64,000 nt of DNA, from NCBI GenBank assembly GCA_002009975.1, contig MTLP01000042.1, positions 273,917-337,916 on the forward strand. The letters run 5' to 3'. This DNA is from Thermococcus sp. JdFR-02. Lineage in GTDB: Archaea > Methanobacteriota_B > Thermococci > Thermococcales > Thermococcaceae. This document shows positions 1 through 64,000 of the stretch, one piece after another. Under the pieces are notes generated by a model. That model saw only the letters and a program-made list of their open reading frames with translations, did no database searches and was not told the DNA's origin. A program made the position numbers and the translations under genes. How positions within the stretch are numbered: position 1 is the first letter of the stretch; each line of letters starts with the position of its first letter.

Positions 1-760
1 AGAAGGTTTCTACTGAATTAAAAGCTATAAACCAGAGAAATATTGCTAAAAGCATGAAGAACAAACTTTTTTCTTGACTTGCAAAGACATCTTTAAGGTT
101 CTCTTTTAGCTCACCAAAGCTTTGGTTAAAGGTTTCTTTAAATGAAATCTTCTTAGTTTTTTCTTTAACCCTGTATTCTTCTGGCTCTTTAATGAAGAGA
201 ACGACCAAAATGTTTGCTATCAACATTAAAGCAGCACCAACATAGAAAGGCAAAGCATAGTTAATGTCATAGAGAACTTTTCCACCAAAGTAAGCAAAGA
301 GTGCCCCCAATCCTCCCATGAAATTGATTATACCGTTAGCTTGACTTCTAAACCTTGATGGTGTTATATCAGGCATTAAAGCTATAACTGGTGATCTAAA
401 GAGTGCCATAAAGAAGTTCATGAAGATAATCGTTCCCATCATAAGAGCTAAAACCTGATATCTTCTTGCTATCGGTATCAACGCAAAGAACAAAGCTGCT
501 GATGGTGCTCCAATCATTATATATGGCATTCTTCGTCCCCATTTTGTTCTCGTTTTATCGCTTAGTGCACCGATATATGGAAGCATCACTATGGCAAAGA
601 TGTTATCAATGACCATGACAATACCAATGATAAAAGAACTCAATGCAAAGTCTTTTAGGAAAATGGGAACATAAGCATTGTATAACGCCCAAATTATGCT
701 TATTCCAAAGAAACCAAAACCAAGTAAAAATATCTTCCCATAATTAAACTTTTCCTCCAT
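1..760 (-). CDS. MFS transporter (SLC45/sucrose-maltose-like), runs off the left edge
   Basis: Manual translation MEEKFNYGKIFLLGFGFFGISIIWALYNAYVPIFL...GALSDKTRTKWGRRMPY (MFS motif A); GGAGGTG RBS upstream; absent from the ORF track because it is partial. Confidence 0.85.
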   Translation of the reverse strand, partial: MEEKFNYGKIFLLGFGFFGISIIWALYNAYVPIFLKDFALSSFIIGIVMVIDNIFAIVMLPYIGALSDKTRTKWGRRMPYIMIGAPSAALFFALIPIARRYQVLALMMGTIIFMNFFMALFRSPVIALMPDITPSRFRSQANGIINFMGGLGALFAYFGGKVLYDINYALPFYVGAALMLIANILVVLFIKEPEEYRVKEKTKKISFKETFNQSFGELKENLKDVFASQEKSLFFMLLAIFLWFIAFNSVETF

Positions 761-883
761 TATTGCACCTCCCTGATGATTGTTGTACAAAAATAAAAAT
801 AATCAATTTAGATTAAAATAGTTTTTGGATGAACGTCAAAGAAAAAAGATGCAGAATAAGAATTGCTGGCATTATGACAAAGC

Positions 884-1417
884 TTAGCTTTTCAATGGAC
901 TGCCAAACTTATTCAAATGAACTCTTTCCCACATTATCTCCCTTTCGCTATGCCCTTCTTTCTGTTCTGCTGGATAACCCACTCCAATGATGCAAAGCAC
1001 TCTAATTTCTTGTGGGATGTTTAAAAGCCTTTTAACATAATCTTCAGCACTCTCATTTTCATTGTGCATTCTGTCTCTCACATGCCCCCAACAAGCACCT
1101 AAACCCAATGCCGTTGCTGCTAATTGAATGTGTTCTGCAGCTATAGATGCATCTTCTACCCAAGCAGATGTTTCTTCAGCACAAACAACTATAGCCAAAG
1201 GCGCTGTTTCTAAGAACTTTGTTGCCCTTCTCGTATTTGCTAACGCTTTAATTAACTCTCTATCTTTAACAACGATGAAGTGCCAGGGTCTGCTATTCCT
1301 TGAGCTTGGTGAATAAAATGCGGTCTCTAAAATCTTGTCTATAAGCTCGTCAGGGACATCTTTTTCTTGATACTTTCTTATGCTTCTCCTTTTCTTAACA
1401 ACTTCAAAAAATTCCAT
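884..1417 (-). CDS. Nitroreductase family protein
   Basis: RRSIRKY, SPSSRNSRPW and LGLGACW motifs; start trimmed to MEFF behind a GGTGAG RBS. Confidence 0.9.
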   Translation of the reverse strand: MEFFEVVKKRRSIRKYQEKDVPDELIDKILETAFYSPSSRNSRPWHFIVVKDRELIKALANTRRATKFLETAPLAIVVCAEETSAWVEDASIAAEHIQLAATALGLGACWGHVRDRMHNENESAEDYVKRLLNIPQEIRVLCIIGVGYPAEQKEGHSEREIMWERVHLNKFGSPLKS

Positions 1418-1418
1418 C

Positions 1419-2567
1419 TTACTCACCATAGAAAGCCTTCTTGTAAAGTTCTTTAATCTCCTCAATGCTTGGCTCAACTGGATTAAAGTTTATCAGAGGG
1501 TCGCCATAAGCTTTTTGGCTCATGTCTTCAAGTTTGGCTAAAAACTGATCTTCGCTAACTAAATCACCCAATTTTGGAACTTCAAGCATTTCATTAAGTT
1601 CTTTTACAACTTCAATTAGCTCTTGAGCAGTGTTAAAGCCGAGTTCTCTTGCTATTTCAGCGTATCTTTTTCTTGCATAATCAATTTTCATGTTAAACTC
1701 CATAATATATGGATTGAGAATTGCATTTAAGAGACCATGCGACGCCATCCAGGCTCCTTTGTGACTCATAGCATGACAGAGTCCTAAACGAGCATTTAAA
1801 AATGCAATTCCAGCCATAGTTGAAGCATAGTGCATCTCTTCCCTTGCTTTTTCCTCGCCGTTAACTGAAAGTGGGAGATATTTAAAGACACTCTTAATGA
1901 CTTTAATTGCCAAAGCATCACTAAAAGGAGTTGCAACCGTTGAAACGTAAGCTTCAATGGCATGGACTAAAACATCCAATCCAGAGTTTCTCGTTACTCC
2001 TTTTGGCATTGTCATTGGTAACCTTGGATCTAAAATGGCAAACTCTGGTGCAATTTCAAAAGAAACAAGATTGTATTTAACATCCCCTTTCTTTAAAACC
2101 GAAGCAGCAGAAACCTCGCTCCCAGCGCCGCTTGTTGAAGGAATCGCCACTAATGGTGTCTTAAGCTTTGGAATTGGTTTTGGTTTTGAAAAGCGATCAA
2201 GAAAGGCTATTTCTTCAAATTTGAGATTGGGCGCATCATAAAAAACTTTAACCGCTTTTACAACATCAATAACACTCCCACCACCTAATGCTATAAACAA
2301 ATCAGGATTAAATTCCTTAACCTTTGGCAAAATATTTTCAATATACTCATAGCTCGGTTCCGCTGGAACTCCTAAAATCACTTCATTTTCAGCTCCTGAA
2401 TCTTCAACATAATTCATGACTTCATTTAAGAAACCATGGATTCTCATTGATTTGCTTGAAAAGATTAGAACTCTGCTATAGTTCTTTGCAACACTCTTAA
2501 CATAACTTAAACTCCCTTCTCCAATAACAATTCTTGTTTTTAAGCTAAAGAATCTCATGAGCATCAC
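1419..2567 (-). CDS. Iron-containing alcohol dehydrogenase
   Basis: GGGSVID, PSTSGAGSE, DVLVHAIE, HAMSH and HG metal-ligand motifs. Confidence 0.92.
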   Translation of the reverse strand: MMLMRFFSLKTRIVIGEGSLSYVKSVAKNYSRVLIFSSKSMRIHGFLNEVMNYVEDSGAENEVILGVPAEPSYEYIENILPKVKEFNPDLFIALGGGSVIDVVKAVKVFYDAPNLKFEEIAFLDRFSKPKPIPKLKTPLVAIPSTSGAGSEVSAASVLKKGDVKYNLVSFEIAPEFAILDPRLPMTMPKGVTRNSGLDVLVHAIEAYVSTVATPFSDALAIKVIKSVFKYLPLSVNGEEKAREEMHYASTMAGIAFLNARLGLCHAMSHKGAWMASHGLLNAILNPYIMEFNMKIDYARKRYAEIARELGFNTAQELIEVVKELNEMLEVPKLGDLVSEDQFLAKLEDMSQKAYGDPLINFNPVEPSIEEIKELYKKAFYGE

Positions 2568-2673
2568 CAGAATGAATAAGGAGAACCAAGTTAAAAAGAT
2601 TAGTCACTTGAAGTTTTGCCTAGTAAAATTTATAAATATTATAGGTCTTTAATATTTTATATTCATGAAATAA

Positions 2674-3501
2674 TTGCTGGTGATTAAAATGCCCAACATA
2701 GGCGTTAACTCATGCATAGTCAGGGAGATAACAGGAAGAGGATTAAGCTTAGATGAGCTTAGAATTGATTTAATTGAGGTTGGCTTTGATGATTTGCCTC
2801 TAGTCACTGAAAAAGGGATTAATATGGATAGTGTTGAGCTTCTTAGGACGCTCGATGTTGGATATACTCTTCATGCCCCAACTTCAGATGCAAGAACTGT
2901 AAGAGTTAATTTGGGAGTTAAGAGCGAGAAAAACATTAAAATCATGGGAAATGTTCTTAAAATTGCCTCATTACTAGATGCCGAATATGTTGTTGTTCAT
3001 GGTGGGGATGTTAATGGTTCGTACCATAAAGCTTTTTTGAACACAATAGAACAGCTTAAAGTTATAGCCAAGATGGCTAAAGATTATTCCATAAAATTAA
3101 CCATTGAAAACCTTTGTGATAAGAGAATAGGTGCTTTGCCCTATGAGCTTTTTCCCTTTTTAAACTTAGGATTAGGTTTAACATTTGATACCGCCCATGC
3201 CTTTTTAATATCTAAAAAATATGGCATTCCCTATGAGGAATACTTTAAACTTATGAGTTATGCAGATCATATTCACTTACACGATAACAACGGAGTTGTA
3301 GATGAACACAGAGCTTTGGGAGAGGGAATTATAAATCTAGACCATGTCATGAATGGTCTGAGAAATATAAACCCGAAGAACATAATTCTTGAGATAATAA
3401 ATTACAGCAAGCCTGAGAATATTATTAGAAGTATTGAGATTGTAAGATTTCAGAGATTCCCCTATATAAATAGAGCGGAAAAGGTAAGAGCAAGGGCTTA
3501 A
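2674..3501 (+). CDS. Sugar phosphate isomerase/epimerase (AP endonuclease 2 TIM-barrel family)
   Basis: LHAP, VVVHGG, IENL, FDTAH, IHLHDN and DEH motifs. Confidence 0.8.
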   Translation: MLVIKMPNIGVNSCIVREITGRGLSLDELRIDLIEVGFDDLPLVTEKGINMDSVELLRTLDVGYTLHAPTSDARTVRVNLGVKSEKNIKIMGNVLKIASLLDAEYVVVHGGDVNGSYHKAFLNTIEQLKVIAKMAKDYSIKLTIENLCDKRIGALPYELFPFLNLGLGLTFDTAHAFLISKKYGIPYEEYFKLMSYADHIHLHDNNGVVDEHRALGEGIINLDHVMNGLRNINPKNIILEIINYSKPENIIRSIEIVRFQRFPYINRAEKVRARA

Positions 3502-4565
3502 AGCCCAAACAACCTCCTTAGATTCCTTTCAAACGGTGGATAAACAACACCCTTTTCTGTTATTATTCCTGTTAAATATTTGTGCGGTGTAATATCAAAA
3601 GCTGGATTATAAACATCCACATCTGGTGCTATTTTGCAACCTCCACAACCCAAAACCTCTTCTTTTGCTCTCTCTTCTATTGGTATTTCCTTTCCACTTT
3701 TTAAGCTTAAGTCAATAGTCGATGTTGGGGCAACCACAAAGAAAGGTATCTTGTGCTCTTTAGCCAAAATCGCTAAGGAATAAGTCCCTATCTTATTTGC
3801 AAAGTCCCCATTGGCAACTATCCTATCAGCACCAACGATTACATAATCAACTAAACCTTGCTGCATAACGAAGCCTGCCATATTATCGCAAATGAGCTTT
3901 AAAGGAATTCCATCATAAGAATACTCCCAAGCCGAAAGGCGAGCACCTTGTAAGACAGGTCTAGTTTCATCGACCCATAAAAGCTTGAGCTTCTCTTCTT
4001 TATGCATTACTCTAAGAACAGCACCAACTGTGCCAAGATGCACCGTTGCTAGACTTCCAGCGTTGCAGTGAGTTAAAACACTTCCTTTGTCAAGAATCTC
4101 ACTCCCAACATGCCCCATTTTTAAGTTAGCTTCAACATCTTCATTCGCTATTTTTTGAGCTTCATTAATTATTAACTGCTTTATAGTTTCTAGGCTCTCT
4201 TCACCGTGCTCCTCTACAAGCTTTTTGATCCTATTCAAAGCCCAAAACAAATTAACAGCTGTTGGTCTTGTGGATTTTAAAGCTTCATAAGCTCTCTCAA
4301 ATTCACTTAAAAACTCTCCCTTTGTTTTTGCCTTGCTTTTGTGGGCAAGTAGAGCTAAACCAAAAGCCGCTGTTGCCCCAATAGCTGGAGCACCTCTAAC
4401 TTGCATTGTTTTTATTGCTCTGGCAACCTCTTCAACTGTGTTTAGTGAAATGACTTTGAATTCTTTTGGCAGAAGAGTTTGGTCAATTATGAAAACTCTC
4501 CCATCCTTAAATTCAACGCTCCTTGGGAGCTTTGTAAGTTCTTCAGGCTTATACCTCAATTCCAT
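3498..4565 (-). CDS. mtnA: S-methyl-5-thioribose-1-phosphate isomerase (eIF2B-like)
   Basis: VRGAPAIG, RPTAVNL, THCNAGSLAT, DETRPVLQGARL and NKIGTY motifs. Confidence 0.9.
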   Translation of the reverse strand: MELRYKPEELTKLPRSVEFKDGRVFIIDQTLLPKEFKVISLNTVEEVARAIKTMQVRGAPAIGATAAFGLALLAHKSKAKTKGEFLSEFERAYEALKSTRPTAVNLFWALNRIKKLVEEHGEESLETIKQLIINEAQKIANEDVEANLKMGHVGSEILDKGSVLTHCNAGSLATVHLGTVGAVLRVMHKEEKLKLLWVDETRPVLQGARLSAWEYSYDGIPLKLICDNMAGFVMQQGLVDYVIVGADRIVANGDFANKIGTYSLAILAKEHKIPFFVVAPTSTIDLSLKSGKEIPIEERAKEEVLGCGGCKIAPDVDVYNPAFDITPHKYLTGIITEKGVVYPPFERNLRRLFGL

Positions 4566-4634
4566 ATCCCTACCTCCAACTATTCTTTGCGTTAAGGGTT
4601 TAAAAGAATAAGCAAAAATTAGGATGGTGGTTTC

Positions 4635-5144
4635 ATGAAGATCTTTGTAAGCGGAATGCCTGGAGTGGGAAAGACAACTTTAATTTTGAAGGTTAGTGAA
4701 GCCTTAAAATCCCGAGAATGGAGAATTGGAGGAATAATAACTCAAGAGGTACGGGAAAGAGGGAAGAGAGTTGGCTTTAAAATTATAGCCCTCGACACTA
4801 GGGAGGAAGGAATCTTAGCTTGGGAAGGCTTTAACGGACCAAAAGTTGGTAAATATGGGGTTAATTTGAGAGATTTGGAAGAAATTGGGGTTAAAGCTGT
4901 TGAAAGAGCAATAGATGATGCTGATTTAATTATAATTGATGAGATTGGAGCAATGGAGCTAAAAAGCAGAAAGTTTGGAGAAGTCGTTGAAAAAGCTCTA
5001 AAAAGTGATAAGCATTTATTGGCTGCTGTTCACAGGAGATTAACCCAAAAATATTCAAAATATGGAATGCTTTACATTTTAACCCGCGAAAATCGGGAGA
5101 GAGTTTTAAGCGAAATTCTGGAGTTCTTTAATAAACCAACATAA
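4635..5144 (+). CDS. Nucleoside triphosphatase (THEP1/NTPase_1)
   Basis: GMPGVGKTT, RVGF, KVGKY and IIDEIGAME motifs. Confidence 0.9.
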   Translation: MKIFVSGMPGVGKTTLILKVSEALKSREWRIGGIITQEVRERGKRVGFKIIALDTREEGILAWEGFNGPKVGKYGVNLRDLEEIGVKAVERAIDDADLIIIDEIGAMELKSRKFGEVVEKALKSDKHLLAAVHRRLTQKYSKYGMLYILTRENRERVLSEILEFFNKPT

Positions 5145-5176
5145 TTATGGTATTAAATAATTACGTAATTAAACAA

Positions 5177-5923
5177 TTATTCAAGAGCTGCCAGGAGGAT
5201 AGGCTTTCCATCAATAGTGGAGATTTTTGCCTTAACTCCATAAACCCTTTCCAGTATATCTTCTTTTAACTCAAACACTTCCCCACTCCATTCAATTGAG
5301 CCGTTATGTAAAAGCATTAGCTTATCTGAATACTGCAAAGCTAAATTTAGGTCATGCATAACCGCTACGATGATCTTTTCATCTTTAAGCCTTGTTAAAA
5401 GCTCCATAATTTGCAAGGCATGGTTTACATCTAGGTGAGAAGTAGGCTCGTCTAAAAGTATTATTTCACTTCCTTGGGCTAATGCCCTAGCTATTAAAAC
5501 AAGCTGATATTCTCCGCCACTTAGGTTTGTTATAAACTCCCTCCTTCTCTCCCACATCCCTACGAGCTTTAAGGCTTTTTTGACATCTCCACCAGTTGCA
5601 TAGGTTCCAAGTTCCACAAACTCTTCAATTGTAAAGGCAAATTCTGGAAGGGAATTTTGAGGAACATATGTAATGTATTTAGCTCTCTCCTTTGCTGGAA
5701 GCTTTGTTAGATCAAGTCCGTTATATCTCACGTAGCCTTTTCCTTTTAAAATTCCCACCATGCATTTTAGAAGAGTTGATTTACCAGCTCCATTTGGACC
5801 AATAATAGCTAAAAGCTCTCTTTTTTGAGCGAAAAAGCTAACATTTTTTAAAACCTCTCTCTCGCCATAGGAAAACCTAAGGTTAACTTCAAGTTGTTTT
5901 TCCTGCTTAGGCATAAAGTTCAC
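5177..5923 (-). CDS. ABC transporter ATP-binding protein (cobalamin/Fe-siderophore type)
   Basis: GPNGAGKST, LSGGE, LLDEPTSHLD and MHDLNLA motifs. Confidence 0.9.
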   Translation of the reverse strand: MNFMPKQEKQLEVNLRFSYGEREVLKNVSFFAQKRELLAIIGPNGAGKSTLLKCMVGILKGKGYVRYNGLDLTKLPAKERAKYITYVPQNSLPEFAFTIEEFVELGTYATGGDVKKALKLVGMWERRREFITNLSGGEYQLVLIARALAQGSEIILLDEPTSHLDVNHALQIMELLTRLKDEKIIVAVMHDLNLALQYSDKLMLLHNGSIEWSGEVFELKEDILERVYGVKAKISTIDGKPILLAALE

Positions 5924-6932
5924 CCCTCTTTCTCTTCATTAAAAGATAAATGAAGAATGGAGCCCCAAATAAAGCTGTTATAATTCCAACTGGGATTTCT
6001 GAAGGCTTTAACAAGATTCTTGCTAATAAATCTGCAAAGACCATTAAAGAACCTCCAAATAAAGCCGATGCAGGCAAAAGCTTCCTGTGATTAGGTCCAA
6101 AAATTAAACGCATTGCATGGGGACTTATAAGACCAACAAAGCCAATAATTCCAGAAGTTGAGACTGCAAAAGCCGTTAAAAGTGAAACAACGAAAATTAT
6201 TGCCTTTCTGTAAAAGCTTAAATCCAGACCTAAAGCTATTGCTTCCTCACCGAAGAGAAGTAAGTTAAGCTCTCTCCACTTATACATTAAAAATGAAAAT
6301 CCTAAAAGGGATGAGAATAGCACGAGCTTAGCATCGCTCCAAGTCGCACCATTGAATGTTCCCATTAACCAAAAGATAGCATTATGAATTCTCTCTTTTC
6401 CGACATACAAAAGATAAGACGTCAAAGCATGGGCAAAAAAGCCAAAAGCAATTCCCGCTAAAAGCAATGTGTCAACTGGAATATGTCCATCAACTTTTGA
6501 TATGTTGTAAACTAGAAAAACTGAAAGCAGAGCAAAGAGAAGGGCAAAAATACTCATATACCTTGGAAAGAACAGAGCGGCTATTGAAGCTCCAACTGCA
6601 GCTCCTCCAGAGATTCCCAAAATATAAGGATCACCCAAGGGGTTTTTAAATAAGGCTTGAGTTGCAACACCCGCAGAGGCTAAGCTCAAACCAACTAAAT
6701 AAGCAAGGATTACTCTTGGTAGTCTAATCTCCCAGATTATTGTAAAGTACGTTGTGTCTAGTTCTTTTAAAGGTTCAACTCCAAAAACAAAAAGCAATTT
6801 AGAGATCTCCATTTTTACTCCATAAATAATGCTTTTCAGAATTAAAGAAAAGGATATACTAACTGAACCAAAGGCTATCCCTAAGAACATCAGCAACACT
6901 GAGGCGATTATAAGGATTATCACTTTTTTCAT
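5907..6932 (-). CDS. FecCD/BtuC family ABC permease
   Basis: IRLPRV, NPLGDPYILGISGGA, IGFVGL and EIPVG motifs. Confidence 0.92.
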   Translation of the reverse strand: MKKVIILIIASVLLMFLGIAFGSVSISFSLILKSIIYGVKMEISKLLFVFGVEPLKELDTTYFTIIWEIRLPRVILAYLVGLSLASAGVATQALFKNPLGDPYILGISGGAAVGASIAALFFPRYMSIFALLFALLSVFLVYNISKVDGHIPVDTLLLAGIAFGFFAHALTSYLLYVGKERIHNAIFWLMGTFNGATWSDAKLVLFSSLLGFSFLMYKWRELNLLLFGEEAIALGLDLSFYRKAIIFVVSLLTAFAVSTSGIIGFVGLISPHAMRLIFGPNHRKLLPASALFGGSLMVFADLLARILLKPSEIPVGIITALFGAPFFIYLLMKRKRGELYA

Positions 6933-7011
6933 AGTATTCCCCTTTGGATTTTTTGTCCAATTAAAAATCGTTATGTTGACTTAAAAATCTAACCCAAAAG
7001 AAACCCTATAA

Positions 7012-9090
7012 ATGATGAGAGAATATAAAGACTTGGTGGGTAAGATGAAAAAAAGATACATAATAACCATTTTAATCATTTTGCTTACACTTAGCACTAC
7101 CATTAGTCCCGTAAGTTCCCAAGCTTTTGTTAAAAATCCAAAACCTCCCCTTATAATAGTGGGCAATCCATACCCAAAATACCTCTCACTATCACCAAAC
7201 GAGACTTACACAGTTTACCTATATGTAGCCGATGATGTGGAAATTAGGGAGACAAAGCTTTACTACAAGGTCAACGATGGGGAATGGAAGTCTATTTACG
7301 CAGTTAGAGCAACTATTAATGAAAACGAAGAAATGTATGAGTCAATAGTCAGCAAATTCACAACCAAAGAATTCAAGTTCACAACATTTTATGGAAAGGC
7401 TACAATTCCCTCTCAAAAACCGGGTTCAAGGGTTTACTTTAAAGTTGTTGCCCAGGATGCTGAAGGGCACATAGTAGAGAGTCAAATTGGAACTTACATA
7501 GTTTCTAACCCTGAAGGAAAAAGAGTAATGGTAGTTGATCCCTCAGTCAAATACAGAGCTTTTTTAGAAAATATGCGTTTTATAAAAGAGATGATAAATT
7601 ACACGAAAGAGAAATACTTCTATGACATGAGTGAATACCAGAAAACAGTTGAATTTTTAGAACCTTTTGAAAACTCCAGCCAAAGTTTTCTAAGAGAACA
7701 CCATTGGGAGCTTTTAGCTAAAGATTATAATATCATAATCGTTTCCCCAGAAGAAGTCGCGAATGCACTTAAAGAGTTTAAGCCAGAGGTAATTATCTTG
7801 TCAAATCTATGGATAAAGGAGTGGGAGCTTTCAAAGGAGGAACTTAACAGCCTAATTAAATATCTAAGAGACAACAACTGCGGACTAATTGTTACCCATG
7901 GGACTCTATATGATGGGATTTCCTGGAAAGAAGGGATTAATTATTTAGGATCAACTCTCCACATAGGTGGGATAGAGGCTTATAACGATGAAAGCATTGC
8001 AACTTTACTTGGATTTGAACTTTTGCCAATATTAGAAGGGGCTAAACTAAAGTACGCTGAAAATAAGCCTCACTTGGCAGAAATTCCAACTCTTTTGCCC
8101 TTCCTTCCATCAAAAAGCAAGTTAAATATTAGAAATAAGGGAATAATATCAAGCATAGGCTTATTAAGCTTTGAGGGCGAAATTAATGCGGCTTTTGGAT
8201 GGCAATATCTGCTCCCAGCAGAAAGCTTGCCCTTTGCAAAGAGCAAAGTTAGGGAACTAAAAAAGAGCGTCAAAGTAAGAGTAAAGGAGTTCTCAGAACT
8301 TCAAGAGAAAGTTTTTGGAGTTTCTTTATATACAAGAAACATTTATGCCCTCGACTTTCCTTTTGTTGATGCAATTTTGAATATTCAAATCAAAGACACT
8401 CAAGTTGAAATACCTGTAGGTACTGATGTCCTAATCTTAGAGCCTCCTCAAGAGATCATTGAGAGGGTCAGGCTCTTAAAGGCGATAAACAGGGATCTAA
8501 TTGATATAAGTGCCCTTTCAAGCGATTACCTGTTAACCATCATAACCAGAGATGAGAGGCATAGAAAAGATGGAATTAGGAGTGTATACATTTCCTTTGA
8601 GATAGAAGCCGGAGGAAAAGAGAGTTTTGGTGTTTTGAAAGATCTGATAGCATGGGCTTCAGATTTTAAGCAAATCCAATATTTAGTTCAAGAGCCACAA
8701 GTTGTTCTGTTAGCTAACGACATAGATTGGGAAATCAAAGGAAAAGAACTTTTTGAACAGTTTAAGTCCATAGGGGCAAATATTAAGAGAGTTAAGCCAT
8801 CAGAATTTGAGATTTACAAAAACTCAAGAGTCGTGGTGATTTTAGGAGGACCAAAGGCTTATGATGGTATCGGAGACTATGTGAAACAAGCATTAAACGA
8901 AGAAGAACAGCTAAAAATAATCAGAGGGGAGGAAGGGATATTTATAAAGAGGGATGTTTGGAATAAGAAACAAGTTGTGATAATAATTGCGGGAAGAGAT
9001 AGGAATCAAACTGGGGCAAAGGTATTGCTTTATCAAAAAGGCATAAATGAAAAGTACATAGACCTTTTGGCAGAGTTCAGTTTAAAGTGA
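7012..9090 (+). CDS. Secreted/surface protein with C-terminal S-layer-like domain
   Basis: Signal peptide MKKRYIITILIILLTLS; C-terminal VVLLANDID..ILGGPKA..IAGRDR pattern typical of Thermococcales surface proteins. Confidence 0.65.
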   Translation: MMREYKDLVGKMKKRYIITILIILLTLSTTISPVSSQAFVKNPKPPLIIVGNPYPKYLSLSPNETYTVYLYVADDVEIRETKLYYKVNDGEWKSIYAVRATINENEEMYESIVSKFTTKEFKFTTFYGKATIPSQKPGSRVYFKVVAQDAEGHIVESQIGTYIVSNPEGKRVMVVDPSVKYRAFLENMRFIKEMINYTKEKYFYDMSEYQKTVEFLEPFENSSQSFLREHHWELLAKDYNIIIVSPEEVANALKEFKPEVIILSNLWIKEWELSKEELNSLIKYLRDNNCGLIVTHGTLYDGISWKEGINYLGSTLHIGGIEAYNDESIATLLGFELLPILEGAKLKYAENKPHLAEIPTLLPFLPSKSKLNIRNKGIISSIGLLSFEGEINAAFGWQYLLPAESLPFAKSKVRELKKSVKVRVKEFSELQEKVFGVSLYTRNIYALDFPFVDAILNIQIKDTQVEIPVGTDVLILEPPQEIIERVRLLKAINRDLIDISALSSDYLLTIITRDERHRKDGIRSVYISFEIEAGGKESFGVLKDLIAWASDFKQIQYLVQEPQVVLLANDIDWEIKGKELFEQFKSIGANIKRVKPSEFEIYKNSRVVVILGGPKAYDGIGDYVKQALNEEEQLKIIRGEEGIFIKRDVWNKKQVVIIIAGRDRNQTGAKVLLYQKGINEKYIDLLAEFSLK

Positions 9091-9200
9091 CGTCCTATTT
9101 GAATTTTTTCTACATTTTTAATTAAAAACTTTGGATAAAGCCCGTCAAAGTCGTATATTTGCTCAAAAACATGGATAAGTCTCAATCAGATGCATACAAG

Positions 9201-9216
9201 CGAAAAGTTTTTAAAT
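9201..9216 (+). promoter_or_regulatory. BRE/TATA promoter of tRNA-Glu
   Basis: CGAAAAG-TTTTTAAAT about 30 nt upstream of the tRNA. Confidence 0.65.
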
Positions 9217-9244
9217 CATCATCAATGTTATGAGATACGGAACT

Positions 9245-9322
9245 GCCCCGGTGGTGTAGCCCGGTCAAACATGCGGGCCTTTCGAGCCCGCGCCCCGGGT
9301 TCAAATCCCGGCCGGGGCACCA
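9245..9322 (+). tRNA. tRNA-Glu (anticodon TTC)
   Basis: GCCCCGG/CCGGGGC acceptor stem, CGGGC-CT-TTC-GA-GCCCG anticodon arm, GGTTCAAATCC T-loop, encoded CCA, no intron. Confidence 0.97.
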
Positions 9323-9402
9323 AAATTTCTAAAGCGCTGTTCTGTAAGTAAATTAAAAATCAAAAAGCAAACCTTTTAAATTTCTTCACTTACCTTCTTT
9401 CG

Positions 9403-10401
9403 ATGCTTATGCTTGGTGTTAGAGTTCCTCTCAAAGAAGGCGAAAAAGTTAGAAGAAGACTTTTAGAGCTTGGAATTTTGAATAAAGAATATAAAATTAA
9501 GAGAGAAGGAGAATTCTTGATCTTCCCAATAACAAAGTCTATTGAAGGCTTTGAGATAGTTGAGACTAATTTTGAGAAAGCCCAAAAAAGACCTTTTAGT
9601 TATAGAGAGATTGTTAACGTGCCTGAGAAGTTAAAACCCCTCTTACCTTCCTCCTTCGATATCATAGGTGATATTGTCATTATCGAACTTCCAGAAGAGC
9701 TGATTCCATATGGAAAAAATATTGGTGAAGCAATTTTAAAAGTTCATAAGCATATAAAAGCTGTTTTCATGAAAGGGAGCAAAATTAGTGGAGCATATAG
9801 GGTTAGAGAGCTAATTCATTTAGCTGGCAAAAAAAGAACAGAAACGATTCATAAGGAAAATGGCATAAGGTTAAAGCTTGACGTTAGCAAGGTTTATTTC
9901 TCCCCAAGATTAGCGACTGAGAGAATGAGGATCTTCAAAAAAGCTAAGAAAGGGGAGATAGTCTTTGACATGTTTGCTGGAATTGGTCCCTATGCAATCC
10001 TTTTAGCTAAAAAAGTAAAATTGGTTTTTGCTTGTGACATAAATCCTTGGGCAATCAAATATTTGAAGAAAAACAAGAACCTCAATAAAGTCAATAATGT
10101 AATCCCAATTTTGGGTGATGTTAGAGAAGTTGCAGGACAAATAAGAGCTGATAGGGTAATAATGAACTTACCCAAATTTGCCCATGAATTCTTAAAAGAA
10201 GCTATTTTAAGTGTAAAGAGCGATGGAATTATCCATTATTATGGATTCTCTCATGAGGATAACCTTTTTGGAGAGCATGAAGAGAAAATTAAAACCATCG
10301 CAGAGAAGCTTGGTAGAAGAGTCGAATTTTTAGAAAGAAGGGTTGTAAGACCCTATGCACCATATCAATACAACATCGCTATAGACTTCAAAGTTCTTTA
10401 A
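9403..10401 (+). CDS. trm5b: tRNA (guanine-37-N1)-methyltransferase Trm5b
   Basis: DIIGDI, VYFSPRLATER, DMFAGIGPY and MNLPK motifs. Confidence 0.85.
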   Translation: MLMLGVRVPLKEGEKVRRRLLELGILNKEYKIKREGEFLIFPITKSIEGFEIVETNFEKAQKRPFSYREIVNVPEKLKPLLPSSFDIIGDIVIIELPEELIPYGKNIGEAILKVHKHIKAVFMKGSKISGAYRVRELIHLAGKKRTETIHKENGIRLKLDVSKVYFSPRLATERMRIFKKAKKGEIVFDMFAGIGPYAILLAKKVKLVFACDINPWAIKYLKKNKNLNKVNNVIPILGDVREVAGQIRADRVIMNLPKFAHEFLKEAILSVKSDGIIHYYGFSHEDNLFGEHEEKIKTIAEKLGRRVEFLERRVVRPYAPYQYNIAIDFKVL

Positions 10402-10403
10402 TT

Positions 10404-10877
10404 TCACGGTTTCTTTAGTTTGGGCTTTAAATTTGGTTCAAGAGAGATTGCATTGTTTATTTTTGAGAAATCTACCTTGCTTATTGCATCCATAGGAGCT
10501 GGAATTCCCTTATCTTTCTCTTTTTCCACAACCCAACTAATTTTATCTCCAATTTCAACATTTAAATGCTTTACAACACCTTCTGGAGTCTCCACAATAT
10601 ATTTAGCGCTATCTTTTGGTATGTAAAGGCGCCAAGGCTTCAAGTTTTCAACAAAGTCCACAACGTTTCTGTTTGTATCCAAAAAAATTACATCTATGCT
10701 TTGGAGCATGAGAAACATGTGAACCGATGCCCCTAGTTGAGTCTCATATGGAAGAACAAATACTAAAGCGTAATCTATCTTGGATTTAAGCATCAAACCC
10801 CTAAAGCGCTTAAAGAAATTATCAGCTAATTTAACCCGTCCATGCCAGACTTTGTTTTTTGTCTCATTGATGAGCAT
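10404..10877 (-). CDS. DUF192 (UPF0127) family protein
   Basis: ADNFFKRFRGLM, VHMF..IDVIFLD and PWRLY..AKYIVE motifs. Confidence 0.85.
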   Translation of the reverse strand: MLINETKNKVWHGRVKLADNFFKRFRGLMLKSKIDYALVFVLPYETQLGASVHMFLMLQSIDVIFLDTNRNVVDFVENLKPWRLYIPKDSAKYIVETPEGVVKHLNVEIGDKISWVVEKEKDKGIPAPMDAISKVDFSKINNAISLEPNLKPKLKKP

Positions 10878-10951
10878 GTGTATTTTTACCTTCTTCAGGT
10901 TGATAAGAATTGTGCCTAAAACTTTTTAAAGGACTAAAATACACTCGCTAA

Positions 10952-11012
10952 GGGCGATGGCGTCCGCCCGGGCTTCGAGCCCGAACCGCCCGTAAGGGCT
11001 GATGACGCCTAT
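10952..11012 (+). ncRNA. Fluoride riboswitch (crcB RNA motif)
   Basis: GGGCGATGGCGTCCGCCC...AACCGCCC-GTAA-GGGCTGATGACGCCTA matches the crcB consensus; GGCGTC/GACGCC pseudoknot; lies upstream of an operon containing crcB. Confidence 0.95.
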
Positions 11013-11037
11013 TCTACAACTCCTTGGAGGCGGTAGA

Positions 11038-11886
11038 ATGGGCTCGGAGCTTGAATTAGGTAAATACATTAATGTCAACTTAGTTTTAAAATACCTTGAA
11101 GAGAGGAGAAATGAAGATGGTGGTTACTGCTTTGTTTCCCTCTTAGATGAGACAAACATAAACGACACCTACTATGCAGTGAAAATCTATGACCTGCTTG
11201 GATTAGAAGTTCCAGAAAAAGAAAAGACAATTGAGTTCCTTTATGAGTCAACACAGTCGTATAGAGCTACAGTTGCTTTAGCAATGGGAATTGAAGCACT
11301 GACAATTTTAGGTGCAAAGGATTTAGCAAGGGGCAAGGTAGAGTTCGTTTTTAACAAATACAATCCTCTAAAAGATCAGTTTGCTGTGGGACTGGGTGGC
11401 AGTGAAGAATTTGGAACAGCAACTCCTCTAGAGGCAACATATTGGGTTTTAAAGGCTTTAAAAGCGATTAATTACAAGCTTGAAAATGATGTTAAAGAAA
11501 AAATCAGAGAATTTATTGAGAACTTTAGAAAGGGAGAAGGGTATGGAACCACACAAGCAACGACGACCATGACATATCAAGCATTGTTTTCGTTAAATTT
11601 CTTAGGCTACAACACCTCAACAAGATTTTTCAAGAAATGTGAAGTTTATGGGGGATTTACAGAAGTTCCTCTTTCTTTGCCACCCTACCTAGAGCCTACC
11701 TTCTATGCAATTAGAGGGCTAAAGATGGTTAAAGACAAGCCAAAATATATTAAAGCACATATAAACTTCATTAAGGCACTTCAGAATTCAAATGGTGGCT
11801 TTAGACGCTCCTCAGAACTGGGAATATCAAACTTCCAGAATACCTACAGGGCATTAAAATCCCTAGCTGAGCTTTTAACCTTCTAA
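11038..11886 (+). CDS. Prenyltransferase/squalene-cyclase-repeat (alpha/alpha barrel) protein
   Basis: Repeated DGGY/GGF..TYYA/TYW/TFYA units; true start MGSELE after GGAGG (the ORF-track start falls inside the riboswitch). Confidence 0.75.
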   Translation: MGSELELGKYINVNLVLKYLEERRNEDGGYCFVSLLDETNINDTYYAVKIYDLLGLEVPEKEKTIEFLYESTQSYRATVALAMGIEALTILGAKDLARGKVEFVFNKYNPLKDQFAVGLGGSEEFGTATPLEATYWVLKALKAINYKLENDVKEKIREFIENFRKGEGYGTTQATTTMTYQALFSLNFLGYNTSTRFFKKCEVYGGFTEVPLSLPPYLEPTFYAIRGLKMVKDKPKYIKAHINFIKALQNSNGGFRRSSELGISNFQNTYRALKSLAELLTF

Positions 11887-11907
11887 TTTAATTTTTGAGG
11901 GTTAAAA

Positions 11908-12606
11908 ATGGACATAATTGGGATTCGATTAAAAGATGCCCTTGAAAAAGCAGGATGTCCAATTTGCAATATTCTCAAAAAATATGAAACCGATTTGATA
12001 GAAGAGATACTTTACGAACATGTTAATAACCCGAGTGTTAGGGAAAAGTTTAAGAAAAGCCTTGGTCTCTGCACTTATCATGCATGGAAGCTCGAGAGTA
12101 TAGCATACTCAAATCCACTTTATGGTAGCTTAGGAGTTGCTATAATTTACGAGCACATGCTTTCACTTTATTTAAGCTCACTTAAATGTCAAAACAAAAT
12201 AAAAGAGAGGAAATGCTTTTTGTGCAAATCTGTGGAGGAGAAAGAAGAACATACAATAGGAGCATTGGTTGATAGGATTGAAGAACTCTTTGGTTTTTAT
12301 GAAAGCTCTAAAGCAATATTCTGCAAAGAACATTACACCATGCTTTACGATAAGCTTAAAACAGAGAATCCTCAAATGAGCGAGAGGTTAAGAAAAGTCC
12401 AGATCAGAAAACTCGAAACCCTTGGAGAGAGATTAAACAAATTCATAGAAAAATTCGATTACCGTTCAACAGAATCACCAACTAAAGATGAGATTATGTC
12501 TGTTACATTGAGTATTGAAAGCCTGAAAGGACTGCCTTTGGGAATAAATTTCACGAGGAGAAGAAAAAAGAGGTCTCTCCTGAAAGATATCTTCAATGAA
12601 TATTAA
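11908..12606 (+). CDS. DUF6062-like double Zn-binding protein
   Basis: CPIC..HVNNP..LGLCTYHAW followed by CFLC..FCKEH: two repeated Cys/His units. Confidence 0.7.
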   Translation: MDIIGIRLKDALEKAGCPICNILKKYETDLIEEILYEHVNNPSVREKFKKSLGLCTYHAWKLESIAYSNPLYGSLGVAIIYEHMLSLYLSSLKCQNKIKERKCFLCKSVEEKEEHTIGALVDRIEELFGFYESSKAIFCKEHYTMLYDKLKTENPQMSERLRKVQIRKLETLGERLNKFIEKFDYRSTESPTKDEIMSVTLSIESLKGLPLGINFTRRRKKRSLLKDIFNEY

Positions 12607-12629
12607 AGCAGCTAACAGGAGGTATTGCA

Positions 12630-13390
<761 letters not shown>

Positions 13391-13507
13391 GCCTTATAAA
13401 CCACGTTACTTCCCCAATGTTACTACCATTGTGTGGCTAACTGCTAAAGGGTTCAGATTCTACAAAATCTTTAAGAAGTATGAGCAAAATACTTTATAGG
13501 ATGGGAC

Positions 13508-14272
13508 ATGGTGTTGCAAAATACACAGCTCATTCAATGGGCTGTGGACATACTTGAACTTATAGGATTAACTCTCATGGTCATAATATTAAACAAGTTT
13601 AAAGAAGAGTTTGTCTTTCTTTTTGGAAAAAGAAATACAAAGCTGCTCATGATAGGTTTGGGGGTTATAGTACTCTCTAGCATTGCTGATATTTTAAACG
13701 AAATTGTTAAAACAACACTTACAAACGTTTTAGACGATATTCTTCTCATTATTGCTGTAGGTATAATATCTTATGGGCTCTACTCTGTCGGTAAGAGAAC
13801 ACAAATAGAAGTATCTCCTTATACTATGTCCTCTAATATGACCAAAAATGAAATCACAGCAATCTCAGAGGGGACATATCTCTACCCAACCACCGACATT
13901 GAAAGAGTATTAAAGCTTCTTCGCGGTAAAAAGATCCTTGCTATTACACGAGATCCGAAAAAATTTGAAGAAGCAAACATTCCCTATATCTGGGTAACAA
14001 AAGCTGATACCAAAAACTCTATTCACCCAAGGAACCTAGCACAACTTCTTCAGCATATTATTGATATCCTCGATGAAAACACGGGAATACTTTTAGACTG
14101 TGTTGAGTATTTAATCCTCGAAAACGATTTCACATCCGTTTTTAAATTTTTGACAACTCTAAAAGATTATGCATTACAAAAGAAGGGCATTGTTATAATC
14201 GTCCTCGAGAAAGATGCCTTAGAAGACAAAGAGTATAAACTCCTTGAAAGGGAATTTTTCTTGCTAGAGTAA
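13508..14272 (+). CDS. Membrane-anchored DUF835 protein
   Basis: Three TM helices, then ITR..IWVT..IHP..LDCVEYLILENDF..KFL..LKD. Confidence 0.85.
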   Translation: MVLQNTQLIQWAVDILELIGLTLMVIILNKFKEEFVFLFGKRNTKLLMIGLGVIVLSSIADILNEIVKTTLTNVLDDILLIIAVGIISYGLYSVGKRTQIEVSPYTMSSNMTKNEITAISEGTYLYPTTDIERVLKLLRGKKILAITRDPKKFEEANIPYIWVTKADTKNSIHPRNLAQLLQHIIDILDENTGILLDCVEYLILENDFTSVFKFLTTLKDYALQKKGIVIIVLEKDALEDKEYKLLEREFFLLE

Positions 14273-14330
14273 AGTCTGCACAAATCATTATAAGCTATGA
14301 ATACAAGGTACATCCAGAACACTCGAAAAG

Positions 14331-15566
14331 GTGATAAAAATGCTCCATCATGTTAAGCTTATTCACGCGACTAAGAGTAAAAAATTACTGGGAAAAAAGA
14401 TTGTTTTGGCAATCCCTGGGAGTATAGCCGCTGTTGAGTGTGTAAAGTTGGCTAGAGAATTAATTAGGCATGGAGCTGAAGTTCATGCCGTAATGAGTGA
14501 AAATGCCCAAAAGATAATACATCCCTACGCTATGGAGTTTGCTACCGGGAACAAGGTAGTCACTGAGATTACGGGCTTTATTGAGCATGTAGAACTTTGT
14601 GGGGAGCATGAAAATAAGGCTGATCTTGTTTTAGTTTGTCCAGCAACAGCCAACACAATTTCAAAAATAGCATGTGGCATTGATGATACACCAGTAACAA
14701 CCGTTGTAACAACAGCTTTTGCTCACACACCAATAATGATTGCCCCAGCTATGCATTCAACAATGTATGAGCATCCAGTAATCAGAGAAAATATAGAAAA
14801 GCTCAAAAAATTAGGAGTTGAATTTATAGGTCCAAAATTTGAGGAAGGAAAGGCAAAAGTTGCAAGCATTGATGAAATAGTTTACAGAGTCATTAAAAAA
14901 CTTCACAAAAAGGATCTAGTTGGAAAGAGAGTATTAATAACGGCTGGAGCTACAAAAGAATATATAGACCCAATCCGCTTCATCACAAACAAGAGCAGCG
15001 GAAAGATGGGAGTTGCTTTAGCTGAGGAAGCTGAATTTAGGGGCGCTGAAGTTACGCTTATAAAAACCAAGGGAAGTGTGCCAAGCTTTGTTGAAAGTCA
15101 AATCGAAGTTGAAACCGTCGAAGAGATGCTTAAAGCTATTGAAAATGAGTTAAAGAGTAAAAAATACGATGTTGTGATTTTAGCTGCTGCTGTGAGCGAT
15201 TTTACACCGAAAGAAAAGGCTGAAAAGAAAATAAAGAGCGGACAAGCGCTTATTTTAGAACTTGTTCCAACACCAAAGATAATTAAAAGAGTAAAAGAAA
15301 TTGCCCCTGAAGTGTTTTTAGTAGGATTTAAAGCTGAATATGGCATTAGCAAAGAAGAACTTATAGAACAAGCAAAAAAACAGATTGAAAAAGCTAAAAG
15401 TGATGTAGTAATTGCTAACAAAGGAGAAATAGCCTTTGGAAGTGACGTGAATGAAGTTTATTGGGTCACAAAAGAAGGCTATGAAAAGTTCCCTCTAATG
15501 AGCAAAAGGGAGCTAGCAGAGAAAATTTGGGATAATATAATCAAATTTTTGGAAGTGAGAAAATGA
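14331..15566 (+). CDS. coaBC: Phosphopantothenoylcysteine decarboxylase/phosphopantothenate-cysteine ligase
   Basis: GSIAA, PATANT, PAMH, DPIRFITNKSSGKMG and GFKAE motifs. Confidence 0.95.
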   Translation: MIKMLHHVKLIHATKSKKLLGKKIVLAIPGSIAAVECVKLARELIRHGAEVHAVMSENAQKIIHPYAMEFATGNKVVTEITGFIEHVELCGEHENKADLVLVCPATANTISKIACGIDDTPVTTVVTTAFAHTPIMIAPAMHSTMYEHPVIRENIEKLKKLGVEFIGPKFEEGKAKVASIDEIVYRVIKKLHKKDLVGKRVLITAGATKEYIDPIRFITNKSSGKMGVALAEEAEFRGAEVTLIKTKGSVPSFVESQIEVETVEEMLKAIENELKSKKYDVVILAAAVSDFTPKEKAEKKIKSGQALILELVPTPKIIKRVKEIAPEVFLVGFKAEYGISKEELIEQAKKQIEKAKSDVVIANKGEIAFGSDVNEVYWVTKEGYEKFPLMSKRELAEKIWDNIIKFLEVRK

Positions 15567-16246
15567 AAAAGATTGGCATAATTGGAGGTCTAAGCCCAGA
15601 GTCAACTCTCTATTATTACAAAAAGTTTATAGAAATTTCAAGGCAAAGATTTGAGCCATATTTCTTCCCGGAACTTATGATTTATAGCATAAACTTTCAT
15701 GAATTCATGAACAATGCTTGGGAAGGAAGAAAGGAGATTCTCATAAAAGCGGCAAAATCTCTTGAAAAAGCAGGAGCACAAATTATAGCAATCTCAGCAA
15801 ATACTCCTCATAAAGTATTTCCAGATGTTGCAAAAAGCGTAAACGTTCCAATGCTAAGCATAATCGATGCAATTGCTAATGAGGCTAAAAAGCAGGAAAT
15901 AAACAAGCTTTTACTTTTAGGAACAAAAACTACAATGAGCGAGCCTTTTTACAAAGAAGCGTTAAGAGGAAAAGGATTTGAAGTTTTTGTTCCAGGCGAA
16001 GAGGAAATGGACAAAGTCCATAGCATAATTTTTGACGAGATAATAGCTGGAAAAATCTTGGAAAGCTCTAAGCTCTTTTTAATTAAGCTAATTGAGAAGT
16101 ATAGAAATGAAAAGGGGATAGAGGGGGTTATCTTGGGCTGCACGGAGTTGCCGTTAATTATTAAAGCGGGTGATGTAAGCGTTAAAGTCTTAGACAGTGC
16201 AGAAATTCATGTCAAAGCCTTAATTGAAAAATCAATGAAAGATTAA
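15563..16246 (+). CDS. Aspartate/glutamate racemase family protein
   Basis: IGIIGGLSPEST, ANTPH and LGCTEL motifs (first catalytic Cys appears replaced by Ala). Confidence 0.85.
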   Translation: MKKIGIIGGLSPESTLYYYKKFIEISRQRFEPYFFPELMIYSINFHEFMNNAWEGRKEILIKAAKSLEKAGAQIIAISANTPHKVFPDVAKSVNVPMLSIIDAIANEAKKQEINKLLLLGTKTTMSEPFYKEALRGKGFEVFVPGEEEMDKVHSIIFDEIIAGKILESSKLFLIKLIEKYRNEKGIEGVILGCTELPLIIKAGDVSVKVLDSAEIHVKALIEKSMKD

Positions 16247-17043
16247 CGCCCAAACCTTCTCTCTCTCTTTTGATATTCTCTTATTATTCTTAAAAAGTCG
16301 ATTTTCCTAAACTCTGGAAAGTACACATCAACAAAGAAAAGCTCACTGTAGGCAACTTGGTAAAGCAAGAAATTGCTAATTCTAATTTCCCCTCCAGTCC
16401 TAATTACTATATCTGGATCTGGCATGTTTGGAACATAAAGGTACTTCTTCAATAACTCCTCATCAATGTCATCTTTGCTGATGATTCCCCTCTCCACATC
16501 CTCAACTATTCTCTTCACAGCATCTACAATCTCACTCCTTCCTCCATAAGCTAACGCTATGTTTAGGAAATAGTTGTTGTATTTCTTAGTTACTCTTTCT
16601 GCTTCTTCTGCAGCCTTTCTGACATTTTCGGGCAAAAGCTCCTTTCTCCCAATAACATTAACCCTAATACCATATTTATGAACTCTCTCATCTGTTACAA
16701 GTTCCCTAAATTTCTGTTCAAAAAGATTCATTAGAGCGTTTACCTCCTCAGGACTTCGTTTAAAGTTCTCGGTTGAGAATGCATAAACAGTCAAAACTCT
16801 CATTCCAAGTTCTCTTCCCCACTCTAAAATCTCCTCAAGCTTTTTAGAACCAAAAAGATGTCCATACCAAGGAGGTTTTTCCAACCTACGTGCCCATCTT
16901 CTATTTCCATCCATAATTATCGCTACATGCTGGGGAATTCTACCATTAGCCTTAACCCTTTCAAACAGGTACCTTTCATACAAATCATACACGGGCTTAA
17001 ATAAAATATGAGGAATGTGGGAAACAATTCTATAAATCACCAA
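16243..17043 (-). CDS. uppS: cis-prenyltransferase (undecaprenyl/dolichol diphosphate synthase)
   Basis: IMDGNRR, AFSTENF, RTGGEIRISNFL and RRFG motifs. Confidence 0.95.
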   Translation of the reverse strand: MVIYRIVSHIPHILFKPVYDLYERYLFERVKANGRIPQHVAIIMDGNRRWARRLEKPPWYGHLFGSKKLEEILEWGRELGMRVLTVYAFSTENFKRSPEEVNALMNLFEQKFRELVTDERVHKYGIRVNVIGRKELLPENVRKAAEEAERVTKKYNNYFLNIALAYGGRSEIVDAVKRIVEDVERGIISKDDIDEELLKKYLYVPNMPDPDIVIRTGGEIRISNFLLYQVAYSELFFVDVYFPEFRKIDFLRIIREYQKRERRFGR

Positions 17044-17049
17044 CTTTCA

Positions 17050-17583
17050 TCACTCTATCAACTTTCTTTTACCTTTATGAAGCTCAGCTAATGCCATATA
17101 AACTTCGGCATTTTTCTTCGTCATCTCTATTTCCTTTTCGCTTAACTGTCTAACAACCTTTCCTGGAACTCCAACAACCAAACTATAGTCTGGAATTTCT
17201 TTTCCTGGTGGAATCAATGCCCCAGCACCGATTATAACGTGGTTTCCTATTTTTGCCCCATCTAAAACTACCGCACCCATGCCAATTATTACATAGTTCC
17301 CAATTTTAGCACCGTGAACTACTGCATTATGTCCAACTGTCACATGCTCACCGATTACTGTGGGCATTCCATGAGAGGTATGTATGCTCACATTGTCTTG
17401 AATATTTGAGCCTTTCCCAATATATATCTGTTCTATATCTCCCCTTAAAACTGCAAAGGGCCATACACTTGCTTTTTCTTCGATTACAACATCTCCAATG
17501 ATTGAAGCGTTTTCATCAACAAAAGCAGAGTCGTCAATCTTAGGTTTTTTTCCATTTAATTCATAAATCGGCATGAAAATCAC
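17050..17583 (-). CDS. Gamma-carbonic anhydrase family protein
   Basis: Hexapeptide repeats with LRGD, NIQDN and GHNAVVHG. Confidence 0.9.
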   Translation of the reverse strand: MIFMPIYELNGKKPKIDDSAFVDENASIIGDVVIEEKASVWPFAVLRGDIEQIYIGKGSNIQDNVSIHTSHGMPTVIGEHVTVGHNAVVHGAKIGNYVIIGMGAVVLDGAKIGNHVIIGAGALIPPGKEIPDYSLVVGVPGKVVRQLSEKEIEMTKKNAEVYMALAELHKGKRKLIE

Positions 17584-17702
17584 CCCTTAAATTGTTCCAT
17601 TCAGAACTACCAAATTTTAACTTATAAGTTTTTCATATAGCGCTCACTTATTATGCATCAACTGGAAAAGTTTATGTAGAGGAAATTATAAAAATAAAAC
17701 GT

Positions 17703-17891
17703 ATGAAAAAAAGAAAAGCCCAAACTCCTGTTGAGTACTTGGTTATGCTTGTACTGGCTTTGTTAGTTGTTGCAATAGCTATTAGATATCTGACAAGATC
17801 AATTAGTGCGGCCAACAAGGCTATTTCAAGTGGAGTTAATGAATTGAGCCAAGAATTAAGCGAACAGTTGAGTTCTTTAACAAGTGATTAA
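17703..17891 (+). CDS. Class III signal peptide (pilin-like) small protein
   Basis: KKRKAQ-TPVEY followed by a hydrophobic helix. Confidence 0.8.
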   Translation: MKKRKAQTPVEYLVMLVLALLVVAIAIRYLTRSISAANKAISSGVNELSQELSEQLSSLTSD

Positions 17892-17902
17892 ATAAAAAGA
17901 AA

Positions 17903-18952
17903 TTAGATAAGTTCTCTTTCCATTCTTGTCAATCTTCTAGCACCATTTTTTTCCAAAACAATCGTATCCTCAATCCTGACTCCACCAAACTTGGGAATGT
18001 ATATTCCAGGTTCGATTGTAATAACCATTCCTTCTTTAAGCACAGTTTCATCAAATTGATTAACCCTTGGCGCTTCATGAATTTCCAAGCCAACACCATG
18101 ACCTAATGAATGTATAAAATAATCTCCATAACCGTATTCAGCTATAATATCCCTTGCAATCCTATCTAGCTCGTTTGCTTTCATTCCTACCTTGGCTTTT
18201 TTAACTGCAGCCCTTTGCGCCTCTAAGACAACCTCATAAATATCCTTTTGCTTTTCATTTGGTTTTCCAACAACAATAGTCCTAGTTATATCTGAGTTGT
18301 AATGTTTGTATAACGCTCCTAAATCAATGACAACTAAATCTCCCTTTTCTATTCTCTTATCACTTGCGATACCATGGGGTAAAGCAGAACGATAACCACT
18401 TGCTATAATCGTGTCAAAAGCAGGCTTTTCTGCTCCATTCATCTTCATAACAAACTCAACTTTTGCAGCTATTTCCCTTTCTCTTTTACCTTCACTTATT
18501 TCTTCCATAGCCGCCATTACTGCCATATCAGCTAACTTACAAGCTTCCATTATTGTGTTAATCTCTTCTGGAGTTTTTATAAGCCTAAGTTCTTTTATTG
18601 GCTCGTCTATTATTTTAATACCCTCAACCTTTGCCTTTTCTTTTACTGTGTTAATGAAGCCTAAACTTGTAGTTCCTTCAACACCTAAACTCTTAAACTT
18701 CTTTAGTTGCTCCAAAAATTCATCAACCTTTTTGAATTTTTCAACTGGAACAGAAGATTCTTCTTTAGTGGCTTCATATTCAAGCTCAGGAACAAATAGC
18801 GTTGCATCATCTGCTGTCAAAACTAAATAACCACCTGCCAGTGGAGAGGCATTAGAGAAATAAAAAATGTTTTCTTTCTTTGAAATTAAAGCTGCATCAA
18901 TTTCATTATCAGCCAAATAAGATTGTAGCTTTTCAATTCGTTGTTTCATCAT
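17903..18952 (-). CDS. pepQ: Xaa-Pro dipeptidase/aminopeptidase (M24)
   Basis: ALPHG, DLGA, SDITRT, HSLGHGVGLEIHE, EPGIY and GVRIED motifs. Confidence 0.9.
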   Translation of the reverse strand: MMKQRIEKLQSYLADNEIDAALISKKENIFYFSNASPLAGGYLVLTADDATLFVPELEYEATKEESSVPVEKFKKVDEFLEQLKKFKSLGVEGTTSLGFINTVKEKAKVEGIKIIDEPIKELRLIKTPEEINTIMEACKLADMAVMAAMEEISEGKREREIAAKVEFVMKMNGAEKPAFDTIIASGYRSALPHGIASDKRIEKGDLVVIDLGALYKHYNSDITRTIVVGKPNEKQKDIYEVVLEAQRAAVKKAKVGMKANELDRIARDIIAEYGYGDYFIHSLGHGVGLEIHEAPRVNQFDETVLKEGMVITIEPGIYIPKFGGVRIEDTIVLEKNGARRLTRMERELI

Positions 18953-19053
18953 GCCACCTCCATCACCAATTTAATAAATAAAAATAAAACTCTTTCTATA
19001 AACTAAGTGGCAAACGACAAAAATCATAACTAAAAAGAAGAGATTATCAAAGC

Positions 19054-19221
19054 TCAATCGTAGAGCCTACCTTCTCTAGTAATTACTTTCCAATACTTGT
19101 AGTTTTCTCCAACGATTTTATACACTCCATCTTCGAGCTTTTCTAAAAACCTCTCCACCATCCCGTCTTCGATTGTTGCAACTTTAATCCCCTTCCCACT
19201 ATTCCAGATTTCAACTTTCAT
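19054..19221 (-). CDS. Small hypothetical protein (55 aa)
   Basis: MKVEIWNSGKGIKVATIEDGMVERFLEKLEDGVYKIVGENYKYWKVITREGRLYD with a GGGGTGA RBS; fills a 450-nt gap. Confidence 0.6.
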   Translation of the reverse strand: MKVEIWNSGKGIKVATIEDGMVERFLEKLEDGVYKIVGENYKYWKVITREGRLYD

Positions 19222-19404
19222 GAGCTTCACCCCTCCAATTATATTCGTTAGTTTGCATAATATTTTAAAAATTTTTCTATTCTATTCAAGATTCATGGAA
19301 AAATTTTTCGATATTTTTTGTAAAAGTGTAAGGCGATTGGATGTTTAAAAGCGGAGGTGAGTAAGGTTTAAAAGCTGAGACCTAAAATTGAACTCGGAGG
19401 GATA

Positions 19405-19668
19405 ATGATGAGGAAAGGAATAATTCTAAGCTATGTGAGGAGTAAAGAAAACCAAAACAATAACCACATGATAATTAAGCCCCTTGGAATTGACAGCAGA
19501 GAACAAGCTGCAACACTAATTGGAAGGAAAGTAATTTGGAAAAGCCCAAGCGGTAAACTCTTGGTGGGCAAGATAATGAAGCCACACGGAAATAGGGGAG
19601 AAGTCAAAGTTAGATTTGAAAAAGGCTTACCAGGGCAAGCTTTGGGAGATTACGTAGAAATTCGCTGA
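19405..19668 (+). CDS. rpl35ae: 50S ribosomal protein L35Ae
   Basis: [20 protein letters not shown] and GLPGQALG motifs. Confidence 0.95.
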
Positions 19669-19714
19669 ATCTTTTTTAACTCTTTTACGTCTTAGTTTCT
19701 TTGGAGGATTAACA

Positions 19715-20869
19715 ATGCAAAATATTGAATTAGTTGAAGTTAGAGAGGGAAAAGCAAAGATCCTAATCCCTAAAGCTGAGAGAATTTATGACTCTCCAGT
19801 TTTCTATAACCCCATTATGGCATTTAATAGAGATTTGAGTGTTTTAGCTTTGAGAGTTCTAAAGCCTAAAACTGCCCTTGATTCGTTAAGTGCAACAGGG
19901 GTTAGAGGAATTAGATATGCATTGGAGAGTGACGTAGATGAGGTTTGGCTCAACGACATCAACCCTCTTGCCTTTGAATTAATCATTAAGAACCTTGAAT
20001 TAAACTTTGGAAAAATCAAAGTTAATGAAAAACTAGCAAAATTTGAGAATGAAAAAACTTTAATTGCTACAAACAAAGATGCTAATCTATTGATGGATGA
20101 GAAATTTAGATATTTTGAGTTTGTTGATTTAGATCCCTTTGGCTCACCCATGCCCTTTTTAGATTCTGCTCTAAGGAGCGTTAAAAGACATGGGAGCTTA
20201 GGCATTACGGCAACTGATACTGGACCTTTATGTGGAGCCTATCCAAATGCTTGCATTAGAAAATACAACGCTTACCCGGTTAGAGGCGAACTTTGTCACG
20301 AAAGTGGTTTGAGAATTCTAATTGGTGCGATTGCAAAATATATCGCAAAATATGATCTTGGCTTTGATGTTCTTCTCGCTTACTATAAAGATCATTATTT
20401 TAGAGTTTTCTTGAAAGTTAAAGATGGTGCAAAAAAAGGAGATGAAACGTTATCCAATGTAGGTTACCTCTACTTTGATAACAAAACTGGGAAATTTGAA
20501 GTAGAAAAAAGCATTTTTCCAGATAAAAGAGAGAATATGAAGATTTTTGGTCCTATGTGGCTTGGTCCATTAAAAGCCCAAGAATTTATCGAAAATCTCT
20601 ATAATAAAGCTCAAAAAGTCGAATTAGCCCAAAAAAGGAAGGTTTTAGAATTTCTGGAGATGATAAAGAATGAGCTTGATTTACCTTTCTTCTACGATGT
20701 GCATGGAATAGCGAGAAGATACAGGTTGCAAGTGAGAAAACTAAGCACCATTATTGAGATCCTACAAGATAAGGGCTATAAGGCGAGCAGAACTCATATT
20801 TCCCCAACGGCTATAAAGAGCGATGCGCCATTTGATGTCTTCTTAGAAACCCTAAAGGAACTCCAATAA
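19715..20869 (+). CDS. trm1: tRNA (guanine-26-N2)-dimethyltransferase
   Basis: [25 protein letters not shown] and TATD motifs. Confidence 0.95.
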
Positions 20870-20881
20870 AAAGTAAAAGAG

Positions 20882-21385
20882 TTAAAGAAGTCTGCCAACA
20901 CCCTCTAAAGACTTAGATGAAATCCTTTCTCTTGCTATCTTTTCAGCAGTTCTCATTCTAATTTCATCCTCAATTTCTTCTGGTTTTCCAAAGAATATTG
21001 CCTCAGCTGGACACATTTCACTACATGCTGGTTCCATTCCCACTCTTCTTCTATCTGCACACATGTCACACTTTGTAACCACCTTTACCCTTACATCAAA
21101 GCTTGGAGCACCAAAGGGACATACTGCTAAACACATCAAACAACCAATACATTTCTTGGGATCAATAATTACTGCACCGTCGGAGTCCTTGTAAATTGCA
21201 TTTGATGGACAAACTTCCATACATGGGGCCTTTTCACAGTGCCTACAGTTTATTGGGATTGGCAATCCGCTCATTGTGTAATAAATTCTGATGTTTGGCT
21301 TTCCATGGTGTATAAACTCACAAACACCTTGACATGTCTCACATCCAATACACAAGCTGTAATCAACGTGAAGGAGTCTTCTCAT
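20882..21385 (-). CDS. 4Fe-4S dicluster protein (DmsB/FdnH-like)
   Basis: Four Cys clusters: CIGCETC, CRHCEKAPC, CIGCLMC and CDMC..C..CP. Confidence 0.9.
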   Translation of the reverse strand: MRRLLHVDYSLCIGCETCQGVCEFIHHGKPNIRIYYTMSGLPIPINCRHCEKAPCMEVCPSNAIYKDSDGAVIIDPKKCIGCLMCLAVCPFGAPSFDVRVKVVTKCDMCADRRRVGMEPACSEMCPAEAIFFGKPEEIEDEIRMRTAEKIARERISSKSLEGVGRLL

Positions 21386-21390
21386 TTTAT

Positions 21391-22446
21391 TCACCTCCCA
21401 CTAAGCCACATGTGCATTGATTCCGCAGCCACTAACCCATCTAAAACTGCCCTACCAACTTTAGAGGGTCCAATTACAACGTCTCCAGCTGCAAAAACGC
21501 CTTCCCTGCTTGTCATGTGTCTTGAGTCAACGACTATTCTTCCTTTCTTATCAACTGCAATTCCGATATCTTCATTGAATGGTGGTGTAGCTTTTTGACC
21601 AACTGCGAACACAACCATGTCAACATCGATTTGGAAGTTTGAGCCTTCTATTGGAATAGGTCTTCTTCTTCCACTCTCATCTGGTTCACCAAGCTTACAC
21701 TTCTGCAACTCTATAGCTTTAACTTTACCATATTCTCCAATGATCCTAACTGGTGTTGCTAATTCAAGCCATCTAACACCTCTTTGTTTTAGCAAGTTGA
21801 TTTCATAAGCTCCAGCCGGAGCTTCATTTATAGTTCTCCTATAAACTAAGTAAACTCTCTCAGCTCCGAGCAATAGACTTTCCATAGCAGCATCTACAGC
21901 TGTGTGTCCAGCCCCAACAACCACAACACTCTTTCCATCAATTTTTGGAACCTCTTCCCAAGATACATGTCCGAGCTTAGCTGATTTTATTTTAAATAGG
22001 TAATCTAATGCTGGATAAACTCCATCCAATTCAACACCTTCGATTTTAGGAATAGTTGACTCCCATGTTCCAGTTGCTATTAGAACCGCATCATATTCCT
22101 TTACTAACTCCTCAAACTCAACAAAATTCTCAACAAACTCATCTCCTTCCTCTTCCTTTTTGCTGGATATAACCTTTGTCTTTGGGTAAAATGTTACTTC
22201 AAAAATGTTCTTAAGCTCTTCATAGCCCTTTCTAACCCTGTAAATCGGAATTCTAAACTCTGGAATGCCAAAGAGCATTAATCCGCCCGGTTCTGGTAGC
22301 TTATCATAGATGTGAACATCATAACCATGGCACACTAAATATCCTGCCGCTGACAATCCAGCAGGTCCTGCTCCAATAATTGCTATTTTTTTGCCGTTTT
22401 TTTCGGGTTTTTCCTTACACAGGAAAGCAAATCGCATGCCCTTCAT
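21391..22446 (-). CDS. GltD-like FAD/NAD(P)H oxidoreductase (NsoC-type)
   Basis: GAGPAG, GIPEFRI, GAGHTAVD and FAAGDV motifs; start trimmed to MKGMRF after GAGGTGA. Confidence 0.88.
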   Translation of the reverse strand: MKGMRFAFLCKEKPEKNGKKIAIIGAGPAGLSAAGYLVCHGYDVHIYDKLPEPGGLMLFGIPEFRIPIYRVRKGYEELKNIFEVTFYPKTKVISSKKEEEGDEFVENFVEFEELVKEYDAVLIATGTWESTIPKIEGVELDGVYPALDYLFKIKSAKLGHVSWEEVPKIDGKSVVVVGAGHTAVDAAMESLLLGAERVYLVYRRTINEAPAGAYEINLLKQRGVRWLELATPVRIIGEYGKVKAIELQKCKLGEPDESGRRRPIPIEGSNFQIDVDMVVFAVGQKATPPFNEDIGIAVDKKGRIVVDSRHMTSREGVFAAGDVVIGPSKVGRAVLDGLVAAESMHMWLSGR

Positions 22447-22456
22447 TTTAATCACC

Positions 22457-22834
22457 TCATAACATATACCCCTTATAGTGATTTGAGGCAAAAGATAACC
22501 TATCCCTTTTACATTCATCACAGAGGAAAGCCAATTCAGCATTTTCGCCAATTTTCATGAGCTTTTTAGCCAAATATTCAGCTTCTTTTGATGTATATTG
22601 AAGCTCTTTTCCACAAACTGCACATTGAGCAAATTCAAATTCTAAAATCTCTTTGCTTGGAAGCCCTTGCAAAGCCTTGGTTGGACAACTTTCATTACAT
22701 TCAAAGTTGCAATTGCCGCATTTTTCTGGATAGAATAGTATTCTCCGATTCCTATTGTCATCTACTCTGATCGCTTCAAAAGGACAAGTAGATGCACAGA
22801 TTCCACATCCAATACAGAGTTCTATTTTTAGCAC
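22457..22834 (-). CDS. 4Fe-4S binding protein with C-terminal Cys4 site
   Basis: CIGCGICASTCP, CGNC..CP and CAVC..CDEC. Confidence 0.88.
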   Translation of the reverse strand: MLKIELCIGCGICASTCPFEAIRVDDNRNRRILFYPEKCGNCNFECNESCPTKALQGLPSKEILEFEFAQCAVCGKELQYTSKEAEYLAKKLMKIGENAELAFLCDECKRDRLSFASNHYKGYML

Positions 22835-23170
22835 TTGTGATCACCACTGAAATTTAATATCCTCATGAATTTTTGTGAGTTGCAATGAACTTTTTTGTCG
22901 AACTGTGCGCATGTTCTCAGATGTTCCTTAAAAGAAGCTTTATAAAAGAGTTTTTTAAACAGCTTATTTGCAACCTTTGGTTGAGAAAGGGAATTTTGGA
23001 GCTTCGTTTTTTCTCCTTCCATCCTGAGTATTTTGCACTTTTTTACATCTTTTTCTGATAAACTTTTGAGGGTTGCCCTTTGTAAAGTGAAAAATATTTA
23101 GCACCACACATCGCTTCTAATTCATAAGAACCTCATAGATACAAAGAAGTAGATAATGAAAGAGAAAAAA

Positions 23171-25837
23171 TCATGCGAAGAACAAAATTACAACATCCTT
23201 TACAACAGCAGTCTCAACTTCCTCTCCTTCGCTGAATACGGCTTTTCTTATGACGATATCCTCTTTGCTAAGCTCGACTTTTTGTCCCTCTATTTCAAAC
23301 TCAACTTTGCCTTTTTCTTTAAGCTTTCTTGAGACTTCTTTAGCATTCTCTTTTAGATAAGCGGTTATCTTTGGAACTAGCTTACCATATTTAGGTCCAA
23401 CACTCTTAAAGTTTGGCTTAATCTCAGTGATTCTCTCCTCCAATGCTGGTTCTCCTTTGATTATCTCAAGCTTTTCGATATTCATAGTTCCAGCAATGTC
23501 TTTTTCAATTTGCTTGAGCGTATCATAGCTATCTAAAGCATAAACTGCAACATGTTTAAGCTTTGCATTTAATGACAAGCCATGCGAATTCTTATAACGC
23601 CTCATTGCTCCTATTATCTCGCTTGCTAATTCTCCAATTTTTTCTGCTTCTTCATCAACCCTCTCTTCCTTGTATTCGGGCCAGCTTAAGAGATGAATGC
23701 TTTTGGCTTTTACTTTTTCCTTAAAGAGTCCTTGATACAGTTCTTCTGTGATGTGAGGAGCAATTGGAGCTAAAAGCAACAGTACATTGTAGAGCAACTC
23801 ATAAAGGGCTACTTTAGCTTTAAGTTTGCTTTCCTCGTCATTTCCATATAAGCGGTGCTTAATCATCTCAAGGTATTCATCAGCGACTTCATGCCATACG
23901 AACGTCATTAGCTCTCTTGTGAAGAGGTTGAAGCGATAGTTCTCCAATTCACTGGTTGCAAATTTGATCAAACGGTGAAGCCTTGAGAGAATCCACTTAT
24001 CGAGAGGTTCAAGCTCAATGTTCTTGTGTTGCTCATAATCAAAACCTTTTATGTGCCTTTCAGCGAATCTAAAGATATTCCACAGCTTTTGTAAGAACCT
24101 ATAGTTGTAATCAACTGTTTCCCACTTAAATGGATGGTCTTCTCCGGGTGGTGCTAAAGCTGTCCAAATCCTCAAAGCATCGGCACCATATTTTGGAATA
24201 ACTTCCTCTGGAGAGACTACATTTCCATAACTTTTACTCATCTTTCTTCCATCTGGTCCAGCAACCATTCCATTTATTAAGATATCATGCCATGGCTTTT
24301 CTCCCGTTAAGATGTAAGTCCTAAAGATTGTATAGAATGCCCATGTTCTAATGATGTCAGTTCCTTGTGGTCTCAAGTTGTTGGGGAAGTTTATGCTAAA
24401 CCACTTCTCATCTTTGCCCCATTTTGAAATTGCCAAAGGAGTTATTGATGAGTCAATCCAACAGTCTAAGACGTCTTTAACTCCCTCAATGTTAGTCGAA
24501 CCACATTTTGGACATTTATCTACAGGCGGCTTATCAAATCTTGGATCTACAGGCAAATCTTCCTCTCTTGCTGGGATTATCTCACCACAATCTTTACATA
24601 CCCAGAATGGGAGTGGTGTTCCAAACACTCTTTGTCTACTTATAACCCAGTCCCAATCCATACTATCTGCCCAATCCTTGAGTCTTAGGAACATATCTTC
24701 AGGATACCACTTGATTTGCTTGGAAACTTCAACTACCTCTTGGGTGTAATCCTTAACTCTAATAAACCACTGCTTCTTAGGTAAAAGTTCAATTGGAGCC
24801 ATACATGAGCTTCTCTCTGTATGCCTTAGTACTCTGTGATGAACTTTCTTCTTTTCATAAAGTAGCCCCATTTCTTCTAAGTCCTTTGCAATAGCCTCTT
24901 TAGCTTCTTGTGCTGTCATTCCCTTGTATTTTCCTGCTACCTCTGTCATTCTTCCCCTTTCATCAATTGCAATAATTACTGGCAAATTATAGCGCTTTTG
25001 CCATATGATATCCTGCTCATCACCATAGGTACAATTATAAACCGCGCCAGTTCCAAAGGATGGATCAACATCTTCATCTGCTAAAATTGGGACTTCCCTC
25101 TCAAATATTGGAAGCTTAACTTTTTTACCAACTAAATGCTTATATCTTTCATCTTCGGGATGAACAAACACCGCTACACAAGCTGGCATAAGCTCTGGTC
25201 TTGTCGTGGCAATTGGAACAAACCCCTCTTCATCTGCTAATGGGAGCTTTATGTAGTATAGATAGCCATCTTCTTCAACGTAGCCTACCTCAGCTTTTGC
25301 CAAAGAAGTCCTACATTTTGGACACCAGAATACTGGATGCTTGTCTTGATAAAGCATATCTTTCTTGTAAAACTCCAAGAGCGTTTTTTGAACCAACGCT
25401 TTATACTCATCATCCATTGTATGATACTCTAAATCCCAATCAGCTGAATAACCAATTCTAATAAATTGATTTCTCATTTTTTCAATTGCTTCCCATGTCC
25501 ACTCTATACACTTTTGCAAGAATAATTCAGGCTGATCTTTGCTTATTCCAAATTCCTTCTCTACTTTAAGCTCCGTTGGTAATCCATGATTGTCAAAACC
25601 CTGGGGAAACATTACATTAAATCCCCTCATTCTCCTGTATCTTGCAACGATATCAATCCATGTGTGGCTTAAAACGTGCCCTAAATGCAGAGTTCCGGAT
25701 GTAAATGGTGGCGGTGTGTCAATAGAATAGTTTGGTCTTCTTTCATCTGGTTCATACTTGTAAATCTTCTCATCGAGCCAGAATTTTTGCCACTTTGGTT
25801 CAATTTCATTTGGATCATAATTCTTAGGTAGTGCCAT
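23171..25837 (-). CDS. valS: Valine-tRNA ligase
   Basis: DTPPP, HLGH, TTRPE, ISRQR and KMSKS motifs. Confidence 0.97.
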   Translation of the reverse strand: MALPKNYDPNEIEPKWQKFWLDEKIYKYEPDERRPNYSIDTPPPFTSGTLHLGHVLSHTWIDIVARYRRMRGFNVMFPQGFDNHGLPTELKVEKEFGISKDQPELFLQKCIEWTWEAIEKMRNQFIRIGYSADWDLEYHTMDDEYKALVQKTLLEFYKKDMLYQDKHPVFWCPKCRTSLAKAEVGYVEEDGYLYYIKLPLADEEGFVPIATTRPELMPACVAVFVHPEDERYKHLVGKKVKLPIFEREVPILADEDVDPSFGTGAVYNCTYGDEQDIIWQKRYNLPVIIAIDERGRMTEVAGKYKGMTAQEAKEAIAKDLEEMGLLYEKKKVHHRVLRHTERSSCMAPIELLPKKQWFIRVKDYTQEVVEVSKQIKWYPEDMFLRLKDWADSMDWDWVISRQRVFGTPLPFWVCKDCGEIIPAREEDLPVDPRFDKPPVDKCPKCGSTNIEGVKDVLDCWIDSSITPLAISKWGKDEKWFSINFPNNLRPQGTDIIRTWAFYTIFRTYILTGEKPWHDILINGMVAGPDGRKMSKSYGNVVSPEEVIPKYGADALRIWTALAPPGEDHPFKWETVDYNYRFLQKLWNIFRFAERHIKGFDYEQHKNIELEPLDKWILSRLHRLIKFATSELENYRFNLFTRELMTFVWHEVADEYLEMIKHRLYGNDEESKLKAKVALYELLYNVLLLLAPIAPHITEELYQGLFKEKVKAKSIHLLSWPEYKEERVDEEAEKIGELASEIIGAMRRYKNSHGLSLNAKLKHVAVYALDSYDTLKQIEKDIAGTMNIEKLEIIKGEPALEERITEIKPNFKSVGPKYGKLVPKITAYLKENAKEVSRKLKEKGKVEFEIEGQKVELSKEDIVIRKAVFSEGEEVETAVVKDVVILFFA

Positions 25838-25915
25838 GTTCTTACCTCCTATCCCGCTTGGCTTAATTTGAGAGCTTAAGCTAAAAGGTTTTTCGGTTTT
25901 ATCATCAAGATAAAT

Positions 25916-26302
25916 TTAATAATTTAAAAACTCAAAAAGGCTTTTTAATCTTATCTTTTCTCTAAGAGCAGTATAAACATTGCTATCATCGAAATTTAAG
26001 CTGTATTCAGCATTAATTTCATCTAAAATAGCCCTCATTATTTGAAATGCATACTTAGCTTTGCTACCTTCCATTTCAACGATTATGAATGGCTTTTCTC
26101 TTTTTCCAATGATTAAGTCAAAATTAAACCTATCTCCTAAATAAACGTCTATAAAACTCAGCTTTTCTTGAGTTCTCATTTGCCTTACTAAGACATTAGG
26201 AAACCTTTCCTTTAGTTTTTCAATTACTGTTAGGGCTTTCTCATATTGCTCACCCTTCAACTCTGCCTTTAATCTTACACGCTCTATGATCATCGCCAAC
26301 AC
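25916..26302 (-). CDS. Hypothetical protein
   Basis: 128-aa ORF with typical composition, divergent from rgy. Confidence 0.6.
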   Translation of the reverse strand: MLAMIIERVRLKAELKGEQYEKALTVIEKLKERFPNVLVRQMRTQEKLSFIDVYLGDRFNFDLIIGKREKPFIIVEMEGSKAKYAFQIMRAILDEINAEYSLNFDDSNVYTALREKIRLKSLFEFLNY

Positions 26303-26369
26303 CTCTTGAGTTTAACAACTCTCAAAAAAGCCTTATAAACTTTATAGAGTTTAAATAAAACAATAGTAG

Positions 26370-29300
26370 GTGAGCAAAATGAAGGCAGTATATAGAGAAA
26401 TGTGTCCTAACTGCGAAGAGAGAATCACTGATGAGCGCTTATATATGAAACATCCATGTGAGAATTGTCTCGATGTCAAAATTCGAGCTGAGACTTATTT
26501 TGATTTGCTTAAAGCTGTCAGAGAGGCTTTAAAAGTTAAAAGAACTCTAAAACATTGGGAGGAGTTGTATTCTGTTGAAAGAAAGCTTAAAGAAGTTGAA
26601 GAGCTCTTTGAAAAAGCAACTGGATTTAATTTTTGGAGTGCACAGAAGACTTGGGTACGGAGACTAATAAAAAACAAAAGCTTCTCAATAATTGCCCCGA
26701 CTGGAATGGGCAAAAGTGTTTTTGGCAGCTTTATGTCACTTTATTATGCCAAAAGAAAAAAGAGGAGCTATATTGTTCTACCCACAACGCCACTAGTCAA
26801 ACAGACAATAAAGAGAATACAAACTTTTGCTGAAAAAGCGGGAATTGAAGTGAATTTAGCATACTATCATGGAGAGCTAAAGAAAAAAGAGAAGAAAGAG
26901 ATGATGGAGAAGATACAGAGTGGAGATTTTGACATATTGATAACCTCCGCACAATTCCTCGCAAGGAATTTTGACATAATAAAGGATAAGAGATTTGATT
27001 TCATCTTTGTTGATGATGTCGATGCTTTTTTAAAAGCCTCCAAAAACATTGACCGCTCCCTCATATTGTTGGGATTCACTGAAGAAGTTATCCAAAAAGC
27101 TTGGGAAATTATACGCCTTAAAAAGCAGCTTGCAAGATTGCTAAACTCGAAAAAACGAGAAGAGCTTAATGAACTAAACAAACAAATTGAAGCCCTTAAC
27201 AAGGAAATCCAAAAATATAAACGGGAAAATAAAATTGGAGCATTAATTGTAGCCTCTGCAACTGGAAGGGCAAGAGGAGATAGAATTAAGCTATATAGAG
27301 AGCTTTTAGGTTTTGAAGTCGGAAGCGGAAGAAGTGCATTAAGGAATGTTGTCGATACTTATCTATTCCCACAAAAGAGCCCTGAAGAGCATGTTGAAGA
27401 ACTTTTAACAAAGCTTGGAAAAGGCGGATTAATCTTTGTTTCAATTGATCAAGGGATTGAATATGCTGAAAAGCTAACTCAATACCTACAAGAAAGAGGA
27501 TTTAAAGTTGAATTGGTTTCTGCGAGAAGTAAAAAAGGTCTTGAGAAGTTCGAAAATGGTGAGATTGACTATTTAGTAGGTGTGGCAACATATTATGGGT
27601 CAATAGTCAGAGGTTTAGATTTGCCGCATTTAATTAGATTCGCTATATTTACAGGTGTTCCAAAGTTCAGGTTTAGTCTCGATTTAGAACAACCCACAAT
27701 TTATAGAGTCCTCGGGCTAATGAGCGAGATTATGGAATTTTTAAGTGATGAGGATAGAAGAGAAGCCGAAAAACTGCATGCAAGATTAAGGCGTTTGATA
27801 CAAAACATTCCTCAATTTGAGTTATTGAAGATTGAAGAAGCTTTGGCTGAGGGATTACCCTTAGAAGGCTTCCACAACCATGTTTTAGAAGTGTTTAAGA
27901 GTGCAGTAGAGTTCCTTAGGACAGTTCTAAGGAAAGAAGAAGTTTTAAGAAAAATTGAGGAGGATCCATTCGTTAGTCTGAAGAAAGAGGGAGAGAAGTG
28001 GTACATTGAAATTCCAGACGTTAGAACATATATCCAAGCAAGTGGAAGAACTTCACGTTTATTTGCAGGTGGTATTACAAAAGGTTTAGCGGTTACGATT
28101 ATTGACAACGTTAAAGTGTTTAACGGATTAAAGAGACAAATGAGATGGCGTTTCCAAGAATTTGAGATTAAGCCTTTAGAAGAACTCAATTTAGAAGAGA
28201 TTCTAAAAGAGATTGATGCAGATAGAGAGAAAGTAAGGCTCATTATAGAAGGAAAGATTAGCGAAAAAACAAGAGATTTAGTCAAATCTGCATTGATGAT
28301 TGTTGAATCACCAAACAAAGCTAGAACTATAGCGAGCTTCTTTGGACACCCAAGTAAAAGAAGAATTGGAGATTTAGTTGCATATGAAGTCAGCATTGGA
28401 GACAGAATGCTAACTATCTTAGCAAGCGGTGGACATATGTTTGACTTGGTGACAAACGAGGGCTATCACGGTGTAGAGCTTAGAGAAAATAATGGAAAGT
28501 TATTCTTCCTTCCAATTTATGACACCATAAAGCGCTGTAGAGAGTGCGGACATCAATTTGTTGATTGGGAAGAAAGAGGTATTTGTCCGAGATGCGGTTC
28601 AAGAAACGTTAGAGATGCCTTGGAAAATGTAATCGCAATGAGAGAAATTGCCCAAGAAGTTGATGAGATACTAATTGGAACTGATCCCGATGTAGAGGGA
28701 GAGAAAATTGCATGGGACATCAGGAACGTTCTATCTCCCTATACACAAAATGTAAAGAGAATAGAGTTCCACGAAGTTACGAGACCAGCTATCTTGAAGG
28801 CTTTAAAAGAAGCAAGGGATATCAATGAATATAGAGTGAATGCCCAATTAGTGAGAAGAATAGAGGATAGATGGATTGGTTTTGAACTCAGTCAAAAGCT
28901 CTGGGAAGTCTTTGAAAACAAGAACCTTTCTGCTGGAAGAGTTCAAACTCCAGTCTTGGGATGGGTAATTCAAAGGTATAAAGAATTCAATGAAAGCGAG
29001 ACTGAATTCTTGGCATTAATCCTAGAAAATGGCATAAATGTAGTGATGGAAGGTGTAAAAGGAGAAATTGAAGAAGTTACGGTTGAGGATGTTTTAATCG
29101 AAGAGAGAGAAATCAATCCATTACCGCCATATACAACAGATACCATGCTTCAAGATGCTTCCCGCTATTTAGGATTTTCAGCATCACACACAATGCAGCT
29201 TGCACAAGATTTGTTTGAACTCTCTTTAACTACCTACCACAGAACAGATAGCGCTCATGTGAGTAATACGGGAATTGAAGTTGCTAAAGAATATATTACA

Positions 29301-30017
29301 GAGGAAATAGGCGAGGAATACTTTGCCCCAAGAAAATGGGGTGAAGAAGGTGCTCACGAATGTATAAGACCAACAAGACCAATTGATACTGGAAGGTTAA
29401 TACAGTTAATAAGGGACGGAGTTATAACCCTAGCAAAGCCTTTAACGAGAGACCACTTCAGGCTTTACGATTTAATATTCAAACGCTTCATGGCAAGTCA
29501 AATGAAAGCTGCGAAAGTAGTTTATGAGAAAGCAATAATTGATGCAAAAATTGGAAAAGCCGAAATTGAAGGATACATTGATGTTTTCTTTGAAGGATGG
29601 TCAAAATTAAAACCGCTCCCACTAAGGCAGCTACCTAAGCTTGAGAAGGGACAAACAATTAAAGTAACCGAGACCAGGAAATGGAAAGCACCAAAAGTAA
29701 GCTTATACACTCAAGGAGATCTAATTGCATTGATGAAAGAGAGAAAAATTGGAAGACCATCAACCTATGCTAAGATCGTCAAGACCCTATTGGATAGGCA
29801 TTATGTTATAGAGACCAGCAAAAGAAAACGCTTAGTGCCAACTGAATTAGGAACCAAGGTTTATCATTACTTGCTTAGCAAATATAAGGAACTAGTTAGT
29901 GAAGAAAGGACAAGGCAGCTGGAAGAGCTTATGGACTTAGTTGAGGAAAGCAAGATTGATTACCAAGATGTGCTGAATGATATGTATGCAGAAATAAAAC
30001 GTTACGTTTTGGGATAA
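26370..30017 (+). CDS. rgy: Reverse gyrase
   Basis: N-terminal Zn finger, [34 protein letters not shown] and TYHRTDS; no intein. Confidence 0.98.
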
Positions 30018-30264
30018 TTCCTTGAAAATTTCTCTTTTATTTTATTACTATCATCCTCGGTAATATGTTGTTTTTTTCAAACAATTTTGTTCTGAAAACC
30101 AAAAACTTTAAATGGAATAGTAGTAAAAACTTTGTACGTGGATGCAACATTTATAAAATCACGTGAAGTTATGCTAAAATAAGATACTAAAATAAGAAGC
30201 TAAACTAACATACCTTAGAAAAAAGTTATATAGGTTAAATCACAAATATTTAAACAAGAAAGCA

Positions 30265-31071
30265 ATGGTGGTAAAAATGGTAAAAGATAGAATGGTAGAA
30301 CTTTTACAAGACCATTTTGAATTGAATTTATACGAAGCAAGGGCATATGTTGCCTTGGTTGCATTTGGAGTTCTTACTCCAGCTGAGTTGGCAAGTGTTT
30401 CTGAAGTCCCTGCCCCAAGAACCTATGATGTTTTAAGAAGTTTAGAAAAGAAAGGATTTGCAATTAGCCAACCTGGCAAAGTAAACAAATACAGACCTGT
30501 TCATCCAAAGAACATCCTTGAGAAGTTTATTGAAGAGTGGCAAGAGAGAGTCAAGGAAGAACTTGAGCTTAAGAGAAAAGCCAAGAATGAGCTAATCGAA
30601 TTAATGACACCCCTTATCGAAACAGAGATTCCAAAGTACGGTGTTGAAAGAGTCTGGGTTGTTAGGGGAATTAGAAACTCCACCTTAAAGACAAGAGAAA
30701 TGCTTGAAGATGTCAAGAAGGAGATTCTCCTAGCAGATGATGGCTATATTGCAATAAACCTTGAAGAAGAAATTGCCCAAGCTGCCGAAAAGGGCGTTGG
30801 TGTTAAAATCGTTGTTACAAGACAAATCTTGCCAAGATTACAAGCCACAAAGATAATGGATCTCTACAAGAAAGGCAAAATTGAGCTTAAGATTGTTGAA
30901 AACATGGAACTACCAATGCTTATTTGCGATGAGGAAGTCTTCTTTGCCTTAGAAGACATGGCAGCAAGATACTTCAACTATGAGACACAAGTCTGGATCA
31001 AGGACTTTAGAGTTGTTAACCTCTTTAAAGGAAAGTTCAATGAATATTGGGAAAAGGCAGAGAAAGCTTGA
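30265..31071 (+). CDS. trmBL2: Chromatin protein/regulator TrmBL2
   Basis: MVKDRMVELLQDHFELNLYEARAYVALV..PAPRTYDVLRSL signature. Confidence 0.93.
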   Translation: MVVKMVKDRMVELLQDHFELNLYEARAYVALVAFGVLTPAELASVSEVPAPRTYDVLRSLEKKGFAISQPGKVNKYRPVHPKNILEKFIEEWQERVKEELELKRKAKNELIELMTPLIETEIPKYGVERVWVVRGIRNSTLKTREMLEDVKKEILLADDGYIAINLEEEIAQAAEKGVGVKIVVTRQILPRLQATKIMDLYKKGKIELKIVENMELPMLICDEEVFFALEDMAARYFNYETQVWIKDFRVVNLFKGKFNEYWEKAEKA

Positions 31072-31284
31072 TTACGCATATTTAAACTTCTCTTCTTCCT
31101 TACTTTTCTGTTTGATTCTCCAAAGAATTTTTCCTTCTCTCTCAAAGCTTTCAACTTTCCCCTGCTCTGTCAGTCTAAGCAAAAGCCTTCTTGTCTCAAT
31201 TACAGAGCTTTTAACATGCTCAGCTATCTCATTAACTGTCATCTCTTTTCCTTCAAGTACCTCCAGTATCTTCAAATGCTTCAT
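31072..31284 (-). CDS. Small winged-helix protein
   Basis: ILEVL..MTVNEIAE..TRRLLLRL..GKV wHTH pattern. Confidence 0.75.
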   Translation of the reverse strand: MKHLKILEVLEGKEMTVNEIAEHVKSSVIETRRLLLRLTEQGKVESFEREGKILWRIKQKSKEEEKFKYA

Positions 31285-31601
31285 TGTTTCACCTCCAACT
31301 TTTTATAACGCTCCAAAATTATAAGGATCTTCTCCATAACCTCAAGGTATTTTGAAAGCTCATCAACATTATTGGGCAAATTGCTTGCCAAGGTTTCAAA
31401 TTTCTCAATGAGAACCTCCTCCACACTTTTGGTTTCAACTTTTTCCTGCTTTTTCCTATGCTCACAAATAGGGCAAAATACCTTTCCATTCTTTTCAAAG
31501 AGAGGGGAGCCACATTTGGAACAATGTTTATCAAGCATTTTCGCTCCTGAAAGCAGGAGAGGGGTTATAATGCTCTTGATCTCCTCTTCACTTACCCCCA
31601 T
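31281..31601 (-). CDS. UPF0148 / autoantigen p27 Zn-ribbon protein
   Basis: LLSGAKMLDKHCSKCGSPLF..FCPIC. Confidence 0.88.
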   Translation of the reverse strand: MGVSEEEIKSIITPLLLSGAKMLDKHCSKCGSPLFEKNGKVFCPICEHRKKQEKVETKSVEEVLIEKFETLASNLPNNVDELSKYLEVMEKILIILERYKKLEVKQ

Positions 31602-31603
31602 TT

Positions 31604-32344
31604 TTATCCACCACTTAAAAGTTGAAAGACATCTATTAATGCCCTTTTGCCTAAACGGCTCCTCTTAATCTTATCAGAAATTTCCGAAATGTCAAACGCT
31701 ACTATCTTAAACTTTTTCTTAATCCCCTCCAAAATATCAAGAAGCTCTTCTAAGCTCAATTCTCCATGTTGAAAGCGGGCAATTTTATATTCTGGCTTTA
31801 GAACATCAAGATCAACTGTAAGATAAACCTCATTCCCAAGATACTTTTGAGCCTCTTCTAGGATTTCCTCAACGGAATGAGTTTTCAAACTTTTATAAGC
31901 CCTCCAAACACCTCTAACTTTCCTGCTTCTTGGTAGAGCTGGAAAAATCTTCACCCTCCTTGTCCAAAGCTGAGTCCCTTCAGTCGTTGGTATCATTACA
32001 ACTGAACCTATTATTGATGCCCTCTTGAGTAAATTATTCTCCAGAGCAAAAGCCAACCAAGAGCCGTGATCAAGATAATCATGCATTAAGTCGGTATGGG
32101 CATCTATACTTATAAGAAAGTTGGGCTTTAATTTCTGAATTATTCCGTAGGTTGCTAAATGCTCCCCAACTATATAGGCATTATCAGAGGGGAGTCTTTC
32201 AGATAGGAGTTCAATGTTATTTGATTCAACTATTATATAATCATCAATTAACATGTTTTTCTTTAACAATTCTAATACGTACAATACTCCATCTCTGTTA
32301 GGTTTTTCGCCAAATGGAATAAATGTAACCATCTCAACTCCCAA
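31604..32344 (-). CDS. Arginase/ureohydrolase-fold protein
   Basis: GEH, IDAHTD, HGS, DLDVL and DISE metal motifs. Confidence 0.75.
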   Translation of the reverse strand: MGVEMVTFIPFGEKPNRDGVLYVLELLKKNMLIDDYIIVESNNIELLSERLPSDNAYIVGEHLATYGIIQKLKPNFLISIDAHTDLMHDYLDHGSWLAFALENNLLKRASIIGSVVMIPTTEGTQLWTRRVKIFPALPRSRKVRGVWRAYKSLKTHSVEEILEEAQKYLGNEVYLTVDLDVLKPEYKIARFQHGELSLEELLDILEGIKKKFKIVAFDISEISDKIKRSRLGKRALIDVFQLLSGG

Positions 32345-32589
32345 GAGTTAATCTTATTTTGGGTTTTTAAACTTATATGTAAGCCTCTGGATTTTGAGCT
32401 CTTTTCCTAATGTAAACACTTCACCCGTAGTCTTAACAATAATGTTAAGTACATCTTACTTCTTGAACTCCATAATTCTTTTTTGAGTATTCAAAGAAAT
32501 CAGATCTCTGAAGTTTTCAACTTGTTATCCGGAAAATTATATAAGTCAGCAATTACAAAGAAATAATAAAATCTCAGTGGGGGGTATGA

Positions 32590-33285
32590 ATGAAAGAAAA
32601 GACAGTTATTGATAACATTTTCTCCTTATTTGATGAAATAGTAAAGGGAGACAGTATAGTATTTGAATATTCTTGTCCTGAGAGATTACCTTTAGGAGTA
32701 TTATTGTTGAGTATTTGGACAAAAAAGAAAGGATATCCTTTATTAATTAACGAAACTATAGATCTCCTTCACGTTTATAAGAAAAAATTAGAGCTCAATG
32801 GAATTGATACATGTTTTATAGATAATGCCCTTGTTATCAAAATTGGTGGAGTTATAGAGACTGGAAAAGTCATTGCAAGGGTTCCTATTGAGCCCGATGC
32901 GATTGTTCTTTTAAGAAAACACCTAAAGATATACCGCAGAGTGCTGGAAGAATACAAGTTTGTCATAAATGTGTGGCTAGATTTTCCCGAATTAATTTCC
33001 ATGTGCTCTGGAAATACAGACTGTGAATATACCTTATTCAGCAATGTTGTGAGATATATTGGAGATAAACACAGAATATCATTCTACTTCATTCCTCCAA
33101 ACCTAGATAGAAGTGCACAATTCCTAAAGAGAGTTGCAACAAAGATCCTGCGTTTAATTGAGATCAAAGAGGGAGAGTTTATGTTGGAGCTGGAAAATCC
33201 TGTGTATGGAACGAGTAAGCATGTCAAGTTTACTTCAGTCGATATCATGGAATATCTCGAGAAAGAAGGGTTTTTGAAAGAATGA
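32590..33285 (+). CDS. DUF257 family protein (inactive RecA-like fold)
   Basis: GDSIVFEY, VIKIGG and GDKHRISFYF motifs. Confidence 0.7.
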   Translation: MKEKTVIDNIFSLFDEIVKGDSIVFEYSCPERLPLGVLLLSIWTKKKGYPLLINETIDLLHVYKKKLELNGIDTCFIDNALVIKIGGVIETGKVIARVPIEPDAIVLLRKHLKIYRRVLEEYKFVINVWLDFPELISMCSGNTDCEYTLFSNVVRYIGDKHRISFYFIPPNLDRSAQFLKRVATKILRLIEIKEGEFMLELENPVYGTSKHVKFTSVDIMEYLEKEGFLKE

Positions 33286-33396
33286 GCATTTATTTCCAAT
33301 TTCAGATTTTATCATTTCTTTGTTGATAAGTTGATAGTTAAAGTTAAAAATGTACAGAGAGAGTGATTACTGAAAATCCTTCGGGAGGTACTCAAG

Positions 33397-34617
33397 ATGA
33401 TTTTACAAGTCGCTTTAGATTTAACAGACATTGAAGAGGCTATTTCTATTGCTGAAAAAGCCGCTCGTGGTGGCGCTCATTGGCTCGAAGTAGGAACACC
33501 TTTAATTAAAAAAGAAGGCATGAGAGCAGTTGAGCTCATGAAGAGAAGATTCCCAGATAGAAAAATCGTTGCAGATCTAAAGACTATGGACACTGGAGCT
33601 CTAGAAGTTGAAATGGCTGCAAGACATGGTGCAGATGTTGTGTCAATTCTCGGTGTTGCAGATGATAAAACAATAAAAGATGCAGTTGCAGTTGCAAAAA
33701 AATATGGAATCAAGATTATGGTGGATTTAATCGGTGTTAAGAATAAGGTAGAGAGAGCAAAGCAACTTGAAAAAATGGGAGTTCACTATATTTTAGTTCA
33801 CACTGGAATAGACGAACAAGCTCAAGGTAAAAATCCTCTTGAGGATTTAGAAAAAGTTGTTAAGGCTGTTAAAATTCCAGTTGCAGTTGCTGGGGGATTA
33901 AATTTAGAGACAATCCCTAAAGTAATTGATCTTGGAGCTACGATTATAATCGTCGGAGGAGCAATTACAAAATCAAAAAATCCTCAAGAGATTACAAGGA
34001 AGATTCTAGACTTATTCTGGGAGGAATATATGTTGACCATAAGAAAAGCTATGCATGACATAACAGACCATATAGATCACGTAGCTGATGCTTTAAGGCT
34101 CGATGAAGTTAGAGGAATGGTAGATGCCATGATTGGAGCAAATAAAGTATTCATCTATGGTGCTGGAAGGAGTGGATTGGTCGGTAAAGCCTTTGCTATG
34201 CGTTTAATGCACCTCGACTTTAATGTCTATGTAGTTGGCGAGACAATTACACCTGCCTTTGAACCTGGAGATTTGCTAATTGCAATTAGTGGTAGTGGTG
34301 AAACAAGAACTATAGTAGATGCTGCTGAAATTGCAAGGAAGCAAGGGGGAAAAGTTGTTGCAATAACATCTTATAAAAATTCAACCTTAGGAAAATTAGC
34401 TGATGTCGTTGTAGAGATACCTGGAAGGGCAAAAACAGATATTCCAACGGATTATATAGCAAGGCAGATGATAACACAATATAAGTGGACTGCTCCAATG
34501 GGGACGTTGTTTGAAGACTCAACAATGGTCTTTTTAGACGGTATAATAGCCCTATTGATGGCAACATTTCAGAAGACCGAAAAAGATATGAAGAGGAAGC
34601 ATGCGACATTAGAATAG
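33397..34617 (+). CDS. hps-phi: Bifunctional 3-hexulose-6-phosphate synthase / 6-phospho-3-hexuloisomerase
   Basis: LQVALD, EVGTPL and DLKTMDTG, plus SIS domain GAGRSG, ISGSGET and PMGTLFE. Confidence 0.95.
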   Translation: MILQVALDLTDIEEAISIAEKAARGGAHWLEVGTPLIKKEGMRAVELMKRRFPDRKIVADLKTMDTGALEVEMAARHGADVVSILGVADDKTIKDAVAVAKKYGIKIMVDLIGVKNKVERAKQLEKMGVHYILVHTGIDEQAQGKNPLEDLEKVVKAVKIPVAVAGGLNLETIPKVIDLGATIIIVGGAITKSKNPQEITRKILDLFWEEYMLTIRKAMHDITDHIDHVADALRLDEVRGMVDAMIGANKVFIYGAGRSGLVGKAFAMRLMHLDFNVYVVGETITPAFEPGDLLIAISGSGETRTIVDAAEIARKQGGKVVAITSYKNSTLGKLADVVVEIPGRAKTDIPTDYIARQMITQYKWTAPMGTLFEDSTMVFLDGIIALLMATFQKTEKDMKRKHATLE

Positions 34618-34626
34618 GGGATTCGG

Positions 34627-35391
34627 ATGGAAGATTTCCTTCATTTTAATCATCTTTTTGTGGGAATAGGTAACAACGGTTCTCGTATCGTTAAGAATCT
34701 GAATATTAAGAATGCTGGGAGAGTTGTAGTCGATCCAGCAGATTACATCCTAAATAGAAAGGAGCTTATTAGAGATATAAAGGAATTTTTTGGAAAATTA
34801 GATGACAACACAATAGCTTGGTTTTTGTTTGAGAACAAGCCCATCAATATAGAAATCTCGAAGCAAATTAATTATTATACCCCAAGCAAGGTAATTAGAC
34901 TGGCGTATGTTCTAACTCCACATACCGAGCTTGTTGAAATGAATAAGCCAGAATGGGCAGATATGTTTGAAACCGTATTTTATGATTCCCTCAGAGAGCT
35001 TTTGAAAGAATATCAAGAGATACCCTTAAAAGATGCCTTTGAAATGGCGAGCAGATATATAGGTGGAATGTTCTCCAAGCTTTACTATTATCTTGAAAAT
35101 GACATGCTCATCAATGTTGATTATGCTGATCTGTTTGCTATGATAAAAGGAAGAAATGTTGGGATATTAAGGATACTTAATAAAGTTGATTTTGATTGGA
35201 ACTGGGGAATTTGGGAGAGAGGTCTCATAAACATTAGAGCTGGAAGACGCGTTCCATTAAGCAAAGCCCATTTAATTCTCAATAGATTTCAAGATCTTTT
35301 AAGCAAAAAGGATATCATATGGGGAGTTCAGATAGATGAGGAAGTCGAGAAGGATATCGAAATATTAGCGCTTTTAGTTAAGAGGTGGTGA
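34627..35391 (+). CDS. Divergent FtsZ/tubulin-like protein
   Basis: VGIGNNGSRIV, LINVDYADL and IIWGVQIDEEVEKDIEI resemble FtsZ T1, T7 and C-terminal strands; no GGGTG(T/S)G motif. Confidence 0.6.
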   Translation: MEDFLHFNHLFVGIGNNGSRIVKNLNIKNAGRVVVDPADYILNRKELIRDIKEFFGKLDDNTIAWFLFENKPINIEISKQINYYTPSKVIRLAYVLTPHTELVEMNKPEWADMFETVFYDSLRELLKEYQEIPLKDAFEMASRYIGGMFSKLYYYLENDMLINVDYADLFAMIKGRNVGILRILNKVDFDWNWGIWERGLINIRAGRRVPLSKAHLILNRFQDLLSKKDIIWGVQIDEEVEKDIEILALLVKRW

Positions 35392-35392
35392 A

Positions 35393-36037
35393 ATGAGAGC
35401 AATATTTTTTGACATAGATGAGACTCTCTTGAGTGAGAGACCTTTAATCATGCTATTTTTGCCTCAAGTTTACACAGAACTTTCAAAAAGATTGGGAATA
35501 CCTAAGGATAGCGCTAGATTGAAATTTTTAAAAGAACTCATGGAGCGCAGGAATACTTATGAATGGCATGACTGGAACTTCTTCTTTGAACTTTTTGGAA
35601 TTGATATTAGGTATGAAAACTTACTAAAAGCGTATCCCCACAAACTTCATGTATTTCCAGACGTTAAGCCAACACTAAAGTGGCTTAAAGAAGAAGGATA
35701 TAAGCTCGGTATAATAACAAGTGGTCCAGAATATCAAAGGTTAAAACTTAGATTAACGAAACTCGATAAATATTTTGATATCATAGTAACAAGGGAAGAT
35801 GTAAAAACTGTGAAGCCAGATCCCCTAATATTCCTCTACGCATGTCAAAGAATAGGGGTTGAACCACAGGAAACTGTCATGATCGGAGATAATCTGCAAC
35901 AAGACGTTTTGGGAGCAAAGAACTCCGGAATGATAGGCGTGTGGATAAATAGAAATGGAGATGAAGATTATCACTTTGCTGATTATGAGATAAAAACCCT
36001 TTATGAGCTAAGAAAGATTTTAGGTGGTGCAAAATGA
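35393..36037 (+). CDS. HAD-superfamily hydrolase
   Basis: FDIDETL, ITSG, KPDP and GDNLQQDV motifs. Confidence 0.92.
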   Translation: MRAIFFDIDETLLSERPLIMLFLPQVYTELSKRLGIPKDSARLKFLKELMERRNTYEWHDWNFFFELFGIDIRYENLLKAYPHKLHVFPDVKPTLKWLKEEGYKLGIITSGPEYQRLKLRLTKLDKYFDIIVTREDVKTVKPDPLIFLYACQRIGVEPQETVMIGDNLQQDVLGAKNSGMIGVWINRNGDEDYHFADYEIKTLYELRKILGGAK

Positions 36038-36213
36038 AGGAGATATACAAAAACGAGGGGATTTTCTATGAATATAAGAAGGAAAAAGTAAAGCTTGAAA
36101 ATGGAGATGAAATTATCCATAAGCAAGAGAGACCTACAAAGCTTTGGTGGGAACTTAAAGAAGCTATAAAAGGCAAAAAAGTTAAAATAATCGTCTATGA
36201 ACTTGGAGAATGA
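36034..36213 (+). CDS. Small hypothetical protein (59 aa)
   Basis: MKEIYKNEGIFYEYKKEKVKLENGDEIIHKQERPTKLWWELKEAIKGKKVKIIVYELGE; ATGA overlap with the HAD gene and a GGTGG RBS. Confidence 0.75.
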   Translation: MKEIYKNEGIFYEYKKEKVKLENGDEIIHKQERPTKLWWELKEAIKGKKVKIIVYELGE

Positions 36214-36229
36214 CCTTTCTGGTGATTCC

Positions 36230-36691
36230 ATGAAAGTAGTCTATGAGAAAGAAATCGATGCAAGTAAGATAGTGGTATCACCGAGACCAGTTTGGAAGTG
36301 TAAGGCTTGTCCAATGTATGGCAAAAATCCCTCTTGTCCACCTTATGCTCCACCTTGGCAAGAAGCTAAAGAATGGATCAGGAATTTTAAAAGGGCTTTG
36401 GTAATAAAGTTTGAAGTTGATTATGAGAACTTTGAAACGGAAAAGAGAAAGGCTCTTTTATACCTATTAAGAAAGGAAGAAGAACTATTTAGGAATGGAA
36501 ATTTCTATGCATTCGCTCTTTTTCCTGGAAACTGCAATCTCTGTGAAGAGTGTGAGTTTCAAAAAAGTAAAAAATGCGTAGAGCCAACAAAAGTTAGGTT
36601 TTCTTTATGTGCTGTTGGAATTGAAATAAAGTCATTTGCTAAGGTAAATTTTAGCGAAAGCGTTTTGTATGGGATAATACTCATTGATTAA
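36230..36691 (+). CDS. DUF2284 metal-binding protein
   Basis: CKACPMYG..SCPP, GNCNLCEEC and RFSLCAVGI; start after GGTGA. Confidence 0.85.
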   Translation: MKVVYEKEIDASKIVVSPRPVWKCKACPMYGKNPSCPPYAPPWQEAKEWIRNFKRALVIKFEVDYENFETEKRKALLYLLRKEEELFRNGNFYAFALFPGNCNLCEECEFQKSKKCVEPTKVRFSLCAVGIEIKSFAKVNFSESVLYGIILID

Positions 36692-36703
36692 AGAGATGAT
36701 GTT

Positions 36704-37174
36704 ATGAAAGCGTACATAACCATGCTTGGTCGCTCAACATGGGCAATGATTAATGCGTATTATGCAATTGTAATGCACAAAAAATATCGTCCAGATGAAA
36801 TATACATCTTTTTAGAGAATATTTACATTAACAAGCTTCCAAAGGCTATTGAGGCTTTAAAAATAATCTCTAGAGCTTTTGGATTTGAGCCGAGAATAAG
36901 CTATGAAATAATTGAAGAAGCAAACTTTCTAGAGGCTGATAAAAAGATTGGAGACCTTTTAAAAGAGCTTAAGGAAAAAGGTTATGAGATAACGATTGAA
37001 ATAACCTCCGGAAGGAAAGCGTTAGTTGCAGGGGCTTTAATACACGGTGTTCCATTAAAAGTCAATCACGTTTTTTATTTAGCAATAAAAAATCTTGAAT
37101 TTGCAAACAGACCTTACATGATGATTCCCTTACAGATACAAAAGCTAAAAGATTTCATGGAGGGAAAAGATTGA
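36704..37174 (+). CDS. Stand-alone CARF-domain protein (ring-nuclease-like)
   Basis: Strand-1 YITMLGRS, PDEIYIF and strand-4 IEITSGRKAL match CARF motifs I and II. Confidence 0.75.
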   Translation: MKAYITMLGRSTWAMINAYYAIVMHKKYRPDEIYIFLENIYINKLPKAIEALKIISRAFGFEPRISYEIIEEANFLEADKKIGDLLKELKEKGYEITIEITSGRKALVAGALIHGVPLKVNHVFYLAIKNLEFANRPYMMIPLQIQKLKDFMEGKD

Positions 37175-38175
37175 AAGAAGAAATAATATCAAAGCCCGAG
37201 TTGCAACTCCTAATCAATCTCCTTCAAAGAAGTGAACTTAACGTTAGTTATCCTCTTTATGGCAATTTTCCCCTTCTAAAAGCTTGGGTAGAAGATGATG
37301 GCTACAAAATCAAAGTTTTAGCCAATGAAGGGGATTTTTCAAGAGTTCTAAGAGATAAGAGGGAATACATATATGATCTTCCAACATATAGAGATTTTCA
37401 CGAATGCTTCTTAGCAGCAGGGATTTTGCAATATGCTAATATCGATGAGTTCTTAGAGCGCTTGGAAGGGTATAAATCTTTAACAAAGGGGATTATCTTT
37501 GCTCCAGATACAAATTTACTCTATCATGCTTTCATATCCAATTTTAAACCCTTAAAGGGTTATGAAATCGTCATTGTTGATACTGTTAAAAAAGAAATTG
37601 AGAATGCCATGAACTTTAAATATAAGCCAAGTCAATTAAAAGAGCTAAGGAGAATACTGCACAATTATGAACTTTTAAATGAATTCAGCAATAGGAGAAT
37701 GAAAAAATCGAGAAAAGCTGCTTATATAGCCTTGAGAGAATTTGAAAAACTAAAGAGTAGATCGATTGAGGTAGAAAGTATAAAAGAAGAGACCCACACT
37801 AACGACGAGCTAATAGTAAAGACATTAAAAAAGTTTGACAAAGATACACCTACTTTGACTGTTCTCTTGACAGCAGATATAGTCATGACGGATATAGCCA
37901 AGCTTGAAGGTATCGAGTATTTTCTTTTTGAATATCCTCATAAAAAGCTCGATGAACTTTTTGCAACTCCTTATCAACTTCGTTCGCTGCTTTTTAACCT
38001 CGCAACTGTATTTGGCGTAGTTGAGGTGAATAAAGTTTTGATTTTTGGAGAATTTGGAGGGAAAGTTAAACTTAATGAACTAAAATTAAGGTTTCACAGA
38101 GGAGGGCTTTATGAAGAACATAAGTTCCACTTAAACATATGCAGAGAAATAATAAAATTAGGAATAGAAAGATGA
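37171..38175 (+). CDS. PIN-domain ribonuclease with N- and C-terminal extensions
   Basis: APDTNLL, VKKEIE, NDELIV and LLTAD acidic tetrad; 4-nt overlap with the CARF gene. Confidence 0.8.
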   Translation: MKEEIISKPELQLLINLLQRSELNVSYPLYGNFPLLKAWVEDDGYKIKVLANEGDFSRVLRDKREYIYDLPTYRDFHECFLAAGILQYANIDEFLERLEGYKSLTKGIIFAPDTNLLYHAFISNFKPLKGYEIVIVDTVKKEIENAMNFKYKPSQLKELRRILHNYELLNEFSNRRMKKSRKAAYIALREFEKLKSRSIEVESIKEETHTNDELIVKTLKKFDKDTPTLTVLLTADIVMTDIAKLEGIEYFLFEYPHKKLDELFATPYQLRSLLFNLATVFGVVEVNKVLIFGEFGGKVKLNELKLRFHRGGLYEEHKFHLNICREIIKLGIER

Positions 38176-39498
38176 CTACTGCAACATTCCCTCGAGCTTC
38201 TCAACGTATTCAATGCTTCTCCTAACGTCTGCAAAGAGCTCCTTAGCCTTTTCAATGTGTTCCTTTTCAACCTTTCCGCTTGCAATAATGCTTGCTGGAG
38301 CTAAAAGTTGAACTGCATACCTTAGACTTGTCTTCTCTCCAAGTTCTGCTAAATACTCTATTGCCTCTTCGCTAATTTCAATACCCTCTTCTTTAGCCCT
38401 AATCTTAACTATTTCCCTTATCTCCTCTTTATTGTATGGTGATGTATTGATAATTAAAAGTCTATCAAGCATGTCAATTGGAATTCCATGTGGAGATTCA
38501 AGATCAGTTCCTCTAATCCTTGTCTTTCCTCTGTTAGTTGCCAAAATCAAGATTGGAGCTAACTCACTTTCCATTGCTCTTGCTAGGAAAGAGAAAGCTT
38601 CAATATCTAACATGTGGCATTCATCAATAAACAAAACTCCTGGGACTAAAACAGCTTTCCCTTCCTCAACCCATTGTTTAACTGTCTCATCAACCCTTTC
38701 TCTAACCTCATCCGTAATTTCCAACCCTCCACCAAAGAGAAGACCAAAAATTCCCCCAGCTCTTGCATTAACTAAGTCCAAGTCATGTAAGCTAACGGTG
38801 TAGGTAAATTCCTTAACTTTCAAAACTCTCCCGCTTGGAATCTCAACTTTTCTGTAAGTGAATAAATCCTCTTCTCCCTTTGCAACTCCAATTCTTGAAA
38901 TCCTTCCGCTATCTGCATCTATTTGAATTACATCACCCTCTCTAATTCCTAGTTCAAGGAGTTGATAGGCTATGTTCCTATCCGCTCTTAATGTTTTTGT
39001 CTCTTCCTTTGTTTTCAAAGTTATGACGGCACTTTCTGGAATCTCTGCATATGGATTGAAGGGATGTCTCGTCATCTTTATATCAACCTTTTCAACTAAA
39101 CCTTCATAAACTCTTCTCTCTTCGCTTATCCTAACACCTATCGCCCTTCTCAAAGCTTGTTTCAAGAATTCCGTCTTCTTTATCTCTGCAGAATAAATCT
39201 CACTTCCAGAAATCTGAACAAAAGGTACATCTTCACCTAATTCCTTGGCTATTCCCATAGCTATAGCAGTTTTACCAGAACCTGTTGGTCCAACTAAAAG
39301 AATGCCTTTTCCAGCTAATTTGCCTTTCTTAATTAGTTTTACAGCAATTCCTGCAGCTTCTCTTGCCTTTGTTTGACCTACCATCCCGTCTGCAATGAAC
39401 TTCGCTTTTCCATTCTCATCTAAACCAAGACCTTTTATATGAGAATGGAATCCCACTCTTTCAAAGCTGACCTTTGCTATCTCTTCAATTACTGGCAC
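38176..39498 (-). CDS. tip49: RuvB-like AAA+ ATPase TIP49
   Basis: HSHIKGLGLD, GPTGSGKT, IDECHMLD and TSLRYA motifs. Confidence 0.95.
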   Translation of the reverse strand: MPVIEEIAKVSFERVGFHSHIKGLGLDENGKAKFIADGMVGQTKAREAAGIAVKLIKKGKLAGKGILLVGPTGSGKTAIAMGIAKELGEDVPFVQISGSEIYSAEIKKTEFLKQALRRAIGVRISEERRVYEGLVEKVDIKMTRHPFNPYAEIPESAVITLKTKEETKTLRADRNIAYQLLELGIREGDVIQIDADSGRISRIGVAKGEEDLFTYRKVEIPSGRVLKVKEFTYTVSLHDLDLVNARAGGIFGLLFGGGLEITDEVRERVDETVKQWVEEGKAVLVPGVLFIDECHMLDIEAFSFLARAMESELAPILILATNRGKTRIRGTDLESPHGIPIDMLDRLLIINTSPYNKEEIREIVKIRAKEEGIEISEEAIEYLAELGEKTSLRYAVQLLAPASIIASGKVEKEHIEKAKELFADVRRSIEYVEKLEGMLQ

Positions 39499-39742
39499 TT
39501 TATCACCTCCTGAAAATTTAAAATTCCATTTTGTTATTAAAAGGTGTATTTTAAAAGTTTAACGGAACAATAATGAAAAAGCTTATTAAGATATAAACTA
39601 AACAAAAACAGTTAAACTGAAAAATTGGAAAAAACTGGGTAGCACATTGCCTCTACAAATGTCTATGGATAGAAAATTTTTAAAATAGACACATTTTCAT
39701 TTAAAAACTTTTTCATAGGATTTTAAAATTTGCTATGGTAAA

Positions 39743-39780
39743 CCGAAAAGCTTTTAAAGTTTTCGCCGAAAAGCTTAAAA
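39743..39780. promoter_or_regulatory. Tandem/divergent BRE-TATA promoters between tip49 and gar1-tfb
   Basis: CCGAAAAGCTT occurs twice, 23 bp apart; the first TATA is also flanked by CGAAAAC on the minus strand. Confidence 0.55.
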
Positions 39781-39804
39781 ATGAATTTTGTTTGGGGTGG
39801 GGCT

Positions 39805-40113
39805 ATGAAACGTTTAGGCAAAGTTTCTCATTATGCTAAACAAGGCTTCTTGATCTTACGCTCTAATTGGGCGCCTTCGTTAAATGACGTAGTTGTTGAT
39901 AAAAATCTCAAGGTTATTGGAATAGTTAAAGACGTTTTTGGACCCGTTAAAATGCCGTATATAGCTGTAAAGCCTAAGGTAAGGAATCCAGAAGAGTTGG
40001 TAGGACAGATCTTGTATGTGGATAAGAGGCGTAAAGAGAAAGTGAGAAAGAAAAACAAACGAGAGAAGAAGGGAAAAAGAAGAAAACGCCCCGCCCCCAA
40101 AAAGAGGGGGTGA
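39805..40113 (+). CDS. gar1: H/ACA RNP protein Gar1
   Basis: MKRLGKVSHYAKQGFLI, DVFGPVKMPY and a basic tail. Confidence 0.92.
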   Translation: MKRLGKVSHYAKQGFLILRSNWAPSLNDVVVDKNLKVIGIVKDVFGPVKMPYIAVKPKVRNPEELVGQILYVDKRRKEKVRKKNKREKKGKRRKRPAPKKRG

Positions 40114-40118
40114 ATTAA

Positions 40119-41039
40119 ATGCCTGCTGCTGAAGATGTTAAAAAATGTCCCGTTTGTGGATCCACCAAGTTAATTTTTGATCCTGAAAGGGGTGAAATAG
40201 TCTGTACAAGTTGTGGTTATGTCGTTGCGCAAAATATAATTGACACTGGACCCGAATGGAGAGCTTTTGATGCTAGCCAAAGAGAAAAGAGAGGGAGAGT
40301 TGGTGCTCCAATTACATATACAATTCACGATAAAGGACTCTCAACTATGATAGACTGGAAAAACAAGGACATTCACGGTCATGAGTTATCTGCAACTACA
40401 AGAGCTCAAATGTATCGTTTGAGAAAATGGCAAAGGAGAATTAGAGTTTCAGATGCAGCTGAAAGAAACTTGGCTTTTGCTTTGAGTGAATTGGATAGAA
40501 TGGCTTCTCAAATGGGATTGCCAAGAAATGTTAAGGAAATGGCAGCCGTTCTTTATAGAAAAGCAGTTATGGAGCACTTAATTAGAGGTCGCTCTATTGA
40601 AGGTGTCACAGCCGCTTGTCTCTATGCAGCATGTAGAATGGCTAAAGTACCAAGAACCTTAGATGAAATTGAAGAGGTCGCAAGAGTTGACAAAAAGGAG
40701 ATAGGAAGGAGTTATAGATTCATAGCAAGGGAATTAAACCTTAGATTACCTCCAACAAGTCCAATTGATTATGTCAACAGATTTGCAGATCAGCTTGGAT
40801 TGAGTGAAAGAACCAAATCAAGGGCTATTAAAATACTCCAAGAGGCTATAAAGAAGGGATTGACAAGTGGTAGGGGACCTATGGGTGTTGCAGCTGCCGC
40901 TTTATATATAGCAAGTGTTCTTGAAGGAGAAAAGAGAACGCAGAGAGAAGTAGCTGAAGTTGCTCACGTTACTGAAGTTACAGTTAGAAATAGATACAAA
41001 GAATTGGTTGAAAAGCTTGGAATTAAGCTAAACATTTAG
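40119..41039 (+). CDS. tfb: Transcription initiation factor IIB
   Basis: CPVC..CTSC Zn ribbon, GPEWRAF and two cyclin repeats ([13 protein letters not shown]). Confidence 0.97.
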
Positions 41040-41051
41040 TTTTTTTTCTTT

Positions 41052-41114
41052 TCACCAGATGAGGAAACAAACCCGTCGCCGATTGGTGACGAAAGGGGAC
41101 CTCTCCGATGGTGA
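41052..41114 (+). ncRNA. Box C/D sRNA (2'-O-methylation guide)
   Basis: TCACCA/TGGTGA terminal stem; C ATGAGGA, guide AACAAACCCGTCG, D' CCGA, C' GTGACGA, guide AAGGGGACCTCT, D CCGA. Confidence 0.8.
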
Positions 41115-41118
41115 TAGA

Positions 41119-41634
41119 ATGAGAATTGGAATATTAAGTGACACTCATTATCCAGACAAAACCTCTTACCTTCCTGATCTAATTTTTGATATTTTTGGGA
41201 GAAAAAAGGTTGAGCTTATTTTACACGCTGGTGATTTGACCGCTCCAAGTGTTAAAGAAACTCTTGAAGAAATTGCACCTGTTGTTGTAGTTAGAGGAAA
41301 CTTAGATTTACCAAGTTACCCAGAGGAGCAGGTGGTTGAAGTTGAGAAACTTAGAATTGGCATGATTCATGGACATCAGCTTTACCCTTTAGATACCCAA
41401 ACCCTAAAATATAAAGCGTTAGATATGGACGTTGATTTATTAATATTTGGACATACTCATAGGTTTTTCTTTGAGACTTATGAGTTTATGGAAAAAAGAG
41501 TGGCGATTTTAAATCCAGGTTCTCCAACTGTGCCGAGATTCAGTGATCCTACCTTTGTTGTCGGTGAAATTAAAGACAAAAAATTTGAGTTTGAGACCTT
41601 TAAACCTTGGGAGACACAATGGAAATATCCTTAA
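41119..41634 (+). CDS. YfcE/Vps29-like metallophosphoesterase
   Basis: SDTH, HAGD, VRGNLD, HGH, GHTH and NPGS motifs. Confidence 0.92.
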   Translation: MRIGILSDTHYPDKTSYLPDLIFDIFGRKKVELILHAGDLTAPSVKETLEEIAPVVVVRGNLDLPSYPEEQVVEVEKLRIGMIHGHQLYPLDTQTLKYKALDMDVDLLIFGHTHRFFFETYEFMEKRVAILNPGSPTVPRFSDPTFVVGEIKDKKFEFETFKPWETQWKYP

Positions 41635-41681
41635 AAAGCTTTAAAAATGAAAATACCAAAAATTAAGGAAGAGAATAGAAA

Positions 41682-41885
41682 TCAAGCCTTAATAGCGAGC
41701 TTAATATCCTCGGCTTTGACTGTCTTTCTTCCAGCGTGCTTTGCAAGCTCAACAGCCTTCTTAGCAATCTCAACAGCCTTCTCCTCGAGGTGCTCGGCTA
41801 ATACTTTTGCTGCCTCTTCGCTAACTCTTGCAGCACCTGCCTTTCTAATCAATCTATCAACTGGGGCAATTGGTAACTCAGCCAT
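41682..41885 (-). CDS. hpkB: Archaeal histone B
   Basis: [34 protein letters not shown]. Confidence 0.95.
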
Positions 41886-41946
41886 TTCCCCAACCTCCTA
41901 AAATTTTTTTTGTTAATATCTGCATTTTAATTTTTGAACAAAGGCA

Positions 41947-41962
41947 TATATAAACTTTTCGG
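41947..41962 (-). promoter_or_regulatory. Strong BRE/TATA promoter of the histone gene
   Basis: CCGAAAAG-TTTATATA on the minus strand. Confidence 0.75.
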
Positions 41963-42301
41963 AAAATAACCCCACTCAGGCAAAGATTTGATGATCTCCC
42001 TTATATTTGTTGAGAGTTCTCGAAAAATAATGCTAACAGGATTAAGATAGACATTTTTAGGCATTTTCACCTATATTGCTACTGGTCAAGTTGATCTTCC
42101 TAATCAAAATAGTACTTTGTTGTGTGCTTGTTTTTTGTTACATTATGTTACAATCGTATAATGATACCAAAGAATTTCCCTTCCAGTAACACTATGCAAA
42201 TAAACAGTAACATGTCGATATTTGTCGAATGACGTAACGTTTATATACAAAAATCACGCAAATATACAAACGTCAAATGCTCCAAGGAGGTGCACAATAC
42301 C

Positions 42302-42394
42302 ATGGCAGGGGCAAACTTTGTTTTGTTTGTACTTCCAACTTTGATAGTGTTAACATCAGTTTTGATATACTACTTTACAGGAAAGAAAAGATAG
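42302..42394 (+). CDS. 30-aa single-TM protein upstream of the sodium:solute symporter
   Basis: AGGAGGTG RBS; MAGANFVLFVLPTLIVLTSVLIYYFTGKKR. Confidence 0.7.
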   Translation: MAGANFVLFVLPTLIVLTSVLIYYFTGKKR

Positions 42395-42423
42395 ATAAAA
42401 ACAATAAGTTGGGGGTAGAATAA

Positions 42424-43899
42424 ATGGGTGCGTATGAAATGTTAAAAAACCCTGTAGCTTTAGTTGCATTTTTGTTTACATTGTTGTTGCCAATTTTTGT
42501 TGGGTTTTTGGTAATGAAGCGCACAAAGACTGAAGAGGACTTCTTCGTTGGCGGTAGAGCAATGGACAAAATAGTCGTTGCACTTTCAGCAGTTTCTTCA
42601 GGTAGATCTTCATGGCTTGTTTTAGCACTAAGTGGTATGGCTTACGCAAAAGGTGTAAGTGCAGTATGGGCAGCTGTAGGTTATATAGTTGCAGAAATGT
42701 TCCAATTCGTTTACATGGGAATGCGTTTGAGAAGATTTTCAGAGAAATACGATTGTATTACCGTTCCAGATTACTTTGAGGCAAGGTTTAGAGATGAGTC
42801 AAAAATACTTAGAATACTTGCATCTATAATTATAGCATTGTTCTTAACCGCCTACGTTGGAGCTCAATTCAATGCAGGTGCTAAGTCTCTAAGCACTGCT
42901 CTCGGATTGTCACCATTTACTGCACTGCTAATATCAGCACTGTTGATATTAATTTACATGGTTCTCGGTGGATTCATTGCAGTTGCCTATAATGACGTGA
43001 TTAGGGCTGTAATAATGATAGTTGGTTTGGTTATCCTCCCAGTTGTGGCAATAGCTAAGGTGGGTGGATCTGGCGCAATGTTATCTATTCTCCAACAATT
43101 AAATCCAAAATATGTCGATCCATTCTCACTTGGTATGGGAGGCTTAATAGGATTCCTTGGAATTGGATTTGGTTCACCAGGACAACCACACATCATAGTC
43201 AGATACATGGCTATTGACAATCCAGATAAATTGAGAGCATCCACAGTTATCGGAACATTCTGGAACGTAGTTTTAGCATGGGGTGCAATTTTCACAGGTT
43301 TAGTAGGTAGAGCCTTGTATCCAGACGTCTCAATGCTTCCAAATAAAAGCGCTGAAATGATTTATTTGGTTCTATCTTCAGACTTCTTCGGACCACTGCT
43401 CTATGGAATTTTAGTTGGTGGTGTTTTTGCAGCAATTCTATCAACAGCAGATTCTCAATTGTTAGTAGTCGCATCAACTATAGTTAGAGACTTCTATCAA
43501 GAGGTCATAGAAAAAGGCAGGAAATTAGATGAAGACAGAGTACTGTTCCTTAGTAGAGTAGTTGTTATTGCTGCGGGTATTCTAGCAATGTTGCTAGCAT
43601 ATTTTGCAAAGGACATTATATTCTGGTTAGTCCTCTTTGCATGGGGTGGACTTGGAGCTGCAATTGGTCCAACACTAATATTATCACTCTACTGGAAGAG
43701 AACAACAAAATGGGGAATTGTTGCTGGATTTATAGTAGGAACCTTCACAACCATAATCTGGAAGCTCTACCTAAAAGCAACAACAGGAATTTACGAATTA
43801 GTTCCAGCGTTCCTGTTCTCACTCTTAGCAACAATAGTGGTCAGTTTAATGACCAAGCCTCCAGAAAATGTTGATGAGTTAATGAGCGCCATGGAATGA
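42424..43899 (+). CDS. putP: Sodium/proline symporter (SSS family)
   Basis: DFFVGGR, ITVPDYFEARF, GQPHIIVRYMA, AAILSTADSQLL and YELVPAF motifs. Confidence 0.88.
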   Translation: MGAYEMLKNPVALVAFLFTLLLPIFVGFLVMKRTKTEEDFFVGGRAMDKIVVALSAVSSGRSSWLVLALSGMAYAKGVSAVWAAVGYIVAEMFQFVYMGMRLRRFSEKYDCITVPDYFEARFRDESKILRILASIIIALFLTAYVGAQFNAGAKSLSTALGLSPFTALLISALLILIYMVLGGFIAVAYNDVIRAVIMIVGLVILPVVAIAKVGGSGAMLSILQQLNPKYVDPFSLGMGGLIGFLGIGFGSPGQPHIIVRYMAIDNPDKLRASTVIGTFWNVVLAWGAIFTGLVGRALYPDVSMLPNKSAEMIYLVLSSDFFGPLLYGILVGGVFAAILSTADSQLLVVASTIVRDFYQEVIEKGRKLDEDRVLFLSRVVVIAAGILAMLLAYFAKDIIFWLVLFAWGGLGAAIGPTLILSLYWKRTTKWGIVAGFIVGTFTTIIWKLYLKATTGIYELVPAFLFSLLATIVVSLMTKPPENVDELMSAME

Positions 43900-44034
43900 A
43901 ACCTTTTTCCTCTTCTTTTACCTTTTAATGGGCATTTCTGGGTAATAAAAAATTCAACAGCTTATGAATTGTCCAGAAACACTTAAAAACGTTCAGTAAT
44001 GAAATATTTTTTAAAGCATTAGGAGGGTATAGAA

Positions 44035-45366
44035 ATGCCTGAAAAGTTTGAGATATACGACAGATATATAGATAAGAGCTATACACCCAACTTAGAGAAA
44101 GATGTAATAGCAATTTTTAGAATCAAGCCTGCAGAAGGATTTACAATTGAAGCTGCTGCTGGTGGGGTTGCTGCTGAGAGTAGTACTGGAACATGGACAA
44201 GCCTCACTCCCTGGCATGACATAGAGAGAGTTAGAAAGTTATCTGCTAAAGCTTACTACTTCCATGATATGGGCGACGGTTCTTGGATTGTGAAAATAGC
44301 TTATCCAGTTGATCTTTTTGAGGAAGGCAACTTACCCGGACTTCTTGCTTCAATTGCTGGAAATGTCTTTGGAATGAAGAGAGTTGCTGGGCTTCGCCTA
44401 GAGGATATATACTTCCCAAAGAAGTTTCTTAAGAACTTCAAAGGTCCAAGTAAAGGAAGAGAGGGTGTTAAAAAGATTTTTGGCATAAAAGACAGACCTA
44501 TAGTTGGAACAGTTCCCAAGCCCAAGGTTGGATATTCACCGAAAGAAGTTGAAAAACTCGCCTACGAACTGCTCAGCGGCGGAATGGACTACATCAAGGA
44601 TGACGAAAATCTCACAAGCCCCGATTACTGCACCTTTGAGAAGAGGGCTGAGAAGATAATGAAGGTCATTGAGAAGGTCGAAAACGAGACTGGAGAAAAA
44701 AAGGTATGGTTTGCCAACATCACAGCTGATGTGAGAGAGATGGAAAAGCGCCTAAAGCTCGTCGCAGATTATGGAAACCCCTATGTGATGGTCGATGTAG
44801 TTGTTACTGGATGGGGAGCTTTAGAGTACATTAGGGATTTAGCTGAAGATCATGGTCTAGCTATACATGCCCATAGGGCAATGCATGCCGCCTTTACAAG
44901 GGACCCCTACCATGGTATATCGATGTATGTTCTTGCGAAGCTTTATAGAATAATTGGTGTTGATCAGCTTCACGTTGGAACAGCTGGTGTCGGTAAACTT
45001 GAAGGTGGAAAGTGGGAAGTTATACAGTTTGCAAGGGTATTCCGTGAGGAGCACTATGTTCCAGAGGAAAACGATGTTTTCCATCTTGAACAGAAATTCC
45101 ACCATATAAAGCCGGGAATACCCGTCAGTTCGGGTGGACTGCATCCAGGCAATCTTCCGGGAGTTATAGATGCCCTCGGAACTGACATAGTTCTCCAGAT
45201 TGGAGGAGGAACCCTTGGTCATCCAGACGGACCAAGGGCTGGAGCGATAGCCGTTAGACAAGCTCTTGATGCTATTATAAGAGGCATTCCTCTCGATGAG
45301 TATGCAAAGACCCATAAAGAGCTTGCAAGGGCTCTTGAAAAATGGGGATTCGTGACACCAATTTGA
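44035..45366 (+). CDS. rbcL: Form III ribulose-1,5-bisphosphate carboxylase
   Basis: AAESSTGTW, KPKVG, DYIKDDEN, HRAMH, GKLEG and SGG motifs. Confidence 0.97.
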   Translation: MPEKFEIYDRYIDKSYTPNLEKDVIAIFRIKPAEGFTIEAAAGGVAAESSTGTWTSLTPWHDIERVRKLSAKAYYFHDMGDGSWIVKIAYPVDLFEEGNLPGLLASIAGNVFGMKRVAGLRLEDIYFPKKFLKNFKGPSKGREGVKKIFGIKDRPIVGTVPKPKVGYSPKEVEKLAYELLSGGMDYIKDDENLTSPDYCTFEKRAEKIMKVIEKVENETGEKKVWFANITADVREMEKRLKLVADYGNPYVMVDVVVTGWGALEYIRDLAEDHGLAIHAHRAMHAAFTRDPYHGISMYVLAKLYRIIGVDQLHVGTAGVGKLEGGKWEVIQFARVFREEHYVPEENDVFHLEQKFHHIKPGIPVSSGGLHPGNLPGVIDALGTDIVLQIGGGTLGHPDGPRAGAIAVRQALDAIIRGIPLDEYAKTHKELARALEKWGFVTPI

Positions 45367-45518
45367 TTCGTTTTTTCTTTCTCCTTTCTAAATGTTTAGA
45401 GGCGTTATAAAAGGAACACATAACTTTCCAACATTCTCCACCACAATTTGCCTTTCTGTCAAGTTTTCGAAGGCAAGAAGTTTTAACCACCTCAAACATT
45501 TTGATATTGGTGAGTATC

Positions 45519-46097
45519 ATGCATCCAGAGGGTTTCTTAGAAGTCATTACTGGTCCCATGTTTGCTGGAAAAACAACCGAACTCATAAAGAGAATTGAGC
45601 GCCAAATTTTTGCAAAAAGGAAAGCGGCTTTGTTTAAGCCTTCAATTGACAATAGATACAGCCAGAGTGAAGTGGTCGCACATAATGGGTTAAGATACGA
45701 AGCTTTTGTAATCCCGACTACTGATGAAGGAGTAAACAGGATTTATGAGATAACTATGAAAGAAGGTTTTGAGGTTATAGGCGTTGATGAGGTTCAATTC
45801 TTCCCGCCTTCGATTGTTGAAATGCTCAATAAATTAGCCGATGAAGGAATATATGTTATTGCTGCTGGGCTTAATTTGGATTTTAAGGGAGATCCTTTCG
45901 AAGTTACTAAAGAGCTTTTAGTCAAAGCAGACAACATAGTTTATCTAACCGCAATATGCACTGTTTGTGGAGCTCCAGCAACAAGAAGTCAAAGATTGAT
46001 AGATGGGAAGCCAGCTCCAAGAGATTCACCTATTATATTAGTTGGAGGACTGGAGAGCTATGAGGCTCGGTGCAGAAAACACCATGTAGTTCCATGA
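45519..46097 (+). CDS. tdk: Thymidine kinase
   Basis: GPMFAGKTTE, DEVQFF and CTVC..YEARCRKHH motifs. Confidence 0.93.
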   Translation: MHPEGFLEVITGPMFAGKTTELIKRIERQIFAKRKAALFKPSIDNRYSQSEVVAHNGLRYEAFVIPTTDEGVNRIYEITMKEGFEVIGVDEVQFFPPSIVEMLNKLADEGIYVIAAGLNLDFKGDPFEVTKELLVKADNIVYLTAICTVCGAPATRSQRLIDGKPAPRDSPIILVGGLESYEARCRKHHVVP

Positions 46098-46146
46098 CCC
46101 TTTTTACACAATTTTTATTCAAATGTTTGGACCATAACTCCCAAAA

Positions 46147-46191
46147 CCGAAAGACTTAAGTTTTAAACTTTTCTAACATTAAGTTAGAGAA
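46147..46191 (+). promoter_or_regulatory. phr promoter with palindromic Phr operator
   Basis: CCGAAA-GACTTAAG BRE/TATA followed by the TCTAAC-ATTAA-GTTAGA palindrome at 46172-46188. Confidence 0.7.
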
Positions 46192-46216
46192 GTTCTTCCA
46201 TATTAGGGGTGAGAAG

Positions 46217-46834
46217 ATGGGCTCAAATAGAGAGCTGGGCAGATTATTAGATGTGTTGGGTAATGAAACTAGACGTAGAATACTTATCCTGCTCACTAAA
46301 AGACCTTATTTTGTTAGTGAACTTTCTCAAGAGCTTGGAGTGGGGCAAAAAGCCGTCTTGGAACATTTAAGAATTTTAGAAGAAGCGGGATTAATTGAAG
46401 GTAGAATTGAAAGAATTCCAAGGGGAAGACCAAGAAAATACTACACAATAAAGCGAGGCTTTAGATTGGAGGTGTTATTAACTCCCTATATCTTCGGGAC
46501 TGAAATGTATGAACCAAAGGTTCTAAGAAAGACCGAGGAGTATGAATATGCTAAAGCATTGATAAAAGCACAAGGACCAGTAGAAGAGAAACTTAGAGAG
46601 CTTTCAGAATTTTTAAATGAAATAGAGAAGAAAATTGAGGAGTATATAAGAGTTAAGCAAGAGCTTGAGGAAGTTAGACTTATCACAGAAGCTTATATGG
46701 AAAATTTAATGCGCCGCTTAGCACAAGAGAATGAGGAGGAATTTAACAGAGTTTTGAGAGAAATAGAAAAAATGTTACCTCCAGAGTTTGCAGAGGAATT
46801 AAAAAGGATTAGGAAAGAGCTTTATCAAATTTAG
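46217..46834 (+). CDS. phr: Heat-shock transcriptional repressor Phr (ArsR-like)
   Basis: [44 protein letters not shown] plus a coiled-coil C-terminus. Confidence 0.9.
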
Positions 46835-47034
46835 AGGATCTTTCCCTCTTGCTTCATTTTAACAAGCTTTGTAACATAACCAGCTACTCTATTCCTTATT
46901 GTCTTGCTTGTTATTGTAGTAAGCTCCTGAATCTTCTTCTTGTTGTGCTCAAAGTCTGTTGTGAATTCGTTTGGATATCTATCAACAAGCTCTCTTGCAA
47001 CTCTCTTAATGAAACCTTGCCTAATGTTTCCCAT
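46831..47034 (-). CDS. rps17e: 30S ribosomal protein S17e
   Basis: [26 protein letters not shown]. Confidence 0.95.
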
Positions 47035-47193
47035 TCTACACCCCTCCTTTTTTCTTCCACCATAATCTTGAAAGTAGTTTTTAAAGCCTTCGCCATAATT
47101 CAATCAAACACATCCATTTTAAAGTTTTTCCATTGGAGGACTGAGCAAACAACACTGAGAAAAGATTATAAAATAGGGATGATAGCTCCAATT

Positions 47194-47613
47194 ATGTTCA
47201 AAGAAAGGATAATCTGCCATGGACATGAAAATGTAAAAGCAACTCATAGGTCAACATTGGAAATTACAAAAGAGGAGTTCTTGACACCAAGAGGAGACTG
47301 TATACTCTGCATAAAAGCAAATAAAGGATTAAAAGATCTAAGTGAAGACTTTAAAAAAGCCCTCAAAGAAGGAAAAAAGCTCAGAATCAGACTAATTGTT
47401 GGTGAATTAATCGACGAGATTATAGCTTTTGGAAATGAGAATTTGAATTTTGAGAATCCGATTTCAATGGTGATTCGAAAAAGTGACTACATAGATGGTA
47501 GAACATTAGCTATAAAGGCTAATAAAGCGGCAAAAGACATTAAGAGAGAAATCGTGGAAAAATTAAAAAATCCCAAGCAAAAGGTTATCGTTGAGCTAAT
47601 AATTGAAGAATAG
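47194..47613 (+). CDS. DUF371 family protein
   Basis: GHENVKATHRSTLEIT..LTPRGDCI..IRKSDY..RTL; 3' part of the 46849 ORF. Confidence 0.88.
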   Translation: MFKERIICHGHENVKATHRSTLEITKEEFLTPRGDCILCIKANKGLKDLSEDFKKALKEGKKLRIRLIVGELIDEIIAFGNENLNFENPISMVIRKSDYIDGRTLAIKANKAAKDIKREIVEKLKNPKQKVIVELIIEE

Positions 47614-48582
47614 CTCTCTTTTCACAATCTTATGCCTCAACCAGAGCAGAAAAATCAGCACTGCTAATCCAACCAAGGTCATTCCACTTGTGTTGTCTGG
47701 TCTTGATTTGTCCAATTCCTGTAGAGGAGCTAAAATTATAAAAAATAGCAGAATTCCAAAGCAAAAAGCCCAGCTGTGTTTGTCTTTCCAATTGAGAGAG
47801 TATCGTAGGATAAGTACGACTACTATTCCTATGGAGAGAGAAGTTGTTAAAATGTTAAGTATGGGAGAAAGAAAATTCGGAAGTCCAAATAAGCCAAAGA
47901 AGAATATAGACATCAAGAGAAAACCTAAAACTACCAGCTTTTTCTCACTTGCTTCTCTTTTACCAAAATGAATTAGAATTTTAGGAGGTAACTGTTTGGC
48001 TTTCTTAACAATCAGTATTGTCAGAACTAAAAAGAACAGATAAGGAATTAGAGGAGGACTATAAGGGTTCAAAGCCAGAAATATAAACGCGCCATTAAAC
48101 ACAAACGCTAAAAATAAGAGTTTTACTCCCTTATCAGTTAACCAAGGCTTGCCTCTCTTCTCAGGATATAAAAGCTCAACTAAAGCAATAGGAACTGCAA
48201 TGCTAACGACCATATGATAAAATGTCAAGTATATTGCCCAAATTAAATTAATCCCAAATATTCTGCCATAGTTAGCTAAAGGTTCCAAATCCATCCAGTT
48301 TGGATCAAAGAAGCTCTTTACAAATAACCCTTCCTCTGCAATTCCATAAGCTGCACCCAGCAATAAAATAGCAGTAAAATCTTTTCTCCATCTAACCTTT
48401 GCCTCTCTAATTAAAACCGCACCTCCACCATAGAGAATTGAAAGCACTAAAACAGAAAAAGGATTAAAGAACTCTACTGGAGGAGCTGAACCTGAAAGTA
48501 GCTCTCCTATTATGGGGGATAAGAAAAATAACACCAAAGCTGGATTGCCTATAATCCTCATGGTAAGATATTTCCACTTCAA
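47596..48582 (-). CDS. Multi-pass membrane protein
   Basis: About 9 TM segments; GELLSGS and YGIAEEGL. Confidence 0.75.
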   Translation of the reverse strand: MKWKYLTMRIIGNPALVLFFLSPIIGELLSGSAPPVEFFNPFSVLVLSILYGGGAVLIREAKVRWRKDFTAILLLGAAYGIAEEGLFVKSFFDPNWMDLEPLANYGRIFGINLIWAIYLTFYHMVVSIAVPIALVELLYPEKRGKPWLTDKGVKLLFLAFVFNGAFIFLALNPYSPPLIPYLFFLVLTILIVKKAKQLPPKILIHFGKREASEKKLVVLGFLLMSIFFFGLFGLPNFLSPILNILTTSLSIGIVVVLILRYSLNWKDKHSWAFCFGILLFFIILAPLQELDKSRPDNTSGMTLVGLAVLIFLLWLRHKIVKRELFFNY

Positions 48583-48652
48583 AGGTTATATACTAATCGA
48601 CAAATTCTTAAAAGTTAAATACTTTTTCTCATTCCTTTCTTTGGGGGTGACT

Positions 48653-49999
48653 ATGTTCAACAAAGAAGAGATTCTAAGCTTTGGAGATGCTAAAGCTAAA
48701 GAGATTGCACTAAAGCTGTTAGAGAAGGCAATTGATGACTCAGACCCATATAATGCTGTAAAAAAGTCACTAAAGCTTAAGGGAGATAGGATCATCATTA
48801 AAGGGGAAGAGTTCAATATAGAGGGCAATATTTATGTCCTAGCTTTTGGAAAAGCCGCTTGCTCCATGGCAAAAGCCGTGGAAGAAATCTTAGATGAGAG
48901 AATAAAAGAAGGCATTGCAGTGACAAAGTACAGCTATTCCTTACCTCTTAGAAAAATACGAGTTATTGAAGCTGGACATCCAATACCAGACGAAAATTCT
49001 CAAAAAGGGGCACAATTGGGAGTTGAGCTGGCTAAAAAAGTTAAAGAAGAAGACATTCTTTTAGTTCTAATATCAGGTGGAGGTTCCGCTCTTTTTATGC
49101 TCCCAGAAGATGGAATAAGCTTGGAAGATAAAATCAAGGTCAATGAACTACTTCTAAAGAGTGGAGCAAAAATTCACGAGATAAACACCGTTAGGAAACA
49201 CATTTCAAAAGTTAAAGGCGGAAAGCTGGCAAAACTTGTTAAAGGAACATTAATAAGCTTAATCTTATCCGATGTTGTTGGAGATAATCTAGAGGCAATA
49301 GCATCTGGACCAACCGTAAGAGACCCCACAACTTTTCAAGATGCTTACAGAATCTTAAAAGTCTATAATATCTGGGATAAGCTACCTGAAAGTGTTAAAA
49401 AGCATATAGAACTTGGCTTACAAGGAAAAGTCCAAGAGACCTTAAAAGAAGATTTACCCAATATTCATAATTTTATAATTGGAAGTGTTGAGGTTGCTTG
49501 CGAAAGTGCAAAGAAAAAAGCTGAAAAGTTGGGATTAAAAGCCCATATCCTAACAACAACACTTGAAGGAGAGGCAAAAGATGTTGCTTTAGCTTTTGGC
49601 TCAATCATAGATGAGATCTATCACAAAAACAGACCATTTGAGAAGCCTTGTGTTTTAATAGCTGGTGGTGAAACAACAGTTACAATTTTAGGGAAAGCTG
49701 GTTTAGGTGGTCCAAATCAAGAATTCGCTTTGAGTACAGCAAGAAAAATTAAAGGCTTAAGAGGAGTCGCTGTTCTGGCGGCAGATAGTGATGGAACTGA
49801 TGGACCAACTGACGCAGCTGGAGGATTGGTTGACAGCTTTACAGCAGAACTTTTAGAAAAAGAAGGAATAAGCATTGAAGAATATTTAGCTAATCATAAC
49901 TCATATGAAGCCCTAAAAAGAGCAAAAGCACTTCTAATAAGTGGACCAACAAGGACGAATGTTAATTCACTTTATATTCTCGTTATTGGAGTGGAATGA
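48653..49999 (+). CDS. gck: Glycerate 2-kinase (MOFRL family)
   Basis: GKAA, GHPIPD, SGGGSAL, SDVVGD, GGETTV, DGTDG and TRTNVN motifs. Confidence 0.92.
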   Translation: MFNKEEILSFGDAKAKEIALKLLEKAIDDSDPYNAVKKSLKLKGDRIIIKGEEFNIEGNIYVLAFGKAACSMAKAVEEILDERIKEGIAVTKYSYSLPLRKIRVIEAGHPIPDENSQKGAQLGVELAKKVKEEDILLVLISGGGSALFMLPEDGISLEDKIKVNELLLKSGAKIHEINTVRKHISKVKGGKLAKLVKGTLISLILSDVVGDNLEAIASGPTVRDPTTFQDAYRILKVYNIWDKLPESVKKHIELGLQGKVQETLKEDLPNIHNFIIGSVEVACESAKKKAEKLGLKAHILTTTLEGEAKDVALAFGSIIDEIYHKNRPFEKPCVLIAGGETTVTILGKAGLGGPNQEFALSTARKIKGLRGVAVLAADSDGTDGPTDAAGGLVDSFTAELLEKEGISIEEYLANHNSYEALKRAKALLISGPTRTNVNSLYILVIGVE

Positions 50000-50783
50000 A
50001 CTCCCACCCTTTTCTATGTATTTCAATGCCCTCTGCATTAATGTTCAGTCTTTTTATCTCTTCTTTAAGCTCTTTAATGAACTTCCAAAACGATTCATCT
50101 CTAACTAAAGTTTTATAGCTCTCTGGATAGTTTTCCATCAAACTTCTTTGAAATTCTCTTCCACTTGCCCTAAGATTTAAGACTTCAAAAAAGTAATAGT
50201 CAACAAAACCTCTGGTTTCCTTTACGATAGCTCCAATATCCGTAACTTGAGGGATTATTGGACTGATAAATGCGTAAGTTTTTATCCCCTCATCATGGAG
50301 CACTTTTAAAGCACTTATCCTTGCTCTCTGAATTGGCGTTAGAGGTTCAAAAAGCTTTTTTTCTTTTCCTTCAAAGGTGTTAACGGTTAAACCAACTTCA
50401 ATATTCTTAAAAAGCCTAAGAATATCAATATCCCTCGTTACCAAGGGAGATTTTGTTAAAATGCTCAGGTTAATCCTTTTGCTCATATTTTGCAAAACCC
50501 TTCTTGTTAAATTTAGCTTTGCCTCAATTGGTTGATAAGCATCACTTATACTTGACATTGCAATTTCTCCACTAACGTATTTTCTCGCAAGCTCTGGAGC
50601 ATTTTCTTTAACCTCAATCCAAGTTCCCCATTTCCCATAATCTTTCCATTTGCAGATAAATTTAGCATAGCAGTATTTACAAGCAAACTGACACCCAACG
50701 TACTGATTTATAACGTAATCCACACCAGGAATTCTGCTTTTTGTGAAAATACTTTTGGCTTTAATCTTTATGATCCTAATCAT
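49983..50783 (-). CDS. Radical SAM protein (SPL-like family)
   Basis: NQYVGCQFACKYCYA, SDAYQPIE and LTKS motifs. Confidence 0.85.
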   Translation of the reverse strand: MIRIIKIKAKSIFTKSRIPGVDYVINQYVGCQFACKYCYAKFICKWKDYGKWGTWIEVKENAPELARKYVSGEIAMSSISDAYQPIEAKLNLTRRVLQNMSKRINLSILTKSPLVTRDIDILRLFKNIEVGLTVNTFEGKEKKLFEPLTPIQRARISALKVLHDEGIKTYAFISPIIPQVTDIGAIVKETRGFVDYYFFEVLNLRASGREFQRSLMENYPESYKTLVRDESFWKFIKELKEEIKRLNINAEGIEIHRKGWEFIPLQ

Positions 50784-50832
50784 AACCTATCAATTTAAAT
50801 AATGGAGATACACTTATATTAATTTGATTGCC

Positions 50833-51588
50833 ATGTTCAACAGTAAAATCTATTCCAAGGGGCGCTTTTGGGAAGTTGATTTTGCTAGGGGAATTGGTAT
50901 AATAATGATGGTTATATCAAATTTTGTTACCGATTTACAGTATTTCCTTAACTATTCTCAGCATCAGCTTTTTTGGAAACTCTTTGCATACACAACAGCT
51001 TCTATTTTTGTGTTCATATCTGGCTTATCCTTCTGGATAAGCTACTCACGAAGTATAAAAAAGAATTCAAAGCCATACAAAAAGTATTTTATAAGGTTTG
51101 GAAAGCTCTTTGGACTGGGGATTTTAATAACCCTTACAACATACCTACTTCTCGAGAGCGGGACAATATATTTTGGAATCCTGCACTTTCTTGGAACTGC
51201 AAGTATTTTAGCAATCCCCTTCTATCGTTTTGGCAAATTGAACTTTTTCTTGGCTCTCTTCTTCATCTTAGGAAGCTTTATCGTTTCAAACGTAACTCTC
51301 AATACTTATCTATTGCTTCCCTTTGGCATAATGCCAGAGAACTTCTTCACCCTCGACTATTTTCCAATATTTCCTTGGTTCGGAGTTTATCTCTTAGGCT
51401 TAACCTTTGGATCGATTGCGTATCCTCAGGGGATAAGAAAAATGAATATTTCATTCCCCAAGATACTTCCAGTGGAATTTATATGCTGGGCTGGAAGGAA
51501 CACGTTAAAAATCTACATCATACATCAGCCCGTATTAGTTGGACTTTTACTTTTAATCTATGGTGGTTTACCAAACTTAGTCTTTTAA
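50833..51588 (+). CDS. DUF1624 / HGSNAT-like membrane acyltransferase
   Basis: RFWEVDFARG, FGILH, DYFPIFPW and GRNTLKIYIIHQP motifs. Confidence 0.85.
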   Translation: MFNSKIYSKGRFWEVDFARGIGIIMMVISNFVTDLQYFLNYSQHQLFWKLFAYTTASIFVFISGLSFWISYSRSIKKNSKPYKKYFIRFGKLFGLGILITLTTYLLLESGTIYFGILHFLGTASILAIPFYRFGKLNFFLALFFILGSFIVSNVTLNTYLLLPFGIMPENFFTLDYFPIFPWFGVYLLGLTFGSIAYPQGIRKMNISFPKILPVEFICWAGRNTLKIYIIHQPVLVGLLLLIYGGLPNLVF

Positions 51589-51609
51589 TCTCATGAACAC
51601 TAAGTTAGA

Positions 51610-52011
51610 GTGATGAGAATGAAACTAAAATCTCTCCTAAAAATTTTCAAAATCTTAACAATTTCCATAGATGAAATAATAGTCGGGATATTTCTCTTGA
51701 TTATCTTGCCCTCTGCTGGTATTAAAGTTCCTTTAAAACTTACAGCATTTATTATTGGGTTTTTAGTTATAAAAGATCTTGTAATTGCACCTTTCTTGTG
51801 GAGAGTTCTTGAGAAGAAAGCTGAAGTAGGACCAGAAGCATTAATTGGAAGAGAAGCAATTGTAGTTGAAGAGCTCAATCCAGAGGGATTAGTTAAAATT
51901 GAAAAGGAATATTGGAGAGCTATAAGCCTTAATGGAGTTATAAAGGAGGGAGAAAAAGTTAAAATTACCGGACTTAACGGATTGAAAGTTCTCGTGGAAC
52001 GCCTAAAGTAG
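51610..52011 (+). CDS. NfeD family protein
   Basis: TM N-terminus plus OB-fold LIGREAIV..GLVKIEKEYWRA. Confidence 0.88.
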   Translation: MMRMKLKSLLKIFKILTISIDEIIVGIFLLIILPSAGIKVPLKLTAFIIGFLVIKDLVIAPFLWRVLEKKAEVGPEALIGREAIVVEELNPEGLVKIEKEYWRAISLNGVIKEGEKVKITGLNGLKVLVERLK

Positions 52012-52420
52012 CTAAAATGCTAGCAATCTCCTCTGGATTATTTGTTGTAAATGAAACGCTAACTCCTCTTTTACGATATATGGCAATACAAGCCTTTGCA
52101 GGCAAATTGAAGTGAATAAAACCACTACACCTAAGCCACCCTTCACTTACTTCAAAACTTCTAATATCCTCAATCCTAATCGTTTTTCTCATTATTAAGC
52201 CGAGAACTCCTCTAAGTCTGATCTCCCTTTCATCGATTTCAATCTTTAATGAGCAGGCATCAAGAATCATTAGGAAAGTAACTCCCATTCCAATCACAAA
52301 AATCTCAAACCCCTCTTTTTCGATATAAACAGCATATCCACCTACAGTAGATGCAATCAAGAATGGAGCCAATATTATTATGGCAAATCCCCTATGAAAA
52401 ATCCGCTCTTCATAGAGCAT
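51974..52420 (-). CDS. Membrane protein with bacterial PH-like domain
   Basis: Two TM helices, then LKIEIDEREI..IEDIRS..SFTTNNPEEI. Confidence 0.65.
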   Translation of the reverse strand: MLYEERIFHRGFAIIILAPFLIASTVGGYAVYIEKEGFEIFVIGMGVTFLMILDACSLKIEIDEREIRLRGVLGLIMRKTIRIEDIRSFEVSEGWLRCSGFIHFNLPAKACIAIYRKRGVSVSFTTNNPEEIASILATLGVPRELSIR

Positions 52421-52514
52421 TTTACCACCCGATTATGAAAAAACTTTCATCAATATAAATTTTGCTAGCGCAATTGTTTTAATCTAAGGCTTTCAAATAA
52501 AATTAGGTGATTTT

Positions 52515-52949
52515 ATGGTTAAGAAGATGCCCGTGGATAGGTTAACTGATGATGACATAAAAGAAATTTTAACAAAGTATAAGAGGATTGCAGTCGTGGG
52601 TTTATCTCCAAAACCAGAAAGGGACAGTTATCAGGTTGCTAAATATTTGATGGAACACGGCTATGAGATAATACCCGTTAATCCAAGATATGAAGAAGTT
52701 TTAGGAAAGAAAAGCTATCCCTCGCTTTTAGATGTTCCAGAAGAGATTGACATAGTAGATATTTTCAGGAGACCCGAATTTACAGGGGAAATAGTAGAAC
52801 AAGCTATTAAAAAAGGTGCAAAAGTTGTGTGGTTCCAGTTTAAAACCTACAATAGAGATGCTTTTAAAAAGGCAAAAGAGGCTGGACTAATTGCTGTAGC
52901 ACATCGATGTATAAAGAAAGAGCATGAAAGATTATTTGGAAATGATTAG
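52515..52949 (+). CDS. CoA-binding protein
   Basis: IAVVGLSPKPERDS, PVNP, VDIFR and VWFQ motifs. Confidence 0.92.
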   Translation: MVKKMPVDRLTDDDIKEILTKYKRIAVVGLSPKPERDSYQVAKYLMEHGYEIIPVNPRYEEVLGKKSYPSLLDVPEEIDIVDIFRRPEFTGEIVEQAIKKGAKVVWFQFKTYNRDAFKKAKEAGLIAVAHRCIKKEHERLFGND

Positions 52950-54040
52950 CCCTTAAATCTAAGCACATGAATATCTCTCACAACTTTATGTCTTTTTTCA
53001 AAATCTGTATATCTGTCCAAAATCTCAAAGCCAAGTTTTTCAAGCCATCTCCTATCCTTGCGGTAAATCTTCCCGTCCTTTAATTTGTAAGCCGGAAAAA
53101 CAAAAACGACTCTTGCATTTCTTTTAAGCACTTTTGTAAAGCTCTCAAAGATCTGATAATAAAAGCGGTCAAGTTCATTTGCCATGTTTATTGCTTCCCC
53201 TCTTGTCGGGTTATGCTTCAAAGGTTTTCCCATGTAAGGCTCCGTAACTATTGCATCAAATTTCATCCTAAAACATCTTTTTAATTTTCTTGCATCACAA
53301 ACCATTAAATGTGCCGATTTTCTAACCTTAAACTCTTTCTTGAGCCATTTCATGTTCTCCTTTGCACCTTTAACCGCTTTCTCATTAATGTCACTTCCAT
53401 AAGCGTTTAGTCCCTGAAGGAGAAATTCCTGAACGATTGTCCCAATCCCACAAAAGGGATCTAAAAAGTTGCCATTTCTAATTTCAGTCAGGTTTACCAT
53501 TATCCTTGCTAAACGAGGAGGAATGGAAAAAATGGCTCTTTGCACAGGTCTTCCAACATCGAGCTTTTTAAGCTCAAACGGGTCTGTAATTCTGATAGTT
53601 TCCCCCACATAAAGATTCTCTCCAAAAATGAAAACAAAATCTTTGGTTTCAGGAAATCCCTTTAAAATTAATTCGGAGGGCATTGCATATACTTTAGCAG
53701 GTTTAAAGAACTTTGAAGAGCCTTCACTTTTAAATCTCTTTTTTATTTCACTTCCAAGCTTGCGCCAAACTCTCCAATCATCCTCCCCATAAATGCTTAT
53801 GGTAAAGTACCTTACATATTCCAAATCATTTATACTCTCCTCTCCTTTCCCTACAATTTTGATAAGCTTTAACGAACCACCAAGCTTTGAAAATAAGTGT
53901 TCAATTTTTCTATTACTTTTAAAGATAAGCCACTCCTTAGAAGTTTCAACTATCTTAACTTTTAATCCAAAACGCCTTGTAAAGGCAAAAAACTCAGCTT
54001 CACTCAGCTTGGGATTTTTTCCAAATATTACTGCATACAT
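52946..54040 (-). CDS. Trm11-like SAM-dependent RNA methyltransferase
   Basis: SIPPRLARIMVNL, DPFCGIGT, GSD, DAR and TEPY motifs. Confidence 0.8.
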   Translation of the reverse strand: MYAVIFGKNPKLSEAEFFAFTRRFGLKVKIVETSKEWLIFKSNRKIEHLFSKLGGSLKLIKIVGKGEESINDLEYVRYFTISIYGEDDWRVWRKLGSEIKKRFKSEGSSKFFKPAKVYAMPSELILKGFPETKDFVFIFGENLYVGETIRITDPFELKKLDVGRPVQRAIFSIPPRLARIMVNLTEIRNGNFLDPFCGIGTIVQEFLLQGLNAYGSDINEKAVKGAKENMKWLKKEFKVRKSAHLMVCDARKLKRCFRMKFDAIVTEPYMGKPLKHNPTRGEAINMANELDRFYYQIFESFTKVLKRNARVVFVFPAYKLKDGKIYRKDRRWLEKLGFEILDRYTDFEKRHKVVRDIHVLRFKG

Positions 54041-54099
54041 TTTAATTCACATAATGCCAATGGCATTAACAATTTAAAAATGTTAAAGATAAAACTAAT

Positions 54100-54510
54100 T
54101 TGGTGATGTTCATGTTTGAGATTGAGCTTTTTACGAAGAAAGAGTTTGAGATAATTGATATAACCCCAAAAATCAACGAGATCATTAAAAAGAGCAATAT
54201 AAATGAAGGAATTGTTATAATCTTCACCAAACACACGACAACAGCACTAATTATCAATGAGAATGAATCAAGGCTACTAAAAGATATTGAAGAGCTTTTT
54301 AAAAAGATTATTCCAAAAGGAAAAGGTTACGCTCACGATTCAATAGATAACAATGCCCATTCTCACTTAAGAAGCATTTTAATGAATCCAAGTCTAGTGA
54401 TACCAATTGAGAACGGAAAACTTGCTTTAGGGACATGGCAAAGTGTTCTCTTCATTGAATTAGACGGTCCAAGAAGGAGAAAAATTTTGATTAAACTCTG
54501 TAAATGCTGA
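54100..54510 (+). CDS. YjbQ/UPF0047 family protein
   Basis: HTTTAL.INE, NAHSH and LGTWQ..ELDGPR motifs. Confidence 0.92.
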   Translation: MVMFMFEIELFTKKEFEIIDITPKINEIIKKSNINEGIVIIFTKHTTTALIINENESRLLKDIEELFKKIIPKGKGYAHDSIDNNAHSHLRSILMNPSLVIPIENGKLALGTWQSVLFIELDGPRRRKILIKLCKC

Positions 54511-54516
54511 TTTTTA

Positions 54517-55530
54517 TTATTTCACTCCAACATCAGCGCAAACCTTAAAGACGTGAGGTTTAAAATCTGAAACCTTTTTAATAAACACTTCACAATCTTT
54601 TCCAAGTTTTATGCATTCATTTAATATGCGATTCTTAAACTTTTGAATATCTTTTTCATGAACAAAATCGTAGTAATGAAGCCATCCGCTTTTTATCTTA
54701 CTCAAAGCCAAATTTAGGGCATCAACACCTCTTGGTGTTGGGCTTATAATCCTGTCAAAGTAACCTAACTTTGGAACTACTTCAAAAACATCTCCTTGAA
54801 CAACTTCAATCTTCCCTTTTAGCTTATTCTTGTTAAGTTCTATATTTTCCAAGCCAAGCTTTACAGCTTCATCGTTAAGCTCAACTGCTGTGATCTCAAC
54901 GTTCTTATATTTTGCAATGACTAAAGCGTAAGGCAAAACCCCTGCAAAGAGAAGCAAAATCTTTTCCCCATCTTTTACACGCTGAGCTAGACGATATCTT
55001 TCTCCTTTCATCCTTGGATTAAAGAAAACCCTTTCCAAATCAACCTTTATTTTGACTCCATTTTCCTTATGAACCGTGCTTAATCTTTTCTCTCCCCAAA
55101 TTATTTCATATCTTCTAATTCTAAAAGTCCCCTCATGAAAGCCTCTTTTGGCTATAACCTTTAAAAAAGGATGTAAAGTTAACAAAGCTTCAATTATATC
55201 TTTTTGTCTATGCTCAATTTCAGGAGGTATCTGAATTACAGCAATATCACCAATTATATCATATCGCCTCAAGTATTGAAGTTCTTCTTCAGAAAATTTA
55301 TCCTTTAAAACAGACTCAAGATTTTTAAAAATCTGCCTCTCTGGTCTAAGGGGCAAATTAACATCGATAATCTCAAATCCCAACTTTTTAACTTTCTCCG
55401 GATTAAGAATTGGCAATAAAATGAAATCCTCCCCTCGTTTAGGTCTCCTCTTTCCATCGTAAAGATTAAGCTTCTTTAAAAGCTTTTTGATTTTCTCTGC
55501 ATCACTTTTACTTACTCTTATGGCTGGCAT
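54517..55530 (-). CDS. trm5a: Trm5a/Taw22 tRNA G37-N1 / imG-14-C7 methyltransferase
   Basis: Trm5 fold (DIIGDI, FFNPRMKGER) with PTP replacing NLP; true start MPAIRV. Confidence 0.82.
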   Translation of the reverse strand: MPAIRVSKSDAEKIKKLLKKLNLYDGKRRPKRGEDFILLPILNPEKVKKLGFEIIDVNLPLRPERQIFKNLESVLKDKFSEEELQYLRRYDIIGDIAVIQIPPEIEHRQKDIIEALLTLHPFLKVIAKRGFHEGTFRIRRYEIIWGEKRLSTVHKENGVKIKVDLERVFFNPRMKGERYRLAQRVKDGEKILLLFAGVLPYALVIAKYKNVEITAVELNDEAVKLGLENIELNKNKLKGKIEVVQGDVFEVVPKLGYFDRIISPTPRGVDALNLALSKIKSGWLHYYDFVHEKDIQKFKNRILNECIKLGKDCEVFIKKVSDFKPHVFKVCADVGVK

Positions 55531-56377
55531 GATTGTTAGTCTTATCCCTCTCTTTAAATTCTTTCCTTTCAGGTAAAGCTTCATAAAGAGCAACTTCTTC
55601 AAGAAGCTTATTTGCAGTAATTTCTTCAAATTCTCTAATAAGGAGTTTGTAATATTTTTCTTCCAAAGTACTGGGAGATGCAAAAAGTAAAAGTAAGGAG
55701 TTTTCAATCATGATGTAATCCTTCAGAGAAAACAAGAACTTAGCAACGGTATTAAAATCATTGTAAAGGAGTAAATACTCTATACTGTCAATATAAACTA
55801 GCACACCCCCACCTTTCTCTTTAATAAATCTCACTATCTCCTCCAACATTACATGGAGCTTTGTTGGCTGTACACCCTTTCTTTCAACCCTGGTCAGCCA
55901 CAAAAATCTATCTGGTTTAACCCTATACTCCTTTTCCCATTCACTTTGCTGTTTTCTGCTTATCACAAAAACACCCTTTAGTTTTGGTGCAAGAAGTTGT
56001 AAAATCTTAATTGAATCCTCTTTATTATTAACGATAAAAGCATTTGCGGGAATTCCTTCCATCTTCCCCATAGGTTTATACGAAATTGATGATAAGCTTC
56101 TTAGATAGCGAAGAACCGCAGTCATAAGGATAACATAGGAAATTATATATAGCACTGCCATAACAAACCACAACTTCTCCTCGGATATCGAGTCAATAAT
56201 AACGCCAATAGAGCCACCAACAGTTAAAACGAATCCTATCATGACTCTAAACGCCAATTTCCTTGCAAATCCTTCAAAGAGTGATGAATAAAATACATAA
56301 GCCCTATACAGTCCATACAAAGATGCTAAGAGTATAATACTCCCCATAATCAAGCCTGGGAAGTTATAAACATCCAT
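55508..56377 (-). CDS. Membrane-anchored DUF835 protein
   Basis: Three TM helices, then WLT..PTKL..IDSIEYLLLYNDF..KFL..LKD. Confidence 0.85.
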   Translation of the reverse strand: MDVYNFPGLIMGSIILLASLYGLYRAYVFYSSLFEGFARKLAFRVMIGFVLTVGGSIGVIIDSISEEKLWFVMAVLYIISYVILMTAVLRYLRSLSSISYKPMGKMEGIPANAFIVNNKEDSIKILQLLAPKLKGVFVISRKQQSEWEKEYRVKPDRFLWLTRVERKGVQPTKLHVMLEEIVRFIKEKGGGVLVYIDSIEYLLLYNDFNTVAKFLFSLKDYIMIENSLLLLFASPSTLEEKYYKLLIREFEEITANKLLEEVALYEALPERKEFKERDKTNNHASHKSK

Positions 56378-56421
56378 ACTTCCACCAAACTAAAAGTATG
56401 TCAAAATATATAAATAATTAT

Positions 56422-57345
56422 CTACCTCCAATAAGGCATTCTCATTGAAATAGCACGCTTAAAGAGATTAACCACATCTTCCTCACTTGCACCGTTCCTG
56501 AGAGGTGTTAAAATATCAACAAGATCATTTTTTCTGAGAAGACAGGTTTTTAGATGTCCATCTGCTGTTAGTCTAATCCTTGTACAGTTTGCACAGAAAA
56601 TTGTATTATGCATAGACCTAACAACCTCAACCTCAGCTGTTCCGTACTCGGTAGGTATAAAATATTTCTTTCTTCTATGTAGCTTTCTTTCCTTTATCGC
56701 TACAGCTTTTTTCTCAAATTCACTTTCAAGAGGCTTTAACGGATAGAAATACTTTTTAAAAAACCAAGAGTCTTCCAATTCTCTTGGTACTTCAATCTCA
56801 ATAAGCTGAAGAACTGCACCAATCTTGGCTGCATATTCAATCATATCCCATATTTCATTATCGTTTAAACCCTTCATAACGACCATATTGAGCTTTACTG
56901 GTTCAAAAAGTTCCACAGACTTTTTAATACCTCTCAAAACCCAAGGCAAAACATCATATCCTGCTATCTCTTTATATTTTTTCCTATCAAGGGTATCGAG
57001 ACTAACATTAACCCTATCAAGTCCAGCTTCCTTTAAAGGTTCAGCCAGACGATACATAACAGTTCCATTTGTTGTTAGGGATAAATCCTCTACATAAGGT
57101 CTTATTCTTTTCACGATTTCAACTATATCATCTCTTATTGTAGGTTCCCCTCCGGTCAGCTTTACTTTTTTAATTCCAAGAAGAGACGCTATCTTTACTA
57201 TCCTCTCAATTTCCTCTGGAGTCATCTCCACTTCTCCTTCCTTTTGACCTTCTCGATGACAGTAAAAGCAGTTTAAATTACATCTTTTAGTGACAGAAAT
57301 TCGAAGATTTGTCACTGGTCTGCCAAATCTATCCACTAAAACCAT
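56422..57345 (-). CDS. moaA: GTP 3',8-cyclase
   Basis: [25 protein letters not shown] and [16 protein letters not shown]. Confidence 0.95.
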
Positions 57346-57500
57346 TTATTCCACCTAAGAGTATGTTAACTTAAATAAATTAAAAAAAGCTTTTGGGTAA
57401 ACATGTTTATTAACTTTAATTACCTCACTGAACCTTAAATGATGAAAAGCGAAAAGTAAAAGTATGACGTTGTTCATGAAATTCAATTGGGGGATGAAGA

Positions 57501-58259
57501 GTGAGTGTAGAAGAACTTAAGGAAATCATTTCAAGAGCTGAAGAATTGCACTCAAAGTTCGAAAAGCTTTTTGTAAGGCTTTACGACCCTTCAATCACTA
57601 ACAATTTGGAACTTCTTAGAGAGGAAGTTTCCAAAGTATATGCTCTTTCTGAGGAGAAATTTAGCGTAGCCTCTCAAATGTATAAGAAAGCACTAATTCT
57701 TGGCGGTGAGCTTGAGAACTTAGCCAGAGAGATTCAAAAGGATGAACATCAAATGAAATTTAGAATTGAAGAGATCTTAACTATTCTAAATCAGGGGATA
57801 GAAAGTTTTAGTAGCAAGACAAGAATAAAACTATCTTTACAGAGACTCCTTCAATTTTATAGGGTTTATGATTACTCTTTAAATCAATCCTTACAAAGAC
57901 TTAGTGCCGAAGTTGAGGGGTTAGTGTTTATAAGCGAAAAAGAAAAAAAGCCACCGGCAGTTATAGTTGAGCATGTAAAAAAGATAGATGAACTCGAAGA
58001 AAATTTCAATAAATTAAGATTGTTGACCTCTCACCTCTATATCCATCCCTCATGGGTGTATAAAGTCGAAGATGCCTTAAGAGAATGGCATACAAAGGGA
58101 TTGCTTTGGGTTGAAGTGAGAAATATTGAACAGCTAACGAAAATTCCAAGAGCTCAAATTAGTGAAATCCTCGAAGGATTATCTCTCATTGGAGTTGTGG
58201 ATAAACGGAAAAGAGGTGGTGAAATTGTCTACAAACTCAGAGGTTTCGGTGAGGGTTAG
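57501..58259 (+). CDS. Hypothetical coiled-coil protein with C-terminal wHTH
   Basis: Helical N-terminal region; [29 protein letters not shown]. Confidence 0.7.
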
Positions 58260-59640
58260 GGGAATATATAGCACAGCACTTACAAAGTTTCTAATGGACA
58301 AAGGATTCAAAATCTCCCAGCCAAGCAAAAAAATTGCTGAGAGGTTGGGATTAGAGAAGAGCTACGACGAATTTGATGTAGACATCTACGACAAAAGAGA
58401 TTCCCAAGGAGTGGTAATGGTAGGAACAAAGGTTGAAGAGATAAAATCCGCATTAGAAGATGAATTTATAGACGTTTTCTTTAGAAAAATGCCCTATCAG
58501 CTTTACGGCATCTATAAGGGAATGGTTGTCAAAAGAGATGAGCAGTATGTATATGTTGATATTGGAAACGCCATTGGAACCGTTTTAATTGAAGAACTTC
58601 CCGATGCTATTGAGGGAGATGAAGTTTTAGTTCAAGTAAAAAAGCACAACATCCTGCCCCATCTAAGTATACTCTTAACAATTCCAGGGGATTACGCAGT
58701 TTTGATACCTAAGCCAATAGGAACAGAAAGGCATGTAAAGATTTCAAGGAAAATCAAGGATCAGGAGGAAAGAGAAAGGCTTAGAATCTTGGGCTTAAGT
58801 GTTAATCTTGGAGATTGGGGTGTTCTATGGAGAACAGCAGCGGCTTATAAGGATTGGAATATTTTAAGAGATGAGTTGATTAATCTTTCAAAATTAGCCG
58901 ATAAATTGAAAGAAGCCGACAAGTATTCAGCTCCAGCAAAGATCATAGAAGGAAGGAACATCTATGAGGTTGAATTTGGTGGTGGGGCAAAGAAAAAGCT
59001 TGATAACATTAGAAATGATGTTGTTCCTACCATAGAGGGTCATCATCAGTTTAAATCATACGACCCGGAGATAGCATTTGCTGTTGAAATAGCCGAAGGA
59101 ATATTATCAAAGATTCCCTCTCAAAGGAACAAGATTAAAGAGGGATTTTTAGATGCCTTAGTAAGCAATAAAGGTCCAAAAGTAGGATGGCTCTTCAGTC
59201 TGGAACACATCAAACCAGATGGACATAAAGTTAGAATAGGTCCAGGAGAAGTTTTGGAATTGTCATTAAATCCCCTACGTATAGTTATAAAGAGGAATCT
59301 AAGACCAGGAAAGTTCTATGATGGACTTGAAATACCAATAGAATTTGGAGACTATGCAATAACTGAAATAGAGGAAGGAAAATGGTGGTTTAAGCACAGC
59401 TATTATGATAAAGATGGAAACTTAAAGGGTGAGTACTACAATATAAACACTCCCATTGAGATTTATCCAGACAAAGCAAGATACATTGACTTGGAGATTG
59501 ACATAGTCAAGTGGGCAGATGGAAAGAAGGAGATAATAGACAAAGAAGAGCTAAAAAGACATTACGAAGAAGGAATTGTCAGTGAGAGACTGTATAAGGC
59601 AACTCTCAGGATAACCCAAGAAGTATTTGAGAAGATCTAA
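58225..59640 (+). CDS. fau-1: RNA-binding ribonuclease FAU-1 (RNase E/G-like plus DUF402)
   Basis: [16 protein letters not shown] and [17 protein letters not shown]; TTG start after GGTGGTG. Confidence 0.92.
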
Positions 59641-59686
59641 GTTGAGAGCTTCTCTCTTTAGTTTTTCTAATTTTGTTAAGAGTTTC

Positions 59687-60177
59687 TTAAGATGTTGCTA
59701 CTTCGATAGCATCAAATACTATAACATGATCGGCAGAATTTGGATTTTTATCCTCGGCTACGGTAAGTATAAGAGTATGCTGGGTGTTTGGTAAGCCTTC
59801 AGCTATCTTTGTTTTTACCCCCACCTTAGTTTCTGCTGAATACATATCTATCACAGGATATGACTTTCCGTCGATCTCAACCTTAGCTACTCCACAATGA
59901 GGGCATGTTACATGTATCAGTGAAACCGCGGTTCCATTAAACTTAACAATTATCTTAGCTCCAATTGCAGGTGGTTGCCTTCTTGGGGACAAGCTATCCA
60001 CGATCCTCCACTTGCTCCAGGATTTTGTTGAATCTCACACTCTTTGGACCATGTGACACCAGGATCTGTATCCTCAATAATTATAGTTTCAGGCTTTTTC
60101 TCTTCTGCACATCCACTAAGAACGACAAACAATAGGAGTATAGAGATCAAAAAGAGTTTTTCTTTCCAACCCCACAT
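59687..60177 (-). pseudogene. Frameshifted lipoprotein with beta-sandwich (carbohydrate-binding-like) domain
   Basis: Two overlapping ORFs in different frames: lipobox LSGC with IIEDTD..W..GGS, and FNGT..G.AKVEIDG..IDMY..HTL..FDAI. Confidence 0.7.
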
Positions 60178-60287
60178 TTTTACCACTTCAGTATCTGTTT
60201 TGTCAATTAATTACTTAAATTTTTCTTTACAAAAGTCACAAAATTTCAAGTAAACATCTAAGAAAACTAAGTGTTTTGTTTCTATTA

Positions 60288-60968
60288 TTAAACATCTTCA
60301 ATGCCTTTATCTGTAATTTTAAAATATACCATTCCACCTTCTGGTTTGTAACGATGTCTCTCTAGAACAGCTATCCTAACTCCTGGTCTTTCAAGCCTTT
60401 CGAGTCTCAAAATGTCTTTACATTTATATCCCAAAGTCTGCTCTGCAATTGGTCTTAAGACATTCGCTGTGGAATCGTGGAAGACTTGATTAATTACAAT
60501 GACAGCGATCTTGTATTTTCTAGCCAACCATAAAAGCACCTGTAATTGCTTGCTTAACTCAGTACTACCAGCTTGCTTATTTGATTCAACCCTATAATGA
60601 GCTGTTATTGAATCAACAACGACAAGCGAAAATCTTTGATCGACGATTTTTTTAAGTCGTGCTATAATCTTTCCTTGCTCTCTAAAATTTTCAGGCTCAA
60701 AAAGTAAGAATTTTTGAAGAACTTCTTCTGGATTTAATCCCCTACTACTTGCCATTACCTTGAGCCTTTCTGGTGAAAATCCAGCTTCAGTGTCAATATA
60801 CGCTACCTTCCCCTTATTTAGCAAGCCAATTTGCATCGCTAAGGTGGTCTTTCCACTTGCAAATGGACCGTAGATTTGAGTTAAGACTCCTTTTTCGACC
60901 CCTCCGCCCAAAAGCTCATCTATGCCCTTACTGCCAGTCGAGAGTAGGGCATTTTTTGACGTTGACAT
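60288..60968 (-). CDS. radB: DNA repair and recombination protein RadB
   Basis: STG..IDELLGGG, GPFASGKT, IDTE.GFSPER, VVDS and ERHR motifs. Confidence 0.95.
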   Translation of the reverse strand: MSTSKNALLSTGSKGIDELLGGGVEKGVLTQIYGPFASGKTTLAMQIGLLNKGKVAYIDTEAGFSPERLKVMASSRGLNPEEVLQKFLLFEPENFREQGKIIARLKKIVDQRFSLVVVDSITAHYRVESNKQAGSTELSKQLQVLLWLARKYKIAVIVINQVFHDSTANVLRPIAEQTLGYKCKDILRLERLERPGVRIAVLERHRYKPEGGMVYFKITDKGIEDV

Positions 60969-60998
60969 AAATTTGCCCCCGATAACAATACAGCAAAA

Positions 60999-61637
60999 CT
61001 AAACTTCAAACACTTCTCCAACATTTAGGGTTTTAATTATAACCCATACCCTTCTTTTTCTTAATTCTTCAATGAATTTATCAACACTTGATTCTGAATA
61101 AACTCCATAATGCATTGGAACAACTATTTTAGGTTTTATAACCTCCACTATATCAGCTGCCTCTCTTTCGCTTGCAGTGGACTTTCCACTTATTGGCACG
61201 AGAAGTACATCAATGTTATAACTTCTGAATTTCTTGAACATAGGCGTGAAGTAGGTGTCCCCTGTATGATAAAGAATTTTGTCCCCAAAAATCATGAATC
61301 CAAGTGGATACTGGCTTGATGGATGCTCAGCGTAGATAGCTTTAATTCGAACCCCATTTTCAACTTCAATTTCTTCATCTTCCTCTATTTGCTGAACGTT
61401 GGTTATCCCATCGCTCAATGCCATTAAATAAACTGTTTTTGGACCTATTACTTTAGCTCCTCTCAAACGAGCTAAAAGAGGTGTCTTTCCATAGTGATCA
61501 CTGTGTTCATGAGTTACAAGGATATAATCTATCTGTCCTATTAAATCATCCTCAACATCGGGGTAGGGGTCGATTAAGATCTTCACGCCCTTTGTTTCAA
61601 TAACGAAACATGCATGACCGTACCATACAATCCTCAT
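60999..61637 (-). CDS. Metallo-beta-lactamase fold hydrolase (UPF0173-like)
   Basis: GHAC, THEHSDH, HTGDT and PMHY motifs. Confidence 0.88.
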
Positions 61638-61817
61638 TGGCTATGCCTCCAAAATTCCCGCTAATAGTGAATTTCGTTCCCATCAAACTTAAATCTTTCC
61701 ATTTAAACAAAGGTTTTTTAGCTCTCACAATAGCATTTACCCTCTCTTAATTAGCATAACAGCTCAACAAATAGTTGAATTTATAAAGAAATCTTTTCTA
61801 TTACGTAATGTGAGATT

Positions 61818-62171
61818 ATGAGGGGACTTATAGTAAAAGAACCATACGCTTCATGGATAGTTGAAGGAAAAAAGGTTTGGGAAATTAGAAAAAGTAACAC
61901 AAAGATTAGGGGAGAAATAATAGTAATAAGCAATAAGCAAGCACTTGGAAAAGTTGAAATTGTAGATGTTTTAGGACCATTTACCCCAGAAGAGTTAGCT
62001 AAACATGAAGATAAGCACTTAGCGAATTATGAATTCCTTAAAAAGTATTCAAAAGGTAAAAAGCTCTATGCGTGGGTTCTTAAGAATCCAACAAAGTTTA
62101 AGAAGCCAAAAAAGGTTATAATGTCAAATGGCGCTCAAATATGGGTAAATATTCGGGGGTTTAGAGAATGA
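61818..62171 (+). CDS. ASCH domain protein
   Basis: VKEPYASWIVEGKKVWEIR..RG..YAWVL. Confidence 0.9.
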   Translation: MRGLIVKEPYASWIVEGKKVWEIRKSNTKIRGEIIVISNKQALGKVEIVDVLGPFTPEELAKHEDKHLANYEFLKKYSKGKKLYAWVLKNPTKFKKPKKVIMSNGAQIWVNIRGFRE

Positions 62172-62866
62172 GAAAATTTTTATTCCTGCCTTTAAGCCTT
62201 CCCTTCTTAGTTCTGTTTTTAATATTGATTCCCCTACTTTTCATACTCTTTGCCAGCACTATAACTTTAGCATTTCAAAAGCTTGGCTTGCCTTTACCAG
62301 TAGCATATACACTCTTTTGGGCATCTCTAATTGGGAGCTTCATCAATATCCCAGTAACTGAGACAAAGACATATGGACCTATAGTTAAAGTCAGGGAAGT
62401 CAGCTTTTTTGGAATCAGGTATCCAGTTCCATATGTAGATTGGGGAGAGCAGAAGACGGTTATAGCAATTAATGTTGGAGGAGCTTTGGTCCCTTTAAGC
62501 ATTACAACCTATGAATTTTTAAGATTGGTAACGCTAAAACAGAATGAGTTGCTCATAAAACTCCTCATAGCTATTCTCATTGCTAGCATAATTAGTCATG
62601 CCTTTTCAAGACCAATAAAAGGTATGGGAATTGCGATTCCAACATTTCTCCCACCACTAATAGCAGCATCCTTAGCGTTCTTGATTGGAGGAGCAAATAA
62701 ACCGTTAATAGCTTATGTTAGTGGAACAATGGGCGTCCTAATAGGAGCGGATCTGCTTAATTGGGACAAAATAAAGGACCTTGGAGCATCTATGGTGAGC
62801 ATTGGAGGAGCAGGAACTTTTGACGGTATATTTTTAGCAGGGATTATAGCAGTGCTCTTGGTTTAG
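62168..62866 (+). CDS. DUF1614 membrane protein
   Basis: GSFINIP, AINVGGA, GADLLN and SIGGAGTFDGIF motifs. Confidence 0.9.
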   Translation: MRKFLFLPLSLPFLVLFLILIPLLFILFASTITLAFQKLGLPLPVAYTLFWASLIGSFINIPVTETKTYGPIVKVREVSFFGIRYPVPYVDWGEQKTVIAINVGGALVPLSITTYEFLRLVTLKQNELLIKLLIAILIASIISHAFSRPIKGMGIAIPTFLPPLIAASLAFLIGGANKPLIAYVSGTMGVLIGADLLNWDKIKDLGASMVSIGGAGTFDGIFLAGIIAVLLV

Positions 62867-62920
62867 AGTAGAGCAAAAGGATATAAAAGGATTCCAATTC
62901 TATTTATCACGGTGGTGTTA

Positions 62921-63778
62921 ATGAAAATAGTCCTAGGAAGTGGCGCTCAACATTTAAAAGACGAAGTAATTAAAAAAGCCATAAATTATGGAAAGGAAGT
63001 GTTAGAAACTGAAATTAAGAAGTTTCCAGATGGAGAAAAATATATTAGGATTTTAGGAGAAGGGAAAGAAGCTTTAGTTATTCAGTCAACATATAATCCT
63101 CAAGACGAAAACTTAATTGAGCTTTTACTCATAGGAGATTCTTTAAGAGAAAGGGGATTTGAAAGGTTACTTGCCGTTGTGCCGTATTTAGCATACTCAA
63201 GACAGGATAGGGTCACTAAAGAGGGAGAACCGATAAGTGTTAGGGCTATAATGAGGATGCTTTCTCTTTACTACGATGAGCTTTATGTGTTTGACTTGCA
63301 TAATGCAAAAACTTTAGAGTTTTTCCCAAAAAAAGCCACTAATTTATCCCCTGCAAGAGCAATTGCCGAGTATTTTAACGAAAAGCTTGGAGATGGAATA
63401 ATATTAGCTCCCGATAAAGGAGCTCTAGAAAGGGCTAAAGCTGTTGCTGAAATACTTAACCTAGAGTTCAGCCACTTTGAAAAGAAAAGGATCTCACCAA
63501 CGGAAGTTCAAATGCAACCAGTTAATATAGATGTGAAAGGGAAAAACGTTCTCATTGTTGATGACATAATAAGCACTGGAGGGACTATGGTAAAAGCTGC
63601 AAATATACTTAGGAAAATGGGAGCTAAGAATATTTTCGTAAGTGCAACTCATGGTGTATTCGCAAAAGGAGCAATAGAGAGAGTTGAGAATGCAGTAGAT
63701 GAACTGGCTGTAACAAACACCATACCGACACCAGTAAGCAAGATAAGCATTGTTGAAGATATTTTGAGATTAGTTTGA
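62921..63778 (+). CDS. prs: Ribose-phosphate pyrophosphokinase
   Basis: FPDGE, YSRQD, APDKGA and [10 protein letters not shown] motifs. Confidence 0.96.
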
Positions 63779-63917
63779 TCTTCAATTTCAATTTTTATAG
63801 AAACAACTTGTCTGTGAATTCAACACCTCCCTGTTAATTTTTTGATATTTGAAGCTATATTTTGGCATAAAATTGTCAAATCTCTTCATATTTAAAGCTT
63901 TTGCAAAAATTTTTTAT

Positions 63918-64000
63918 TGGGAGGGTTGCCAACTATTGGGTGAAGCCCTCAAACAGAGGGCCCAAGCCCGGGTAAAAAACGGCGGCGTCGAGGGGAGCCA
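63918..64000 (+). ncRNA. GC-rich structured RNA, probably the 5' leader of the 16S-23S rRNA operon (truncated)
   Basis: Abrupt GC rise after an AT-rich promoter-like tract; hairpin GCCCTC-AAACA-GAGGGC flanked by TTGGG/CCCAA; not recognised as tRNA, SRP or RNase P. Confidence 0.45.

Follow-up and report, generated by a model that had tools for sequence, protein, structure and literature searches.

The locus described here raises the question of what a stand-alone CARF protein, coupled to a large PIN nuclease and located in a genome with no recognisable Cas10, may be sensing; to our knowledge, nearly all that is understood of CARF domains concerns their role as receivers of the cyclic oligoadenylates (cOA) that Cas10 makes. 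The two genes are located on the forward strand of the window, i.e. the whole stretch of 64,000 nucleotides of Thermococcus sp. JdFR-02 that was analysed (contig MTLP01000042.1, positions 273,917 to 337,916), and all coordinates refer to this window. Both are present in the list of open reading frames, at 36704..37174 (156 aa) and at 37171..38175 (334 aa), as had been observed in the initial annotation of the sequence, where they were read as a split sensor-effector or toxin-antitoxin system. The reading that we consider probable (roughly 0.6) is that the pair would be a two-subunit, ligand-gated endoribonuclease, with a ligand that would be of non-CRISPR nature in most hosts. The features of the pair on which the analysis is based are the following:

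36704..37174, + strand: stand-alone CARF protein, putative sensor subunit, 156 aa, family CARF_m1, ATG start (list of open reading frames, PADLOC, Foldseek)
36728..36736, + strand: pocket motif 1, codons G9-R10-S11, in the loop after strand 1 (invariant in 25 homologues)
36998..37018, + strand: pocket motif 2, codons E99-I-T101-S-G103-R104-K105, in the loop after strand 4 (conservation and alignment)
37109..37141, + strand: C-terminal tail, codons R136-P-Y-M-M-I-P-L-Q-I-Q146, predicted PIN docking element (conservation, predicted interface)
37159..37164, + strand: GGAGGG, Shine-Dalgarno-like motif, 6 nt before the PIN TTG (read from the sequence)
37171..37174, + strand: TTGA, PIN start codon over CARF stop codon (list of open reading frames, sequence)
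37171..38175, + strand: PIN nuclease, putative effector subunit, 334 aa, TTG start (PIN_4, AF2, VIA)
37507..37515, + strand: codons D113-T114-N115, first PIN acidic residue (invariant in 26 homologues)
37594..37596, + strand: codon E142, second PIN acidic residue (invariant in 26 homologues)
37804..37806, + strand: codon D212, third PIN acidic residue (invariant in 26 homologues)
37870..37878, + strand: codons T234-A235-D236, fourth PIN acidic residue (T234 and D236 invariant, A235 conserved in at least 90%)

The CARF and PIN proteins

The 156-aa protein is, by the Rossmann-like, six-stranded alpha/beta fold of its AF2 model (pLDDT 90.8; strands 2-8, 32-38, 64-70, 95-99, 122-128 and 146-150, with helices between them), a member of the CARF superfamily, as had been claimed: every top match of the model in Foldseek is a CARF protein (E down to 3.5e-7), all 50 of the 50 entries listed in a second structural comparison with VIA are CARF proteins (Z 12.0-15.9), and the PADLOC profile PDLC01971 (CARF_m1--CARF) is matched over the full length, i.e. 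by residues 1-155 on profile positions 1-154 of 156 (1e-74, 247.9 bits). The Pfam and NCBIfam matches, none of which reaches its curated cut-off, are alone insufficient to name the family; Pfam Csa3_N, at 5.4e-5, stays under the gathering score. In the searches against the PDB, the single sequence returned with phmmer a ribose-operon repressor, botulinum neurotoxin fragments and AfTRAX, all of them chance matches with E of at least 0.14; the family profile was topped by TAL-effector repeats (E down to 2.3e-14), which are pieced together from numerous 4-8-bit stretches within a single 60-residue segment and were taken as a repeat artefact. The meaningful rows of the profile search are 9jxw (0.013) and Sso2081 (0.24). 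In UniRef, some members of the CARF family are named 'CRISPR-associated protein'.

The two motifs that had been noticed from the sequence, G9-R10-S11 and I100-T101-S102-G103-R104-K105, are read in the translation, and the AF2 model places them where they were said to be, in the loops that follow strand 1 (2-8) and strand 4 (95-99), with helices 12-26 and 105-115 starting right after them. Their conservation is beyond chance: G9, R10, S11, W13, T101, G103 and K105 are invariant in 25 CARF homologues with identity down to 41%, and R104 is conserved in at least 90% of these. By the wording reportedly given by Makarova in 2014, members of the superfamily have a polar S/T behind strand 1, and strand 4 is followed by a motif of the type [DE]-x-[ST]-x-x-x-[RK]; in the 156-aa protein, G9-R10-S11 and E99-I-T101-S-G-R-K105 are present. 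The tail that follows is conserved as well, with P137, Y138, M140, P142 and Q146 invariant in the same 25 homologues, and is kept in the fused homologue ('LPLYLIPFSIQEL').

The pocket motifs align with those of the ring nuclease Crn1: G9-R10-S11 with G9-T10-S11 of Sso2081 and Sis0455, and motif 2 with D-I-T-G-G-R105-K106 of Sso2081, while a profile of 8 fused relatives matches Sis0455 (4.5e-10) and Sso2081 (1.3e-9), with S11 and R105/K106 on the pocket positions (7z55, 7yhl_A). According to the available text of two reports (10.1101/380436, PMC9638899), S11 and R105/K106 of Crn1 bind and cleave cA4; the Sso2081 residues given in the initial annotation agree with the alignment and with the former report. 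A further residue of Sis0455, D75, positions R105, and the D75G replacement abolishes cA4 binding, according to the available text of PMC9638899; its equivalent is N74 in the window and D, N or S across the split family, the 8 fused proteins being the only ones with D throughout, so the pocket is possibly unlike the cA4 pocket. Of the label "ring-nuclease-like", the part that rests on the aligned S11 and R104/K105 is therefore kept, and the part that would include D75 is given up.

Crn1 proteins (Sso2081, Sis0455) are stand-alone CARF proteins of similar size, in which S11 and R105/K106 match S11 and R104/K105 of the split CARF, and they are structurally close to it (VIA, Z 14.3 for Sis0455 and 13.6 for Sso2081), but the likeness of single sequences is weak, the profile reaching Sso2081 only at the E of 0.24 given above. 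Crn1 works alone beside type III systems, whereas the split CARF is coupled to a PIN protein and occurs mostly without Cas10; moreover, the C-terminal part, which caps the ligand in Crn1, is predicted to dock on the PIN protein in the split pair.

The 334-aa protein is composed of an N-terminal domain (about residues 1-100), a PIN domain (about 100-260) and a C-terminal domain (about 262-334), in line with the extra domains that had been described on both sides of the nuclease. It matches Pfam PF13638 (PIN_4) at 1.6e-9 (38.6 bits, cut-off 21.9), the NCBIfam scan returning nothing meaningful, and its AF2 model (pLDDT 94.3) resembles many PIN domains over about residues 100-260 (VIA, Z about 8-12.3). 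MJ1533, the sole phmmer match in the PDB, was taken as chance (0.096). The acidic tetrad is intact, as initially reported: D113, T114, N115, E142, D212, T234 and D236 are invariant in 26 homologues, and the four acidic residues are also kept in the 8 fused proteins (D290, E327, D389 and D413 in the numbering of L082, one of the fusions).

The overlap of the two genes is likewise seen in the sequence as it had been described: TTGA at 37171-37174 contains the PIN start and the CARF stop, and the TGA at 37172-37174 parts the CARF frame from the PIN frame, with an overlap of 4 nt; among 78 related loci, 44 would allow an equivalent overlap. The GGAGGG motif is a candidate for the working ribosome-binding site of the PIN gene, judging by its letters and its spacing to the TTG.

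Fused relatives and the predicted complex

As far as sequence profiles and structural models can tell, the pair is a split counterpart of the CARF-PIN effector, which type III CRISPR systems carry as one fused protein. The best structural match of both halves is SiRe_0806 of Sulfolobus islandicus, a fused CARF-PIN protein with an apo structure (PDB 9jxw) and a structure with cA4 (9jxx): in VIA, the CARF model (1-155) lies on SiRe_0806 1-138 (Z 15.6, rmsd 2.4, 135 aligned) and the PIN model (1-330) on SiRe_0806 152-418 (Z 16.5, rmsd 3.5, 241 aligned). The domain order is common to both, i.e. CARF, linker domain, PIN and C-terminal domain, although SiRe_0806 is one polypeptide and the split pair two, and the sequence identity is only 13-21%. 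It is shown by computation, on these models, that the 334-aa protein corresponds to everything that follows the CARF domain of SiRe_0806, with the predicted metal site of the PIN domain intact.

The likeness to fused proteins is also found by profile comparison. A 494-aa protein that adjoins Cmr1/Cmr2 is aligned by hhalign with the CARF family (99.2%, E 1.7e-19) and with columns 4-312 of the PIN family (95.3%, E 2.2e-8), and, of the 19 places in Thermococcales with fused homologues of about 490 aa, 16 have a Cas10 match at a distance of 4-16 kb. In PADLOC-DB, CARF_m1 is represented by the architectures 'CARF' and 'CARF_PIN' (profiles PDLC01971-01973), names that presumably come from the 2020 CARF classification of Makarova et al.; what the proteins do, which partner they have and where their genes stand is not described in the profiles. 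The 334-aa protein matches CARF_m1--CARF_PIN in its PIN part (2.6e-16, positions 225-442 of 465), PDLC01973 matches both proteins of the window, and the Cmr-linked fusion L082 matches CARF_m1--CARF_PIN at 2.9e-198. Both halves of the fused type III effector are homologous to the split pair over their full length; the pair differs in being made of two polypeptides, and, whereas the fused effectors stand beside type III (Cmr/Csm) genes, the pair of JdFR-02 does not, in a genome in which no cas10 is found. In a tree built from 25 split and 8 fused CARF domains, three changes of the fused label are needed, only one of which is forced by well-supported branches; with long branches and no outgroup, the tree supports no conclusion on the number and direction of fusion or fission events. 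The available text on ST0035, a Sulfolobus CARF-PIN protein, reports weak cA4 binding and no added RNase activity (PMC6546367), a result because of which ligand gating is unproven even in the fused proteins.

The prediction of a complex between the CARF and PIN proteins has a score of 0.89, compared with 0.00 for the best of three controls; among solved complexes 58 of 80 attain this mark, among mismatched pairs 2 of 110, frequencies that hold only roughly here, as the alignments were supplied by the analyst. At least 96% of the contacts are common to the runs, with a pLDDT of at least 89 for the partners, and the predicted interface includes CARF residues 135-145, the interface residues being invariant or nearly so in both families. 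The prediction may pass through the likeness to the solved, fused SiRe_0806, and it would then show likeness rather than binding. Complex formation, which had been put forward as a point to be checked, is supported by the predicted complex and by the natural fusions. The sensor-effector half of the initial reading is well supported, because the CARF fold, the linkage of the two genes and the predicted complex, each of which could have spoken against it in this analysis, have all come out in its favour.

Linkage, gene neighbourhood and Cas10 in the carriers

The computation shows that translation of the CARF and PIN genes is coupled, that the two nearly always lie side by side, and that they are gained or lost as a pair. 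The PIN gene is located downstream of the CARF gene in 78 of 80 archaeal loci, and in the other two the contig ends before any PIN gene could appear; the PIN start lies between -40 and +60 nt from the CARF stop in 75 of these 78 loci, and the arrangement is split in all but one of them (77 of 78), the exception (L069) being a single open reading frame. Presence and absence agree across 99 genomes of Thermococcales: the split CARF occurs in 85, the split PIN in the same 85, one copy of each, 13 genomes have neither, and in one (G066) a fragment of PIN where a contig stops is all that is found. The linkage that the initial annotation had seen at a single locus is thus a conserved one. One Thermococcales genus (9 genomes) lacks the pair altogether, as do four further Thermococcales genomes, and a CARF search of 101 sampled Methanomicrobiales genomes has yielded 36 carriers and 65 genomes without it. 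The split pair is widespread, being carried by Thermococci, Archaeoglobi, Methanomicrobiales, Methanomethylicia and other archaea, and its inheritance largely follows taxonomy, like that of ordinary genes.

Upstream of the pair, three further features are located in the window:

35393..36037, + strand: HAD-type hydrolase, TIGR02253 family (181.1 bits, cut-off 169.75)
36165..36171, + strand: TATAAAA, TATA-box-like, in the 160-nt gap before DUF2284 (read from the sequence)
36197..36691, + strand: DUF2284 (predicted metal-binding), upstream of the pair and probably in the same operon (Pfam DUF2284, 5.7e-31)

The DUF2284 gene, the homologues of which begin at an internal ATG (36230), is separated from the CARF start by 12 nt, and it is located directly upstream of CARF in 12 of the 16 Thermococci-labelled loci that have enough flank; the TATAAAA element may be the promoter of DUF2284-CARF-PIN, as read from its letters. 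In the 52 non-Thermococci loci, a HAD gene comes after PIN in 48, and an RNase J-like beta-CASP gene is located directly upstream in 10 and within the flank in 18. The HAD gene of the window may be related to the HAD gene that lies downstream of PIN in other archaea; their orthology is unsupported, the gene being the third-best match in its own genome, with partial coverage. The neighbours in the window also include a RuvB-like ATPase gene, RuvB-like by the reading of its translation only, besides the DUF2284 and HAD hydrolase genes.

No Cas10 is found in the JdFR-02 genome (99.99% complete) by PF22335 and TIGR02577, and no mCpol by a genome-wide search; the genome contains two weak matches, one to SMODS (25.4 bits, below cut-off) and one (22.7 bits) that is confined to the HD portion of the Csm1 model, both outside the window, and its sole Cas1 is located on another contig. 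In the window itself, TRF shows no array-like repeat, and Rfam detects only a tRNA and a fluoride riboswitch. The initial statement that the window holds no cas gene, array or cyclase is confirmed in part, for the array in the window and, genome-wide, for Cas10 and mCpol. Type III-derived cOA from a distant locus, which had been named as a candidate messenger, is unavailable in JdFR-02, because no Cas10 is found at 99.99% completeness. The co-occurrence of the pair with cas10 points the same way: the Cas10 palm2 match is absent in 55 of the 85 Thermococcales carriers, and a Cas10 match is absent in 33 of the 36 Methanomicrobiales carriers and in all 3 other carriers searched, where absence means one to three profiles, which divergent or unrecognised cyclases might escape, with the PF22335 control search positive in 6 of 14 named genomes. 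With no Cas10 found here and in most carriers, the ligand is most likely something other than cOA made by CRISPR systems; 30 of the 85 Thermococcales carriers have Cas10, and a response to cOA may occur there.

These 30 carriers would also suit the alternative that the pair is a trans-acting type III accessory, i.e. a cA4-activated RNase and/or ring nuclease, encoded at a distance from the cas genes, that would answer to cOA in any host that has a type III system or obtains one with a mobile element. In favour of this, cA4 is bound by the nearest structural relative (9jxx), the fused paralogues are Cmr-linked in the 16 of 19 places mentioned above, the Crn1-type residues are conserved in the split CARF, and the UniRef name of some members agrees with such a role; we nevertheless regard it as unlikely, since no Cas10 match is found in JdFR-02 or in the Thermococcales, Methanomicrobiales and other carriers just counted, since the pair is single-copy and keeps a stable context (DUF2284 in 12/16, HAD in 48/52), unlike defence islands, and since a strong constraint on a sensor for a signal that the host cannot make is not to be expected.

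A second alternative, which we also hold to be improbable, dispenses with the ligand: the CARF protein would no longer signal and would serve a housekeeping PIN RNase of rRNA, tRNA or mRNA processing as a constitutive subunit, either structural or inhibitory. Most hosts have no known source of a ligand, the D75 equivalent is not conserved, and the RNase J-like beta-CASP gene upstream (10/52; flank 18/52) points to RNA metabolism; against this, G9-R10-S11-x-W13, T101-x-G103-R104-K105 and the docking tail are the most conserved positions of the family, a pattern in the pocket loops that is expected of an occupied pocket and not of a relic, and the pair is missing in the 9-genome Thermococcales genus, in the four further genomes and in 65 of 101 Methanomicrobiales, and is therefore not essential housekeeping.

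The classical toxin-antitoxin half of the initial reading is the weaker one, and a type II system for addiction-like stabilisation or abortive infection, made of a VapC-like PIN and a small upstream neutraliser, is very improbable: the small gene does come first and overlaps the PIN gene, as in VapBC, the PIN fold does resemble VapC toxins (Z about 8-9) and CARF-PIN binding is predicted, but the upstream partner is a CARF without a DNA-binding domain, the PIN protein has 334 aa and two extra domains compared with about 130-140 aa in VapC, the pair is single-copy, largely taxonomic and co-occurs across whole genera, a fusion into one polypeptide is unexpected for a toxin and a labile antitoxin, and none of the marks of VapBC, i.e. 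a small PIN toxin (about 130 aa), a DNA-binding antitoxin and patchy, mobile spread, is shared by the split pair, while the AbrB/VapC cassette that is inserted between the CARF and PIN genes in loci L010 and L021 illustrates what a mobile toxin-antitoxin system looks like at the same place.

Proposed mechanism and meaning for CARF biology

In the ligand-gated endoribonuclease that we consider probable, the CARF subunit, probably a dimer, would dock through the tail R136-Q146 and helices 1 and 2 onto a surface of the PIN subunit that would be formed by its N-terminal helix and its C-terminal helix. In CARF proteins, the pocket typically lies on the dyad of a homodimer and takes up a cyclic or linear oligoadenylate. 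A small, adenylate-type ligand would bind between the G9-R10-S11 and T101-x-G-R104-K105 loops and, once bound, would reposition the PIN domains, leading to the cutting of RNA at D113/E142/D212/D236. The CARF subunit may also cleave its own ligand, because its pocket has the Crn1-type S11 and R-K residues, and the switch would then turn itself off. Candidate ligands would be endogenous or otherwise sourced, such as linear oligoadenylates or RNA ends with a 2',3'-cyclic phosphate, and the module would act as a chromosomal switch of RNA turnover or stress, not as a CRISPR accessory.

A more specific form of this reading, in which the split CARF_m1/PIN module is a CRISPR-independent, chromosomal RNA-decay switch of archaea and its origin as an effector, or its domestication, is also accounted for, can be offered only tentatively. 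The signal would possibly be endogenous and RNA-derived, e.g. oligoadenylates or the 2',3'-cyclic-phosphate ends that arise from RNA damage or decay; the module would, perhaps, have its setting in many lineages in one operon with a HAD phosphatase and beside RNase J; and, with the same reserve, either type III systems might have recruited CARF-PIN by fusion, or the module might be a domesticated effector with a new ligand.

A precedent for a CARF protein outside CRISPR is RtcR, the signal of which consists of tRNA fragments with cyclic-phosphate ends. The available text of PMC7790460 describes it as a CRISPR-independent CARF regulator of a bacterial RNA-repair operon that senses an RNA-derived signal. 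The output of RtcR is a bacterial AAA+ and HTH transcription activator, whereas the output of the split pair would be an archaeal PIN RNase, and no specific likeness to RtcR was found, RtcR_PspF2 reaching only 0.0011, and only against the fused L082. In the literature searched, judged by title and abstract, we have found no paper on a split CARF/PIN operon or on SiRe_0806, and the term 'CARF-PIN' led to fused accessory proteins. The CARF_m1 family is already catalogued, and the CRISPR-independent split operon is the interesting part.

What the locus presents is a strongly conserved CARF protein with an intact, Crn1-like pocket, next to an intact nuclease; most of the carrier genomes searched for Cas10 contain no recognisable synthase of the signal. 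The identity of the ligand would reveal either a new archaeal source of oligoadenylates or, after RtcR, a second CARF protein that reads an RNA-derived cue. The existence of split and fused forms offers a clean system in which to follow how ligand binding by a CARF domain reaches the active site of a PIN domain, and it bears on the origin of the CRISPR accessory effectors; Thermococcus species are genetically tractable, and the question is directly testable in them.

The CARF and PIN proteins and their fused counterparts

The pair and its nearest features are located in the window as follows:

35393-36037, TIGR02253 HAD gene
36165-36171, TATAAAA, read in the 160-nt gap before the DUF2284 gene, which may mark the operon promoter
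36197-36691, DUF2284 gene
36704-37174, + strand, CARF gene, 156-aa open reading frame with an ATG start
37171-38175, + strand, PIN gene, 334-aa open reading frame with a TTG start

Both reading frames and their TTGA overlap are present as the initial annotation had them (open reading frame listing and sequence), and a GGAGGG motif is read 6 nt 5' of the TTG of the PIN gene; the translations also contain the residues that had been named, i.e. G9-R10-S11 and I100-T-S-G-R104-K105 in the CARF protein, and D113-T-N, E142, D212 and T234-A-D236 in the PIN protein.

The 156-aa protein belongs to the CARF family, as had been claimed, because three lines of comparison agree: the PADLOC profile CARF_m1--CARF matches it at 1e-74 (protein residues 1-155 on profile positions 1-154 of 156), the best PDB matches of its model by Foldseek are CARF proteins throughout (Cam1, Csm6, SiRe_0806, Csa3, Can2, Cad1, Sis0455 and Sso2081; E 3.5e-7 to 1.3e-4), and all 50 entries listed by the VIA structural comparison are CARF proteins (Z 12.0-15.9). 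Pfam and NCBIfam give hints only, i.e. Csa3_N (5.4e-5, 23.6 bits, under the 27-bit cut-off) and the sub-threshold Cas_APE2256 (0.16) and TIGR01884 (0.0013). The AlphaFold2 model, built from 25 homologues, has a six-stranded Rossmann-like fold (pLDDT 90.8, pTM 0.86). The family is already catalogued as CARF_m1, in stand-alone and PIN-fused architectures, so the CARF identification itself is not new; some members bear the UniRef name 'CRISPR-associated protein'. When the family profile is compared with the PDB, TAL-effector repeat proteins score E down to 2.3e-14, which we take as a repeat artefact, because the score adds up many matches of 4-8 bits each, all by one 60-residue segment; an E-value computed over a whole repeat protein should not be taken at face value.

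Across the 25 sequences (identity down to 41%), G9, R10, S11 and W13 of the loop after strand 1 are invariant, as are T101, G103 and K105 of the loop after strand 4, where R104 is at least 90% conserved. The profile of eight natural fused relatives matches the Crn1 ring nucleases Sis0455 (4.5e-10) and Sso2081 (1.3e-9), and its alignment places the family G-x-S on G9-T10-S11 and T-x-G-R-K on T102-G-G-R105-K106 of Sso2081, in agreement with the spacing of S11 and R105/K106 that the initial annotation gave for this enzyme. According to excerpts of two Crn1 papers (10.1101/380436; PMC9638899), binding and cleavage of cA4 require R105/K106, with a contribution from S11, and R105 is positioned by D75. 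The D75 equivalent is an invariant D in the eight fused proteins, D, N or S across the split family, and N74 in the window CARF; since it differs, the pocket appears Crn1-like, yet not identical to that of Crn1, and the description as ring-nuclease-like holds for the serine and the arginine-lysine pair but not for the D75 equivalent.

The 334-aa protein is a PIN nuclease with an intact acidic site and two extra domains, as proposed: Pfam PIN_4 matches it at 1.6e-9 (38.6 bits, passing the gathering cut-off of 21.9), and its residues D113, T114, N115, E142, D212, T234 and D236 do not vary among 26 homologues. Its AF2 model (pLDDT 94.3, pTM 0.92) resembles many PIN domains over residues ~100-260 (Z 8-12.3, VIA), i.e. 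those of MJ1533, Rrp44, SMG6, Utp24, Nob1 and VapC. The best whole-chain match places model residues 1-330 on residues 152-418 of SiRe_0806, the fused CARF-PIN protein of Sulfolobus islandicus (9jxx_C; Z 16.5, rmsd 3.5, 241 aligned), and the CARF model falls on residues 1-138 of the same chain (Z 15.6, VIA); the two window proteins therefore tile that fused, cA4-bound protein, one chain covering what the two cover, and together they make up a CARF-PIN effector in split form.

Prediction of the CARF-PIN complex scores 0.89 against 0.00 for the best of three controls (own alignments), a mark that 58 of 80 solved complexes attain, as do 2 of 110 mismatched pairs; with own alignments, these counts are approximate. 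The runs share at least 96% of their contacts, with a partner pLDDT of at least 89. Since the single-chain SiRe_0806 is already solved, this pass may reflect likeness, not binding. The predicted interface comprises CARF residues 12-20, 44-58 and 129-145 (conserved positions P137, Y138, M140 and P142) and PIN residues 9-19, 40-44, 267 and 319-334 (conserved positions E10, Q12, N16, C324, R325 and L327).

Accessory proteins in which CARF and PIN are fused have been described before: PIN fusions are reported for two CARF families (PMC4012209), Msed_1167 is named as CARF+PIN and ST0035 as a CARF-PIN toxin with weak cA4 binding and no added RNase activity (PMC6546367), and PIN RNases are listed among the cOA-activated effectors (PMC12669027). 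In Thermococcales, the CARF profile also finds 19 open frames of 346-548 aa that begin with a weaker match (E 1.6e-25 to 3.2e-12). The one studied closely, L082 from genome G014, is a 494-aa protein that matches PADLOC CARF_m1--CARF_PIN at 2.9e-198 and, by hhalign, both the CARF family (probability 99.2%, E 1.7e-19, C-terminal tail motif included) and the PIN family (95.3%, E 2.2e-8, columns 4-312); it adjoins Cmr1- and Cmr2/Cas10-like genes. By coordinate comparison, 16 of the 19 places have a Cas10 palm2 match 4-16 kb away on the same contig; the place in G010 is ~950 kb from one, and in G093 and G064 the contig is small and Cas10 was found on a different contig or not at all.

Linkage, inheritance and neighbouring genes

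Among 1.84 billion cluster representatives, 303 are relatives at E <=1e-3, the best 150 being mostly ~150-180 aa long, with seven of 485-531 aa. With each species represented by one genome, a scan gave 108 relatives, and the best 80 loci, which we have analysed, are all archaeal (Thermococci, Archaeoglobi, Methanomicrobiales, Methanomethylicia, Bathyarchaeota, Hadarchaeota, Thermoplasmata, Nitrososphaerota-labelled and Promethearchaeota). The conserved linkage that had been expected is found in 78 of these 80, with a PIN homologue downstream on the same strand; in the other two the contig ends first, 110 nt past the match in L058 and, in L021, after an inserted AbrB/VapC cassette. The PIN start lies -40 to +60 nt from the CARF stop in 75/78 loci, and in 44/78 PIN could begin with a 4-nt overlap; the spacing exceptions are L010 and L015 (insert of ~650 nt) and L069 (one frame).

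The inserts occur in Archaeoglobaceae loci: an AbrB/SpoVT-like antitoxin frame and a ~136-138-aa VapC-like PIN frame lie between CARF and PIN (L010:6473-7163, L021:1123-1738), and the ~660-nt gap of L015 probably holds the same kind. A mobile toxin-antitoxin cassette seems to have inserted here, at the 4-nt junction of CARF and PIN. The single frame with both parts, in one Methanosuratincola MAG (L069:1587-3077), is either a recent natural fusion via stop-codon loss or an assembly error.

Split CARF occurs in 85 of 99 Thermococcales genomes, all of which have split PIN; six have only the fused type and eight have no match. Neither split gene is found in 13/99, including all nine of genus g3, and G066 has a PIN fragment only, at a contig end. 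The PIN gene is disrupted, with CARF kept, at G080:C4:70973-72909 (two pieces ~900 nt apart) and G002:C18:23397-24412 (two pieces, TAA between). Genus g3 (G006-G014) lacks the split pair in 9/9 genomes and has the fused form only in 5/9, <=16 kb from a Cas10 match in four of these five; split and fused forms therefore replace one another there at genus level. In genus g4, by contrast, the two forms occur together in several genomes.

DUF2284 lies directly 5' of CARF in 12 of 16 Thermococci-labelled loci with enough flank. At the 52 other archaeal loci with enough flank, a HAD-family hydrolase follows PIN on the same strand in 48, and an RNase J-like beta-CASP metallo-beta-lactamase gene is present in the flank at 18 loci, while at 10 it has its end <150 nt upstream; a 55%-identical homologue of the beta-CASP protein is encoded on another contig of the window's genome. 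Among matches in its own genome to an Archaeoglobus-type downstream HAD protein, the window HAD ranks only third, and therefore we claim no orthology. As context rather than proof, these neighbours suggest RNA and nucleotide metabolism more than they do a defence island.

Also in the window are a 254-aa protein (34627-35391, +), packed tightly between an upstream frame and the HAD gene, which may be a short, divergent tubulin/FtsZ-like protein (weak partial matches, TIGR00065 7.5e-5, FtsZ_C 0.013); a DUF257 ('Pyrococcus protein of unknown function') protein (32590-33285, +; 3.1e-27); a fluoride riboswitch (10944-11018, +; 54.2 bits, E 3e-12); and a tRNA gene (9245-9319, +).

For the split operon, its co-inheritance, its retention without Cas10 and its HAD/RNase J neighbours, we have found no description in the literature searched; the main CARF classification and its supplements lie outside that search and may hold an earlier one.

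Type III CRISPR and the probable action of the pair

In the window's genome, which is 99.99% complete, a profile search for Cas10 palm2, Cmr2 and mCpol gave no match; a 238-aa frame matches the HD part of the Csm1 model at 22.7 bits, a 453-aa frame matches SMODS under the cut-off, and Cas1 is on another contig. Among Thermococcales carriers of the split pair, a Cas10 match is present in 30/85 and in none of the other 55; among 101 Methanomicrobiales genomes sampled, 36 have CARF, and Cas10 matches occur in 3/36 carriers and 6/65 non-carriers. Cas10 was not found in three further carriers (a Methanoculleus isolate, an Archaeoglobus MAG and a complete Methanosuratincola MAG). These are plain counts over related genomes and carry no statistical claim; they show that the pair is retained in genomes in which Cas10 cannot be detected. 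At G039:C11:678253-699635, a stretch of ~21 kb holds the split pair (678253) together with a Cas10 gene (693560) and a gene for fused CARF-PIN (698244), an exception to the usual distance between the split pair and type III loci.

The supply of cOA from a distant type III locus, suggested initially, is thus conceivable for the 30 Thermococcales carriers with Cas10, and finds no Cas10 match in the window's own genome; on this footing, we consider a dispersed CRISPR accessory, still dependent on cOA, unlikely. Equally improbable in our estimate is a ligand-free CARF serving as a structural or inhibitory subunit of a housekeeping RNase, a reading to be weighed with the RNase J-like neighbours on one side and the conserved pocket on the other. 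A classical toxin-antitoxin pair, for all the tight linkage, is the least probable, given the homology to fused effectors.

Computation shows the fold, the conservation of pocket and active site, the fused-effector homology, the linkage and the co-inheritance; beside these results, we favour, at a probability of about 60%, a two-subunit, ligand-gated PIN endoribonuclease. The CARF subunit would dock on the PIN subunit, and a putative ligand in CARF would gate the PIN RNase; CARF could also cleave its own ligand, which would make the signal self-limiting.
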